Origin: Eledone cirrhosa
Taxonomy: Eukaryota
DNA: 64,000 nucleotides
Reading direction: 5' to 3'
NCBI GenBank assembly: GCA_964016885.1
Contig: CAXHJY010000604.1
Span: forward strand, 7,394-71,393
The notes beneath the pieces are model-generated. The model searched no databases, was not told where the DNA came from, and saw nothing but the letters and a program-made list of their open reading frames with translations. Each line of letters opens with the position of its first letter. Within the stretch, counting starts at the first letter, position 1. Position numbers and translations under genes: made by a program. Shown in pieces: positions 1 through 64,000 of the stretch.

Positions 1-2779
1 ATGTTATTTTAGGTTTTGTTTTCTTTTTATTCCTTTATCAGAAAATTCTATTCTTGAATCTTTAACCACAAGTTCTTCATGATAGGAAGGGCATCTAACC
101 ATAGAAAACCTGCCAAACAAAGGGTTGGGAGGATTCTTTAACTGTGTCAAAGATATGACAACATCCGTAATGCTGGTGCCATGATAAAATGCACTTGGTA
201 GAACATGGGAACCTATGTAAGCAAGATGCAAACCTCCAGTCCTTCTGAGAGGTCAGTAGGCCTGTTTGAGTACTGACTTGGTATGTGAAGACCCGTCCAG
301 CCATTGCTAGCAGGGATAAGCTATTTGCCCTTTTTTTTTTTTACTGGGATTAACCTCCAATTCATTCAATCCTTGTTAGCTTAGTCCTTGTGCTAGGCTT
401 TATCAATCTGTTTTATAAAAATTTATATTTTTATTAACCAAACATTATTTTTCAATCAAATTACCAGAATTTTTTGTTTTGTTGTTTTAATGCCAAGAAG
501 TGTTATTGCAATTTTGTTTATGTTAATTAAGTCAAGAGAAATCTTCAACTAGGACATATTTTATATACTCATATATGTCACATCCTTTTTGTGTTTAGAG
601 TAATTTCGTTTCATCATGCAATATTTCAAAGGGTGATGGATTGGTGGAATTGGTAGAACATTGAATAAAATGGCATTGCGAGATTTCTTCTGACTTTTTA
701 CATTCTGAGTTCAAATCCTGCTGAGGTTAACTTCGCCTTCTTTCATCCTTCAAAGGTTGATAAAATAAAGTACCAGTCAAGAACTCCAGTCGATTTCATC
801 AACTTGCTCTCCTTCCAAATATGCTAGTTTGTGCCTAAATTAGAATTTATTATTTAATATTTCAAACTTAGAGCAAGGTTCAGTAGATAAGTTGCATGCA
901 ACTCTTCACACTTGATTTAAAAAAAATAAAAGATGGCTTTGATTTATTTATGAGTATATACAGTATACGTTGGCCTTTTTTTCTTTTTTCCTTTTCTGGA
1001 ATAACCTTCAATATTTGATGATTATAAATAATTACTTAGCCATAATAGAACTGTCTAAAAGTATGTGTGGATAACATATTATATTTTCTTTTTCATATAG
1101 TGTTTATTTCAACATTCAATATTCCCTATATATATTTTTTTATATTTACATCCAAAATACATTTTTAAATCTCAGACCTTCTGAAATCCTCTCCACACAC
1201 GTTTTTGCTGCAGTTGACTTGCAACAATTTAACCTGAACATCAACAGCATCAATTTCATTGGTCTTGGAGAGCATGCAAAGGTCATTGGCACTGCTCCTT
1301 TCTCCTGACTTACCAAATAAAAAAAAAGATCAATATTAACTTCAATATTTTTTTAATGTTGTTGTTAATGTTTTAAAATATGCACTCAAAGTGATATTTG
1401 TAGATAGTGAAATATATTTAATTGGCTGCTTTTCCATGCTGGCATGGGTTTGACTCCGGTTTAGAATAGCGACAGCTTATTCCTTTGTATTGTAAAAGCA
1501 ACAGAAAGGTCATCTGGTCATAAAACATTGCATTAAAAAGAACTCCATGATGAGTATGAAGCTTGTCATGAGGCCTGCAAAGCAAACCCCTGCTTTAGTA
1601 GGAAAGATAGCCCTAAGCCACTTGTTATTGTATCTCAATCACAATAGTTGTTGCTGTAGTATAGAAAATGCCCATGACTTTTTTGAGGCCCTCTCAGACT
1701 GGAGGAAGGAATAGCAGAAGGTATCCCTAAACTGGAGACCTGGCTCAAATGTTTGCAACAGAACGAACTCTTTTAAAGATACCCAAATGACTAGTATGTG
1801 GTGTCAAACAAAGTAACAGATAAAATCTACCATCCAAGTAGGCAACAGCTGAATTTGAATGCAGAATACACAAAGAGCCGGATCAAATACCACAAGGCAT
1901 CTCATCCAATGTTTTAATAATTCCTTTTGATTCTTTAGCAGAATCCATTCTGACCAGATCTCCAGTTTATGGAAAACCATCTTCCTCCCACATCAATCTA
2001 AAAAAACCTGAACAACAATTAACGGCTATCCTTGCTCATCATCATTTTACATCCCCTTTCCACACTGGCATAGGGTGGACCAAGACTAGATGAGTCAGAA
2101 TGACTAATCTAGTTCTTTATATTTGGCATGATTTCTCTGGTTGGATGCTCTTCCTTACATCAACCACTTTACAGGGTGCATGGGTATATTTTTCATGGCA
2201 TCAAGACTACCACTTTACAGAGTGACTGGTTGCATTTTACCGTGGTACCAACAGTAACACTTTACTAAGTTGACTGGGTGCATTTTATTGTTGCACCAGC
2301 TCTAGTGAGGTTGTTATATGCTAGGCTAGACGGAAGAGTCCTAAACAGTAACAAAATAAATAAATACAAATGTAGACAATAAATAGAAAAGTTTGCTATT
2401 ACTGGTTTAGTAAAAAAAAAAAAAAAAAAATTAACAAGACTTCTTTCATGACAACTGCAAAACACTTCTGCTCCAATTAAAATTGAAAGATCAAGGGATA
2501 GAGAAATTTTATGTAGTTGTTTGGCCTGTTTATTATTGCAGATTATATTTCTCACTCAATTTCTTATTTATAATAAACACCACATGTTTGAAATTTGAAA
2601 CATTAGAAAGCTATTGTCATAATGTAGTTGACAAAATGCCTTGCAGTATTTGTTTGCTCTCTCTCTCTCTCTCTCAAATTGTTTATGATCAGATTGGAGA
2701 AGAATGTGCTTGGCTAGTCTTAAATAATTTTACCACTCCTTGACTTTTGAGAACCAGGAACTTTAGAAATCTTTCAATC

Positions 2780-3293
2780 TTAACTCTTAACATCCTGTAA
2801 TGATTTAGCAGAAAATGTCTAATATTAAGTTTGTTAATTCAGATGCTTTGAGTATAGTGCTTTCCAGCATAGTTACGTCCCTTTACGATCTGAGTTCAAA
2901 TCCCGCCGAGGTTGACTTTGCCTTTCATCCTTACGGGGTCGATAAAATAAAGTATCAGTAATGCACTGGGTAATTGCTGACCTTGTGCCTAAAGTAGAAA
3001 CAATTATTAGTGGACAGATTGTTGTAAAAATTTACAATAATCTAAAATAAAAACTTTAATTTTTAATGTGGGGCATAGTGCTACTTAGTAGCTTTCAAGA
3101 ATGTCTTGGTAATCTAGTTTCATGTGGTTTGTTAATTCATATGTTTAGCGTATTTTTTACTAGTGGACAGATCATTGTGAAAACTAAAGTAAAAACATCA
3201 ATTTTTAATGCGATGCAGTCTTAGTACTGTTTGGAAGTTTTCAAGAATGTCTTGCTAATGTGGTTTCATGTGATACAGGATGTTAAGAATTAA
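2780..3293. mobile_element. piggyBac-type MITE (TTAA sites), carrying a SINE insertion; relatives at ~16764-18385 (split by CR1) and ~40406-40630
   Basis: TTAA-CTCTTAACATCCTG ... CAGGATGTTAAGAA-TTAA. Confidence 0.78.
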
Positions 3294-5803
3294 TTGAATA
3301 TATTTAAAATCTAAATTAGTGGACCCATGTTGTATTTAATTTTTAGAGTCCAGGATTGGTATGCCATATATATCAAGATTACTGGATATATGAACAATTA
3401 TACAAAATGGGAAATTCCCGTTTTAATAAGAGAAACCCTATAGTTTATGTTGATAACTGAAACGTGGAAGTGATTAAAGGTAAAAACAATATTTTAATAA
3501 TTTATTTCTAGGATATAGTTACCTAAATGTTCAGCATATGAATGGCATTTGCTGCTGCTGTCTCATGTTGTCAGTGATCAGTTTTCAGGACCTGGACTGC
3601 AGAACACATACTGAGTGCCTAAATCTCTGCCACCTGAGAGTGTGAACGTCACGTACCCTAATCCCACTACCGTGAGCTGGTTGCATCACCTGGGGAATGT
3701 CATGATTTCTGTTTCATTCTGAAGAAAGAGCATATGACATACAGGATTTAAAAGTATGAGTACAATGTATGAATACAAATGGCATAATGATTAAATGTAT
3801 GAGTAACTTTTGAGAAATAAATATTTACAGGAACAAATGTAAGAGCCTTGTGATTGGAAAGCAAAGTTCTTATTGTAGCAACATGATTGAGATAGGAAAT
3901 GCATTGTGTGAATGTGTGTATGTAAATTTTAAAGAGTAACAGATGGATATATATATATATAAATATACAAACATACGTGGTGTATTATTATAGTTGATAC
4001 TGAATGTACTTGGAGGTATGGTTGGGGCGAAGACTTATCTACCAAACCTTGTTCTGACCTGAAATATCAAATAATGAAGCCAGAATATTATAAACACAAA
4101 AGGGGGTATGATTTATCTCCTGCTGCAACCTATATATGGTATATATTATGGAGATACTTCCAGCTAGATGATTTCAAGTTGTTTTGAAAATACAAATTAT
4201 TTGTTTATTTTATTAGAGTAATGGGTAAAGAAATTTCAAACATTTGGTTAAGTTTATGTATAAGAAGTAGAACAAAACACAAAATAAAATAGAAATAACA
4301 CACAATGGTTTTTGTATAATATGGTTACGTTAGTTATCAACAAATAAAATAACTGCCTTAGGTAGTTACTGAAGAATTCTGTGCATTTAGTTACAAAATT
4401 TCAGAGCCCTGCTCCACTGAAACTACTGCCGCTCCTAAATTCAGTTCTAATGGACTTTGTTTTTCTTACATCACCTTATTTGTAGACATGTAAATAGTTG
4501 AAATAATGTTATAGTTCTGTTGTTATTTTAACAGTTGTTTCAAGTAGAAATGTTAAAGGCGGCTGGCTATATATATTATTACATTGAGTTTAAAACATTC
4601 ACTTATCTCTCTTGCTAGAATCTGTTATTGTTAACTAAAGGATAAGGAATAATGAAAAGTTATAAGAAGTCTGCACTGTTAAGAAATGTTAAACAAGTAC
4701 TAGGGTGTGCTGTAGACTGGAGATTAGATATCATCATCATCATTGTCACATACTAGTATTGATATAGGTTGGACAAAAGGGTGGAGCTTATCCCAGTTCC
4801 ATGTGGCAATAAGTAACTGAGAGTACAAGACACCAGTCTGCCACAAGGTTAACCTCCAACTGCTTCTGTAACTCATTTTCAGCTGAGTGGAATGGATCAA
4901 TATGGAATAAAGCGTCTTGCTCAAGGACATGATGCATTGCTCAATTCGGAGATTGAATCGGTCTTGCACACTGTCAAGATTAGCTTGGCTAAAGTTAAAG
5001 GTAGTTGATATTAAATTTAGAATTGTTATAAGTTAATGGATGCAGGAAGGGAGTGAATTTCCTGAAGAGGGAAGAGTGTTTAGTATGGAGTCTTCTTGGC
5101 AACCTAGTTGTTTCTTTTAGACATACTGACCTTGGGAAGCTCTAATGAGAGAAGCCTCTTGATAAGAGAGAGTAAGAGAGAGGATGGCAGATTAATTCAG
5201 TCCTGGATGTGATTATCATCATCTCATCTTAACCGTCATTCACTATCTCTGCAGAGGTAAGTAAACTGGGGCTACATGCATTGACTGTTGATGAGTAGTG
5301 CTGCTCTTCCACTGGCAGAAGTGACAGACACATGCCATTCCTATACATACATAAATATTATAAATATATATATATAAGAGTAATAATAAATACAAAGACC
5401 AAAATATAACCATCAGAGCTGTTGGCATATTTAATAACATACATCTATTAGGTGATATTTCTTTTTTTTTTCTAACAAAGAAATAATCGCAGCCGATCTG
5501 AGGAAGGAGCTCCATGAGGTGGGGTGTCTGTTGCCTTAGAGTTTTTGCTTTTCTCCCCTTTTGCCTCTCATTTATGGCTTTTTTAATCCTTTCCGCTACT
5601 TTCCCATACAGCCAGATCTGCCCTTCTTTACCTCTTCCCTATTTTCTCATTACTTAATGTTGCTTTTAACTTTCTTTTTCATATTTATGTAACCAAAATA
5701 TTATACACACATATATACATAAACTGCTTTGCAATTTAAATCAAAACATCTCTCCACATAGATTTTACCATATTTAACATGAAGCAATGACAGCTGAAAT
5801 TTA

Positions 5804-5853
<50 letters not shown>

Positions 5854-6505
5854 TTATTTCTAACATTCAAATGAAATTCTCTAAATATATTGCTGCCTGG
5901 ATCAAATTTCACATTTGAAAAAAATTAATATATCGTATTTTATTTTAGCTTGGTGTAAATTTTATGTAAATTTCTACAAGGAGGGGTTGTTTTTTTTGTT
6001 TGTGTGTGTGTGTGTTAGAAATAATATAAAATGTTCTATAGTGTTGCTAGCCAGGTCTCTGTGACCTTATCATGTATGCTAATATATGCTGAACTAGTCA
6101 AACTGATGCCGACATTCAATGACATTAATATACCGTCTAAACCCATGCTAGCGTGGAAGATAGACGTTAAACGATGATGATGATGATGATGATATAGTTA
6201 GTCTGCCTCTAAGGAAAGCTCTTATAAACAGATAAATTAGGATTAATTTGACAACTTTTATTATTGATCCAATCCTATTGACACTGTTCCAGGCTTTTAA
6301 ACTTATTTATTTATATATAACTAAGTTTATTAGGAATGTATTTCTAAAACTAATTATTATTAGAGCTTAGTTTTATCAGGTTATGTTCATTTTGTCTGTC
6401 TATCATTTGATCAATACTGTGGATAGAATTGTATATTATTTTTGCGACAGTATTTCACCTTATAATGAGAGTAGTGCCTCCTTCCTCACTAACATTTTAT
6501 GTATG

Positions 6506-7888
6506 TAAGACCGGCTGCCCATGGGAACTTCTATACGCAGATGATCTAATTCTCATAGTTGAATCTATGACCGAACTAGAGAAGAAATTCCAAACATGGA
6601 AGCATGGCCTAGAATCAAAAGGCCTTAAAGTTAACTTGTCTAAGACTAAAGTTCTAGTATGTAGAAAGGAAAATAGGGCTCAGGTGCCCTCTGGGAAATG
6701 GCCATGCTCAGTTTGTAGGAAAGGAGTAGGTAGAAATTCCATTTTATGTCCCATAGGCAAACTATGGGTCCATAAAAGATGTAGTGGGATCACAGGCAAG
6801 CTATCTAAGAATGTAGATTTTATATGTGGTCGATGCTCAGGTGCAATAAGTAGCAAGTGCCCACAGGATACTAGCTCCTTCTGCCCAGATGGTTCTATAG
6901 AAATAGTGGACACCTTCCGTTACCTGGGTGACAAAATCAGCAGTGGTGGAGGGTACACTGAAAGTGCAGTAGCCAGAGTTAAAACGGGATGGAAAAAGTT
7001 CAGAGAGCTTATACCGCTATTGGCCACAAAAGGTTTCTCTCTAAAAATGAAAGGCAGATTGTATGATGATTGTATACGAACAGCAATGTTGCATGGTAGT
7101 GAGACATGAGCATTGTGTGCAGAGGACCTGCACAGACTAGAAAGGAACGAAGCATACATGCTTCGTTGGATGTGTCATGAACGGCTAAATATAAACGAAT
7201 TAAGTGATAAATTAGGAACAAGAGGGATCAGATGTTGTTTACTCGAGAGACGATTACGTTGGTATGGTCACGTGATGCGCATGAAAGATGACAGCTGTAT
7301 AAAAAATTGCAGGGTGATCAAAATTGATGGAAGTTACGGAGTAGGCAGACCCAGAAAAACCTGGGACGACTTGATAAATTCCGACCTTGCACACTTGTAC
7401 CTCTCTAAGACAATGTAACTGGATCGAGATCTTTGGCGCTGCCCCTCCAAACCAAACATACATCCAAACCCACTGCCCCTACTTCACCCTTCTACTCCCA
7501 CCAACACCACCCTTTGCCTATAAAGTTATGTTGGTACCACAACATCCAGTCCAAACTAATGAGGTGTCACAACAAAAAAACAAACACACAGTCCTTGCTG
7601 TAATGTAGTCATGTAGGTGTCACAACAAAAAAAAGGGAAAAAGAAAAGGGAGGGGAAAAAAACAGTCCACACTGTAATGTGGTCGTGTAGGTAACACAGT
7701 AAAAAGCTCCCAGTCCACATTGTAAATGTGATTGGTGTTAGGAAGGGCATCCAACCGTAGAAAACCTGCCAGATAGTCCTATACGAGTGAGACGCAATCA
7801 CCCGACCAATCTTGCCTCAAGTGGGACAACTCCCGTCTAACCGATGCTAGCGTGGAAGATAGAGGTTAAACGATGATGATGATGATGA
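6506..7888 (+). mobile_element. 5'-truncated RTE-clade LINE (RT C-terminus, PHD-like Cys insert, 3' UTR, (GAT)n tail)
   Basis: PWELLYADDL...KGLKVNLSKTK...CSVC..HKRCSGI..C..C...RRLRWYGHVMRM..GRPRKTW. In-frame stops. Tail gttaaacgatgatgat. Confidence 0.93.
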
Positions 7889-8738
7889 CGCACACATACA
7901 GAGGGAGAGAGAGAGAGATTTTACATATCTCTACATCCACTTTGCATCTTCCCATGCATTGAATACTCCAAAGATTAGTGATCTCCCCGGCCTCAGCACT
8001 ACAGTTTCCCTCTCATATATACTATGTTTTTGAATTTGTTTTGCAAGATTTCTTATCTGAAAACGTGTGTTGAAACAGATATTGTTATACTTTGGGAGGG
8101 TCATGCTGCCAATAAATACACACACACCTGTTGGTTTTCACTTCAATTTATAAATTTCTGGTTGGTTCAATAACCGGATGGTTGCTTATATATTGCCAAA
8201 GCTCTTTCATCACACATTCTGTAACCTCAGTGACTAGGCTTTTATTTTGTGTCTCTCCTTTGTTCAGTCCTACATCATCTTCTTTTTGTGTGTTGTATGT
8301 TTAGTTTGCGCATGCATTACATCCGGACGTGTGTGTGTGTGTGTGTGTGTGTTTATTTACTTGTCACTAGTTGGTTGTTTGTTCTACCTGTGTGTGTCTG
8401 ATTTGGTTTTTGTGTGTGTCTATATCTTCATTTTGTCCTTAATTACTAGTTATGATGTTGCTATTCCACTCATGTGTTCTGTTTAATTTTGGTTGGAGTT
8501 CATTTATGTTTGTCGCCTCTGTGATTTATCTGAGCATTGCATCTTTTCTCTGTGTGGATATAATTTTTATCTCTATGTTCTCTAATGTGCCCCTCTGTTC
8601 TATTTTGGCATGTTGGTGGAGTACTGATGAGTTTTCCCCATACCAGAGTTCTCGCCAGTGTTCACTTATCCTTTCTCCTATGCTACGTGCTGTTTCACTT
8701 AAAGAACACTGGCAACTACGCTACAAAATTCAAATACA

Positions 8739-9335
8739 TATTTGTATACAGCTATGTTCGAAGCTAAATTCTAATTCTATATTAAGTTGAGCCAACTTAT
8801 ACAGCTTCATATGAACATAAGATTAATCACCTTATTTACACAGACAAAAAAACTATATATTTTCACCTGTTTTCAAAGTGTGGCAGTTGCAAGAGCAGGA
8901 GAGATTGTCCAGATGAAAGCCAGTTGAGTTTGAAATGCATCAACGATTTTCCCCTTTGCTTCTGCTAACGCCCTCTGGTGATGTCTAGCAGAAGCAAGGG
9001 GGACAACCTTCTATGCATTTCAAGCTTAACTGGCCTTCGTCAGGATGGTCCTTCCCACCGCTTGCGACCGCTGGACTAGGGGACAGGCGAGAATATATAC
9101 TTTTCTCGTCTGTGTAAATGAGGTGATTAATCTCATTTGCATATGAAGCTGCTAAGTTGGCTCAACCTATAATAAAAAAGAAATAGGATTTCGCTTCAAG
9201 CATAGCTTTATACAATATGCTTTATACAATATATATTGCATAGCTATGGCTTCCTAAAATCGTATTTCTTTGGAAATACGAAATATTTATACATATTGTA
9301 TAAAGCTATGCTTGAAGCGAAATCCTATTTCTTTT
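8739..9335. repeat. Large foldback/palindromic element with extra inverted terminus
   Basis: 8739-8967 pairs with 8986-9219 along its length. 9176-9219 and 9292-9335 form a perfect 44-bp inverted repeat. Confidence 0.9.
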
Positions 9336-9654
9336 ATATATATATATGTGTGTGTGTTATAATTAAGGCCATCATTTGACTCAACTACAATGCAAACAAA
9401 TCTACATCAAACCCATGCTATCCATTAACTCAAGAAAACACATACCATAAACCTACAATCAACCTCACCCATCAGATATACACTGACCATACATAAATTA
9501 AATTCAAACACATCCTCCAAAACCATATCCAGCCCTCCCAGTAAAACAACAACCAATATGCTTCAATTACTGGAGGCGGTCATCTGCTGTAGCTTGAGTT
9601 ACATCTAGACAACTCCTCTAACCATGCTAGTGTAGAAAGATGGATGTTAAATGA

Positions 9655-9698
<44 letters not shown>

Positions 9699-10039
9699 AT
9701 ATATAGAAATAAACACAGAGAAGTGTGTTTAGAATTACAAGGGCTGAAAAAACACTTTGGTGCGATGTATATAATCTATGAACAAACGGAAAAAAGTTGA
9801 ATTAAAATGTACTAACCGTTTCAATAACTATTGAACTTCTGGACAAACTACAGGTTTAGTTTGTTTCACTGTAAATGTGTGCCTATAACAGATAATCCTA
9901 GGTCAACAGGAGTTAGGATTATATTCACAGCACTCCTAGCAATAATTTAGGTAACTAAATATCGCACGAGGTATATATATTGAGAGAAAGTAAAACCTTG
10001 TGCGATATATATATATATATATCAAAGCATAAACAAATT

Positions 10040-10553
10040 GAGAGAGACTGAGCAGAGAGATCAAATGCTGTGTGAATCAAATGCTGTGTGCAGGAGAGGT
10101 TGCTGATGGACATGTGATGTATATGAAGGATGACAGCTGCATAAAAAGGTGCAGAGCATTAGAAGCCGTCCTAGCAATTGACCTCTACAGGGATACCCTA
10201 GAGTGACTCTGAGACAACGAGACAGATCAAGCCGACCTTACCCAATTGCACCTCCTAAGGCGATGACACAGACCGTGACATCTGGCGTCACGCAGTAATA
10301 CAGAAGACCCAAGTTTCCACGAGTACAAGCCCGAAGCCTAAGCATCTATACAATATGCCCCACCCCTTCCCACTAGAAAGCGAGGCACGCAAAAAGCACC
10401 CAGCTGTAAATGAGGTTGTTAGGAAGGGCATCCAGCTGTAGAAATCAAGTCAAAATCAGTTCCCGTATGAGCAAGGCAAGGTCAGCCGACCGGGCACTGC
10501 CCACAACAGGACAACCCGTCTAACCCATGCTAGCATGGAACAATGGATGATGA
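10040..10553 (+). mobile_element. RTE LINE 3' fragment
   Basis: Decayed GHVM..KDDSCIKRC and the same 3' end (ccgtctaacccatgctagc..gatgat). Confidence 0.75.
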
Positions 10554-10567
10554 TATATATATATGAT

Positions 10568-10770
10568 ATTTGAAATGTGTGTGTCCCTATAACAATAGTT
10601 GCCCACTTTATATAATAGTTGGGAAATTTGGGTAAAGTATGAAGTACTTCTGGAAATGGAAAAAAGTGGTCAGAGCTGACTCCAGGGTACTTTACCTGAT
10701 TTTCTCAACTATCATATATAGTGATTAACTATTGTTATAGTCATTTACACTGGAAGGCTACATTTCAAAT
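10568..10770. mobile_element. Small TIR MITE (second copy 52365-52536)
   Basis: ATTTGAAATGT ... ACATTTCAAAT termini and shared interior tactttacctgattttct.aactat.at. Confidence 0.7.
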
Positions 10771-10822
10771 TTTTCCAATATTTCTTCAGCCAATTGAGAG
10801 TTCATATGTATATATGTTATAA

Positions 10823-10854
<32 letters not shown>

Positions 10855-11299
10855 TATGTGTATGTATGTATGTATGTGTGTGTATGTATATTTGTGTGTG
10901 TATATGTGTGTATATATATCATCATCATTTTATGCCCGCTTTTTCCCTGCTTGCATGGGTGGGACAGGAACTGATTCTGGCTTGATTTCTACAGCTGGAT
11001 GCCCTTCCTAACACCAACCTCATTTACAGTGAGTGCTGGGTGCTTTTTTCAGTGGCGCCTACACGTCCACTTTACAATGTGGGCTGGGTGTTTTTTTGCC
11101 GTGGCACCTCCACAACCACTTTGCAGTGGAATGATATGGACCCCAGTCCCTATCATCTCATGTCTACAGCTGAGTAAACTGGAGCAATGTGAAATAAAGT
11201 GTCTTGCTCAAGGAAACAACACATCACCCGGTCTGAGAATTGGACTCACAACCTTTCGATTGCAAGGCCAATGCTCTAACCACTAATTCATGTGCCTCC

Positions 11300-11343
<44 letters not shown>

Positions 11344-11349
11344 ATATTA

Positions 11350-12168
11350 TCTATATATATAAAACTGAGGATGACTGTCTGTGTCTGTGTGTGAGTTTGA
11401 ATCCCTAAAACTCGAGAAGCACTCAACCGACTGTTTTCAAACTTTACACATGTAATACTTATGTTTCAGGGAGTGTTCTGAGCAAAAAATTTCAAATTTT
11501 CAATGCCCTAGGGACCGCATTAGGCGATTTAGTGATCTCTCTCTATAATTCTTAGTCATTCTCTTTTTAGATAGATACATACATATAACGTCGCGCCCTT
11601 ATAATATCTGTCTGTATGTCTGACTGTCTGTAATATGTCACTTCCCTGAGGATGTCTGTCTGTGAGTTTGAATCCCTAAAACTCGAGAAGTACCCAACCG
11701 ATTTTTTCCAAACTTTACATGTGTATTACTTATGTTTCAGGGAGTGTTATGCACATAAAAAAAATTTTTTGAACTCCTTGGGCCCGCATTAGGTGAAAAA
11801 CTGCGTATTTAAAGCTTTTTAGGGGTTTTTTGAGCAAAGAAAATCCAACATTTTTTATGGCCTAGGTGAAAAACTTCATTTTTTCATCTTTTTAGGGCTT
11901 TTTGGAGGCATTACGTCTAGTCGATTTTCCCGAAATTTCAAGGCATATTATGCACATAAAATAAAAATTAATTTTCTTGATCCTCTAGGTGAAAACCTGC
12001 ATTTTTCCTGCTTCATCGAGGAAAATCTTAAAGATTATCTAGCCATCAGAGTATTCGGTTTATTTTATTTACATATTGCCCAGGCATGCAGTTTTTCCAT
12101 GATTAGGTCTGTTGGCGGCCCGCGTTCCAAAATACCTTATCCCGTGCAACGCCGGGTATCACTGCTAG
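11350..12168 (+). mobile_element. Non-autonomous Helitron
   Basis: 5' TC(TATATATATAAAACTGAGG), 3' hairpin cccgtgcaacgccggg followed by CTAG. Inserted between A and T with no TSD. Confidence 0.9.
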
Positions 12169-12199
12169 TATATATATTATATATATATGATTGTATATA

Positions 12200-12650
12200 A
12201 TGGCATGCCGACCTCTATAAAATGGAAGCTTTCCTGCAGCTCCACAACCCTCTTTTTTTTACCACCTCCTGCCTTCCGACAAGACTCCTCTCTACCAGCA
12301 ACAGATTTCCTCCACTTTACATGAACTCATCACCTCCTCACTTTTACCCACTACAACCACCAACCTTGTCTGCATACCCTGCACCTCTAGCATATACTTC
12401 CTCCTCAAAATCCATAACCCAGACACCCTAGGCCATCCCATTGTCTCTGTGTTGAAAACAGGTGTGGCCATGAGCCTAGAATGGGCCCCAGCTATGCCAA
12501 ATTATTCATCAATTATGCTGAGGCCCAAATATTTTCCCAATATACCAGCCCTAATTCCAAGCTTTACAGACATTATATTGATGACTGCATTAGCACCATG
12601 TCACTCACCCAGGTACAGCTCAACTCTCCTTCTTCTGTTCCTTCTAGAGC
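12200..12650 (+). mobile_element. Penelope-like element reverse transcriptase remnant
   Basis: YFLLKIH-P...P-VS, GVAMS.RMGPSYAKLF and YRHYIDDCI match the PLE RT GxAMG-(Y)IDD motifs. Confidence 0.8.
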
Positions 12651-13109
12651 TCCTTCTAGCACCTATAACGTCCTCTTTACATCTGCTCTCACTGTTAAAC
12701 GTTATTTTGACACCATGTGGAGTAGATGTAAAATTCTTCCTCTGGATGGGTATATAGTATTTTGTGCAGTATGAGATATATATTAAGACCATTTTTACTG
12801 ATGAGTAAATCCTGGCCTTTGATACTTTCCCAAAATCGATAGTTGGTTATCGATAATCGATTACTTAGATTGATGGTTTGCTTTGTTCTTTGGATTTATG
12901 AAATAGCCCTTATAATATGCATATTTTCCTACATATTGTTTGCCTGTACCATACTTGAAGATTTAACATCTGGATAATTATATTACATAACTCCATTATC
13001 TGCTGTTTTTTCACCATTCTTTACATATTCATTCCACACAAATATGAATTAACTAACATAAAGTGAAAATTTCCTTATCTTCTCATATATATTTGTATTT
13101 ATATAAACA

Positions 13110-14132
13110 CTAGCAGTCGGACCCGGTATGCACAGGATAGGAAACGTGAAATAGCAACACACATATGCAAAGATTGAGGAATTTAGCTGTGTACTTTTTG
13201 AATTCCCTTATTCTCAGGGAATGATTGTTCTTCTACTGGAAACGTAGAACACCAGCAGGCCGAATCCAGTAGTAGCAGTGTCAGTGGGCTGATTGCGGAA
13301 ATCCTGTATGCGAAACGAGTAAGTAAGTGTTGTGGGGCGATGTATGTCGTAAGTCTGTTCACGAATTACGTCAGGGATGTGGAACACACGTCAGTCTGAA
13401 GGAGCGACGTAGTCAATTGTGTGAAAACCAAGTAGGGATATTGAGATGACAAAATCAGCGTGGCAACGCAGCTGCAGCAGAAAGGGGTCATAGTGAAATT
13501 AGCACAAACGCTGGGCGGCACTGGTTGCACTGCGTTTACACAGCAACAAAGGTGCGACAAAAGGGGTCACTCTGGAATTAGCACAACCGCTGTTCAGCGT
13601 ACTTGCACAGGGCGTTCATACTGTGGTGTAGGTGCAACAAAAGGGCTCTTAGTAGAAGTAGCACAGACGTGAGTTTTACGGTGTAAATAACACAGCAACG
13701 TACACGGGGCCCGGATTTGTGCGTGATGAAAGCACGAAGTGTCAACAGAGCCCTGACAAAAATTTTAAGGTCCTCCTCATTTCCTCAATCCCCTGAAAAT
13801 GGTCCTGCTTAAAAGTAAGTGTTGTGTCATCTGTTAGATAAACCAAATTTTTAACGAAATATAATACATTACTTACGATGTTTAAGTAGCGTTTATATTG
13901 AAATTCTAATTCGTAAATTTCCTAGAAACCATTAATGGAATCGGACTAACTAATGCAAGGGAACTAACTAATGTGTGCTGCAAATTTCGAGGAAATTGGC
14001 CTAATGTGGGCCCTAGGGCAGAAACAGTTAAAATATAAGTAATGTACGTGTAAAGTTTGAAAAAATCAGTCGGGTACTTCCCGAGTTTTAGGGATTTACG
14101 CAAACAGACATCCTCTGTTTTATATATATAGA
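13110..14132 (-). mobile_element. Non-autonomous Helitron, same termini, different interior
   Basis: Minus strand starts TCTATATATATAAAACAGAGGATG and ends cctgtgcataccgggtccgactgCTAG, at an A|T site. Confidence 0.88.
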
Positions 14133-14395
14133 TAATCAAATGACTTTTAAATGATTGGCACTTAAGATCATAAAAATCTATTACAAGAATCTTGTAGTAC
14201 AACAATTCTAAGGGTGGTGGTGGGAATTAAAGTAGTTGTGGTATGGAGCAGTGAGAGAGAGTCAAGTGAACACCATAAAACCCAGATCTCCCCATCTTCC
14301 CCAAGATAGTTTTTATTTTAGATTAGTTTCAGAAATATTTGGGGTCTATGTGAAATGAGCATTTGGACACATTCTTCTATTATGAAGTAATATTT

Positions 14396-14441
14396 ATTAC
14401 TTCTTGACTTTTTGGCTAAGATCAAAGTACAAAGTGTAATA
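14396..14441 (+). pseudogene. U2: U2 snRNA 5' fragment (truncated pseudogene)
   Basis: ATTACTTCTTGACTTTTTGGCTAAGATCAAAG(TACAAAG)TGTAATA versus U2 ATCGCTTCTCGGCCTTTTGGCTAAGATCAAAGTGTAGTA. The differences are transitions, several at CpG, plus a 7-nt duplication. Confidence 0.8.
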
Positions 14442-15595
14442 ATAATCATAATTGTTTCTACTTTAGGCACAAGGTCAGCAATTGGAAGGGAAGAGGAAAG
14501 TCCATTAAATTGACCCAGTGCATTATTGATGTGTTATCTTATTGACCCCGTGTGGGTGAAAGGCTAAGCTAACCTCAGCGGGATTCAAACTCAAAATGTA
14601 AAGGGCTGTAACTGTATAATAATTGTTTCTACTATTGGCATAAGGCCAGTAATTACCCAGTACATTACTGGTACTTTATTTTATCGACCCCATAAGGATG
14701 AAAGGCAAAGTTGACCTCGGCGGGATTTGAACTCAGAATGGAAAGGGCCGTAACTCTATGCGTCAAAGCATGACATCCGACCCTCTACCGATACTGCCAA
14801 TCCACCGTATAATAATAATAATTGTTTCTACTTTTAGCACAAGGCCAGCAATTATCCCAGTGCATTACTGGTGCTTTGTTTCGACCCCATAAGGATGAAA
14901 GGCAAAGTTAACCTCTGCAGGATTTGAACTCAGACCGTAAAGGGCCGTAACTCTATGCTGCAAAGCATGGCGTCCGACCCTCTACCGATACTGCCAATCC
15001 ACTTGGTTTCTGATTAGGCACAAAGTGAAAGTTGATTAAATCAACTCCAGTGCATTACTAGTATGTTATTTTACTGCCTCCCGTAAGGATTAAAGGCAAA
15101 GCTAATCTTGGTGGGATTTGCAATCAGAACGTAAAAGGATGTAACTATATAATAATAATGGTTTCTGATTTAGGCATATGGTCAGCAATTTGAAGAGAAA
15201 AGGAAAGTTGATTGAATTGACCCCAGTGCAATTACTGGTGCTTTATTTTATTGGCCGTGTAAAGATGAAAGGCTAAGCTAACCTCGGCGGGATTTGAAAT
15301 CATGTAAAGGGACATAACTATTTAATAATAATAATAATAAGCTAACCTTGGTGGGGTTTAAAATCAAAATGTAAAGGGTTGTAACTATGTAATAACAATA
15401 AAAATTGTTTCTACTTTTGGCACAAGGCCAGCAATTACCCAGTGCATTACTGGTACTTTATTTTATCGACCCCGTAAGGATGAAAGGCAAAGTTAACCTT
15501 GGTGGGATTTGAACTCAGACCATAAAGGACTGTAACTCTATGCTGCAAAGCATGGTGTCCGACTCTCTACTGATACTGCCAATCCACCGCATAAT
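14437..15595 (-). mobile_element. Head-to-tail array of ~6 full and 1 partial tRNA-derived SINE (family A)
   Basis: Repeated tttatcgaccccgtaaggatgaaaggcaaagttaacctcggcgggatttgaactcag units separated by (AAT)n. B-box GAGTTCAAATCC on the minus strand. Confidence 0.92.
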
Positions 15596-16881
15596 ATTGT
15601 AATTTACCCATTACTGGTCATTAATTATCATTTCTCCATCAAAAGTTGAAGTTTATTGCAGACTACTTGCTAAATTACATACAATTTTTTCATATGGAAA
15701 CATTGTTTGCAGTTGCACAAAACCATTGTACTCTACCATTATCATTGATTGGATTTGATAAATGAATATAAACATTTGATAAAAAGGTTCTACCCTTGAA
15801 ATATTATGAAATATAGGGTAAAAACTATTGTTTTTCTTATTTTACTCTCCTCTAGTTTCACCATTGCATTTCCTATTCACATTACACCAGCTCTCTCAAT
15901 ACATTTTTAATTACATGTCTCACAATGCTTATATAAATTATATCACTAAACGCAACATTATCAGAACTGAAATATAACAAACTATTTTTAATTCTTACTT
16001 CTAGTATACATAGATTACACCATGATTGTCAGTGTCAGATTAATATACTAGTAAATATATCTCTAGGTACTTGTGGCTAACAAGTTTTATAACTGAAATC
16101 ATGGTGGGGCAGCTGACCTGTTTTCTTCCACCCACCACAAGTAAACACCATGTCTATTGTAATTGTCTTTTTATTATAAACTGTTTTACTGTTCTGTTAT
16201 TGTTTTATGAAATTGTTGATGTTATAAGCTGTGAAACCTATCTGAACACATTAATATTCTCATAATTAACTTGAACTGGGATGGTGGATTGTTAGAGAAT
16301 CGGTTAGATGCTTAGCAGTACTTGTTCTAGCACTTTATTTTATTAAGTTCAAATTCTCCTGAGGTCAACTTTACCTTTCATCCTTCTAGGTTCGATAAAG
16401 TACCAGTCAAGTATTGGGGTCATTATAATCTACTTTCCCTTCCTCCAAATTGCTTAAATTAGAAAACATAATTAACCTGAAAATAGACCTTACATTAAAT
16501 TCCTAAGTTTATCCTACCACTGGCATTATGTTGTGTTTTTAAACAGAAAGCATAGCTAAATAGTTAAGAAATTTGTTTGCAATCTCCCATCAGAAGGGGG
16601 CAGGATTTGAACTCAGAACTCACAGAGCCAGATAAGATACTACAAAGCATTATGTCCCAATTTCTAACAGTTTCACCAATCCACCTCACCCACTGAAAAG
16701 ATGATAGGCAAAGCTGTTATTGACAGGATTTGAACTCAAGAGTTGGAACAAATACTGAGGTATTTAACTCTTAACACCCCTGAATGATTTAGAAAATACT
16801 GAGGTATTTAACTCTTAACACCCCTGAATGATTTAGAAAATGTCAAAAGATCTGTTTGTTAATTCAAATGTTTATATATAT

Positions 16882-18370
16882 AATAATAATAATAATAATG
16901 AAACTATTGTGTACAGTGCTCAGGTGCACTACAACTCATCAAAGGTGCATGTATAGTACATAGAATAATATACAAATGTCAGGGAAATGAATAGTGTATG
17001 AGTCATGATATACATGTGTGCGTGTGTATAGAGGGGGAATATTAGGTGTAGTGTTGGTGAATCTCGGGAAGCATGGAGGTTTTAAAGTATGCAGTGTCTC
17101 TGGCAGCTAACAACTGATGCAGGTAGTTTGTTCCATGCTTCAACAACTTTGAGTGTGAAAAAATGTTTCCACAAGTCATGGGAGCTGTACTGTTTTCTGA
17201 CTTTGTTGGCATGCCCACATGTGTTACACACATGGAAATCAAAACGGTACTCAGGGTTGTTGGCAAGATGGTTAATAATTTTGTGGGAGTTAACCAAGTC
17301 AGTTGCCAGATGTCAGAGCTTCAATGTATCCATGCCCAGGGAAGCAAGGCGTTCAGAGTATGGTAGATGCCTGATGGAGGGTATTAGCTTGGTTGCACGT
17401 CTCTGAACAGTTTCCAGGAGGTCAATGTTCTGAGCAAGATAGGGGTTCCAGACTGGTGATGCAAATTTTAAGTGTGGCCGCACCATAGCTATATACAGCT
17501 TTAAATAGATAGCTGGAGAGCGGCTGACAAAGGTCTTGCTGAGTGATACTAAGACACCCTCGGCTTTTGACAATTTTAGAGACGTGCTTCGTCCAATGCA
17601 AATCGCTGCTGACATTAATGCCCAGGTCACGTTCACAAGAAGACTTCTTGATATTAGTGTTTTGGAGGGACACTGGGTTTTTACTCCCAAAATGCATGGT
17701 GGTACACTTGTTCACAGCCAGCTTGAGTTGCCAGTCTGTGATCCATTGTTGCATTGTGTCCAGGTTAGATTCTAGGAAAGATAGTGTTCAAGATCTGTCC
17801 TTTTTATCTCAAGGTACAGCTTGATGTCATGTGCATATTTCATGTGGCATTCTTTAAGTTGGCATCTATGTCATTAATATATGCCAGAAACAAAAGGAGG
17901 CCAAGAACAGATCCCTGTGGTACACCAGATGACATCTCATACAGTGAGGAATGCTGTCCTAGAACCTTGACTACCACTCTTCAACTGAGAATGAAGGACT
18001 TCAACCAGTTAAAAAGATCATCCTTCACACCCATTGCAGAGAGTATTGCTAAGTCTTTTGTGTGGCACAGGATTGAAAGCTTTAGCAAAGTCAAGGTCAA
18101 CAACATCCACCCATGAGCCGCCATCAGTGATCCGGATGATGTCTTCAAGAAACTCGATAAGTTGATCACAGCAGCTGGAGTTAGGGATAAAACCAAATTG
18201 CGAGGGCCAGATAAGACTGTGAGAGTTACAGAAGTTCCAAAGTGTTTCTCTGACACAGGATTCCATCAGTTTTGCAATGCAGCTAGTAAGACTGACTGAA
18301 CGATAGTTCACAGATGATGTGCAGTCACCCTTTTTGAACAGAGGAATGACACTGGCAGTTTTCCACTGAG
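16882..18370 (-). mobile_element. 5'-truncated CR1-clade LINE with (ATT)n tail
   Basis: NYRSVSLTS, QFGF, LDFAKAF..VPH, SGVPQGSVLG, ERDLG, LYIAMVRPHL..WNPY..QRRATK and WNKLP motifs. 3' end tgcacctgagcactgtacacaat+(ATT)n. Confidence 0.92.
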
Positions 18371-19395
18371 GGCATTAAGAATTAATCTGATACTGTAATG
18401 ACTTCACTAACTCGCTGCAAAAACAAAACCTGTTAGAAAATTTGCTGAAAATTTTTTAGAATGAATAAGTAGAGGAGGTAGTTAGTATAATGAAGGAAGT
18501 AACTTATGTTGCAGATATCATCATCATCATCATCATATATCAGGTGTTGTTATGACAGATCTAATGACAAAATCAACACAGGTAAATCTTCTTCACTCAT
18601 TTGGGTGTATTTTACCTTGATACTAGTGGACCAGTACTATCCTCATACATTGAGTCTGGGATTGGTATGCCACATATACCAGGATTTCTGGATATATGAA
18701 AAATAACTCTTTCTTTATGGGCCACAAGGGCCGATATATGAAAAAAATAATGCAAACTTGAAAATTTGTGTTTTGATAAATTAATGGTTTGCATAAGTGA
18801 GACCCTATAGTTTATTTTGATTGCTGTCACAAAGAAGTAATTAAAGGTATAAGTGAGACCCTATAGTTTATTTTGATTGCTGTCACAAAGAAGTAATTAA
18901 AGGTAAGAATGATATTTTAATAATTTCTAGGATATTACATAAATGTTCAGCATGTATAAATAACATAGAGGATTAAATGTATGAGTAACTTTGGAGCAAT
19001 AATTATTCTCAGGGATAAATGTAGGAATAGAACCCAGGACCTTGTAATTGTAAAGTTAACTTCTTATTGTAGCAACATCATTGAGATAGGAAATGCACTG
19101 TGTGTATGTATGTCGGCATCATCCACATCATCACTGTTTAACATCTATTTTCCATGCTTGCATTTGTTAGTTGGGTTGTCACATACTGAAGCTTGACTGG
19201 TCAAGTGACCATGTTTTGCTCATACACACCATTTTTGGTTTGGTGTCTATGGCTGAATGCCCTTCCTAATGCCTATAAAAATTTACAGATGGAGATATAT
19301 AAAAATATATACACACACGATATATTATGGTTGATTAGATTGAGTTGAAGAGGAGCTCAATATTTTTGACAAATTATAAACATTTGCTGCTATAT

Positions 19396-19550
19396 AGGCA
19401 TAGCTGTGTGGTTAAGAAGTTGACCTCACAACAATGTGGTTTCAGGTTCTATCCCACTGTATGACATCATAAGTTGGTGTCTTCTACCATCACCTCAGGC
19501 TGACCAATGCCTTGTGAGTGAAATTTGGTTGACAGAAGGAAGCCCATCTT
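19396..19550 (+). mobile_element. tRNA-derived SINE family B (other copies ~22870, 23230(-), 36885-37035(-), 47885-48050, 53485-53640, 56450-56580(-))
   Basis: ggcatagctgtgtggttaagaagtt..ggttc..tcccactg..gtcttcta..gccttgtgagtgaaatttgg..agaagccc recurs in all copies. Confidence 0.75.
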
Positions 19551-20817
19551 ACATATATGCATGTGTGAGTGTCAGTTTATTGCATGATGAAGTTTGATGT
19601 AAGTGGTGTCATTTGTTCATGTACTGCACAAACAATTTGTCCTGTGGTGTAACAATCAACAAAGATATGTAATATATACTTATAAAATAAAATATGGGTT
19701 GATGTTAGGAATGACATCCAGCTATAGTAAAACTGCATCAAAAAGATTTGTCCAGTCCATGCCAGCATGGAAAGGCAGATGTAAAAATGATGATGATGAT
19801 ATAATATTCTGGAGTTGATCATGTATCCACTAGGAGTGAATAGCATAATAATTTTCATTGAATGAATACATTGTAGAATGTGAGGATAGATATTAGGTCA
19901 ATTTTTCTAAGACAGGATATAATCATTTGAATTAATTTCAATGTATTAAGTCATCTTTTGGCTGCAGTAGCTGATGGTCACAATCGTCTTCTGTCCATTG
20001 CAGCATTTGTAATCTATTGTGGTCTTGTGAGTAGCTCTTGTGGTCTCATGGATGGGTGAGTAGCTCTGGCTTCACCCATAAACAGTTCTAGTTTCATAGT
20101 TGGGTGATTACTTCTGGTTATTGTTGGAATTTGAATCCATAGCAGAATTGAACTTAGAACACAAAATGCTGGAAGAAATACTGTGGGACATATCGGCTGA
20201 TGGTCTAACAGTTCTGCCAGTCCATTGCCATGGATTGGTATTTTATTTTATCAACTTCGAATGGATAAAAGTTTTATTTAACCTGAGTAGGATTTGAACT
20301 CAGTACGCAGAAAGCAGGATCAAATAGCACAAGATGTTCTATCTGATGCTGTAATGCCTCTCAATTCACGACCTTATTAACAGTACTTGCTAGATGAGAA
20401 AATGTAGAGAGAGAGAGCATAACTCTAAGACATTCTATGTGTCTGTTTATTAGTCTCCCTAACTTATACTGCAATGTTATAGCATATAAATCCATTTGTT
20501 CTTTTTATGTGAGAAGATTTGGTTTCAGCAGTGTAGCTCATCAAATTGCCCAACCCAACAAGCGAAGTCTCTATACAGCCATTCAGCTTACTAGAAATAG
20601 CAACCAAATCTCATTCAAAATCCCCTGATTGTCTTAAAGAAAGATGAATAATGTATTCAAAAATGTCCACATGAATGTACAACCTGCCCCCACAAAAACA
20701 TCAACAACAGGATAATTAAGACTGGTACATCTTTGATATAGTTCTGCTTAATTAAGGCTATTCTGATGCTAAACAACAATAATAACTGAACTTCTCATCA
20801 ATTTCCAGTTTGGTGAT

Positions 20818-20895
<78 letters not shown>

Positions 20896-21569
20896 CATAC
20901 ATACATACATACATACATAAATACATACATACACACATGTACATGCACACATATACACACATAGTATTAACAATCAGGCTGTGAGATTGAGGAGGTCAAG
21001 TTATTACTCTCCTAACTTTTTATGCCTATGATAAAAAGAGCGATCAGGTCTTTTTTTTAATTAGTAAAATTAAGATATCATTTTCAAAAGAAATATAAGA
21101 AAAACCATTATAATTGAAAAATATTCAAACCATTTTTGCTTTTAGTAATTTCAAAATATAAAATCATATCTTTTGTGTGATTGTCTCCTCATTTAAGCAT
21201 GTATTCCATCGTTATAGGATTTTTGAAATTTTTTGTATTGGGATAGGCACCAAGGTGTATGTGACATCCTTCCTAGAATTGTTTTAGCATTTTGTTTATA
21301 TTGCTAATAATATATTGTTTCTACTTTTGGCACAAGGCCAGCAATTACCCAGTACATTACTGGTACTTTATTTTATCGACTCCTGTAAGGATGAAAGGCA
21401 AAGTTAACCTCGACGGGATTTGAACTCAGACCGTAAAGGGACGTAACTATGCTGGAAAACATGGTGTCCGACCTTCTACCGATACTGCCAATCCACTGTC
21501 ATATATAAACATGAACATTACAACTTCATTCCATCATTTTCTATAAATCTGTAAGCAAGCCAGACAAAA

Positions 21570-22190
21570 GCGGGTAAGCCAGTTGACATGAGTCATTGTA
21601 AAGGGGTGGTCAACTTTTCACAACTTTTAGTTATTTTAAGTCCTTTAGTTCATCATGTACATTAAACATACATGTCTATACCCATAACCCAATCATAAAT
21701 CCTATTATTTAACACTGATTACTAAAATACTTAATGGGCAATTTGGAGGCTGAGTGCACAGCTTTGGAGGGTAATTTGGGGTTACATTTTACACTTGACT
21801 TAGGTCTTTTACCAGCTTTAGAGAGTAATATGGAGCCCCACACCACATTCTAAAGCTGGTAATAAGCCCAGGCCAGATGTAAAATGTAGGCCCCACATTA
21901 CCCTCGGTAAAATCTTACATCTGACCTATAGGTGGGGCCTATTTTACATCTGGCTTGGGCTTATTATCAGCTTTGGATGGTGGAGTGGTACTACATTTTA
22001 ATCTGACCTATGTCTTTCACCAGCTTTGGAGATTGAGGTGGGGGGGCTATATTTTACATCTGGCCTGTGTCTATTAACAACTTTGGAGGTTGTTAGGGGC
22101 TACATTTTGCATCAGGCCTTGGCTTATTACCAGCTTTGAAGGGTGTGGACTACATTTTACATTTAGCATGGGCCTATTTCCAGCTTTGCT
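21570..22190 (+). repeat. Dispersed element containing a ~40-45 bp minisatellite (inverted copy at ~62215-62750)
   Basis: Unit attttacatctggcctgggcttattaccagctttgg. Unique flanks (gggtaagccagttgacat; ctgatttactaaatacttaatg) recur as reverse complements at 62600-62750. Confidence 0.8.
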
Positions 22191-23389
22191 CTGGTTTGTC
22201 TGCAAGAAAATATTTTTGTTTTCTAATATATGTTACTACTGTTACATGTGAACACCAAGCAATGATTATCTTCAGATAGAATTTCATTTTTCTCTCTCTC
22301 CCCTTCTTCTCTTCTTTCTCGATATTAATTACAGCTCTTTACCAGACACATGCTCCACATAGCTAAACTTATTGAAAGAGAATCTCTTTCATTTCAAAAT
22401 GAAGAAAAAAAAAAAAAAAGATGTTTTCACTCTTGGGGTGAAAATCAAACCTTTTAAATAGTACAACTTTGATCACCCATATTTTTTTTAAATTTATACC
22501 AACTGCCTTTGGTATTTTTTTACTGGGACTTGCCTACACCACTCTACAGAGGAAAACCTATTTGCTTGTAAAAGCTTTTCTCACAGAAACTCATTAATTT
22601 CAGGTTCACTGAGGAACTGTGTTTTTTTTTCTTTTTTCTGTAAGTTCTAAAATAGATTTTGCCCCACATAATACATAAATTGTTCCTTTGTATTTATCAA
22701 CCCACTTCTTATTACTATGTTTCTCTGTTAATACTTATATGTATGTATATTATCTCTACCAAAAAGCTAATTGGTTCTCTCAAAATATTAACTAATTGGT
22801 TACTTTTTCTGCTTGAAATATATAGAAGTTCAAGAATTTTTCTTTTAAATTTCTTTTGTAGGCCAAGGATGCCGGCATGGCTGCATGGTTAAGCAGTTTA
22901 CTTTGCAATCATGAGGCTCCTGGTTTAGTTGCAGTGTAGGCCATCTTGGTGAGGTGTTGGGTTGACTCTAGTTGTCTTCATCAACATTATCATCACTTGA
23001 CGTCCATTTTTCCAGCATAGGTTAAACGGGTTTTCCTGTTTGAGGCAGGTGGGTCAGGTGACCATGTCTTGCTCGGATAGGTGAACTTACCATAGACTTA
23101 GATCACCTCAATCCATCATGGACAGGTGTATTTACAATAGGAGGGATGGAATCTGTTTTAGAAGTCTGTTGGATATAAATGAACGTTACCACCTGGTAGT
23201 GTCAAATGCAAAGAGATGCTCACACACATGACAGGTTCCTTACAATTATTGCCACCAAATTTACCTATAAAGCATTGGTCACTTTTCCAAGTTGCTATAC
23301 AGAGGGATAGAACCTGAAACCATGTGAATTCCGGTACAATAAAATAAAATCTGTGTGATTTAAAGTTACGGCAGAACCGAGCACCACCA

Positions 23390-24780
23390 CTATCATCATC
23401 GTTGTTTTATGTCTACTTTTCTATGCTTGCATGTGGTGAACAGGTCTTTTCCAGCATCTCTCCACTCATCGTGGTCCTTCGCCAACTTGACTGTGAGATC
23501 AATGATTTGAAAACCAACTTTCACAAACTCTGCCCAAGCCTTCTTTGGTCTCCCACTACTGTAGCTCCTTTCCACTGGGATTTCTTAGCACTTCTTCATC
23601 CAGCAATCATCTATATATATAAAACTGAGGATGTCTGTCTGTGTGTGTGTGAGTTTGAATCCCTAAAACTCGAGAACCACCCAACCGACTGTTTTCAAAC
23701 TTTACACATGTAATACTTATGTTTCAGGGAGTGTTCTGAGCAAAAAAAAAATTTCAAATTTTCAAAGCCCTAGGGACCGCATTAGGCGATTTAGCAATCT
23801 CTCTCTATAATTCTTAGTCTTTCTCTTTTTAGATAGATGCATACATATAACGTCGCGCCCTTATAATATTTGTCTATGTCTGAATGTCTGCATTACATCA
23901 CTTCCCTGAGGATGTCTGTCTCTGTGTCTGTGAGTTTAATCCCTAAAACTCGAGAAGTACCCAACCGATTTTTTTCAAACTTTACATGTGTATTACTTAT
24001 GTTTCATGGAGTGTTATGCACATAAAAAAATTTTTTTGAACTCCTTGGGCCCGCATTAGGTGAAAAACTGCGTTTTTTAAGGTTTGTAGGGGTTTTTTGA
24101 GGCGTTACGTCAGACCGATTTCCTTGAAATTGTAACTATGTATTAGTCAGTCTCTTCTTCATACCGTGAGCAAAGAAAATCCAACTTTTTTATGGCCTAG
24201 GTGAAAAACTTCATTTTTTTCAGCTTTTTAGGGCGATTTGGAGTCGTTACGTCTAGCCGATTTTTCCCGAAATTTCAAGGCATATTATGCACATAAAAAA
24301 AAATTCATTTTCTTGATCCCTTAGGGCCCGCATTAGGTGAAAATCTGCATCTTTCCTGCTTCATTGAGGAAAATCTTAAAGATTATCCAGCCATCAGAGT
24401 ATTGTTTATTTTCTTTATATATTGTCCAGGCATGCAGTTTTTCCACGATTAGGTTTTTGTTCCAAAATACCTTATCCCGTGCAACGCCGGGTACCACTGC
24501 TAGTCATCTATAAACATCACATGGCCAAACTTCCCTCCTGCACACTATATCTGATTCCTCTTATATATAGCTTTTCTCGTAGCTGATCCATTTTTGTCAT
24601 TCACACTCATTGTCCATCAGAGCATACTTGCTTCATTTCTCTTTTGCTTTTACATATCCTCTGCATTTATTGCCCATGTCTGGCTACCATGCAACATTGC
24701 ATTTCACACAGACATTATAAAACTGCTCTTTCTTTCATAGGGAGAAACTTTTTCCATCCTGTTCTTATCCTAATTATTAT
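23390..24780 (-). mobile_element. Decayed RTE LINE 3' fragment, split by Helitron
   Basis: Across the Helitron site the minus strand reads FGHVMFIDDDCWMKKC. An MLHGSQTWA-like motif lies near 24680. Confidence 0.75.
23610..24503 (+). mobile_element. Non-autonomous Helitron inserted in an RTE LINE fragment
   Basis: TC start, cccgtgcaacgccggg hairpin plus CTAG end. Near-identical to 11350-12168. The empty site rejoins the RTE sequence. Confidence 0.92.
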
Positions 24781-24939
24781 GCTCTCTAGGATTGAAAAAC
24801 ATTTATTTTACTGATATTCTTGCTTCTAACTATCCCTGTGTATCTGCCACATATGAAGTTTGCCTTTTCTATTAGTTTGCCTACACAGGGTATTTAATCC
24901 ATCTTGCTACCTTTTCTGTCAATGATTGCCTTCCTTTTT

Positions 24940-25620
24940 CTTATTCGGCCTCTTATTCCTGAGAAGGTTGTGGGGGCAGAGTCCTCAAACACTTCTTCCA
25001 GTGGTTCCTGTCAGAAGCAACTGTCTCCAACTGATCTGGCTGGATCCCTAAGCAAGACCAGCCAAGCTCATGGATATTATCCAACCATCATGCTCGGGGT
25101 TTACCTCTGGGTCTCCTGCCAGCTGGATTGGCCAGTAAAATCTATCCAATGATTCTTTCCTGAGACATACTAACCACATGCCCAAAGTATCGGAGTTGTG
25201 ATCTCTCAATTTGGAGTAGTGGCTCTATCTGGAGTGACCTTCTGATCTCCAAGCTATGCACTCTATCAAGTAACATTACTCCAAAGACCCCGTGGAGGAA
25301 TCCCATTTTGGCCGCTTGTATTCACTATTGTAGTCTTTCAGTCATTACTCAAGATTCATGACCATAGGGAAGGTTTGGCACAAAAACCAAATTAAAGATA
25401 GCAAATTTGGTTTTTACACCTACTTATGATTACCGAATGCTGAAGCTGGCACATTACTGCACCAGCTCCTGCAATTCTTGCACTTAATTGAGCCTGGACC
25501 CAGAGATACTTGAACTTCTTTCCTGCTTCAGTGGAACTCCATTCACATGTAGAGTGCCGTGCACAGGCTTCCTTGAGAGGACAAGTGTCTCAGGTTTCTC
25601 CCTTAAATATTGAAATGATT
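24940..25620 (-). mobile_element. Second RTE family (Rex3/Expander-like) fragment; further copies ~35525-35950, ~37190-37535, ~53240-53450 (all minus)
   Basis: LKQER-FKYLG, YGHESWVMT..QAAKMGF, EPLLLQIERSQL.Y..HVV.MSQER..RPR motifs. Confidence 0.82.
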
Positions 25621-26781
25621 CCCAGTTCTTCTTTCTTTCTTTCTTTCTCTTCTTTCTTTCTCTTTCTTTCACCTCCTCCTCCTCCCACATATTCCTGAGA
25701 GGGTCATGTAGGTAGAGTATTTAGTTTCCAGCTGATCTCTAAATAGCTCAATGGATTGATGTTTTCAAAATCCTCACCAAAATCTTGCTGTTCATAAATT
25801 TTTTTTTTTTCTGACCTCTAGAATCTACATTTTTCTGTAATTTATGGAATTATACATCTGAAATTGCAATAGATTATTTTTCAATTAAAATACTTTCATA
25901 ATTGTTAACAATAAATTCTTTCTCTTTCAATTTAATTGAAGTTATATATATATTTAATCTTTACATAAATATATAATATTATGAATGGTAAATTAGAACA
26001 AACTTATTTCTATGTTCTGAGAGTGTAACTTTCTTGGGATTTAGTTTCATCACATCACATCTTTATATTTCAATATTAGAAGAGATATTCAGTAACTCAT
26101 CTGTTCTCTCTCTCTTACTGAAATAGACTTCTGCACTGTGTTCTGTGCTATATGTATGTATATATATATATAATCTCATGTTCTTATCTTGCATCTCCCT
26201 CTGAAGAAATACGTAGTTGCAGTGAAGTGACTGACTACCTCAGTGGTTCGCTTCACCTGTTCCTTATCTTCTCTCCTTCTCCTACTCATCCCTCTCTCTC
26301 TCTCTCTCTCTCTGTAATATGCTGAAATTTTGGAAGCCATTCTTCCTCAACTGCAAACTCAACTCCAGCTAAAATCAGAAGTTGGCTATCCAGGCTGTTA
26401 TATTCTGTCAATATCCACGATATTTTGATTTCGGTGAACATTTGGCCCAGCCTTTTTTCAGCTTTGTGAAGTTATTTTACTGTTAAAGACCAAACTGGAG
26501 AACAAACTAGAATATCACTCATTTGCCGTGACTAATTTACTAGATCTGAAATAACTTACAAACTATTTTTTCAAAAATTTCTCGACCTATTTCTTAACTC
26601 TTCAGCCTTGGATAGCCAATTTCTGGATATTTATCCTCAACAACTCAACAAATACAGCTTGGAATTAGCTTGGCACTGGAGTTCCATATTCTCAGCATCT
26701 TACTTCTAAAAATAACTGCTTTTGAATCCTATCAAGTGATAGCACCTTGCTTTACTGAAAAGGGGATAGGAATTTGTAACC

Positions 26782-26784
26782 ATG
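26782..26784 (+). CDS. Tmod: Candidate tropomodulin first coding exon end (ATG only, preceded by putative 5' UTR from ~26240)
   Basis: gtaaccATG|gtaggt: an ATG in good Kozak context directly followed by a GT donor. It splices in phase 0 onto the open frame VAATKAAD-MYN at 38566. The upstream ~550 bp is non-repetitive. No transcript evidence. Confidence 0.55.
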
Positions 26785-27789
26785 GTAGGTTGGAATTTCT
26801 CTTATTATTCTTAGTTTTAATATCACTTCACTATACTTATTATTTCTGTATATCAGATATTTTTTTTATGAAGTAGTGTAGATGTTTAGTAAATTATTTT
26901 TAAAAAGTTGTTTATTTTAATAGTAATTTATAATAACTATTACTTCGTAGGTACATATTCACTTACTTTAACTGTACAGAACAAGTGTCAAATTACCTGT
27001 TATAAGCTACTTACTTTTTCTAGCTTCTGATGGTGTGTTAATCATATTCCTAATAAAACACACTGCTTATGATTTTCATATAATTTTGAAATAATGAAGA
27101 ATTTGGAGGGGTTTAGTAATATAACTAACTTTCTCATTTAGATGATGTTTGGAACATGATTTAACAAAAGTTCTTACATGAAATGATAGTAGAAGATTTT
27201 TTAAAAATATAAACACTTAAAAATAAACAACTCTGTGTCATAGAACCAGGAGCAGTTTTAGACAGTTTGGTATCAGAATTGTTTGTATTAGCTTTTGTAC
27301 CTTATTTAAATGCTATATTCTGTTTGAACTTCTTCGTAAAGAATGTTGCATTGTTTGTAATTGTTAAACAAAAGAGAAATTGAAGATCTCGACTATCTAA
27401 TTTTTATAGGACATTTGTTTAACTAGAAATAGATAACAAGGACACTACCCCATTTAATTTGAGAACATGCTATAAATGTAGATTAGTGTTTGGTTTGTCT
27501 AGCATAAATGTTGAAATATTGATTCTTTCAAAGATAAGTCTACACTACTTTAATCCAACATTCTAATTTCAAAGTTATGTTATCAACATTTACAGAATCA
27601 ATTAGTGGTTTCAGGTAACATGTTTGGAATGTACTTAACAGCTCTCGTGTTTAGGAAAACATTTCTCTTGTTAATCTTTTGTGTAGAACGTTTTAAAGGT
27701 TTCTAATAAAAATATTTCAGTATACTCTTTATAAATTTCTATCAAATCATTAGATAAGTTTTTACTTGTATATTAGATTTTTTCTGGAT

Positions 27790-28037
27790 CAGTGTTTCTT
27801 AAAGTAGGTTCTAAGGAAATCCAGGAGATAAAGTGTCATCAACATCATTTAATATCAGTTTCCCTGATAGCAAGGCTTGGACAGTTCTTAACATAAAATT
27901 ATTATTATTATTTTTAATACTAATAACTGCTCTTTCTAAAACAATTTCTGTTTCATTAAATGTTGTACTAAAATTAGAGATGAGACATTGTATAAAATAC
28001 AGGTATCAGTTCCATGAAATAAGTTTGAGAACCACTG
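27790..28037. mobile_element. hAT-Charlie-like MITE
   Basis: CAGTGTTTCTTAAAGT ... AGTTTGAGAACCACTG termini. Flanks ttctggat / ctctagat resemble an NTCTAGAN 8-bp TSD. Confidence 0.72.
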
Positions 28038-28895
28038 CTCTAGATTTTATTAAGATAGTGACTCTTTTGCCCCTTCCCACATACTAGACGCTGCAGAAAA
28101 GGTGGCACCACATCCATACCCAAAGGGAATAACATTTTTAAATACCAAGAATTTTCTGCAAACAATTTTTTTCAACCTGTGGCATACAAGTTAATTGGGG
28201 GGAGCTAGATCATTGACAATGAGGTTCTTGTTATTGTTGATGGTTTGCCTTACTGACATTGAAAGGAAGCCCATGAGGGTGATTGGCTATTCCAGTGTCA
28301 TAGCCATGCTATCATCTACAGTAGTTCTGTGAGTGTGTTGACTTGCCTAAAAAATTATTAGAGGGAAATTCCAGTGCCCCTTTTTGTGGTGTGTGATTGA
28401 GTGTGTGGGTCTCTTCAACTTTTTTCTTCCTTTTTTTTTTTTTTGTATAAATTCTTTATAAACTTTGTTTCTGATGCTCCAAAAACAAAATAGAAAGCAA
28501 CATCCACCATAGATATTTCACTCATCAATAAGTTTATTTCATTTCAACATCTACTCAAAGTGCTGTATCTACTTTCTAACCATGTACCTAGTTCTACCTT
28601 ATAGACTGCAATTTGGCAGTCATTAGAGTGTTGGATAGAATGCTTTGTAGTATTTGTTCCACCAGCTCTCTGTTCTCTGAGTTCAAATCCCACTGAGGTC
28701 AATTTTGCCTTTCATCCTTTCAAGGTCAATAAAAAAAAGTACCAGTCTAGTACTGGGGTTGATTCTTCCTCTATATCTCTTTCTCACTTCCTCCCTTTCA
28801 TTCTCTATCTTTCTCTGGAAGAAATTTGCTATGTTCAAACCTGGAGAGGAGATGGGCTCCACTAAGTTTTAAAATATTCAAGAAACACCCCTACA

Positions 28896-28943
28896 GTGGG
28901 TGTGGACCCATAACTCCATCAGGAGTTATGGGTCCACACCCAC
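28896..28943. repeat. Perfect 22-bp inverted repeat with 4-nt loop
   Basis: gtgggtgtggacccataactcc-atca-ggagttatgggtccacacccac. Confidence 0.95.
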
Positions 28944-29589
28944 CCACCTTACATACAGCTTCTATTAAAAATACTCCCACTTGTATATATAATACACCTT
29001 TAAACAGTGTAGTGTGAGGTTTTTGTTGTATGTTATATGCACAGGTGACTAAAATAACCAATTCGTTAAAACAGTGTGGCTTTAGACAAAACTCACCGAA
29101 TCAATAACAACAGCCAAGGAAGTTTTAGTTTTAATATTTATAAAAACTTAGTTCTCTAGTGCAATGCTTCATAAAGGATGTTCCAAGGAACCTGAGATTT
29201 TTCTAAAGAATATTCTGGAGTCCTAAGGTGTTTTTATATAATTTTTTCTATCTAAATAACTCTCTCTTAAACAATTTTTGTTTCATTTAACCCTCTTTAT
29301 GATCATTTAATGTCTGTTTTTCCTGCTAGTAAGGATTGGATGGTTTACTTCAGACTGTCAGTACTCAGTCCGAGCCTATCCTTCTCTAAGCTATGTAACC
29401 AGAGGACTAACTGGAATTTGGCACTGCAAACTACCAAGACATCAACTTTAAGAGTGCTCATTTGCATACAGCTGTGAACTAGCTACCTCTACCAGCCTGT
29501 TGTACCTATTTATGGCTAAGTGAATAACTAGACTGTTGAAAGATGTCACCATGTCTATGAGACAGGTGTTAATATATAAATAATTATCT

Positions 29590-30110
29590 TATTTCATCTG
29601 ATGCCTTCTAGTCCACCATTTTATATCTGTTCTGATGTCTCCTCAGCCACCACTACCACCTTATCATAACTTATCTGATGTCTCCCAGTCCACCACCTCC
29701 TATCATATCTGATCTGATGTCTGCTTGACCACCACCACCACCTTACCATATCTGACCTGATGTCTCCCAGTCCACCAGCCCCTTATATCTGATCTGCTGT
29801 CTCTTTGACCACCACCACCACCACCTTATCATATCTGACCTGATGTCTTCTAGTCCATGATCACCACCTTATCATATCTGATCTGCTGTCTCTTTGACCA
29901 CCACCACCACCACCACCATACCATATCTGATCTGATGTCTTCTAGTCCATCCATGATCACCACCTTATCATATCTGATCTGCTGTTTCATAGTCCATGAC
30001 AAACACCACCACCTTATATCATCTGATCTGATATCTCCTAGTCTACCACCACCCTGTATCATCTGATCTGCTGTCTCCTAGTCCACCACCTTGTCATCTA
30101 CTGTCTCTTG
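29590..30110. repeat. Degenerate ~35-45 bp minisatellite
   Basis: About 12-13 units of ccaccaccttatcatatctgatctg(a/c)tgtct..agt. Confidence 0.9.
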
Positions 30111-30357
30111 TACAAAGAGACTAAAAGAATGTTTTTCACATTTGTTTGCTTTTTCAGAGTAAGGCTTATTGACTGTAGTTATACATACATTAAATTTAGC
30201 TTGTATTTTCTATCAATTTTATCTCAAATTTCGACAAAGAGAAGTGTATATAGACTGCTCCTTTCTGATTGATTTTTAAACTTTAAATAATGTAACTTAA
30301 TTTAGTTGAGAACATTGGGGTAACTTAGCATTAATAGTGGTATCATTAATACTACTA

Positions 30358-32266
30358 CCGTGTTTCCCCCATTATAAGCCACCCCCGAAAATAAGCCGTA
30401 GCACTATATTTCAGGATGGATTTAATATAAGCCATGCCCCGAAAATAAGCCAGAGCAAAAATGAACGGCAAAAGAAAAAAATGGCCAACCATGAAAATTG
30501 GCGTAATCAGCCATTATAGAACAGGATTGTATCTTAATGTAAAACTAACTGGGTGTATAAGAAGTTTGTGGAGTGCGCGGAAGTGAAAAAAAATCGATAA
30601 TGAAATTTACAAAAGGAAAGGGGGAAGTGCGTGCAATCAATATTGCGTATGCAAATGCAGGTACAAACCGGAAGTAATGGCTCATCAGTAACTTCAGGGG
30701 AGAAGATCATTTTCAGCCCTAGACAAGATGAAAGGAAGGAAGAGTTATACAATCGAGTACAAGAAAGGAATTGTGGAGGAATCACTGGGAAAGAATGTTA
30801 CTATTTTCTGCAAAGAAAAGAATCTGGATCTCCGAATGGTTAAAAGATGGAGAATGGACTATGATAAACTCAGTCAGGGCATGGCCGAGGGAAAAGCAAA
30901 GAAACGTAAGCATGGATCTGGTCGATAACCGATATTTCTTGAGCTGGAAGACATCATCTGTGAATGGATCGCTGAAAGAAGAGCCAGAGTTTTGGTTGTT
31001 CACAGGGCTGATATTCAAACATTTGCCCTTAAAATGCACTAGAGTTTGGTATAGTTCCAGAAGAATTCAAAGCATCCAAACACTGGCTGGATAATTTCCT
31101 TCAGCGACACAAATTTTCTCTGAGAAGATCGACAACACAGATTATTAAACGTGCACTCGCATTTAAGTCTTTTGTTGATGGAATAGACTTTTCTAACTAC
31201 CATCTCTCCAACATGATTGCTATGGATGAAACAGCAGTATTCATGGGTCAAAGCTCTCAATTTACAATTGACCAAAGGGGTGCGTCATCAATTTACATTC
31301 CATCCACTGGTTACGAAAGTGCACGAGTTACGTGTATCTTGGCAATTTGTCTCAAAGGAAGCAAAGTCCCACCTCTAATCATCACTAAAGGCAAGAAAGA
31401 TAAAATTGAACGTGTTTCAGGTATCTGTGTTCTGGAAACTGAAAAGGCGCGGTGCACACAGGCAGTTTTAAGGAAGTGTGTCGATTTCATGCTGCCATTG
31501 ATTTTGCATGGAACCCAAAGAGGTCTCATAGTCTGGGATTCAGCCAGCACGCACCGCGCCAAAGATATGAAGAACTTTCTTGCAGAAAGAAGAATCGATC
31601 AAATCATGATTCCCGCAGGAATGACCGCCTATCTCCAGACTCTTGACATCGCACTGAATAAACCATTCAAGGACCATCTGCGCATGGAAATAAATGACTA
31701 CATCGAAAACAGAATGGCGAGAAATGAGCTGGGAACTTTCGTGAAGCCCATCCTTCAAGAGATCGTGACTTGGGTGGGAAATTCATGGAACAAAATCACA
31801 GATAGCTGTGTCATGAATGCACTACGAGCAGGCTATCTGGATAAGAACTCTCTATTCAATTCAACCTCTATCGCTCAACATGAAAGACTAGGGACAAAAA
31901 TTCTGCAGGCAATTGAGTCACAAGAAAATTCCACAGGAATCATTGAATCCACTGATTTGGAAAAAATGACATTCCAGAGCAGGATGACATGATTATTTTT
32001 GAATAAATTAGTGGATTATTTCGCTCATGAGTTTTTGCATTAAAGGGTGTGTTAATTTTTAATAAATTTGATCTTCCAAGTAAACGTTACGCGTAAATGC
32101 CGATTGTTTTTTTTCGTAATTTCCAATCATTTAGCGAATTTGTAATTTTCAGTTTCGTAGTGACGTTTTTTCGGTATATGAACCCCCTCCCCCGAAAATA
32201 AGCCGTAGTGGTACATTTCGGAGTAAAAATTGATATAAGCCATGGCTTATAATCGGGGAAACACGG
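30358..32266 (+). mobile_element. Full-length pogo-superfamily DNA transposon (DD35D, POGK/Passer-like) with disrupted transposase
   Basis: 23-bp TIRs CCGTGTTTCCCC(C/G)ATTATAAGCC with TA TSD. ORF pieces 30728-30928 (Brinker-like RKSYTIEYK) and 31213-31992 (MDET...WDSASTH...LQTLD; 35 residues between the 2nd and 3rd D). Premature stop at 30926 and a frameshift near 31035. Confidence 0.93.
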
Positions 32267-32713
32267 TAGTAGTTCTTTTTCTTTTCAAATTTCTGAATGC
32301 ATATTCAAAATGTCACACATGCATATACACACCCAAACACACGTGCATGTGCATGCACAAACACACAGGTATGCATGCACACACTTTTCTGTTTCCATTA
32401 ACAGCTGTACACATAATAAACACCTTTTGTTTACATAAAAAAAGCTTTATTTCTATATATTTCTATCATCTGAACTAAATGACATCAGTTTTTTTATTGG
32501 TCAATATGGATTCTAAATTTTCTATAAAATATGTAATTCAGTCACTAAATATTATTATATTTATACAACAATGCAGATATATAACTAAATATATTAATTT
32601 TAGTATTTTACTGTTTGATTTATTCTGTTCCAATTAATATCCATATGGGCAAGCTGGTATTTTGATAAGCATCTGCTGTTCTTCTATATTTATAGATTAA
32701 CACTTTTGATACC

Positions 32714-33585
32714 ATCATCATCATCAACGTTTAACGTCCGTGTTCCACGCTTGCATGGGTTTGGACGGGGGTTTTCCCACTTGAGGCAAGAGTGATTGTC
32801 TTGCTCGCATAGGACTGTCTGGCGGGTTTTCTACAGCTGGATGCCCTTCCTAACACCAACCACATTTACAGTGTGGGGCTGGGAGGTTTTTACCGTGTTG
32901 CCTACACGGCCACATTACAGCGTGGACTGTCTGGCGGGTTTTCTACAGCTGGATGCCCTTCCTAACACCAACCACATTTACAGTGTGGGGCTGGGAGGTT
33001 TTTACCGTGTTGCCTACACGGCCACATTACAGCGTGGACTGTGTGTTTTTTTGTTGTGACACCTACACGATCTCATTTGTTTCGGCCTGGATGTTGTGGC
33101 ACCAACATAACTTTACATTGAAAGGGGCGGTGTGGATGGGGTGGGGGTGGTGGGACGGGGTGTATTTTGTTAGAGATGCCTACTGACTGTAGTAGGTTTT
33201 ACTTTGTATTTAGGTAAGGCGGGTCTTCTCTATAGTACCGCCAAAGGTCTCGGTCCAGTGACATTGTCTTGGAGAGGTGTAAGTGTGTGAGGTCGGAATT
33301 TATCAGCTCGTCCCAGGTTTTTCTGGGTCTGCCTACTCCGTAGCTACCGTCTATCTTTATTGCCCTGCACTTTGTTATACAGCTGTCGTCTTTCATACGC
33401 ATCACGTGACCATACCAACGTAGCCTTCTCTCGAGTAAACAACATCTGATCCCTCTTATTTCTAATTTTTTCCTTAGTTCGCTTATGCTTTGCCGTTCAC
33501 GTATGTTACTATTACACATCCAGCGGAGCATGCAAGCTTCGTTCCTCTCTAGTCTGCGTATATCCTCTGCACACAATGCCCAGGT
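32714..33585 (-). mobile_element. RTE LINE 3' end (young-looking)
   Basis: ORF 33199-33576 RRLERNEACMLRWMC..RRLRWYGHVMRM..GRPRKTW, with a (GAT)n tail at 32714. Confidence 0.92.
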
Positions 33586-34559
33586 ACCAACCTGACCAAC
33601 CTGGTTCTATGAAACAGAACCACCCATTTTGAAGGGTTCCTATTTTAATAAAAAACTTCTGACAACACAAGCACCAACCCTTTTGATATCAACTCGGCCA
33701 AAACCTGTTCTATTTCTATGAAACAGATTCACCCATTTAAAGGGTTCCTATTTATATTAAAATCTTTGGACATCATTTTATATAAGTATCTTGTTTACTC
33801 ATGTTCCAAATATCAATAAGCAAATAATTTTAATAAATTCCTCCACATTCTTCATTAATTCAAATACAGTGTATTTTATTATAAATATGGTCAGCAAAGG
33901 GTTAAAGATTGTATTTTATTAATCATTTTGTTATCAGATTTCTAATGAAATACAATGTCTATGTGTATCAATACATTTTCAAATTTTAATGAAATAATTA
34001 ACCTTTTTCATTTAGTAAGCTGATGTTTGAAACAAAGCTTTCTTAAATAAAATTATAATGGAAGGTTTTAATATAAGTGTGAACATTTTAAAATGAGCAT
34101 TTGTGTATCATAGAATCAGAGCGGTTTCAGGTGAGTTTGTATAAAAAGGGTTAAATATTATCAATTAATTTAGTGAGGAAAATCAGCTTTTCAAGATATT
34201 TAATTTTTTTGCCCCTCTCTTTCTGTTAATATTGATAATTTTGATATTTTAGTTATTTCAGTGATCCCTAGATCCTCATATATTTCAATTAATTTTCTCA
34301 CAAACTCAACCATCTTACAGATCCCCACTACTACATATCTTTTTTTTTTGCCATCTTGATGTTTGATTTAAAAAATCTGTTTGCTTTTTATTCTTTTACT
34401 GATTTCAGTCATTTGACTGTAACCATACTGGGGCAGTATCTTTAAGGGTCTTTTTTAGTTTATCCTCTCAATCCCAATATTGGTTTGGTATTTTTTTCTC
34501 CATCTCTATTTATCAAACTTCTTAGATGTAGTTTTGATAGATATTTTCCAGATATCCAA

Positions 34560-35295
34560 TTCAACTGTTGAAAACCATCTGCATAAACTTGGTTACATCA
34601 GCAGGATCGATGTTTAGGTTCCCCATGATTTGAACAAAACAAACCTCACCCAATGGATTTCCTTCTGCAATTCTTTGCCTTAAATGTGAAAAAAAAAAGA
34701 TCCCTTTCTGAAGAAAATGGTAACTGGTAACAATGTGAAGTGAAAACAATCATGGGGGAAGCACCAAGAACCACCACAAACAACCTTCAAAGAAGATTAT
34801 GCTTTCAATTAGGTGGGATTGGAAGGGTGTTTTCTTTTAGGAGCTTCTTCTCATGTACTGTGAACACCTGGATAAATTAAATGCAGCGATCCGCCAGAAG
34901 CATCCAGAACTTGCTAATCGAAAGGGTATTGACTCTTATCAAGACAATGCCAGATCACACACTTCCTTGCTGACACGGCAGAAGTTACTGGGGCTTGACT
35001 GGGAAGTTTTGCCTCACTCTCTATATTTCCCTGACCTTATACCTTCAGATTTCCTCCTGTTTGATCTCTTCAAAATTCTTTGAATGGACAGACTTTCAAT
35101 TCTTTAGAACGTAAAGGTTCTTCACCAGTAAAGACGGGAAATTCTTTGAACAGGGAATAGTGCATCTACCTAGAAGATGGTAGAAGGTACTGGAACGAAA
35201 TGGCAACTATATCATTGATTGAATAAATTGCTTTGGGTTTAAAACTGTCTCATTTTCCCTAAGAAAACTGAACAGAAGCTTTGATCAACCCAATA
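34560..35295 (+). mobile_element. Decayed mariner transposase remnant with right TIR
   Basis: WDWKGV..YCEHLDKL..LANRKG...QDNARSHTS..TRQKL..LDWEVLPH..YFPDL.PSDF. Ends ttgatcaacccaata+TA. Confidence 0.88.
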
Positions 35296-36678
35296 TATAT
35301 AATATAATGAAATTGTGGGCAACCCTTTTGGTACCAGCATGCCCAAAACCACCCATTTTAAAGAATTCCTATTTAAATTATAATTTTCCAACATAATTTT
35401 ATATAAAAAATATGCTAAGTTGCTATCTTAGTATAATGAAATAATTAATAATTTCAGTAAATATGACAAAATTCTTTGTTACTCTCATGAAATACAATGT
35501 ATTTCATTACAAATACGATAATCATCTTCTTCTTTGCCCACTTATTCCTGAGAGGGTTATGGAGGCAGAGTCTGCAAACACTCCTTCCAGCAGGCCCTGT
35601 CAGAAGCAACTGTCTCTAACTGATCTGCCTGGAACCCCAAGCTCATGGATGTTAACCAACTATTTTGCTTGGGGTCTCCTGCCGGTTGGTTTTGCCCGCA
35701 AAATCTGTCCAGCGCTTCTTTCCTGAGACATTCTAACCACATGTCTGTAGTATTGGAGCTGTGATCTCTCAATTTGGAGAAGTAGCGGCTCTACCTGGAG
35801 TGACTCTCTGATCTCCGAGCTACGCATTCTATCTGATAACATTACTCCAAAGATTCATTTCGGCCGCTTGTATTTGTGATCGTATTCTTTCGGTCATTAC
35901 ACCCAAGATTCATGACCATAGGTAAGGGTCGGCACAAATACCAAATTGAAGATATGATAATGAAAGGGTTAATGTAGGTAATTTGAAAAGAATGACTGTA
36001 AAACCAGTCAGTTAGTGATGCTGCAAAACTTTAGCAAGGGATGTTACTCTACTATCCACAGTTAGCACAGCTAAAAATAGATAACCCTAGTTGAGTTGGT
36101 GAAGTTAGAAAAATATTCCAGTTGTAAAATATTTGCATCAACAGCTTCATACAAACATTGCTTGCAGAGGAAACTAGGCGTTTCTAATAATTAATTAAAA
36201 AATATGCTAGATTGAATTGAATTTTTTTTTTATTTCTCTCTCTATTTTACATACATTTTACTATGCTAACATGAAATGAGAATTTTCACTGTCTAAATTT
36301 TTGGAGCAAATTATTTTAATGTGAATGCTTCTCCTACTACTGAATTGCAATGTGGGTGTGGCATCTAATCTCAGCCAAGAGTCACAGACAAGCAGAGTAA
36401 TTTGCCTTGCTGAATAGGCACAACATAACTAAATTCTAAATGTCATCATCACCACCATCATCATCAATATATATACGTCTACTTTCTCCATGCAGGTATG
36501 GGTTGGACAAGACTTTTTTGAAGCAATTGTTCAACTTTTCCTGATGCCAACCCATACTATATTTTTAAGTATGGTATATGCTTTTCATCTATGTTGAACC
36601 CCTAAGCTGTGAGATATACTTTTTATGCAAGATGCAAACAACCATCACCTCTTGCATTACATTATTTTAGTGCGTGCA

Positions 36679-36862
36679 GTGGATTGGGAGTATCGGTAGA
36701 GGGTCGGACGCCATGCTTTCCAGCATAGTTACGTCCCTTTATGATCTGAGTTCAAATCCCGCCGAGGTTGACTTTGCCTTTCATCCTTACGGGGTCGATA
36801 AAATAAAGTACCAGTAATGCACTGGGTGATTGCTGGCCTTGTGCCTAACGTAGAAACAATTA
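36679..36862 (+). mobile_element. Full-length family A SINE with 18-bp TSD; other copies ~635-850, 2860-3008, 16280-16470, 21310-21500(-), 28620-28760, 51140-51310(-), 51575-51737
   Basis: A/B boxes and central gactttgcctttcatccttacggggtcgataaaat. Flanked by attattttagtgcgtgca at 36661-36678 and 36859-36876. Confidence 0.92.
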
Positions 36863-38565
36863 TTTTAGTGCGTGCACACACATGGCGAGTTCCCTCAGTT
36901 TTTGTCTTGCAGATTCACTCACAAAACATTGATTGGCCTGAAGCTATAGGTGAAAACACTTCCCAAAGTGCCATGCAGTGGACCTGAAACCACATGGTTA
37001 TGAAGTGTACTTTTTAACCACACAATCATGTATGCTATTTTGTTTAAAACCATATATAGTCCTTAATTTAAATATTCACCAAATATGAAGTCTGAAGCAC
37101 ACAACTGTTAAGAACATTGCAATAACTATACTTCTTGGCAGTGAAGGTACTCTGATAAACATAAAAAAGACTAACATAACCTTAATCCTCCTTCTCCTCC
37201 CACTTGTTCCTGGGAGGGTCGTGGGGCAGATTCCTCAAGTCTTCCTTCCAGCGGATCCTGTCAGAAGCAACCGTCTCCAATAGATTCGGTTGGATCCCCA
37301 AGCAAAACCAGCCGATGTTATCCAGCCATCTTGCTCAGAGTCTATCCCTGTGTCTCCTGCCAGTTGGTTTTGCTTGTAAAATCTGCCAAGCAATTCTTTC
37401 CTGAGACATTTCTTTCTACAGACATGTCTGTAGTATTGGAACTGTGATCTCTCAATTTGAAGAAGTAGCTCTACTTGGAGTGACTCTCTGATCTCTGAGC
37501 TATGCACTCTGTCGAGTAACATTACTTCAAATACCCTTATTATTAATAATAATTTTACCTGGAATCGCGTTTGCTTAACCCTTTCATGACTGTATTTCTA
37601 ATGAAATACTCTCTATTTCAATTTATTTATGAAGAATTTTTCAGGCTTTAGTAAAATAATAACTTAACATACAGTTCATATCTGAAATTATGTTGGAATA
37701 TTTTAATTTAAATAAGAACCCTTTAAAATGAATAGTTTTGTTTCATAGAACCAACAGTGCTTTTGATCATTTTAAAAATACTTTTATCTGTTAGGTCCTA
37801 TATCTAAATTAACATAGAAATTATGTTCATTTTTGCATCATTTTCCACTGCACTCTGCACTTGGTAAGCTGTATTGCAGATTAGCATTATTATTGGTGGA
37901 AATAACACTACTTCACCCAGGACGTAATAGTCCTTTTGAGATTCCTGTTCTAACATATTTCATAAATAGAATTGAACAGAAGTAAAAAAAACAACAATGT
38001 GAAAATGACATAACTTAGAATCATCATCATGTTTTCTCTGCTTGCTAGGTTTATTACAGGCCAAGTCAAATCTTAATTAGAGCCCCTAAGCTCTGACAGA
38101 CTAGATCTAGCTTATATATGTTCCATCACTCTGCAGAATACTTTGGGTTCATTTTATCATAGCACTTGAGAAGTTATTTTTACGTAATTCATCATCATTG
38201 TTGTTGTCTTTGCCATTGCATTGACAGCTCTTGGTTTTAGTGCTGCTATGAGCCCTCAAATTCTCCTCATCCTGGCGAGCTAGGTGGGTGTTGCCGGTTT
38301 AGTTTGTGACGGCCTGACCATGACTGGGTTAGGGTTATCAAACTAATCTGTCTATTGTATAATGTCCTTCCTTCTACCCTCATTTTTATAACATTTTGTC
38401 TGTCCAATCCCACATGGATTGTGACCCCTATGTTTATAATGTTTATTTCTATGTGAAAGCCCTTATGGTTATTAAAGAAATCTCCATCATCATCATCACC
38501 ACCACCACCACCACCATCATTATTATTATTATTAATGTTAATATCTATTATTATGTGTATTTCAG

Positions 38566-38712
38566 GTTGCAGCAACTAAAGCAGCCGATATGTACAATAC
38601 TCTTGCCTCAAAGGATAAGGATGAGGACTTTGATTGGAATCAGTTAGATGATCTCCTTAAAGGACTTACTGAAGCGGAAGTTGAGGAACTCAATGGAGAT
38701 TTTGATCCAGAT
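38566..38712 (+). CDS. Tmod: Tropomodulin exon (VAATKAADMYNTLASKDKDEDFDWNQLDDLLKGLTEAEVEELNGDFDPD)
   Basis: tatttcag acceptor, GAT|gtaagt donor, in-frame ATG at 38590. Matches the tropomodulin N-terminal tropomyosin-binding region (D-LL--L-E-E--EL----DPD). Confidence 0.92.
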
Positions 38713-41700
38713 GTAAGTAGTTTTGGTTTACTATTTTAGGATTTTTCTAAATTACCAACTACTTTCCTACTAACATTTTGAATTAAACCTTTCATTATCA
38801 TATTTCTAATAAAAGACTCTGATTATGATTTTCCAATTATTTTGAAAATAAGAATTTGGAAGGACTTAGTAATATAACAACTTCTCATTATTAAACTCGT
38901 TTTCTTTTTGTTATTTGAAGAAGGGTAGCACCCATTACCTTCCCAATCACTCTTAAACTAAGGATAAGTCTACTTTGGGGAAATTTTATTTATAGTACCC
39001 ACCGTTTTATTTTTACTGTATAGTAGCCAGAATAAAAACGGTGGAAAAATTTCTGTGAGCTACTACTTCTGCTGGCAATGAAGGGATTCTTTGTCCAATG
39101 GAAGGGTAGATTTTATGATGCCTGCATATGAAGTGTGATGTTGTATAGTTGCCAGTTATGGAGATTGGTATTGAATGAAGAGAATGTGTGTAGATAGAAA
39201 TGAGGTGAGTTTTTCATGTCATATTTTTTTGTAAAAAGATGGGTCTTATACACGAGTATGTACAGTCTAATTTATCTGAGATGTTTGATCATATGTGCTT
39301 CTTTTAAAATAAACATTCTCATGATGGAAGAGTCAGTAAGTGTTCAGAGCAAGAATACATTATAGTTCTCAAAGGAAAGCTAATCTCCTCTGTGTAGATT
39401 GTAGGTTATGTTGAGGATATAGGCTTAATAGAAAACTAGAGCTTGATCTTTATTGTGTAAGTTGTTCATGAGTAGAAATATGGTGCTGCTGTAACTCTGT
39501 GTTGTGTTTGGAATTTCTGTGTAATTGAATCCTATCACAGTAGATTTTCAATATTTTGGCATTTTTTTTTACTGGTTATGCAGTTACCCTTCCTATCACT
39601 AACCACTTTACATCATGAACTAAATGTGTTTATGGTGCTACCAACACTAGAAGGATTGTCTGTCAGGACTGAAGTGTCCTCTCTACACTGTGTCAGTTTT
39701 TATTCAGAATTAGTGCTCCCCTAGATAGGTTTCTTTCTTTACAACTTATGGAGTCTTTTCTGGGCAGTTTTTATATGGAGTTACTACTTTTCTGGATGGG
39801 TTGTTCTTCATGTAAGTTTTTATTTGGAGTTACTGCTCTCTTAGACATGTTGCTTCCATTGCGACTTGCAGAGTCCATGTCTGTCCTGATAATGTAGGAA
39901 ATCATTATTATAAGAATGAGACTGATGTATGTTTGGAATAATAGAGTGGAATTAATAATTATCAGTGTTAGAATAAATGTGATTGTCAGTAGGGGTAAGA
40001 AGTTCATTATATAGAATGGAGGAGTGAGGCAATGGGAGAGGTTTTCAGACAATGCTATGTTGGTAGATGAAGTTAAGTAGCTCCATCTATGGTCAATAAG
40101 AAAGCTACTCATCAAGTTAAGAAACTGTAACTGTTCATAGGAAGTTAATCTAACTACAATATTTTCTTGTTGAAGGGTTTTTGATCGTTTCTAGAGCTGT
40201 GATTTATTGATAATCTAATATAGAATTGCAGTTTACTCATTGATGTAATAACATTTTAGAAACTGTACTAGAAATTACTGAAAGATTGAAGTGGTTGCAA
40301 ACTATCATTTATAATTTCCCCATCATTTCCCTTTGTTGATGTGGGTATCTTTCAGGTAAAAGTTGTTATATAGTTTGATGAGACTGGTTATGCAGTTTAT
40401 TCAAGTTAACTCTTAATATCCTATACTGCATGAAACCACACTAAAAAGACGTTCTTGAAAAGTACAAAACATCACTATAACTGTATTATATTAAAATTAA
40501 AGTCTTTATTTTAGTTCACTGCAAATTTTCACAACAATCAGTTCACTAGTAAAGATACTACAATCATTTGAATTAACAAACCTATTTTTAGATATTTTCT
40601 GCTAAATCATTTTTGGATGTTAAGTGTTAATGTTTGATGATAATGATTTGAATGAGAATTTATTTCTTTGCGTGAAAAGAACCAAGAAGTTGCCATATTT
40701 GTCAACCAGGTTCGAGGATATATGAGTATATTTTTTCAGAAGGGATTGGATGTACATATGCCAAATGATGTTTAGGGGAAAATTAGAAATAAATAGATTT
40801 TTACATTCCTAAAGAAAGGGTAGACAATAGATTTTGAAGCTGTTTTCTTATCAGAATAAAAGGCTTCGTGGAAACATTAGTTTACAAAATATTAAACTGC
40901 TTTAGTGTAGTGTAGTTTAATGAGGGTTACTTTTCAGCATACTGGCAGAAATAGTGTGTCAAAGTTTGTTTTATTATATAAAATCAATTTTATAATTTTT
41001 AATACTTAGTGTACTTAATCCTTATATATTTTTGATGAAATATCTGCAGGATTTAAAAACAAAAATGTTTTCTAATTAAATTATATAATTTTTGTGATTT
41101 GTAAAATGAACATAATAAAAAGAATCAGAAATAAAGACAATAAAAGGGAAGATATGTGTCCTCAGTTGCACAATACAACAGAGAATGTTGGTGTTTTTTC
41201 TCTAAAGGGATATCACTGACACTCTTACTATGAAGTGTCCCAGAACATCTACTGTATACAAAGTCCTTTCCCTTTAGTCTGCTTGCTATCTCTTATGTAC
41301 CCATATCTTTCATTGTTTTTAAAATTAGTTCAAACACATCCATGGGGTTAGTAGCTCCACTTGAGTACCAAACTGATCTGTTGGTAACCTGTCCAATCCT
41401 TGTTAGCAGAGAAAGTGGATGTTAAACAATAATGATGACATTGGTAGTGTCTGTCATTAGAAATATAGTAACAAAACGGTTACCATGGAACAATTGGGAG
41501 TAATATAATGTGAAGGATTATGACGTTGGTGTCACCAAACATTATTCTCTCTCTCTGATGTCCAAAAGACTGGTTATGTGATGTTCTTTCAGGAATGTGG
41601 TAGTACATGACAATATCACAAGCATTTTAGGTTGAATCTATTCAACTAGAAAAGAAAACTGTGATGAGATGGTCTATAAACAAGATGGTTTCACTACACA

Positions 41701-43639
41701 AGAACTATGAAGGCAACTGGATGTTTCTAGACATAATACATATATGCAAGAGGGTACTTCATTGATGTAGTTATGTAAGGTGAACATATGAAATATATGA
41801 ATACTACACATCTGTTGTTTACAAGTGTGAGAAATGATAATTCCAGCCAGATCTGATCAAAGCTGACTTAAGTGGTCCTCATATTTATCAACAAGCTTCT
41901 CTCACCTAGGTTTCCCTAGCTCAAAAGAAATGAAAACTAGTATATTTAAGGTAGCTAGGTGCAGGATTTGTCAACACTGTTAGACTTAAAAGCCTTAATA
42001 GTGTGCTTAATGGCTATTGACTCCATCTTGAGGTCATCTATCCTTGTAAATAACAAGTATTGTTGTTTTTTATATCAGGGTGTTCACCTACCCTCTTACA
42101 CCTCAGGATGAAAAGCTAGAGTGGGATTTGCCAGTTTAGTCACCGATGGCCTAACCATGACACAGTTACTACTGGTTTATATGATCCGCAACAACAGATC
42201 TCACATCACCTGACATATATAAGAAGCAGAAAAGAAGTGATATTTGGTAGTAGAAGGTCCTCATAAATAATTAAATCACACCTTAAAATATTGGGTTCCA
42301 CAGTGATATGAAGATATCACTGCCACTGAAACATTGGGTAGCCACAGTCAATGGTGATGATAATGAGGATATAACTGCCACTGAAACCTGAAACATTGGG
42401 CAACCACAGCTCTGTTTATAAAGGCTATGGGACAGGTAACATTTTCTGCAGTGCACACCAATCCAATCCATCAAATAGATACTACAGTAATGATAGTATG
42501 ATTGTATAAATATACTCAACTTGGGGTCCTTTTTGAGACAGTGTTTTATGGTTGGATCCCCTTTCTGGTGGTAATCTCTTAAGTTGTCCTTTAGGACATG
42601 GTATACCTATTCTAAACTGGACACATGTATCTGAATGTGGAGCAGCAGAGAAGGCTGGAGAGAACAAAAATGGGAATGGTTCGATGGATGAGTGGAGTAT
42701 TATTCAGAAGTAGGAAGACAATGAATTATAGAGCTTGTGATGAATGTTGTGAAGAGAAATGGAATGAGATGGCTGGGCTATGTGTTGAGGAGGGATGGAA
42801 GTGACTGGATGAAAGGAATATAACCAGTGATGAATGTTATGAAGAGAAATGGAACGAGGTGGTTATGTTGTGTGTTAAGGAAGGAGAAAAGTAACTGGGT
42901 GATAGAAATGATGGAAATAAATCTGTTAAGGAGTAGGGAAAGGGAAATACCAAGAAAGATGGCTAAAAATGGAGGAGGAGGAAATAAAAGCCAGCAGGTT
43001 GGTGTGTGAAGATGCAGACAATAGGGTAAAACGAGGAAGCTTGTTATAAGGACTGCATGGCTATCTCCTGTTTTAGCAAAGAAAATGACTACAAAACATT
43101 TGTTGGTTGTTGATAATAGTGAGTAATGATACTGATTTAAGTCAGCCTAGTGGTTCATTAATTTTGAATATAAAACTTCTCAAAGGTATTGTGAAGGAAA
43201 GAAAATACTACTTCCTCATTTCTAATTAGTTTCTTAGCTAAAGTGCACACCATTTTCATTATACAGTTGAGTGATTAGCATTGCAGTAGATCTTGAACTA
43301 TAAAATGCCTTCACTACTGACACAAGTGTCTGGTCTGGAGGCCTTTTTTTAAATTTTTTTTTATTATATAGCAAGAAACTTTATAGAGTAATTGTCAAAA
43401 ACAACAGTCTAACCTATGCTAGTGTGGTAAATGGACGTTAAACGGTGATGATGATGAACAGAGAAGTACTATAAACCTTACAAATGGGGAAACACTTTGT
43501 AACTAACAGAAACAGTTAAAATGTAACTAATTATGCTAATTAGTTCATTTGCATACTAATGAACATCTGGATAAATGGTAAAGATCTGACTTCGTGTAAG
43601 GGTTACCATTTACCAGAATCATCCGAACTATTAAAATTA

Positions 43640-45770
43640 CCCCAATCCTATCAGATAATTATACCAGAAATAGCTAACTGAGATTGTCAGTATCATCACC
43701 ACTACTGCTTTTATCATGTGTCACTCATCTTCTCATAGAACCCATAGAAATCACTGATAAAATGACAAATAAACCAAAACCTGACAGGAAACTTTCATTA
43801 TCAATGCCTGATAACCATAAGATGTTATCTACAACATTATAAGCACAAGTCAAAACAAGAAATGCTGGAAATTTTGGAGGAGGAGAGTATGAAAGCTAAG
43901 GGAGCTCTCTGATAAATGGAAGTTTAGAAAAGCTCTACATAATGCAATTGACATAGAATTCAACTGGAAGTTTCTAGATAATCTGCTACAGGCTACTGAT
44001 TAGATGTCTGGCTGGAGTAAAGCACCATCTAGATAGAAGGGAACCTGGTGGTGGAGCAACACTGTGGAAAGACTGGAAAAATAGAGACAGCGAAAATCAA
44101 TACCAGGTAGCTAGAAGAGAAGCTAGATGATAGGTATATTTAGCATCAGAGAAGTTGAAAGTAGGCAGTTTGCTAATGTCTTGGGGCATGAGGATCTGTG
44201 ACGTAAGGTGTTCCACATCATAAAGCAGTCCAAAATGATCCTGCTGCGCTTATCTTCACAAGCACTCAAAAGAAAGAGGCTTGGAAACGCTATTACGAGA
44301 GGTAAATGAATGTGGAGAATGATTAGGAGAAACAGAGGAACCAGCTATCGAAATTGACAGTTATAGGGTTAAAGAAGCAATCAAGAGAATGAAAGATGGT
44401 AAAGTTGCCAGGCCATCAGAGATACTTGCTGAGATGCTGAAATCCTCTGAGAAAGTAAGAGTCAAATAAGTCTCCTGCATAATCAATCAGGTAACACATG
44501 ATGGGGCTATACCCAATGATTGGCATAGCAGTATACTCATTAATTGTTACAAGAGAAAAGTTGATGTACTATAAAGGTGTAACCATAGGGGCATAAAACT
44601 GATGTATAAAGTTATAATAGTGACAGAAAGAGACTTAACACAGTTAATTAGGGAAAGAGAGGTAAATTATATGAAATACAGTTTGGTTTTATGTCTAGGA
44701 GGAGCACCACAGATGCCCTCTTCTTAGTGAGACGGTTATAAGAGAAGTTGTTAGCTAAATGTAAGGCACTATATTTAGCTTTCATGGACCTGGAGAAGGC
44801 CTTTGACAGAGTACCCCAATCTGTCATTTGGTGGTCCCTAAGGAGACTAGACTTAGATGGATAGTTTGTGAGTAGCATTGCAATCCATGTTCAGAGAAAT
44901 TGTCAGTAAAGTGAGAGTAGTAATGAGTTTAATGAGGAATTTAAGGTACAGGTAGGAGTTTATTAGGGTTCAGTCCTCAGCCTACTCTTATTTATTATAG
45001 TTTTCCAGGCCATAACAGAGGAATTTAAGACTGGTTGTCAATAGGAACTTCTATATGCCGAAGAGTGGAAGAGTTAGTGAAGAAACTCTAGCTTTGGAAA
45101 CAGAAATTTGAATCAAAAGAGTACAGGAAAATGTCCTTACTCAATATCTAGAACAAGAGTAGGTAGAAATTGTAAAAGATATACACAACATCAATTTTGG
45201 GTACACAAGAGGTGTAGTGGGGTAGCAGGTAGACTAACAGAAATGTTAAACTTCATATGTAACAGATACATAAGGATAGTTGATAGTAAGAGCATTATTA
45301 AAATAAACTTTTTCCAATTCCAGAAATGTTCCATAGAAGAGATTGATAGCTTCTGCTATCTAGGTGATCTAATTAACAGTGGAAAATGTTGTTCTAAGAG
45401 CATAGTAGCAAAAATAAGAGCAGGATGAAAAAAGTTCAGGGAGCTATTACTTCTGTTGCCAATAACATTTTTCACTCTATGAATGAAAGGCTGGTTGATG
45501 ATGCCTGTGTGTAATGTGTGATGTTGCATGGTAAAAAGACATGGGCAGTGAATTCAGAGGATGTGCAAAGAGAAATTAAGTAAGGATGCTCTGATGGATG
45601 GGTAATGTTAATATGTGTGAACAACAAAGCATAGATGAACTTTGAAAAAAGGTGGGTAGAAGAGAAATCAAATGTAGTGTGTAGGAGAGAAGACTGTACT
45701 GGTATGGACATGTGATGAGTGTGGATGACGATTGTTAGGTAAAGAAGTGCCAGGAAATCCCAGTTGAAGG
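43640..45770 (+). mobile_element. Heavily decayed RTE LINE ORF (RT domain)
   Basis: QFGFMSRRSTTDALF, YLAFMDLEKAFDRVP, QGSVLS-like, LLYA, WVHKRCSG and LYWYGHVM motifs with many stops. Confidence 0.88.
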
Positions 45771-45774
45771 AATG

Positions 45775-46130
45775 TGTCTAACACTCGTGGGCTTGCCTAA
45801 AAAGTCAGAAAACAGCACAGTTCCCATGATTTTCGGAAACATTTTTTCATACTCAGAGTTGCTGAAGCATGGAACAAACTACCTACATCGGTTGTTAGTT
45901 GTCAGGACACTGCATCATTTAAAGCCTCCGTGCTTCTCGAATTTGTCAACACTACACCTGACATTCCGCCTCCACACACATGCACACATGTATCTGTGTG
46001 TATATCATGACTCGTACACTGTTCACTTTCCCGACATTTGTACATTATTCTATGTACTATACATGTACCTTTAGTGAGTTGTAGTGCACCTGAGCACTGT
46101 ACACAATAATTTCATTATTATTATTATCAT
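45775..46130 (+). mobile_element. 3' end of the same CR1 family (another copy at ~50500-50610, minus)
   Basis: KHFF..RVAEAWNKLP, and a 3' UTR of the same pattern as 16882-17230. Confidence 0.88.
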
Positions 46131-46239
46131 TAAAACATTGGTGGAAGTGGTGAGGGCTGATTTGCTAGCCTATCAAGAAGAGTGCTACATCTTTAGGCTG
46201 ATATATCTGCCCCGTAGTCTTTTAGGCTACGTTATTGAG

Positions 46240-46440
46240 GTGTGGCCTACTGGTTAGGGTGTTGGATTTACCATTGTAATGCCATGGGTTCGATTCCTAG
46301 ACTGGATGACTTATGTTCTTGAGCAAAACACTTCATATCACATTGCTCCACTCCACTCAACAGAAAATGGGTACCAGCAGTAGCTGGGGGTTAGCCCTGT
46401 TTAACACCAATGAAACCAAGATAAACACAGGCTTGAGACT
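46240..46440 (+). mobile_element. tRNA-derived SINE family C (other copies ~4780-4960(-), 11140-11300(-), 56175-56420)
   Basis: tggcctactggttagggtgttgg..ggttcgattcc..cttgagcaa..cacattgctcca.tccactca..aaatgggtacc. Confidence 0.72.
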
Positions 46441-46675
46441 AACTTAAACTTATTTTTCTTATTGAGGTAGATATATTGGTCTTGTGGCACTATAAGGGTT
46501 AAACAATTTTTTATTTTTTTAAATTGAGGTTTTAAGAAAAAGTTTTAATGAAAACTTAAATCTGTTGTTCACAAGTTGCTATTGGCTTGAATAATGCTGG
46601 ATTATGATGATTTAGTTTTAATTACAATAATGTTATTTAATTGTCTTTATTTTAATAATTTGTTTTATATTCCAG

Positions 46676-46832
46676 AATTCCTTATTACCACCATCACAGA
46701 GATGCCGAGATCAAACATCCAAACTTCCTACTGGACCCCTCAATAGAAAGAAGTTATTAGCATTCCTTGAAAAGAAAGCCAAAGAGGAGAAAGACTGGGA
46801 AGAAGCTAAGCCCTACACTGGAGAGAAAAAAG
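46676..46832 (+). CDS. Tmod: Tropomodulin exon (NSLLPPSQRCRDQTSKLPTGPLNRKKLLAFLEKKAKEEKDWEEAKPYTGEKKG)
   Basis: ttccag acceptor, G|gttggg donor. Has the hallmark LLP--QR-RDQT-K-PTGP--R--LL--LE and PYTGEK-G motifs. Confidence 0.95.
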
Positions 46833-46884
46833 GTTGGGAATATGTAGTTTATTGTCAGAAATAATCCACCAAAGATTCTGTTGG

Positions 46885-47105
46885 AATGTTCTATTGGATG
46901 TGTAATGTTAGTAGTGTACTTGAACAACAAAGCAGAGATGTGTTAAGAGAAAAACTAGGTATAAGAGGAATCATATGTAGTGTGCAGGAGAGAAGATTGC
47001 ACTGGTATGGATATGTAGCATGTACAGATGATTGTTGTTGGGTGAAGAAGTGCCAAGTGTTACAAGTGGAAGGGAGATGTAGTAGAGGTAGACCAAGGAA
47101 CACAA
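46885..47105 (+). mobile_element. RTE LINE fragment immediately after tropomodulin exon
   Basis: WMCNVS..LREKLGIRGI..ERRLHWYGYV..GRPR. Confidence 0.85.
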
Positions 47106-47643
47106 AGAAGAAGGACAAGAGAAGAAGTACGGTGCTGAAGAGGACTTGTTTAAACCAAGTGAACATGGAAAAATAGGCTTAAAATGATATTTTATAATAA
47201 CTGCTTAGAAAAGTACATGTATAAGTTATTGGGTGTTGGCAGACCTGGTAGAAAGCTTGCCAAACAAAAGGCTGGAGGACCCCTCAGTCATGTCAAGGAT
47301 ATGAGAGCTTCCCTAGTGTTGGTGATCTACATGAAAAACGCACCTAATACACACTGTAAAGTGATTGGTGATAGGAAGGGTATCCAGCCATAGAAAGCTT
47401 GCTAAACAAAGGGTTGGCAGGACCCTCAGTTGTGTGAAAGACATGACAACCTCTCCTGTGCACTCTGTAGAACATGAATCGTACATCAACAAGACATACC
47501 CCTGGTTTATCTGGGAGATTAGCAGCCCTGCTTCAGGAGTGACAGTCTCTGTATTCACATTTTATTATTTTATTTACATTTTTGTCATGTTTTAAACATT
47601 TAAAAATCTTATTAATTGTCTTTTGTCTCATTTTGCTTCACAG

Positions 47644-47763
47644 GTAAAGCCTATGTTCCTAAGGAACCTCCGAAGATTGAAAATATTGTAGATGAGGAAG
47701 TTCAAACTGAATGGGATGATATTTTATCTAAAGCTACTGAAGAAGAACTGGTAGATTTAGCAG
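47644..47763 (+). CDS. Tmod: Tropomodulin exon (KAYVPKEPPKIENIVDEEVQTEWDDILSKATEEELVDLA)
   Basis: cacag acceptor, G|gtaaac donor, phases 1/1. Contains the L--ATEEEL-DLA second tropomyosin-binding motif. Confidence 0.95.
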
Positions 47764-48740
47764 GTAAACTATCCACTTATTTATGGCTAACATTGTAATA
47801 TTGCTGTCATCACATTAAATCGCTTAATTTTTCTTGGTTTTAATGATCAAATAATTAAGTTAAAGATATAGAAGATACAATTAGCATGCAGACATGGCTG
47901 TGAATATAAGAAATTCATTCCACAACAATATGGTTTTCTGTTCTGTTCTACTGCATGGTACATTATGCAAGTGTTTTTCGATATAGCCTTTAGCCAACTA
48001 ATACATTGTTAGTGGAATTGCTACATGGAAATTGAAGAAGCCTGTCATATATATATATATATATACTAGTCCCTCCTGTAAGGTGGTCATGCTGGTGATA
48101 TGACAAAAAACACCAAGTCCATCCTGCTAGGTGGCCATTTTGGTGCCACGATAAAAAGCACCCAGTCCATGGTTAGCATTAGAAACCTAGCTAAAATACA
48201 TATCCATAGGAACATGACGTGATCACTAAATTGTCTCATAATGTGACAACCCATCTAATCATGGAGAAGGGATGTTAAATAATACTGATGATCCCTCATT
48301 GACAGAATGCCTATAGTTCAGTGATTAGACATGTGAAGATCTATACTTTGCTTTAAAAAATAAACCAAGAGAGTGTTGCCATTTGGCAGTAGCATAACAG
48401 CCTTTAACCCTTTAATGGTCAAACCGGCCAAAATTCTCTACCTTTTTCTGTTGAAACTGGTTGTAACTGGTCACTCAAACTGATGTTAAGGTATTGTTCT
48501 CAAAATAAATACTTTCAAAATCTCATAGATTCGATATTATGTGAGATAATTATGCGAGGTAAAGCATTTACCATGAAAATATAAAAGTATATATAGAGTA
48601 ATGTGAATTCTAAAGGTTAAAAGTCTAATTGAACCCATACTAGCATAAAAAAAAACAAATACATATAAAAACAGTTATGGTAATGATTTATGTAAATTTG
48701 AATTTTTAATGACAAAATGTTAAATTTCATTTCATTGTAG

Positions 48741-48824
48741 CTGTGCTTGGATTCCATGGTATGTTGAATCAAGTTCAGTTTAATGCATCCATAGAAGATA
48801 AAGAGATTGTTGGTGGATTCGCTG
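48741..48824 (+). CDS. Tmod: Tropomodulin exon (AVLGFHGMLNQVQFNASIEDKEIVGGFAG)
   Basis: ttgtag acceptor, G|gtaagt donor. Continues the A-LG-H-M-NQ-Q motif in phase. Confidence 0.93.
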
Positions 48825-49110
48825 GTAAGTAACAATGTTTTATATACTTGCTACGCTTTTTTTATTAACCTTTTCCTTGCATATTTCTAATGAAACTGTC
48901 TGTTTCAATTAATATTGAATATAATCAAAAATTTTGGGGAATTTAGTAAAATAACTTTTTCATTATTGAATTGATGTATGTAACATAACTTACATAAAAT
49001 CATGATAGAAGGTTTTAATATAAAAAAAGAGCACTTTAAAATGGGCTGTTTTTTGTATGACAGATCTAGGGGTGGTTTCAGTCAGGCTGGTATCAAAAGG
49101 GTTACATATA

Positions 49111-50362
49111 CTATTTCCTACTCGCGTATAGGTCGCCCCGGCAGATAAGTTGCATACCCACTTTTCATTTAACAAATAGGCTATTTGCCATTGACTCGCA
49201 GATAGGTCGCACTGATATTTGGGCCGTCAAACTAGTATTTTTTATGATAATTGAAACTAATAATCTGTTAGCTTTCCATTACTTCATCATTGTGATATAT
49301 ACTCCAAACCATGTTTTATTTATAAAATAAACATCGTCATCGTGATCGAAATTTCGTCAATTCAAGATTACTGCGAGATAAAGCCTTTAATCGCGAAAAT
49401 TAACTCTTAATATAGTGAAACAACTTGAAATAAAACGTGTTTTTTAATGTTGAAAGTATAACAGATTTTTTGCGTATCAACATGGCTTCCCAAAGTAGCG
49501 AATACTGACTTTGAAGGTTTTACATGCGACGACATTCAAAATCAAAAAGAAACACAAGATAATATTAGTGATTTATCTTCAAATGAATCAGACGTATTTA
49601 TTTCTGACGATGATAGTTACTTTGAAAGTGAAAGCGAAGATCTGACGGACACCATTGAAAATATTAAAGCAATGTGGTTGAAAGATACAACACCAATACA
49701 TGTTCACATCTGTTAATGAGCTTATATATTGGGAACATTCTGTTAGGTAAATTTACACCGTACATTGCAAATATTATTTTGACTGGTGAAAAGGTTTTAT
49801 ACATTTTTTTTAAAGAAAATATTTGCCTGGAATGTAGAGAAAGACTAAAATCTTGTACTGATTATATCTGCATTTTTAATTAATTCACCTGTTCGGAAAA
49901 CTGCTAGATTTCAACTATCAACTTTTCTCACTTGCTAATTTTGAAAAGAAACGCCACATACAATAATCTGTTTCCTGTTAAAGTAAATACGTCACAATAC
50001 GTGTTCATAGCAACGCTAAGACAATAAAATCACATTTTAAATACCGGGTATGCATTTCTATGGATTTTAATGACGGACGGTTTGGTCATATAGAAAAAAA
50101 CGTAAACACTACGAAGTTTTCGTAAAAAATTTAAAATCAAGAAATATATGTATAAGAAGGTAGATATATGAAATTATTATGTTAAATAATAAACAATATT
50201 AACAAAATATAAGTATTAACAAAGTTATTTTTATAAATACCCATCATTGATTAAGTCTATGAAAAATCATTGGTCAGTCTGATGTCGATCGGATAGGTCG
50301 CACCCCAAAAATTTATACTTATTTATCGTTAAAAAGGGCGACCTATACGCGAGTATATACGG
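49111..50362. mobile_element. Non-autonomous Tc1/mariner-superfamily (Tc2/pogo-type) TIR element in tropomodulin intron
   Basis: Inverted termini TACTCGCGTATAGGTCGCCC / GGGCGACCTATACGCGAGTA, the right end finishing ATACGG+TA. Subterminal GATAGGTCGCAC repeats. Confidence 0.82.
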
Positions 50363-50618
50363 TAATTCTCATCCTTTCATTGCGGTTGTCTTCCTTAGTA
50401 TGAAGAGTTCCTACTTCAATACTGTCTTTCCTTGAACATTTGCCTTATGGAACCTTTCTTCCTTCCTTCTTGTTTAACACACACACACACACATACATAT
50501 AATAATAATAATAATGAAATATTGTGTACAGTGCTCAGGTGCACTACAACTCATCAAAAAGTGTATGTCTAGTACATAGGGTGATGTACAAACATCAGGA
50601 AAATGAACACATACATAC

Positions 50619-50649
<31 letters not shown>

Positions 50650-52582
50650 AACAAACATTCGGTGAATCGAATTATGGAAATGAAGCTTTGAGGGAATATA
50701 ATGTTCATAGAAAAATGGAAAAATAAAATGTGAGAAATACCTGTTAAAACAACTGAATGCCATTAATAATAACAGTATAGAAGCTAGGTAAAAATACTCC
50801 TAAGGATGGAAAATAGTGGCCAGTGGCCACTCTGGACGAATGAATTCCATATCTTCCAACCTACTTGCCATCAAAGCTGTGAGGTCTTCACTTCTATATG
50901 CCAACACACTCCTCTCTTAATCATCTGTACTTTCTTCCTGTCCCTTTTAGCTTCTTCTCTTTTCACAGCTACCGCTTCTGGAAGATATGGAATTTGTTTC
51001 TCTGTAGCGGCTACTAGCCACTATTTTCCAAACTTAGGGGTGTTTTTACCCAACTTCCATGCTATTATTATTAACAGCATTCGGCTGTTTTAACAGCTAG
51101 TTCTTGCATTTGAGTTTCCCATTATCAAGACAGTGGTGTTTTGATAATTGTTTCTACTTTTGGCACAAGACCAGCAATTACCCCAGTGCATTACTGGTGC
51201 TTTAGCGCTGTTTTAATAATTGTTTCTATTTTTGGCACAAGGCCAGCAATTATCCAGTACATTACTGGTACTTTATTTTATCGACCCCGTAAGGATGAAA
51301 GGCAAAGAACCATCAGTCAGAAACAGTTGACTGTGGGCAGATTACCCACTCCTGTTACTGCTGGAATCCACCTGGTGGCACTAGCCATCAGCTTCCAAAA
51401 TTCATAGCTAAAAGGCTTTCAAATTTTTTATTCATAAACATACCCTATATCATTAGATATATAAATACACATACCTATATTTAAATATTTTCTTTTATTC
51501 TACTTATTCTTCTTCTTGGTTAAATATATTTCTTCAAGTACCTTTCCAAATATATGTTTATTATCTGAAAACACATTGGTAGAGCATCGGGCACCATGCT
51601 TTGCAGCATTTAAGTTCTGAGTTCAAATACCGCCATGGTTAGCTTTGCCTTTCATCCTTACAGGGTCGATAAAATAACGCACTGGGGGTCAATTTGATTG
51701 ACTTTCATTGACTTGTGCCTAAATTAGAAACCATTATCTGAAAACACATGTATATAATTACAAAATTTACATTTTGTAAACTTCGTTTTGGTTATATGGT
51801 AGACGTTGCCAATTTTAGACTCTACTTTATGTGAAACATCAACTCAGTTGAAACTTGACATTATCTGTTGTTATGTGGAGTTCATACATGCATTCTTGCA
51901 GTATTTGTTTTGACTCATTGCATTCTGAATTCAACTTCTGCAGTGACCTACTTGGGTGGTAGACTTAATCCATTGTCTGGTTTAACACCGCTATCTAACC
52001 TTTGGATGGCTTTAGCAGAGTCCACTCTGTTGCAAATCTCCAACTTGAAACTATTTTTCTTCTCTCCCACCTATCTTGAAGACCCTGGAAAGTATCATGG
52101 GCACTGCTCTTCCTTCCTTTTTTTAAATAGTAATAAAAAAAAGTACCTACTATAAGAAAATTACCTACTTCCGTTTTTTTAATAAAGATCAATATTAAAT
52201 GTAATATAAGAAAGTAGGGATCTTTTCTTCTATGTGTCCTTTTAACTTTGTTTCTGCATACTTAAAACAAATCTGTATACATATTTCTAAATTACATATA
52301 AAGTTGTTATTAATACAGTTGTATATAAAAATTGTAATAATTATGAACATTGGAAAAACCTGAGATTTTAAATGTAATCATCCCAATGTAAATGACTATA
52401 AATAATAGTTTTAAAAAATTGTGTATGGGGATGACAAAAACTGGACCCCCAGTTACTTTACCTGATTTTCTTAACTATTATTCATAGTGCTTGACCTTTC
52501 TATTGTCATTCACATTGGGTCAACTACATTTCAAATTGTAATATATATGTTTATTATCTTCTTTTTATGTTTCTCAATAAAG

Positions 52583-52713
52583 GCGTTGCCAAAGCTGAGG
52601 ATTTAAGAGTTTTCGAAGAATTGACTCCTAATACTACTGACTATGAAGAAAGTTTAAAAAGACTGAGGGATAATGATCCAAAGTTGAAGCATCTTAATCT
52701 TAACAATATTAAG
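52583..52713 (+). CDS. Tmod: Tropomodulin exon (VAKAEDLRVFEELTPNTTDYEESLKRLRDNDPKLKHLNLNNIK), start of LRR domain
   Basis: Unusual aataaag acceptor and AAG|gcaaga (GC) donor. Has PN-T--EESL-R---NDP-L---NLNNIK, and the phases fit both neighbours. Confidence 0.93.
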
Positions 52714-53103
52714 GCAAGACTAATTTCTATAAATCAGCATTTATTTATAACGTACATTTTCTTTAATTTCTAATCAATAAAAATTATTTTCTAAAATTAA
52801 AATTTTAAGTTTACTTGTATTCACCAATTCAAATTTTTAACCACTAGCCTTGTAAGAAAAATTTAATATCAGTATGATTGCAGTTTGTAAGCCTTGGTGT
52901 GAAAATTTTGACAAATGTTTGTTTTGTTTTCCATACACAGAAAAACATTAGAGATTGCTGTACATGTTTCACAGCTAATTCATTGTTCATCAGTAGACAA
53001 GTACCTTTATTTTATGTCTACAAATATTCATGTTCCAATAAACTTGTATCTTTGCCTTCTTTGAGGTTTCTTGTGTCATGAAACTTTATTTTATCTTTTC
53101 CAG

Positions 53104-53211
53104 GGCATTCCAAAAGAAAAGTTGATAGAAATAGTTGAAGCATTAAAGACAAACACACATCTAGAAATTTTAGAGATGGCTAGTGTTGACGCTACAGATT
53201 TTGTGGCTAAG
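53104..53211 (+). CDS. Tmod: Tropomodulin exon (GIPKEKLIEIVEALKTNTHLEILEMASVDATDFVAK)
   Basis: ttttccag acceptor, AAG|gtgaaa donor. LRR repeat EALK-NTH. Confidence 0.94.
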
Positions 53212-54507
53212 GTGAAATTTCCTTTATTTTCAATCATCATCATCATCTCCTCTTTCTCAAACACATCTTTCAGAGAGTTCTGTCAAGAGCAACTGTCTCC
53301 AAATGATTCAGCTGCATCCCTAAGCAAGCCTAACCTATGTTATGGATGTTATCCATAAATAAAATATGATGTAGCCAGAAAATATGCAATCAGTTGGCTT
53401 TGTCCATAAAATATGTACTGCGATTCTTTCCTTTGACATTCTAACTACATATTTAATGAAATGATAAATCTTAATTAAATTCTCTGCGTGGTTAAGAAAT
53501 TCACTTTACAATGATAAAAATTCCAGCATCACTCCTACTGCATGACATCTTGAGCATGTGTATTTTATCCTAGCCACAAGTTGTCCTAAGTCTTGTGAGT
53601 GAAATAGGGTAGATGGTAACAGTTTGGAAACCTATCGGATGGATTGTACCTATAATTCAAAAGTCCAGCCTTGTCACCGTGTCACACTGATTCTGCCTGA
53701 GAAATTACGAGAAAGGCATACATCGTCATCACCATTTAGCATCCATTTTTCCATGCTAACATGGGTTAGATGAGTTGTCTAATTGTGAGAAAAGTCAGAT
53801 CAGGTGACAGTGTCTTGCTTTACAGAACTGGTTCTGGCTTGGTTTCTAGAGCTGGATGCCCATCCTAACTTCCTAATGCCAACCACATTTACAGTGTGTA
53901 CTGCGTGCTTTTTGTTGTGACACCTACCAACTTTACAATGTGGGCTGGGTGTTTTTTGTCATGACACCTACATGACCACTTTACAGTGTGGACTGGACAC
54001 TTTTTGTTTTGAGTTTTACATTATCACTTTACAGTGTGGGCTGGGGGCTTTTTGTCGTGGCACCAAAACCACCGTTTTACAGTGTGGACTGGGGATTGTT
54101 TGTGGAATACTCAGCCACACACTTTATGTTACAAGAACGACTATTTGTAATTCAATAGTCTAGTCTTGTCACATATTATGTCACACTGATTCTGCTGGTG
54201 AAATTACAATAAGAGTACACATATCTGTGGAATACTCAACCACTTACATTCATTTGATTGAACAACTGAATGCTCATCGTTGAAATCAATGGAGGATCCA
54301 TCATCATCACATCTTGTTGATTTGGAATTGATGAAAGAATTATCCCTCCTTAGACTTCTTATTTATTTCCAAATTAAGATTTAAACACTTGTGGTTTATA
54401 GGTTTAAACAATTACAGTCTATTAGCTTCACAGAGCTAGACAATGAAAATATAATGTAAAATTATCTGATATTTTCTTTAATAATATATCTATTTTTCTC
54501 TCGGCAG

Positions 54508-54651
54508 GCATTAGGAGAATCCTTGAAGGATAATAAAACATTGCAGATCTTAAATGTTGAGTCAAATTTCATTTCTGGAGAATCAATTGTTGAAATACTA
54601 AAAGGAGTTGCCAGCCATAAAGCATTAAAAGAGCTAAGAGTGGAAAACCAG
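54508..54651 (+). CDS. Tmod: Tropomodulin exon (ALGESLKDNKTLQILNVESNFISGESIVEILKGVASHKALKELRVENQ)
   Basis: ctctcggcag acceptor, CAG|gtaaga donor. The LNVESNFISG and ELR--NQ motifs are diagnostic of tropomodulin. Confidence 0.96.
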
Positions 54652-55145
54652 GTAAGAAAGTAATTTATTTCTATAGAAACAGGTTTCATTGAAATATAGC
54701 TGGAGAAGGGTTGGTGAATGAGGAGTATATAATTGGGAAAAACTAACCCAAGTAAATTAAACACAAGGGGCAGCTCTTGAAATAGCCAATCATTTCCTAG
54801 CGCCAATCATTTCAGAGCATGTACCTGGTTTGTTTTCTCATTGTACCACCTATACTACTTGGCAGAGTGGACTGGGTGCTTTTTGCTTGGCACCAGCATT
54901 ACCACTTTACTATTAAATGTTCTCAGTACATGCTATAAAGTGGTTGGCATTTAGACAGAAACCAAGTCAAAATCGGAGCATATAAGCAAAATATAGTCAC
55001 CTGACTGGTTTAGTTTCAGTATCTGATGGATCATCTGACCCATGCAAGCATGGGAAATAGACATTAAACAGTGGTGATGCTGATGGGTTTCCACAGTATA
55101 TAATTTATTTGTTATATGTTATAAATTCTGTTATTTCTTCTGTAG

Positions 55146-55293
55146 AAACCAACACTTCTGGGTAATCAAGTAGAGATGGCTATTACCAAACTTGTTGAAG
55201 CTAATGACACTTTGCTTCGGTTTGGAATTTGGTTTGAGTATCCTGATGCCAGAGTCAGAGTCCAGGACAAAATTCAGAAAAACAATGATTTAA
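55146..55293 (+). CDS. Tmod: Tropomodulin exon (KPTLLGNQVEMAITKLVEANDTLLRFGIWFEYPDARVRVQDKIQKNNDL)
   Basis: ttctgtag acceptor, A|gtaagt donor. Has LGN-VEM-I---N-TLLRFG--F---R and N-D motifs. Confidence 0.96.
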
Positions 55294-55374
55294 GTAAGTA
55301 TTTGTTATTGTTTTTATTATGTCACATCTTTGTTTTTTTTTTCATAAGAGAAATAATAAGAAGACAGTTGAGGG

Positions 55375-55595
55375 TTAACTCTTTTGTGGCCATATTTCTA
55401 ATGAAATACATTGTATTTCATTTATAACATATCTTGACTAAAAATTCATCATCATTGTCATCTAACATCTATTTTCCACACTATATATCAAATTATATTG
55501 GAAGGTTTTGATTTAGATAGGAACCCTTTAAAACTAGTGGCATGGTTTGATAGAACCAGAGACGGTTTTAGGTGGATTAGTATCAAAAGGGTTAA
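55375..55595. mobile_element. Second piggyBac-type MITE family (TTAACCCTTT..AAAGGGTTAA); copies also ~33675-34155, 35320-35971, 37575-, 48404-48620, 48865-49104
   Basis: TTAA-flanked CCCTTT/AAAGGG termini and a shared interior (atatttctaatgaaatac..catagaaccag..ggtatcaaaagggttaa). Confidence 0.72.
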
Positions 55596-56664
55596 GGTAT
55601 ATCACTACGAAAATTGTATTAAAGTTGATTACCACACTTTGACTCATGTAGTCGATTTAATCTGTCCATTCTGTTTAACATCACTACCTAGTAGTAGCTT
55701 GTAGATTTAATCTGTCACCCAGTTTAACACCAGCACCTAGCCCTTGGCTGGTAGACTTAATCTGTCACCTACCATTCTGTTGCAAGTATTTGAACCAGGT
55801 CTCTGGTTTGAGGATACCTCCCATCTTTTCAGGAGCAGTGAAAAGGGTCATAGGCATTACCTTTCCTTCCTTTCCCTGATTAAATAGTGAAGAAAAAACA
55901 AACTCCTATTCTAGTTGAGACATTCTATCTATTTAAATATTGTTTCTATAATCACAGTTTGGTTGATATGGAGAAATATATTTAAATCTAAACTTTCTAA
56001 CTACCAATTTGTGAAATTATGAATTTTCAAATGTATTCAACCCACTCCTTTCAGTGAGAGAAAAATCTTTAAAATACTATTAGTCACATAAACTGACATT
56101 TTTTTCAGCTGGGCAGAGTTGAAAAGGCTTTGTTAATTATTTTTATATTTTTATAAATGTTAAAGTAAAGTGAAAGTGTGCAGTCTAGTGTTTAGGGTGT
56201 TGGTTTCACAGTTATAAGGTCATGAGTTTGATATGAGTTAAGTGATGCATGGCTCTTCATTTCACATTGCTCCTATCCACTCAATTGAAAACAAAATGTG
56301 TGCCAGTAGTTTGCCTTAGGATGGACTGACATCTCAGGCAAGGAAAGTAGGGCGTCATGTATACTCAGTTGCTTAATGCTACATGAAGCTGGAATAATCT
56401 CCAGCCTGATGAGCCTCTAGATTCAAGTAACATTAGTAGTATAAATTTTTTTATTCTAGGGGTTTATGTCAACCTTAAACTATAGTGTAAGATACTTGCC
56501 GAAGATTCCACATATTGGTACCAAACCTAGAGTCTCATGATTGCAAAAGTGAACTTTTTAACTATGTGGCCATTTTGCATCATGTTTACAAATAAATCTC
56601 TTATTAATCCAACAATAAATATCGTGTTTTTTAAATAATATTTTACCTATTGTCTTTTTTACAG

Positions 56665-56711
56665 TCCGCCAAGCTCGTAAAGACAAGAATGACAGTGCTG
56701 GTGACTCCTGA
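56665..56711 (+). CDS. Tmod: Tropomodulin terminal coding exon (IRQARKDKNDSAGDS*)
   Basis: ttttttacag acceptor in phase 1 completes the basic C-terminal helix. TGA at 56709-56711. The summed CDS is 1089 nt from ATG 26782 (362 aa) or 1062 nt from ATG 38590 (353 aa). Confidence 0.88.
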
Positions 56712-57409
56712 ATTCTTTAATCTAGCAGTAGTATCCTGGCTAAGTTCAGGTTAACACTCTCCCTTTCATTGTCTTCTGTTGCTGCATTTAAGGTTTCCAC
56801 CTCCTCCTTTTCTGATGGCCCTTGGTGTATTCTATGTTTATTGCCAAAAATATTAATATATATATATACCGCTATGTTTTAACTGTGGTGGCCTACCTAC
56901 CTATCTATCTATCAAGTGTTGTCTGCTCTCCAACAATGATAAGGATGGCTGATGTCTGAACTGGACAGTTTACTAAACACAGTAGAGATAATTAACACCA
57001 TTGTCATTACTACTACTACAACACTACCAACAAAGCATAACAACTATGTTGTATGATGGTGTTACTGCTCGGCCGTTTCCCTTCAATTTCTTGGCCGGAG
57101 TGTTTTCTCACCTTCCCTTCTTAAACTCTGTTTGAAGAGACATTTTCATCATCAGAAAAAAAGCTTGGAAAAATAACAAAAAAAAAAAAAACCCCCCCAC
57201 ACCTCTATCCAAATCTCTCTTGTTAAAATGAAAATCAACCCAAGCCACAACCAAATAAAAAAAAAATGAAAAAAAAAGAAAAGATGATTTTTACCATTTA
57301 TTTACAATTTGAAAATTATTATTAAAAAAATTATAAAAGCTTGATCATAAAAGTGGCAAGCTGTATAGAACTGTTTCGATATTTGTCTGTACCCAGTACT
57401 TTTAAAGTC

Positions 57410-57415
57410 AATAAA
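57410..57415 (+). promoter_or_regulatory. Candidate tropomodulin polyadenylation signal
   Basis: AATAAA ~700 nt after the stop codon. Alternative AATAAA at 57254 and 57648. Confidence 0.45.
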
Positions 57416-57437
57416 ACCGTATATATATATATGCATG

Positions 57438-57486
<49 letters not shown>

Positions 57487-57660
57487 TATTATACATATTC
57501 TAGGTGACCGGCTTTTTATTATTTTCATAGTCACATAGAGTGACACTATGTTTCAGCTTTGCATTGCTTGCACACACACACACACACACACACACACGTA
57601 TATATACATATATATCACATAAGAAATGGAGAATCAGTGTTGCGACGAATAAAATTTATT

Positions 57661-57756
57661 AGACATATTACAATCGTTTCTCTGGCAACCAGCTCGAGGC
57701 ACGATCGATGTAATGATCGAACCTGACTCTATATCGCAAGGTCGTCAGATATGTCT
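57661..57756 (-). ncRNA. Minimal type I hammerhead ribozyme (Penelope-like element type)
   Basis: The minus strand reads agacauau-CUGACGA-[61 nt stem II]-GAAAC-GAUU-GUA-auaugucu-AAUAAA. Stem I is a perfect 8 bp, the core boxes are intact, and stem III is a 2-bp mini-stem. Confidence 0.8.
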
Positions 57757-57848
57757 CGATTCTACGAAGCAGAGTTTCCAAATCTGTAAAAGCATCGAGT
57801 GCTCAAACGGCCTACCGCTTACGGACGCTTTAAGCATCCCACCAATTA

Positions 57849-57881
<33 letters not shown>

Positions 57882-58023
57882 ATATATGATTATGGCTTCA
57901 TATGAATGAAACAGTTCTAGTCTTGTAGAAGATATTTCTATATATAATAAAGATACCTATACTCTACCACTGTATTGAGTACCTTTTTTAATTGAGGTTA
58001 CCCTCCTTGACACCACTTGTGAA

Positions 58024-58058
<35 letters not shown>

Positions 58059-58282
58059 AAATAGGGGGCCCTGGTGATCAGGCTTAAACTGATGGTCAAA
58101 TTTAAACTTATTTTCTTTATTATTTTAAGTTTCAGGATTCAGTCTTTTCTGAAATGTTTTTTAATATTAAGAAAATTCTATCTATTCTGGTATTAGTTAA
58201 GTTACAAAACAATGATTTTTAAAGATGATGATGACAATATACATTTTTAATGTAGAAATGTGTGTATACATGAATATATATA

Positions 58283-58329
<47 letters not shown>

Positions 58330-58453
58330 CATATATGTGTGTGTATACACGTGCACATTATATAATCTCAACATATTCAATAGGATGTTATGTTCATGTG
58401 CCTTTTCATTCAGAATGTTATGTGTATGCATGTTTATAAATATGTATACATTG

Positions 58454-58516
<63 letters not shown>

Positions 58517-58779
58517 CTTTTAGTTGTTCCAACCCATACATATATATATATACACACACATGCACAAATGTATACTTATGCATATATATAGCTGTACACA
58601 TATACTCACACGCATACACAACCTAGCTAAACTATGTGAAGCTACATGTATCATGTAAATATGTTGGCTTTGCTAGTAAACCCATAGCTACATTAAACTA
58701 AAGCTAGTTGATATTGCTTGCTTCATTCTTTATATATGATGCAACTGACGAGATGACAGCAAGTTTTTCATTCCATTTA

Positions 58780-60344
<1,565 letters not shown>

Positions 60345-60769
60345 TTTCTTTTCCTCCTGCTCTCTGTTTCAGTATATTCCTGTCTCATTTCTGTTGAAAA
60401 TTATGGAAAAAAATAAATATATATAAAAATCTGCATCTTTGGTTTATATTTTATTCCTAAGCTCAATCTCTGTATATGTATATTTGTTTGTGTGTGTATA
60501 TTTATTTGTGTGTGTGTTTTTCTTCTCTGCTTTTCAATATTTCTTCCCCTCTCTTTTCTATGGAACATTTCCTTACTCTGCATGTAACCCAAACGTTATT
60601 TTGTTCAAATAAATTTAAAGTGACAACATATATATGTTTGTGCATATGTATGTAAATTTATGCAGAGAAGATGTACATATATCAAACATTCTCAATCTCT
60701 CTCTCTCTCACACACACATTAAATGTTATATATTTCAATTACTGATTTTCATGTCTCTTTGTTGGAAGG

Positions 60770-61010
60770 GCTGAGCCTATGACCTTTGTAGCCCAATGAG
60801 ATTGACGTTATTGATGTTCAGTTTAAATTGTTCTAGTTCAACACCTGCAAGAAAAATGTAAAGGGAAAGAATTCTAGAGGGATAATATTTTGGGATGGAA
60901 ACACTGGGCATAATGGTTAGTGTGGGGCCTGTGAGGTTGATGTGGGAACAGTACTCCATTGTGAGTCTTACCTGAACTTTGTAAAGGATCAGAAGTTGTT
61001 TAAGGCGGAA
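60770..61010 (-). mobile_element. Internally deleted old CR1/L2-like LINE C-terminal remnant (related fragment at ~1170-1340, +)
   Basis: QLLILYKVQVRLTMEYCSHI...HTNHYAQCF...LEQFKLNINNVNLIGL. Its paralog at 1170 reads VDLQQFNLNINSINFIGL. Confidence 0.7.
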
Positions 61011-62943
61011 GTAATTTCATACAAGCAAAATAAAGCAAGAGAGTATTTATGTTAAAATGTGTTTTATTGTATCAAATTTTACAAGGTGAAAAAAGCTTTC
61101 TGTAGTATTTCTATTTCATATGTTTGGATTAAATTTTGGGGTTTTCAGTTTAAGTATATGAAATGGCAAACAATAAAATGAAAGTGAATTAAAGACAAAG
61201 GAATGAAACGTGCAAATCTTATTGTACCATTTAACAACATTATTTCTCATATCTGACTGTCTCACCTTGTTGAGCTAATTTATTGGTCAACATCAATTAA
61301 CTGCAAATGGTCTGTTGGGAGGGAGCAGGTTAGTATTGAAAAAAAATTTAAAATTGCAAATAAATCCTTTAGTTTATTGATTTAACAAAGGGGAAAAAAT
61401 TCAAAAGGTAAAGGTTGTCAACGAAAAGCAAGGAATTTTTATTATCGGTCACTTTCATTTTATAGTCTGTTATTTTATATACTTAAAGCGAAATATCCCC
61501 CAGATTTCTTCTTCGGTAACTTTCCAGCTACTATATAGTTTTTATATTGTGCAGGGGACTTTTTTAGGATACTTTACGAAGCTAAGCGAAGATTAGAGAA
61601 AATTCTTTTGTCAGGTCAATACTGTGTATTTATTGGAACATCATCAAAAAACATATTGTTTGGACTGAAAATAAATAAAATATGAGTTAATGTGCTGTGA
61701 TAGGCAAACATTAAACAATAGTTACTTTAAACATGCTCAAGGCATATCATCTTGTGGTATACAAACATTAAATAATACTTAAAATATATTCACAGCATTT
61801 TCTTTTTTATACTGGTCTCTATGGTTAGTCATGGAGGGAAGGTCAGTACCAATCGAAATATAGTCACCAAAGAGTTAACATACTTAAGAGAATACTAACA
61901 CTGGCTTCCACAGAAATGGATCTCTTCCTTGTCGGAGAGCATGTCTGAAAAGAAAGGAGGGTACTATATATACATTTGTGTGTATTGTGATGGGACCTCT
62001 TTGTTAAGGCATATAAACATGTATTCGGTTGTTCACTCCTGAGTTAACTAACAACAAATTTAGATTGTATAACATTATTACATATACTTATTAGATAAAA
62101 CATCATGTATTTGAAACTGATGAAACTGAGAATACAAGCTGTCTCTTGGTTATATCATTTCTTATATTTAATTTGCTTTTGTACATCAGTAAATGTTAAC
62201 AATATCAACATAGATATATCCAGGCTTAGGTAAAGCTGGTAATAAGCCCAGGCCAAATGTAAAATGACCCCCCCCCCCCTCCTTGCCCAGCTGGTAATAA
62301 GCCCATGCCAGATGTAAAATGTAGGCACCCAACACTGGTAATAGGTATATGTCAATGTGAAATGTAGGCCCAGGCTGAATATAGAATGTAATCTTCCACA
62401 AAACTAGGAAATAAACCCAGGCAAGGTAGGAAATGAAGACACCCAAAGCTAGTAATAGACTAGTTGAGAAATATAAGCCACCAATGCTGGTAATAGGCTC
62501 AGGTTAGATGTGAAATGTAGGCCTCTAATGCTAGTAATAAGTTTAGGTCCCCAAAGCTGGTGACAGGCCCAGACCATATGTGAAATATAAGCACCATTTC
62601 TAACTGTTCATTAAGTATTTTAGTAATCAGTGCTAACTACATGAGTCACAGGTATATACATTAACATGATATATTTACAAGTAACAAAAGAATAAAATAA
62701 TTAAAACTTGAGCCAAAATTGTAGACCTATGTCAACTAGCCTAACCCCTCTCCATTTCTATTATGGCCTAGACATATTAACCACCAGAACATGAATAATG
62801 ACAAGAAGTGTAACAATTAATTATATTTGGCATACTTACACATTGATTTCATCAAACTTGTATTTATCTCTGAAGCAAAACAAAACAAAAACATTATTAT
62901 TGGGGAGTGAGTTCAATTTTCTGTTATTCATATTTCTAAATCT

Positions 62944-64000
62944 ATTTCATTTCATTTGAGTTTGAGTCCATGCTCAGGCCAAGTCGAAGACTCCACCCTC
63001 AGAGTCTGGTGTGGTTGCCAGGTTGGATTCTCTGTTTAATTTTGACATGTGTAGGAGCGAGTTTGAGTCAGTTTGTGCTCGTTGTGTATATCCTGGGAGA
63101 TGGGGTTCATCTCTAATGGTGCTTAAGTATCTATCCAGCTGCAATTTGAATGATTCCACACTGCATCCTGATAGATTTCTGACATGTACCGGAATGGAGT
63201 TGAATAGTTGTGCCCCTCGAACCAACAGACTTGACTCTTGCAGGGTTTTTGCTGCCTGGCCAGCCCTTTTGTTGATTGGTGGTAGCTGGCAGCGTCTTCC
63301 GTGGTGCAGTGAGTGGTAGGTTTTGATACCAAAGTTTGGCACCTTTTGCTCTATCATTTTCCAAATGTATATAATTCGGTATCGCTCAAATCTTCTTTCT
63401 ATTGAGTACATCTTCAAGGTTTTGAGTCTTTGCCAATAGTCCAGGTCCCTCGTTTCTGAGAAGTATGAGGTAAAATTTCTTTGGAGCGATTCCATCTTAG
63501 ATAGTTGGCCCTTTGTTGTTGGTGACCACAACTGAGAACAGTAGTCAATCCTCAGAAGTACCATACTGTTCCAGAGGGTTTTCATTGTTGAGGTATCTCT
63601 TGATTTGAAGGTGCGCAAGATCCACCCGCTGTACTTTCTTGCAGTAAGACAGACTGAGTCAAGGTGTTCTCTGAATTTTAGGCTGGTTCCCATGTGGATG
63701 CCTAAATCTTTCACACACTGTTTTTCCATTATTTGTTGTCCTGATGGGTTTCTGTAGTTTGTTGTATTTTTCAGATCTTGATCTGTTCCGTAGCGAATTA
63801 GTTCAAACTTCTTATCATTGAACAACATGTTGTTTGTTTCCTGCCATTTGTATATGGTGGTTAGGTCCTGTTGTAAGGCCTCTGTATCCACCTCGACTTT
63901 GATTTGTCTCATGACCCTGGTGTCATCAGCAAAGGATGAGACGTTGCTGGTTGTATCTTCATCTATGTCAGAGATGAGGATGAGAAACAGGATCGGGCCG
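62944..64000 (-). mobile_element. CR1-type LINE 3' portion with uninterrupted ORF2 (runs off window)
   Basis: GPILFLILISDID...SSFADDTRV...LQQDL...NNMLFN..KF..KDLGI..IDYCSQLWSP..LFNSIP, stop at 62974, very short 3' UTR and a tgaaatgaaat tail. Confidence 0.93.

What the first reader, a model, noticed from the sequence alone, without database searches (positions are those of the whole stretch)
57661..57756. Hammerhead ribozyme antisense to the tropomodulin 3' end
Seen: the minus strand has a perfect 8-bp stem I (agacauau/auaugucu), CUGACGA, a 61-nt stem II whose base pairs 7/9 (ccuugcgau/guugccaga) with an inner ucgau/aucga hairpin, then GAAAC-GAUU-GUA, and AAUAAA right after. The segment is CpG-rich and sits between (TA)n tracts. 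Known: this is the minimal type I hammerhead of Penelope-like element terminal repeats, where stem-loop III is palindromic and cleavage is thought to be dimeric. Here ACGAUUGU is one transition away from the palindrome ACGAUCGU. Inference: this is an orphan ribozyme cassette with an unusually long stem II. It could cleave or terminate antisense transcripts running into tropomodulin, and the adjacent AATAAAATTTATT gives a poly(A) signal on both strands. The C.A mismatch at the first stem II pair may cripple it.
Basis: partly seen in the sequence, partly recalled or inferred. Interest (0 to 1): 0.8.

Follow-up and report, generated by a model that had tools for sequence, protein, structure and literature searches.

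The report
Long-armed hammerhead in dead Penelope-like copy
This hammerhead self-cutting RNA motif is real, but it is the broken-off end of a very common jumping gene (a Hydra-clade Penelope-like element) that landed behind the tropomodulin gene and is likely inert there; the one unusual point is a second arm more than twice as long as in the published relatives.

Summary
The motif is there as described (0 of 300 shuffles give it). It is not an orphan cassette. It is the 3' end of a ~4.8-kb Hydra-clade Penelope-like element (PLE) with DKT, CxCX5C, a C-terminal GIY-YIG and (TA)n targets. The genome holds 1,188 exact matches to a strict pattern (control 0). The window copy is a 172-bp 5'-truncated end fused to an inverted 64-bp tail, a usual PLE insertion shape. 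Three sister families (74-80% identical) keep the catalytic core and show compensatory changes in stem I, helix II and the self-complementary helix III, which fits dimeric cleavage in the parent RNA (not assayed). The C.A 'defect' is family-wide, and 15 of 25 published Hydra elements have a mismatch at that position. The window copy has no dimer partner on its contig and is predicted to misfold. One run that behaves as RNA covers it, most likely as the tropomodulin long 3' UTR, which is the non-ribozyme strand. Hydra PLEs with hammerheads, one from an octopus, are published (Craig 2021). What seems undescribed is helix II: 61-62 nt here and 92 nt in a younger Hydra family, against 12-26 nt published. 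Rfam misses it.

The parts
57661..57756 (-). Type I hammerhead motif (stem I 8 bp, CUGACGA, 61-nt helix II, GAAAC-GAUU-GUA; predicted cut 57669/57668)
   Evidence: covariation across sister families
57681..57741 (-). Long helix II, one irregular hairpin of about 21 pairs; first position unpaired family-wide
57670..57677 (-). Helix III/loop 3 octamer ACGAUUGU, self-complementary at 8 of 8 positions with two G.U; predicted dimer interface
   Evidence: duplex -5.8 kcal/mol; 60 of 72 copies
57612..57783 (-). 5'-truncated 3' end (pLTR part) of a Hydra-clade PLE, without the tail
   Evidence: 92-94% identical to the 3' ends of longer copies L059 and L107
57783..57846 (+). Inverted copy of the element's tail; in tandem copies the tail runs on into the start of the ORF
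57847..57887 (.). (TA)n target tract, right flank
57571..57611 (.). (CA)n/(TA)n left flank
57648..57660 (.). AATAAA on both strands; part of the element (A[A/T]TAAA follows stem I on the element strand in all three sister families), not host-derived
55144..55293 (+). Tropomodulin penultimate exon
56665..57416 (+). Tropomodulin last exon (stop 56709-56711) and 3' UTR covered by contigs of run X1

Best explanation
The motif is the hammerhead of a Hydra-clade Penelope-like retroelement, carried here in a truncated, partly inverted copy in a (TA)n tract behind tropomodulin, where it is likely inert; in the parent RNA it is predicted to cut only as a dimer. Steps. (1) Shown: the parent unit is tail, then one ORF (RT, CxCX5C linker, GIY-YIG), then a ~1.9-kb 3' region, then the hammerhead, all on one strand and often in partial tandem. 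(2) Shown by covariation: stem I, helix II and the helix III octamer were kept while three families diverged. (3) Inferred from published PLE ribozymes: a tandem transcript carries two hammerheads whose octamers pair into one 8-bp helix III, allowing slow cleavage after GUA and release or circularisation of a unit-length RNA. (4) Shown: insertion ends cluster about 50 and about 135 nt past the predicted cut, not at it, so the template copied is inferred to be uncut or re-joined there. (5) Inferred: reverse transcription primed in (TA)n stopped early and inverted, giving the window copy, which has since decayed.
For: Pattern count 1,188 (581 forward + 607 reverse), control 0. All 30 fetched top copies are 87-100% identical and almost all are flanked by (TA)n. 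RT, EN and hammerhead are collinear on one strand in 9 of 14 long loci; a direct upstream hammerhead+tail lies 4.80 and 4.88 kb before the downstream one in 2 of 14; an inverted upstream hammerhead occurs in 6 of 14. Motifs in those 14 loci: DKT in 5 (2 more have DKP or DQT), CNCx5C in 9, VYRC..YIG in 7; Pfam GIY-YIG at E 0.004, below cut-off. These match the published Hydra diagnosis. Covariation on 32 sequences from 3 families: 96.7% of cells paired; 7 of 32 pairs with a change on both sides; structures slid by 1-3 columns pair only 26-42%. RNAalifold independently returns stems I, II and III. Of 116 alignment ends, 58 and 55 fall in the two end classes and 1 lies near the cut. No second family copy lies on the 71-kb contig. 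The window copy's active fold is 5.4-6.1 kcal/mol above its predicted minimum and helix II pair probability is 0.02. None of the 14 long copies has a stop-free stretch over 332 aa, against about 930 expected.
Against: No cleavage was assayed. The covariation rests on three lineages, not 32 independent events, and 33 of 500 shuffles reach the observed number of two-sided pairs. Predicted misfolding is common in family A (median gap 4.15 kcal/mol, median helix II probability 0.075, n=50), unlike B (3.0; 0.80; n=23) and C (1.25; 0.96; n=16), so it weighs against family A as a whole as much as against this copy. Motif sets were selected for a near-intact core. Clade assignment is by motifs, with no tree. 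The RT piece had no informative Pfam hit and no hit among longer proteins; the Atlas gave RVT_1 only in 16-44% of members of neighbouring clusters. The copy's locus is present in a run that behaves as RNA, so it is transcribed on some strand, which contigs cannot show.
Confidence: 0.86

Rival explanations
1. Same origin, but the hammerhead fold of these families works mainly as a structure (a binding or priming platform for the element's protein) and rarely cuts.
For: Insertion ends lie past the cut site, so templates span it. Helix II is long and conserved. Published PLE ribozymes cut poorly in vitro, and the authors leave other functions open. Naiads spread without canonical hammerheads.
Against: The core letters and the self-pairing octamer are kept, with a two-sided change, across families. 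That is what cleavage as a dimer needs. Circularisation after cutting also explains ends that span the site.
Confidence: 0.25
2. The copy has been co-opted to cut or terminate antisense transcripts running into tropomodulin.
For: The core is intact, stem I is fully Watson-Crick in this copy, AAUAAA follows it, and the locus is present in run X1.
Against: 1,188 copies match the same core pattern, so an intact core is unremarkable. There is no partner in cis and a misfold is predicted. The contig end at 57670 in X1 also occurs in DNA-like run X2, so it is an assembly break and not a cut. Contig depth falls from 900 to 694 to 233 going away from the tropomodulin stop and continues beyond the element at 202 and 167, a weak hint of + strand read-through.
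Confidence: 0.04
3. It is a non-autonomous retrozyme or SINE-like cassette of about 237 bp that spreads as a unit.
For: All 40 best hits to the window query share both ends. Animal retrozymes are reported to derive from PLE pLTRs.
Against: The junction between the two halves differs from copy to copy, and one half is the reverse complement of the parent's tail. That points to independent truncation-inversion events; the shared shape of the top hits follows from the query. No head-to-tail monomer arrays were seen among the fetched loci, though this was not searched genome-wide.
Confidence: 0.05
4. Chance motif.
For: No Rfam hit.
Against: 0 of 300 shuffles, covariation, and position at a PLE 3' end.
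Confidence: 0.01

Closest known systems
Hydra-clade PLEs and their hammerheads (Craig et al. 2021, PMC8557442 / bioRxiv 10.1101/2021.04.23.441226; includes Hydra-1_Obim of Octopus bimaculoides)
   Same: DKT, CxCX5C linker, C-terminal GIY-YIG without the two-cysteine CCHH motif, (TA)n targets, sense-strand type I hammerhead near the 3' end, short self-complementary helix III, and an open first position of helix II (15 of 25 listed elements).
   Different: The region between CUGANGA and GAAA is 61-63 nt here against 12-26 nt in the 25 listed elements (counted). The unit is about 4.8 kb with a ~1.9-kb 3' region, against 'generally <3 kb'. The tail is about 78 bp against 30-40 bp. The family's motifs are absent from that paper's supplement text (0 hits for 4 terms).
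Minimal and palindromic-helix-III hammerheads of metazoan PLEs (Cervera and De la Pena 2014, PMC4209133; Lunse et al., cited through review PMC6765202, not read)
   Same: Type I, located in the pLTR, palindromic helix III, thousands of solo copies from truncated elements, dimeric cleavage expected.
   Different: No G10.1-C11.1 pair. Helix II is about 21 pairs against 6-8. Stem I is 7-8 bp against 4-5.
Non-LTR retrozymes (bioRxiv 10.64898/2026.07.22.740005)
   Same: Type I hammerhead, PLE-derived, can sit in last exons or 3' UTRs.
   Different: Not a tandem array of non-coding monomers; this is a fragment of a protein-coding element.
Naiad PLEs (Craig et al. 2021)
   Same: (TA)n targets, tails, inverted truncated copies; some have 'HHR_half_core' halves 35-50 nt apart.
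   Different: Naiads have an N-terminal endonuclease and DKA; here the endonuclease is C-terminal with DKT.

Membership tests
Type I hammerhead ribozyme | Core CUGANGA, GAAA, UH | tested here: met
Type I hammerhead ribozyme | Stem I closes both ends, with covariation | tested here: met
   97.3% of cells paired; 3 of 7 pairs changed on both sides
Type I hammerhead ribozyme | Helix II | tested here: met
   21 pairs, 96.0% paired, 3 changed on both sides; predicted to be outcompeted in the window copy
Type I hammerhead ribozyme | Canonical G10.1-C11.1 pair | tested here: not met
   C.A, U-A, C.U, U.U or A.A; also absent in 15 of 25 published Hydra elements
Type I hammerhead ribozyme | Self-cleavage after UH | not testable with these tools
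   needs a bench assay; contigs cannot show ends
Rfam hammerhead families | Score against the Rfam models | tested here: not met
   no hit at E<=10
PLE dimeric hammerhead | Short self-complementary helix III | tested here: met
   ACGAUUGU, ACAUAUGU and ACAAUUGU all pair at 8 of 8 positions
PLE dimeric hammerhead | Two copies in one transcript | tested here: inconclusive
   met in parent tandems L110 and L118; not met for the window copy
Hydra-clade PLE | DKT in place of DKG | tested here: met
   5 of 14 long copies exact, 2 variants, 7 without a match
Hydra-clade PLE | CxCX5C linker | tested here: met
   9 of 14
Hydra-clade PLE | C-terminal GIY-YIG lacking the CCHH motif | tested here: met
   VYRC..YIG with one cysteine in 7 of 14, downstream of RT; Pfam E 0.004, below cut-off
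Hydra-clade PLE | (TA)n insertion | tested here: met
Hydra-clade PLE | pLTR tandems, inverted truncated copy, tail at one end | tested here: met
Hydra-clade PLE | Length generally under 3 kb (a description, not a strict diagnostic) | tested here: not met
   4.80 and 4.88 kb between tandem hammerheads
Hydra-clade PLE | No IFD; RT phylogeny groups with Hydra | not tested
   no reference Hydra proteins were available as tool inputs
Non-LTR retrozyme | Tandem non-coding monomers, each with a hammerhead | tested here: not met
   single copy on the contig; parent encodes RT-EN
Naiad PLE | N-terminal endonuclease, DKA | tested here: not met

The most novel reading that the evidence does not exclude
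Hydra-clade PLEs in this genome have repeatedly grown helix II into a 60-110-nt selected hairpin (61-62 nt in three sister families, 92 nt in a young family, 86-114 nt in another family not yet tied to an ORF) that does a job of its own, such as gating dimer cleavage or binding the element's RT-endonuclease. Such ribozymes escape Rfam and the usual descriptors, so thousands per genome go uncounted, and some PLEs reported to lack hammerheads (Naiad 'half-core' cases) may carry this long-armed form.
Probability: 0.3. Interest if true: 0.55.

Novelty: new variant of a known kind. Interest (0 to 1): 0.27.

Why it matters
As a single locus it matters little: it is one worn copy among more than a thousand. 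The family-level result is a modest addition. It widens the known size range of helix II in PLE hammerheads, shows that standard searches miss these motifs, and offers young, 98-99% identical copies (family D) on which the open question of what PLE hammerheads do can be tested directly.

Tried and rejected
Rfam scans of 56500-59000 and 57615-57845 gave only microsatellite-driven miRNA-type noise below the gathering scores. Naiad origin was my first guess from the (TA)n targets and was rejected on domain order and DKT. A fixed 237-bp non-autonomous unit with internal deletions was my reading after and was rejected once one half proved to be the inverted tail. The X1 contig end at 57670, next to the predicted cut, was rejected as evidence because a contig of X2 starts at the same base. 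No RNA holder was listed; X1 is treated as RNA only because it alone carries the GT..AG joint 55293-56665. The protein search with the RT piece among longer proteins found nothing in 2,351 candidates (weak evidence). A second tropomodulin locus that could show insertion polymorphism was not found; the 3' end is single-copy. The window reaches the contig end, so no downstream neighbour gene could be read. The dimer fold could not be scored because it is a pseudoknot for ViennaRNA; the unconstrained two-strand fold did not use the octamer. Family E could not be tied to an ORF in 25 loci plus one 9.9-kb stretch, so the idea that a long-armed hammerhead belongs to a Naiad was not shown. Lunse et al. 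was not held. Literature searches, 7 in all. None listed a paper on long-helix-II Hydra hammerheads, but subscription journals and Repbase/Dfam are not covered, and I read only parts of the Craig supplement.

Full report
Observation. It is the only descriptor match in the window; 0 of 300 dinucleotide shuffles give a stem I of 8 bp or more. Rfam has no hammerhead hit. The neighbouring gene is tropomodulin on the + strand, with its stop at 56709-56711.

It is a dispersed repeat. A search of the 3.0-Gb genome with 57610-57846 gave 3,427 candidates, of which 40 were scored; the 30 fetched are 87-100% identical and almost all sit in (TA)n tracts. A strict pattern covering the core and inner stem I has 1,188 exact matches, and the reversed control has 0.

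The parent. Walking inward from a longer copy led to 14 stretches of 9.9 kb, 7 chosen because RT and endonuclease hits lay together and 7 as top RT hits. In 9 of 14, RT, endonuclease and hammerhead are collinear on one strand. Two have a direct upstream hammerhead plus tail, 4.80 and 4.88 kb before the downstream one, and six have an inverted upstream hammerhead. DKT occurs in 5 of 14 (2 more have variants), CNCx5C in 9 and the GIY-YIG core with a single cysteine in 7; no copy has a stop-free stretch over 332 aa, against about 930 expected. These are the diagnostics of the Hydra clade. I built no tree, so the assignment rests on motifs. Support from databases was weak: Pfam GIY-YIG at E 0.004, no informative Pfam hit for the RT piece, no hit, and RVT_1 on 16-44% of members of Atlas neighbours.

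The window copy. Bases 57612-57783 on the minus strand are the truncated 3' end without the tail, and 57783-57846 on the plus strand are the inverted tail. An inverted truncated copy and a tail at one end only are the published PLE insertion shape. In tandem copies the tail runs straight into the start of the ORF. Of 116 alignment ends at the 3' end of a reference copy, 58 fall about 50 nt and 55 about 135 nt or more past the predicted cut, and 1 lies near it (ends extend into the TA tracts). The integrated template therefore spans the cut site.

Selection on the fold. Two sister families, B and C, were found in flanks and fetched. They are 74-80% identical to A over the motif and share the tail, inversion and (TA)n architecture. 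Among 72 A, 27 B and 19 C motifs (selected with at most one mismatch per core half), stem I position 4 is G.U, A-U and G-C respectively; helix II position 5 is G-C, U-A and G-C; position 9 is U.G, U-A and A-U; and the helix III octamer is ACGAUUGU (60 of 72), ACAUAUGU (26 of 27) and ACAAUUGU (16 of 19). On 32 of these 118 sequences, 96.7% of cells pair and 7 of 32 pairs change on both sides, while slid controls pair 26-42%. RNAalifold finds the same three helices. This is three lineages, not 32 events, and 33 of 500 shuffles reach 7 such pairs. The first helix II position is open in all three families. In File S2 of Craig et al., 15 of 25 Hydra elements have U.U or U.C there. The C.A is therefore not a lesion of this copy.

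Mechanism. Published PLE hammerheads with palindromic helix III cut poorly and as dimers, and are proposed to release or circularise element RNA. All three octamers here self-pair at 8 of 8 positions (-5.8 to -7.0 kcal/mol), and tandem parents supply two copies per transcript. I put dimeric cleavage in the parent at about 0.65 and a mainly structural role at about 0.25; neither was assayed. For the window copy there is no partner on the 71-kb contig, and its active fold lies 5.4-6.1 kcal/mol above the predicted minimum, rank 41 of 50 family A copies. Against reading too much into this, family A misfolds in silico generally (median gap 4.15 kcal/mol), unlike B and C.

Expression. No run was on record as RNA. 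Run X1 alone shows the spliced joint 55293-56665 at depth 900, so it behaves as RNA. Its contigs cover 56665-57198 (depth 900), 57289-57416 (694), 57670-57836 (233, no differences, across the copy's own inversion joint) and 57898-58020 (202 and 167), against at most 18 in the wholly intronic bins. Contigs give no strand, ends or true levels. The simplest reading is a long tropomodulin 3' UTR, which carries the reverse complement of the ribozyme. The break at 57670 recurs in X2 and is not a cut.

What is new. Hydra PLEs with hammerheads are published, one from Octopus bimaculoides. Their helix II region spans 12-26 nt; here it is 61-63 nt. Flanks hold further families with 11-115 nt. Family D (92 nt, ACACGUGU, GUC) is a young Hydra family with 98-99% identical copies, DKT and CNCx5C. 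Family E (86-114 nt, ACGAUCGU) was not tied to an ORF. Long helix II regions are not unprecedented in PLEs: two spike-moss elements in the same table have about 50 nt. Seven literature searches listed nothing on long-armed Hydra hammerheads, within the library's limits.

Papers seen. Craig 2021 preprint: outline, passages, sections 6 and 11. PMC8557442: passages, supplement part 2 of 59 and term searches. PMC4209133: parts 1-2 of 4. bioRxiv 10.64898/2026.07.22.740005: parts 1-2 of 5. PMC6765202, PMC6155905, PMC6962438: passages. Lunse et al.: not seen.

Verdict. The motif is real and the kind is known. This copy is most likely a passenger. The long helix II is a modest new variant. Interest 0.27.

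Noticed in passing
window 57889-58025 (+): A second (TA)n-flanked repeat end directly beside the element, with GAAAC at 57908 and GTA at 57925 but no CUGAUGA. Its 21-nt marker occurs in 18 of 222 fetched loci, and other copies carry a complete hammerhead with a 12-nt helix II. Probably another PLE family.
   Followed up: partly
L003:2071, L165-L189, L215-L218, L220-L221: Family D: young (98-99% identical) Hydra-clade PLE with a 92-nt helix II, ACACGUGU and GUC; usually an inverted hammerhead upstream of the ORF.
   Followed up: yes
L106:8133, L190-L214, L219, L114: Family E: hammerhead with 86-115-nt helix II, perfect ACGAUCGU palindrome and stem I up to 12 bp; no ORF linked.
   Followed up: partly
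L218:1811-4144 (+): A 778-aa stop-free Hydra-type ORF (DKT, CNCRANRTC, GIY-YIG) of yet another family.
   Followed up: no
L014, L017, L020, L022, L026, L038, L070, L090, L108, L109, L110, L125, L136, L137: At least eight further hammerhead families in (TA)n-rich flanks, helix II 11-56 nt, several with an open first helix II position. PLE ends cluster in the same microsatellites.
   Followed up: partly
window 57410-57415 (+): AATAAA just before the first TA tract, where X1 contig depth falls from 694 to 233; a candidate main poly(A) signal of tropomodulin (weak hint).
   Followed up: no
window 59029-60342: A 1.3-kb (TA)n array of 657 units; the window ends at the end of a 71-kb unplaced contig.
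   Followed up: no
family A/B/C, just after stem I: AATAAA (A, C) or ATTAAA (B) follows stem I on the element strand in most copies, about 45 nt before the tail-less end; it may be the element's own poly(A) signal or AT-rich chance.
   Followed up: partly
L114 (oriented minus, from 9899): A 562-aa intronless stretch resembling a cyclic nucleotide phosphodiesterase catalytic domain (name recalled from the HDLDH motif).
   Followed up: no
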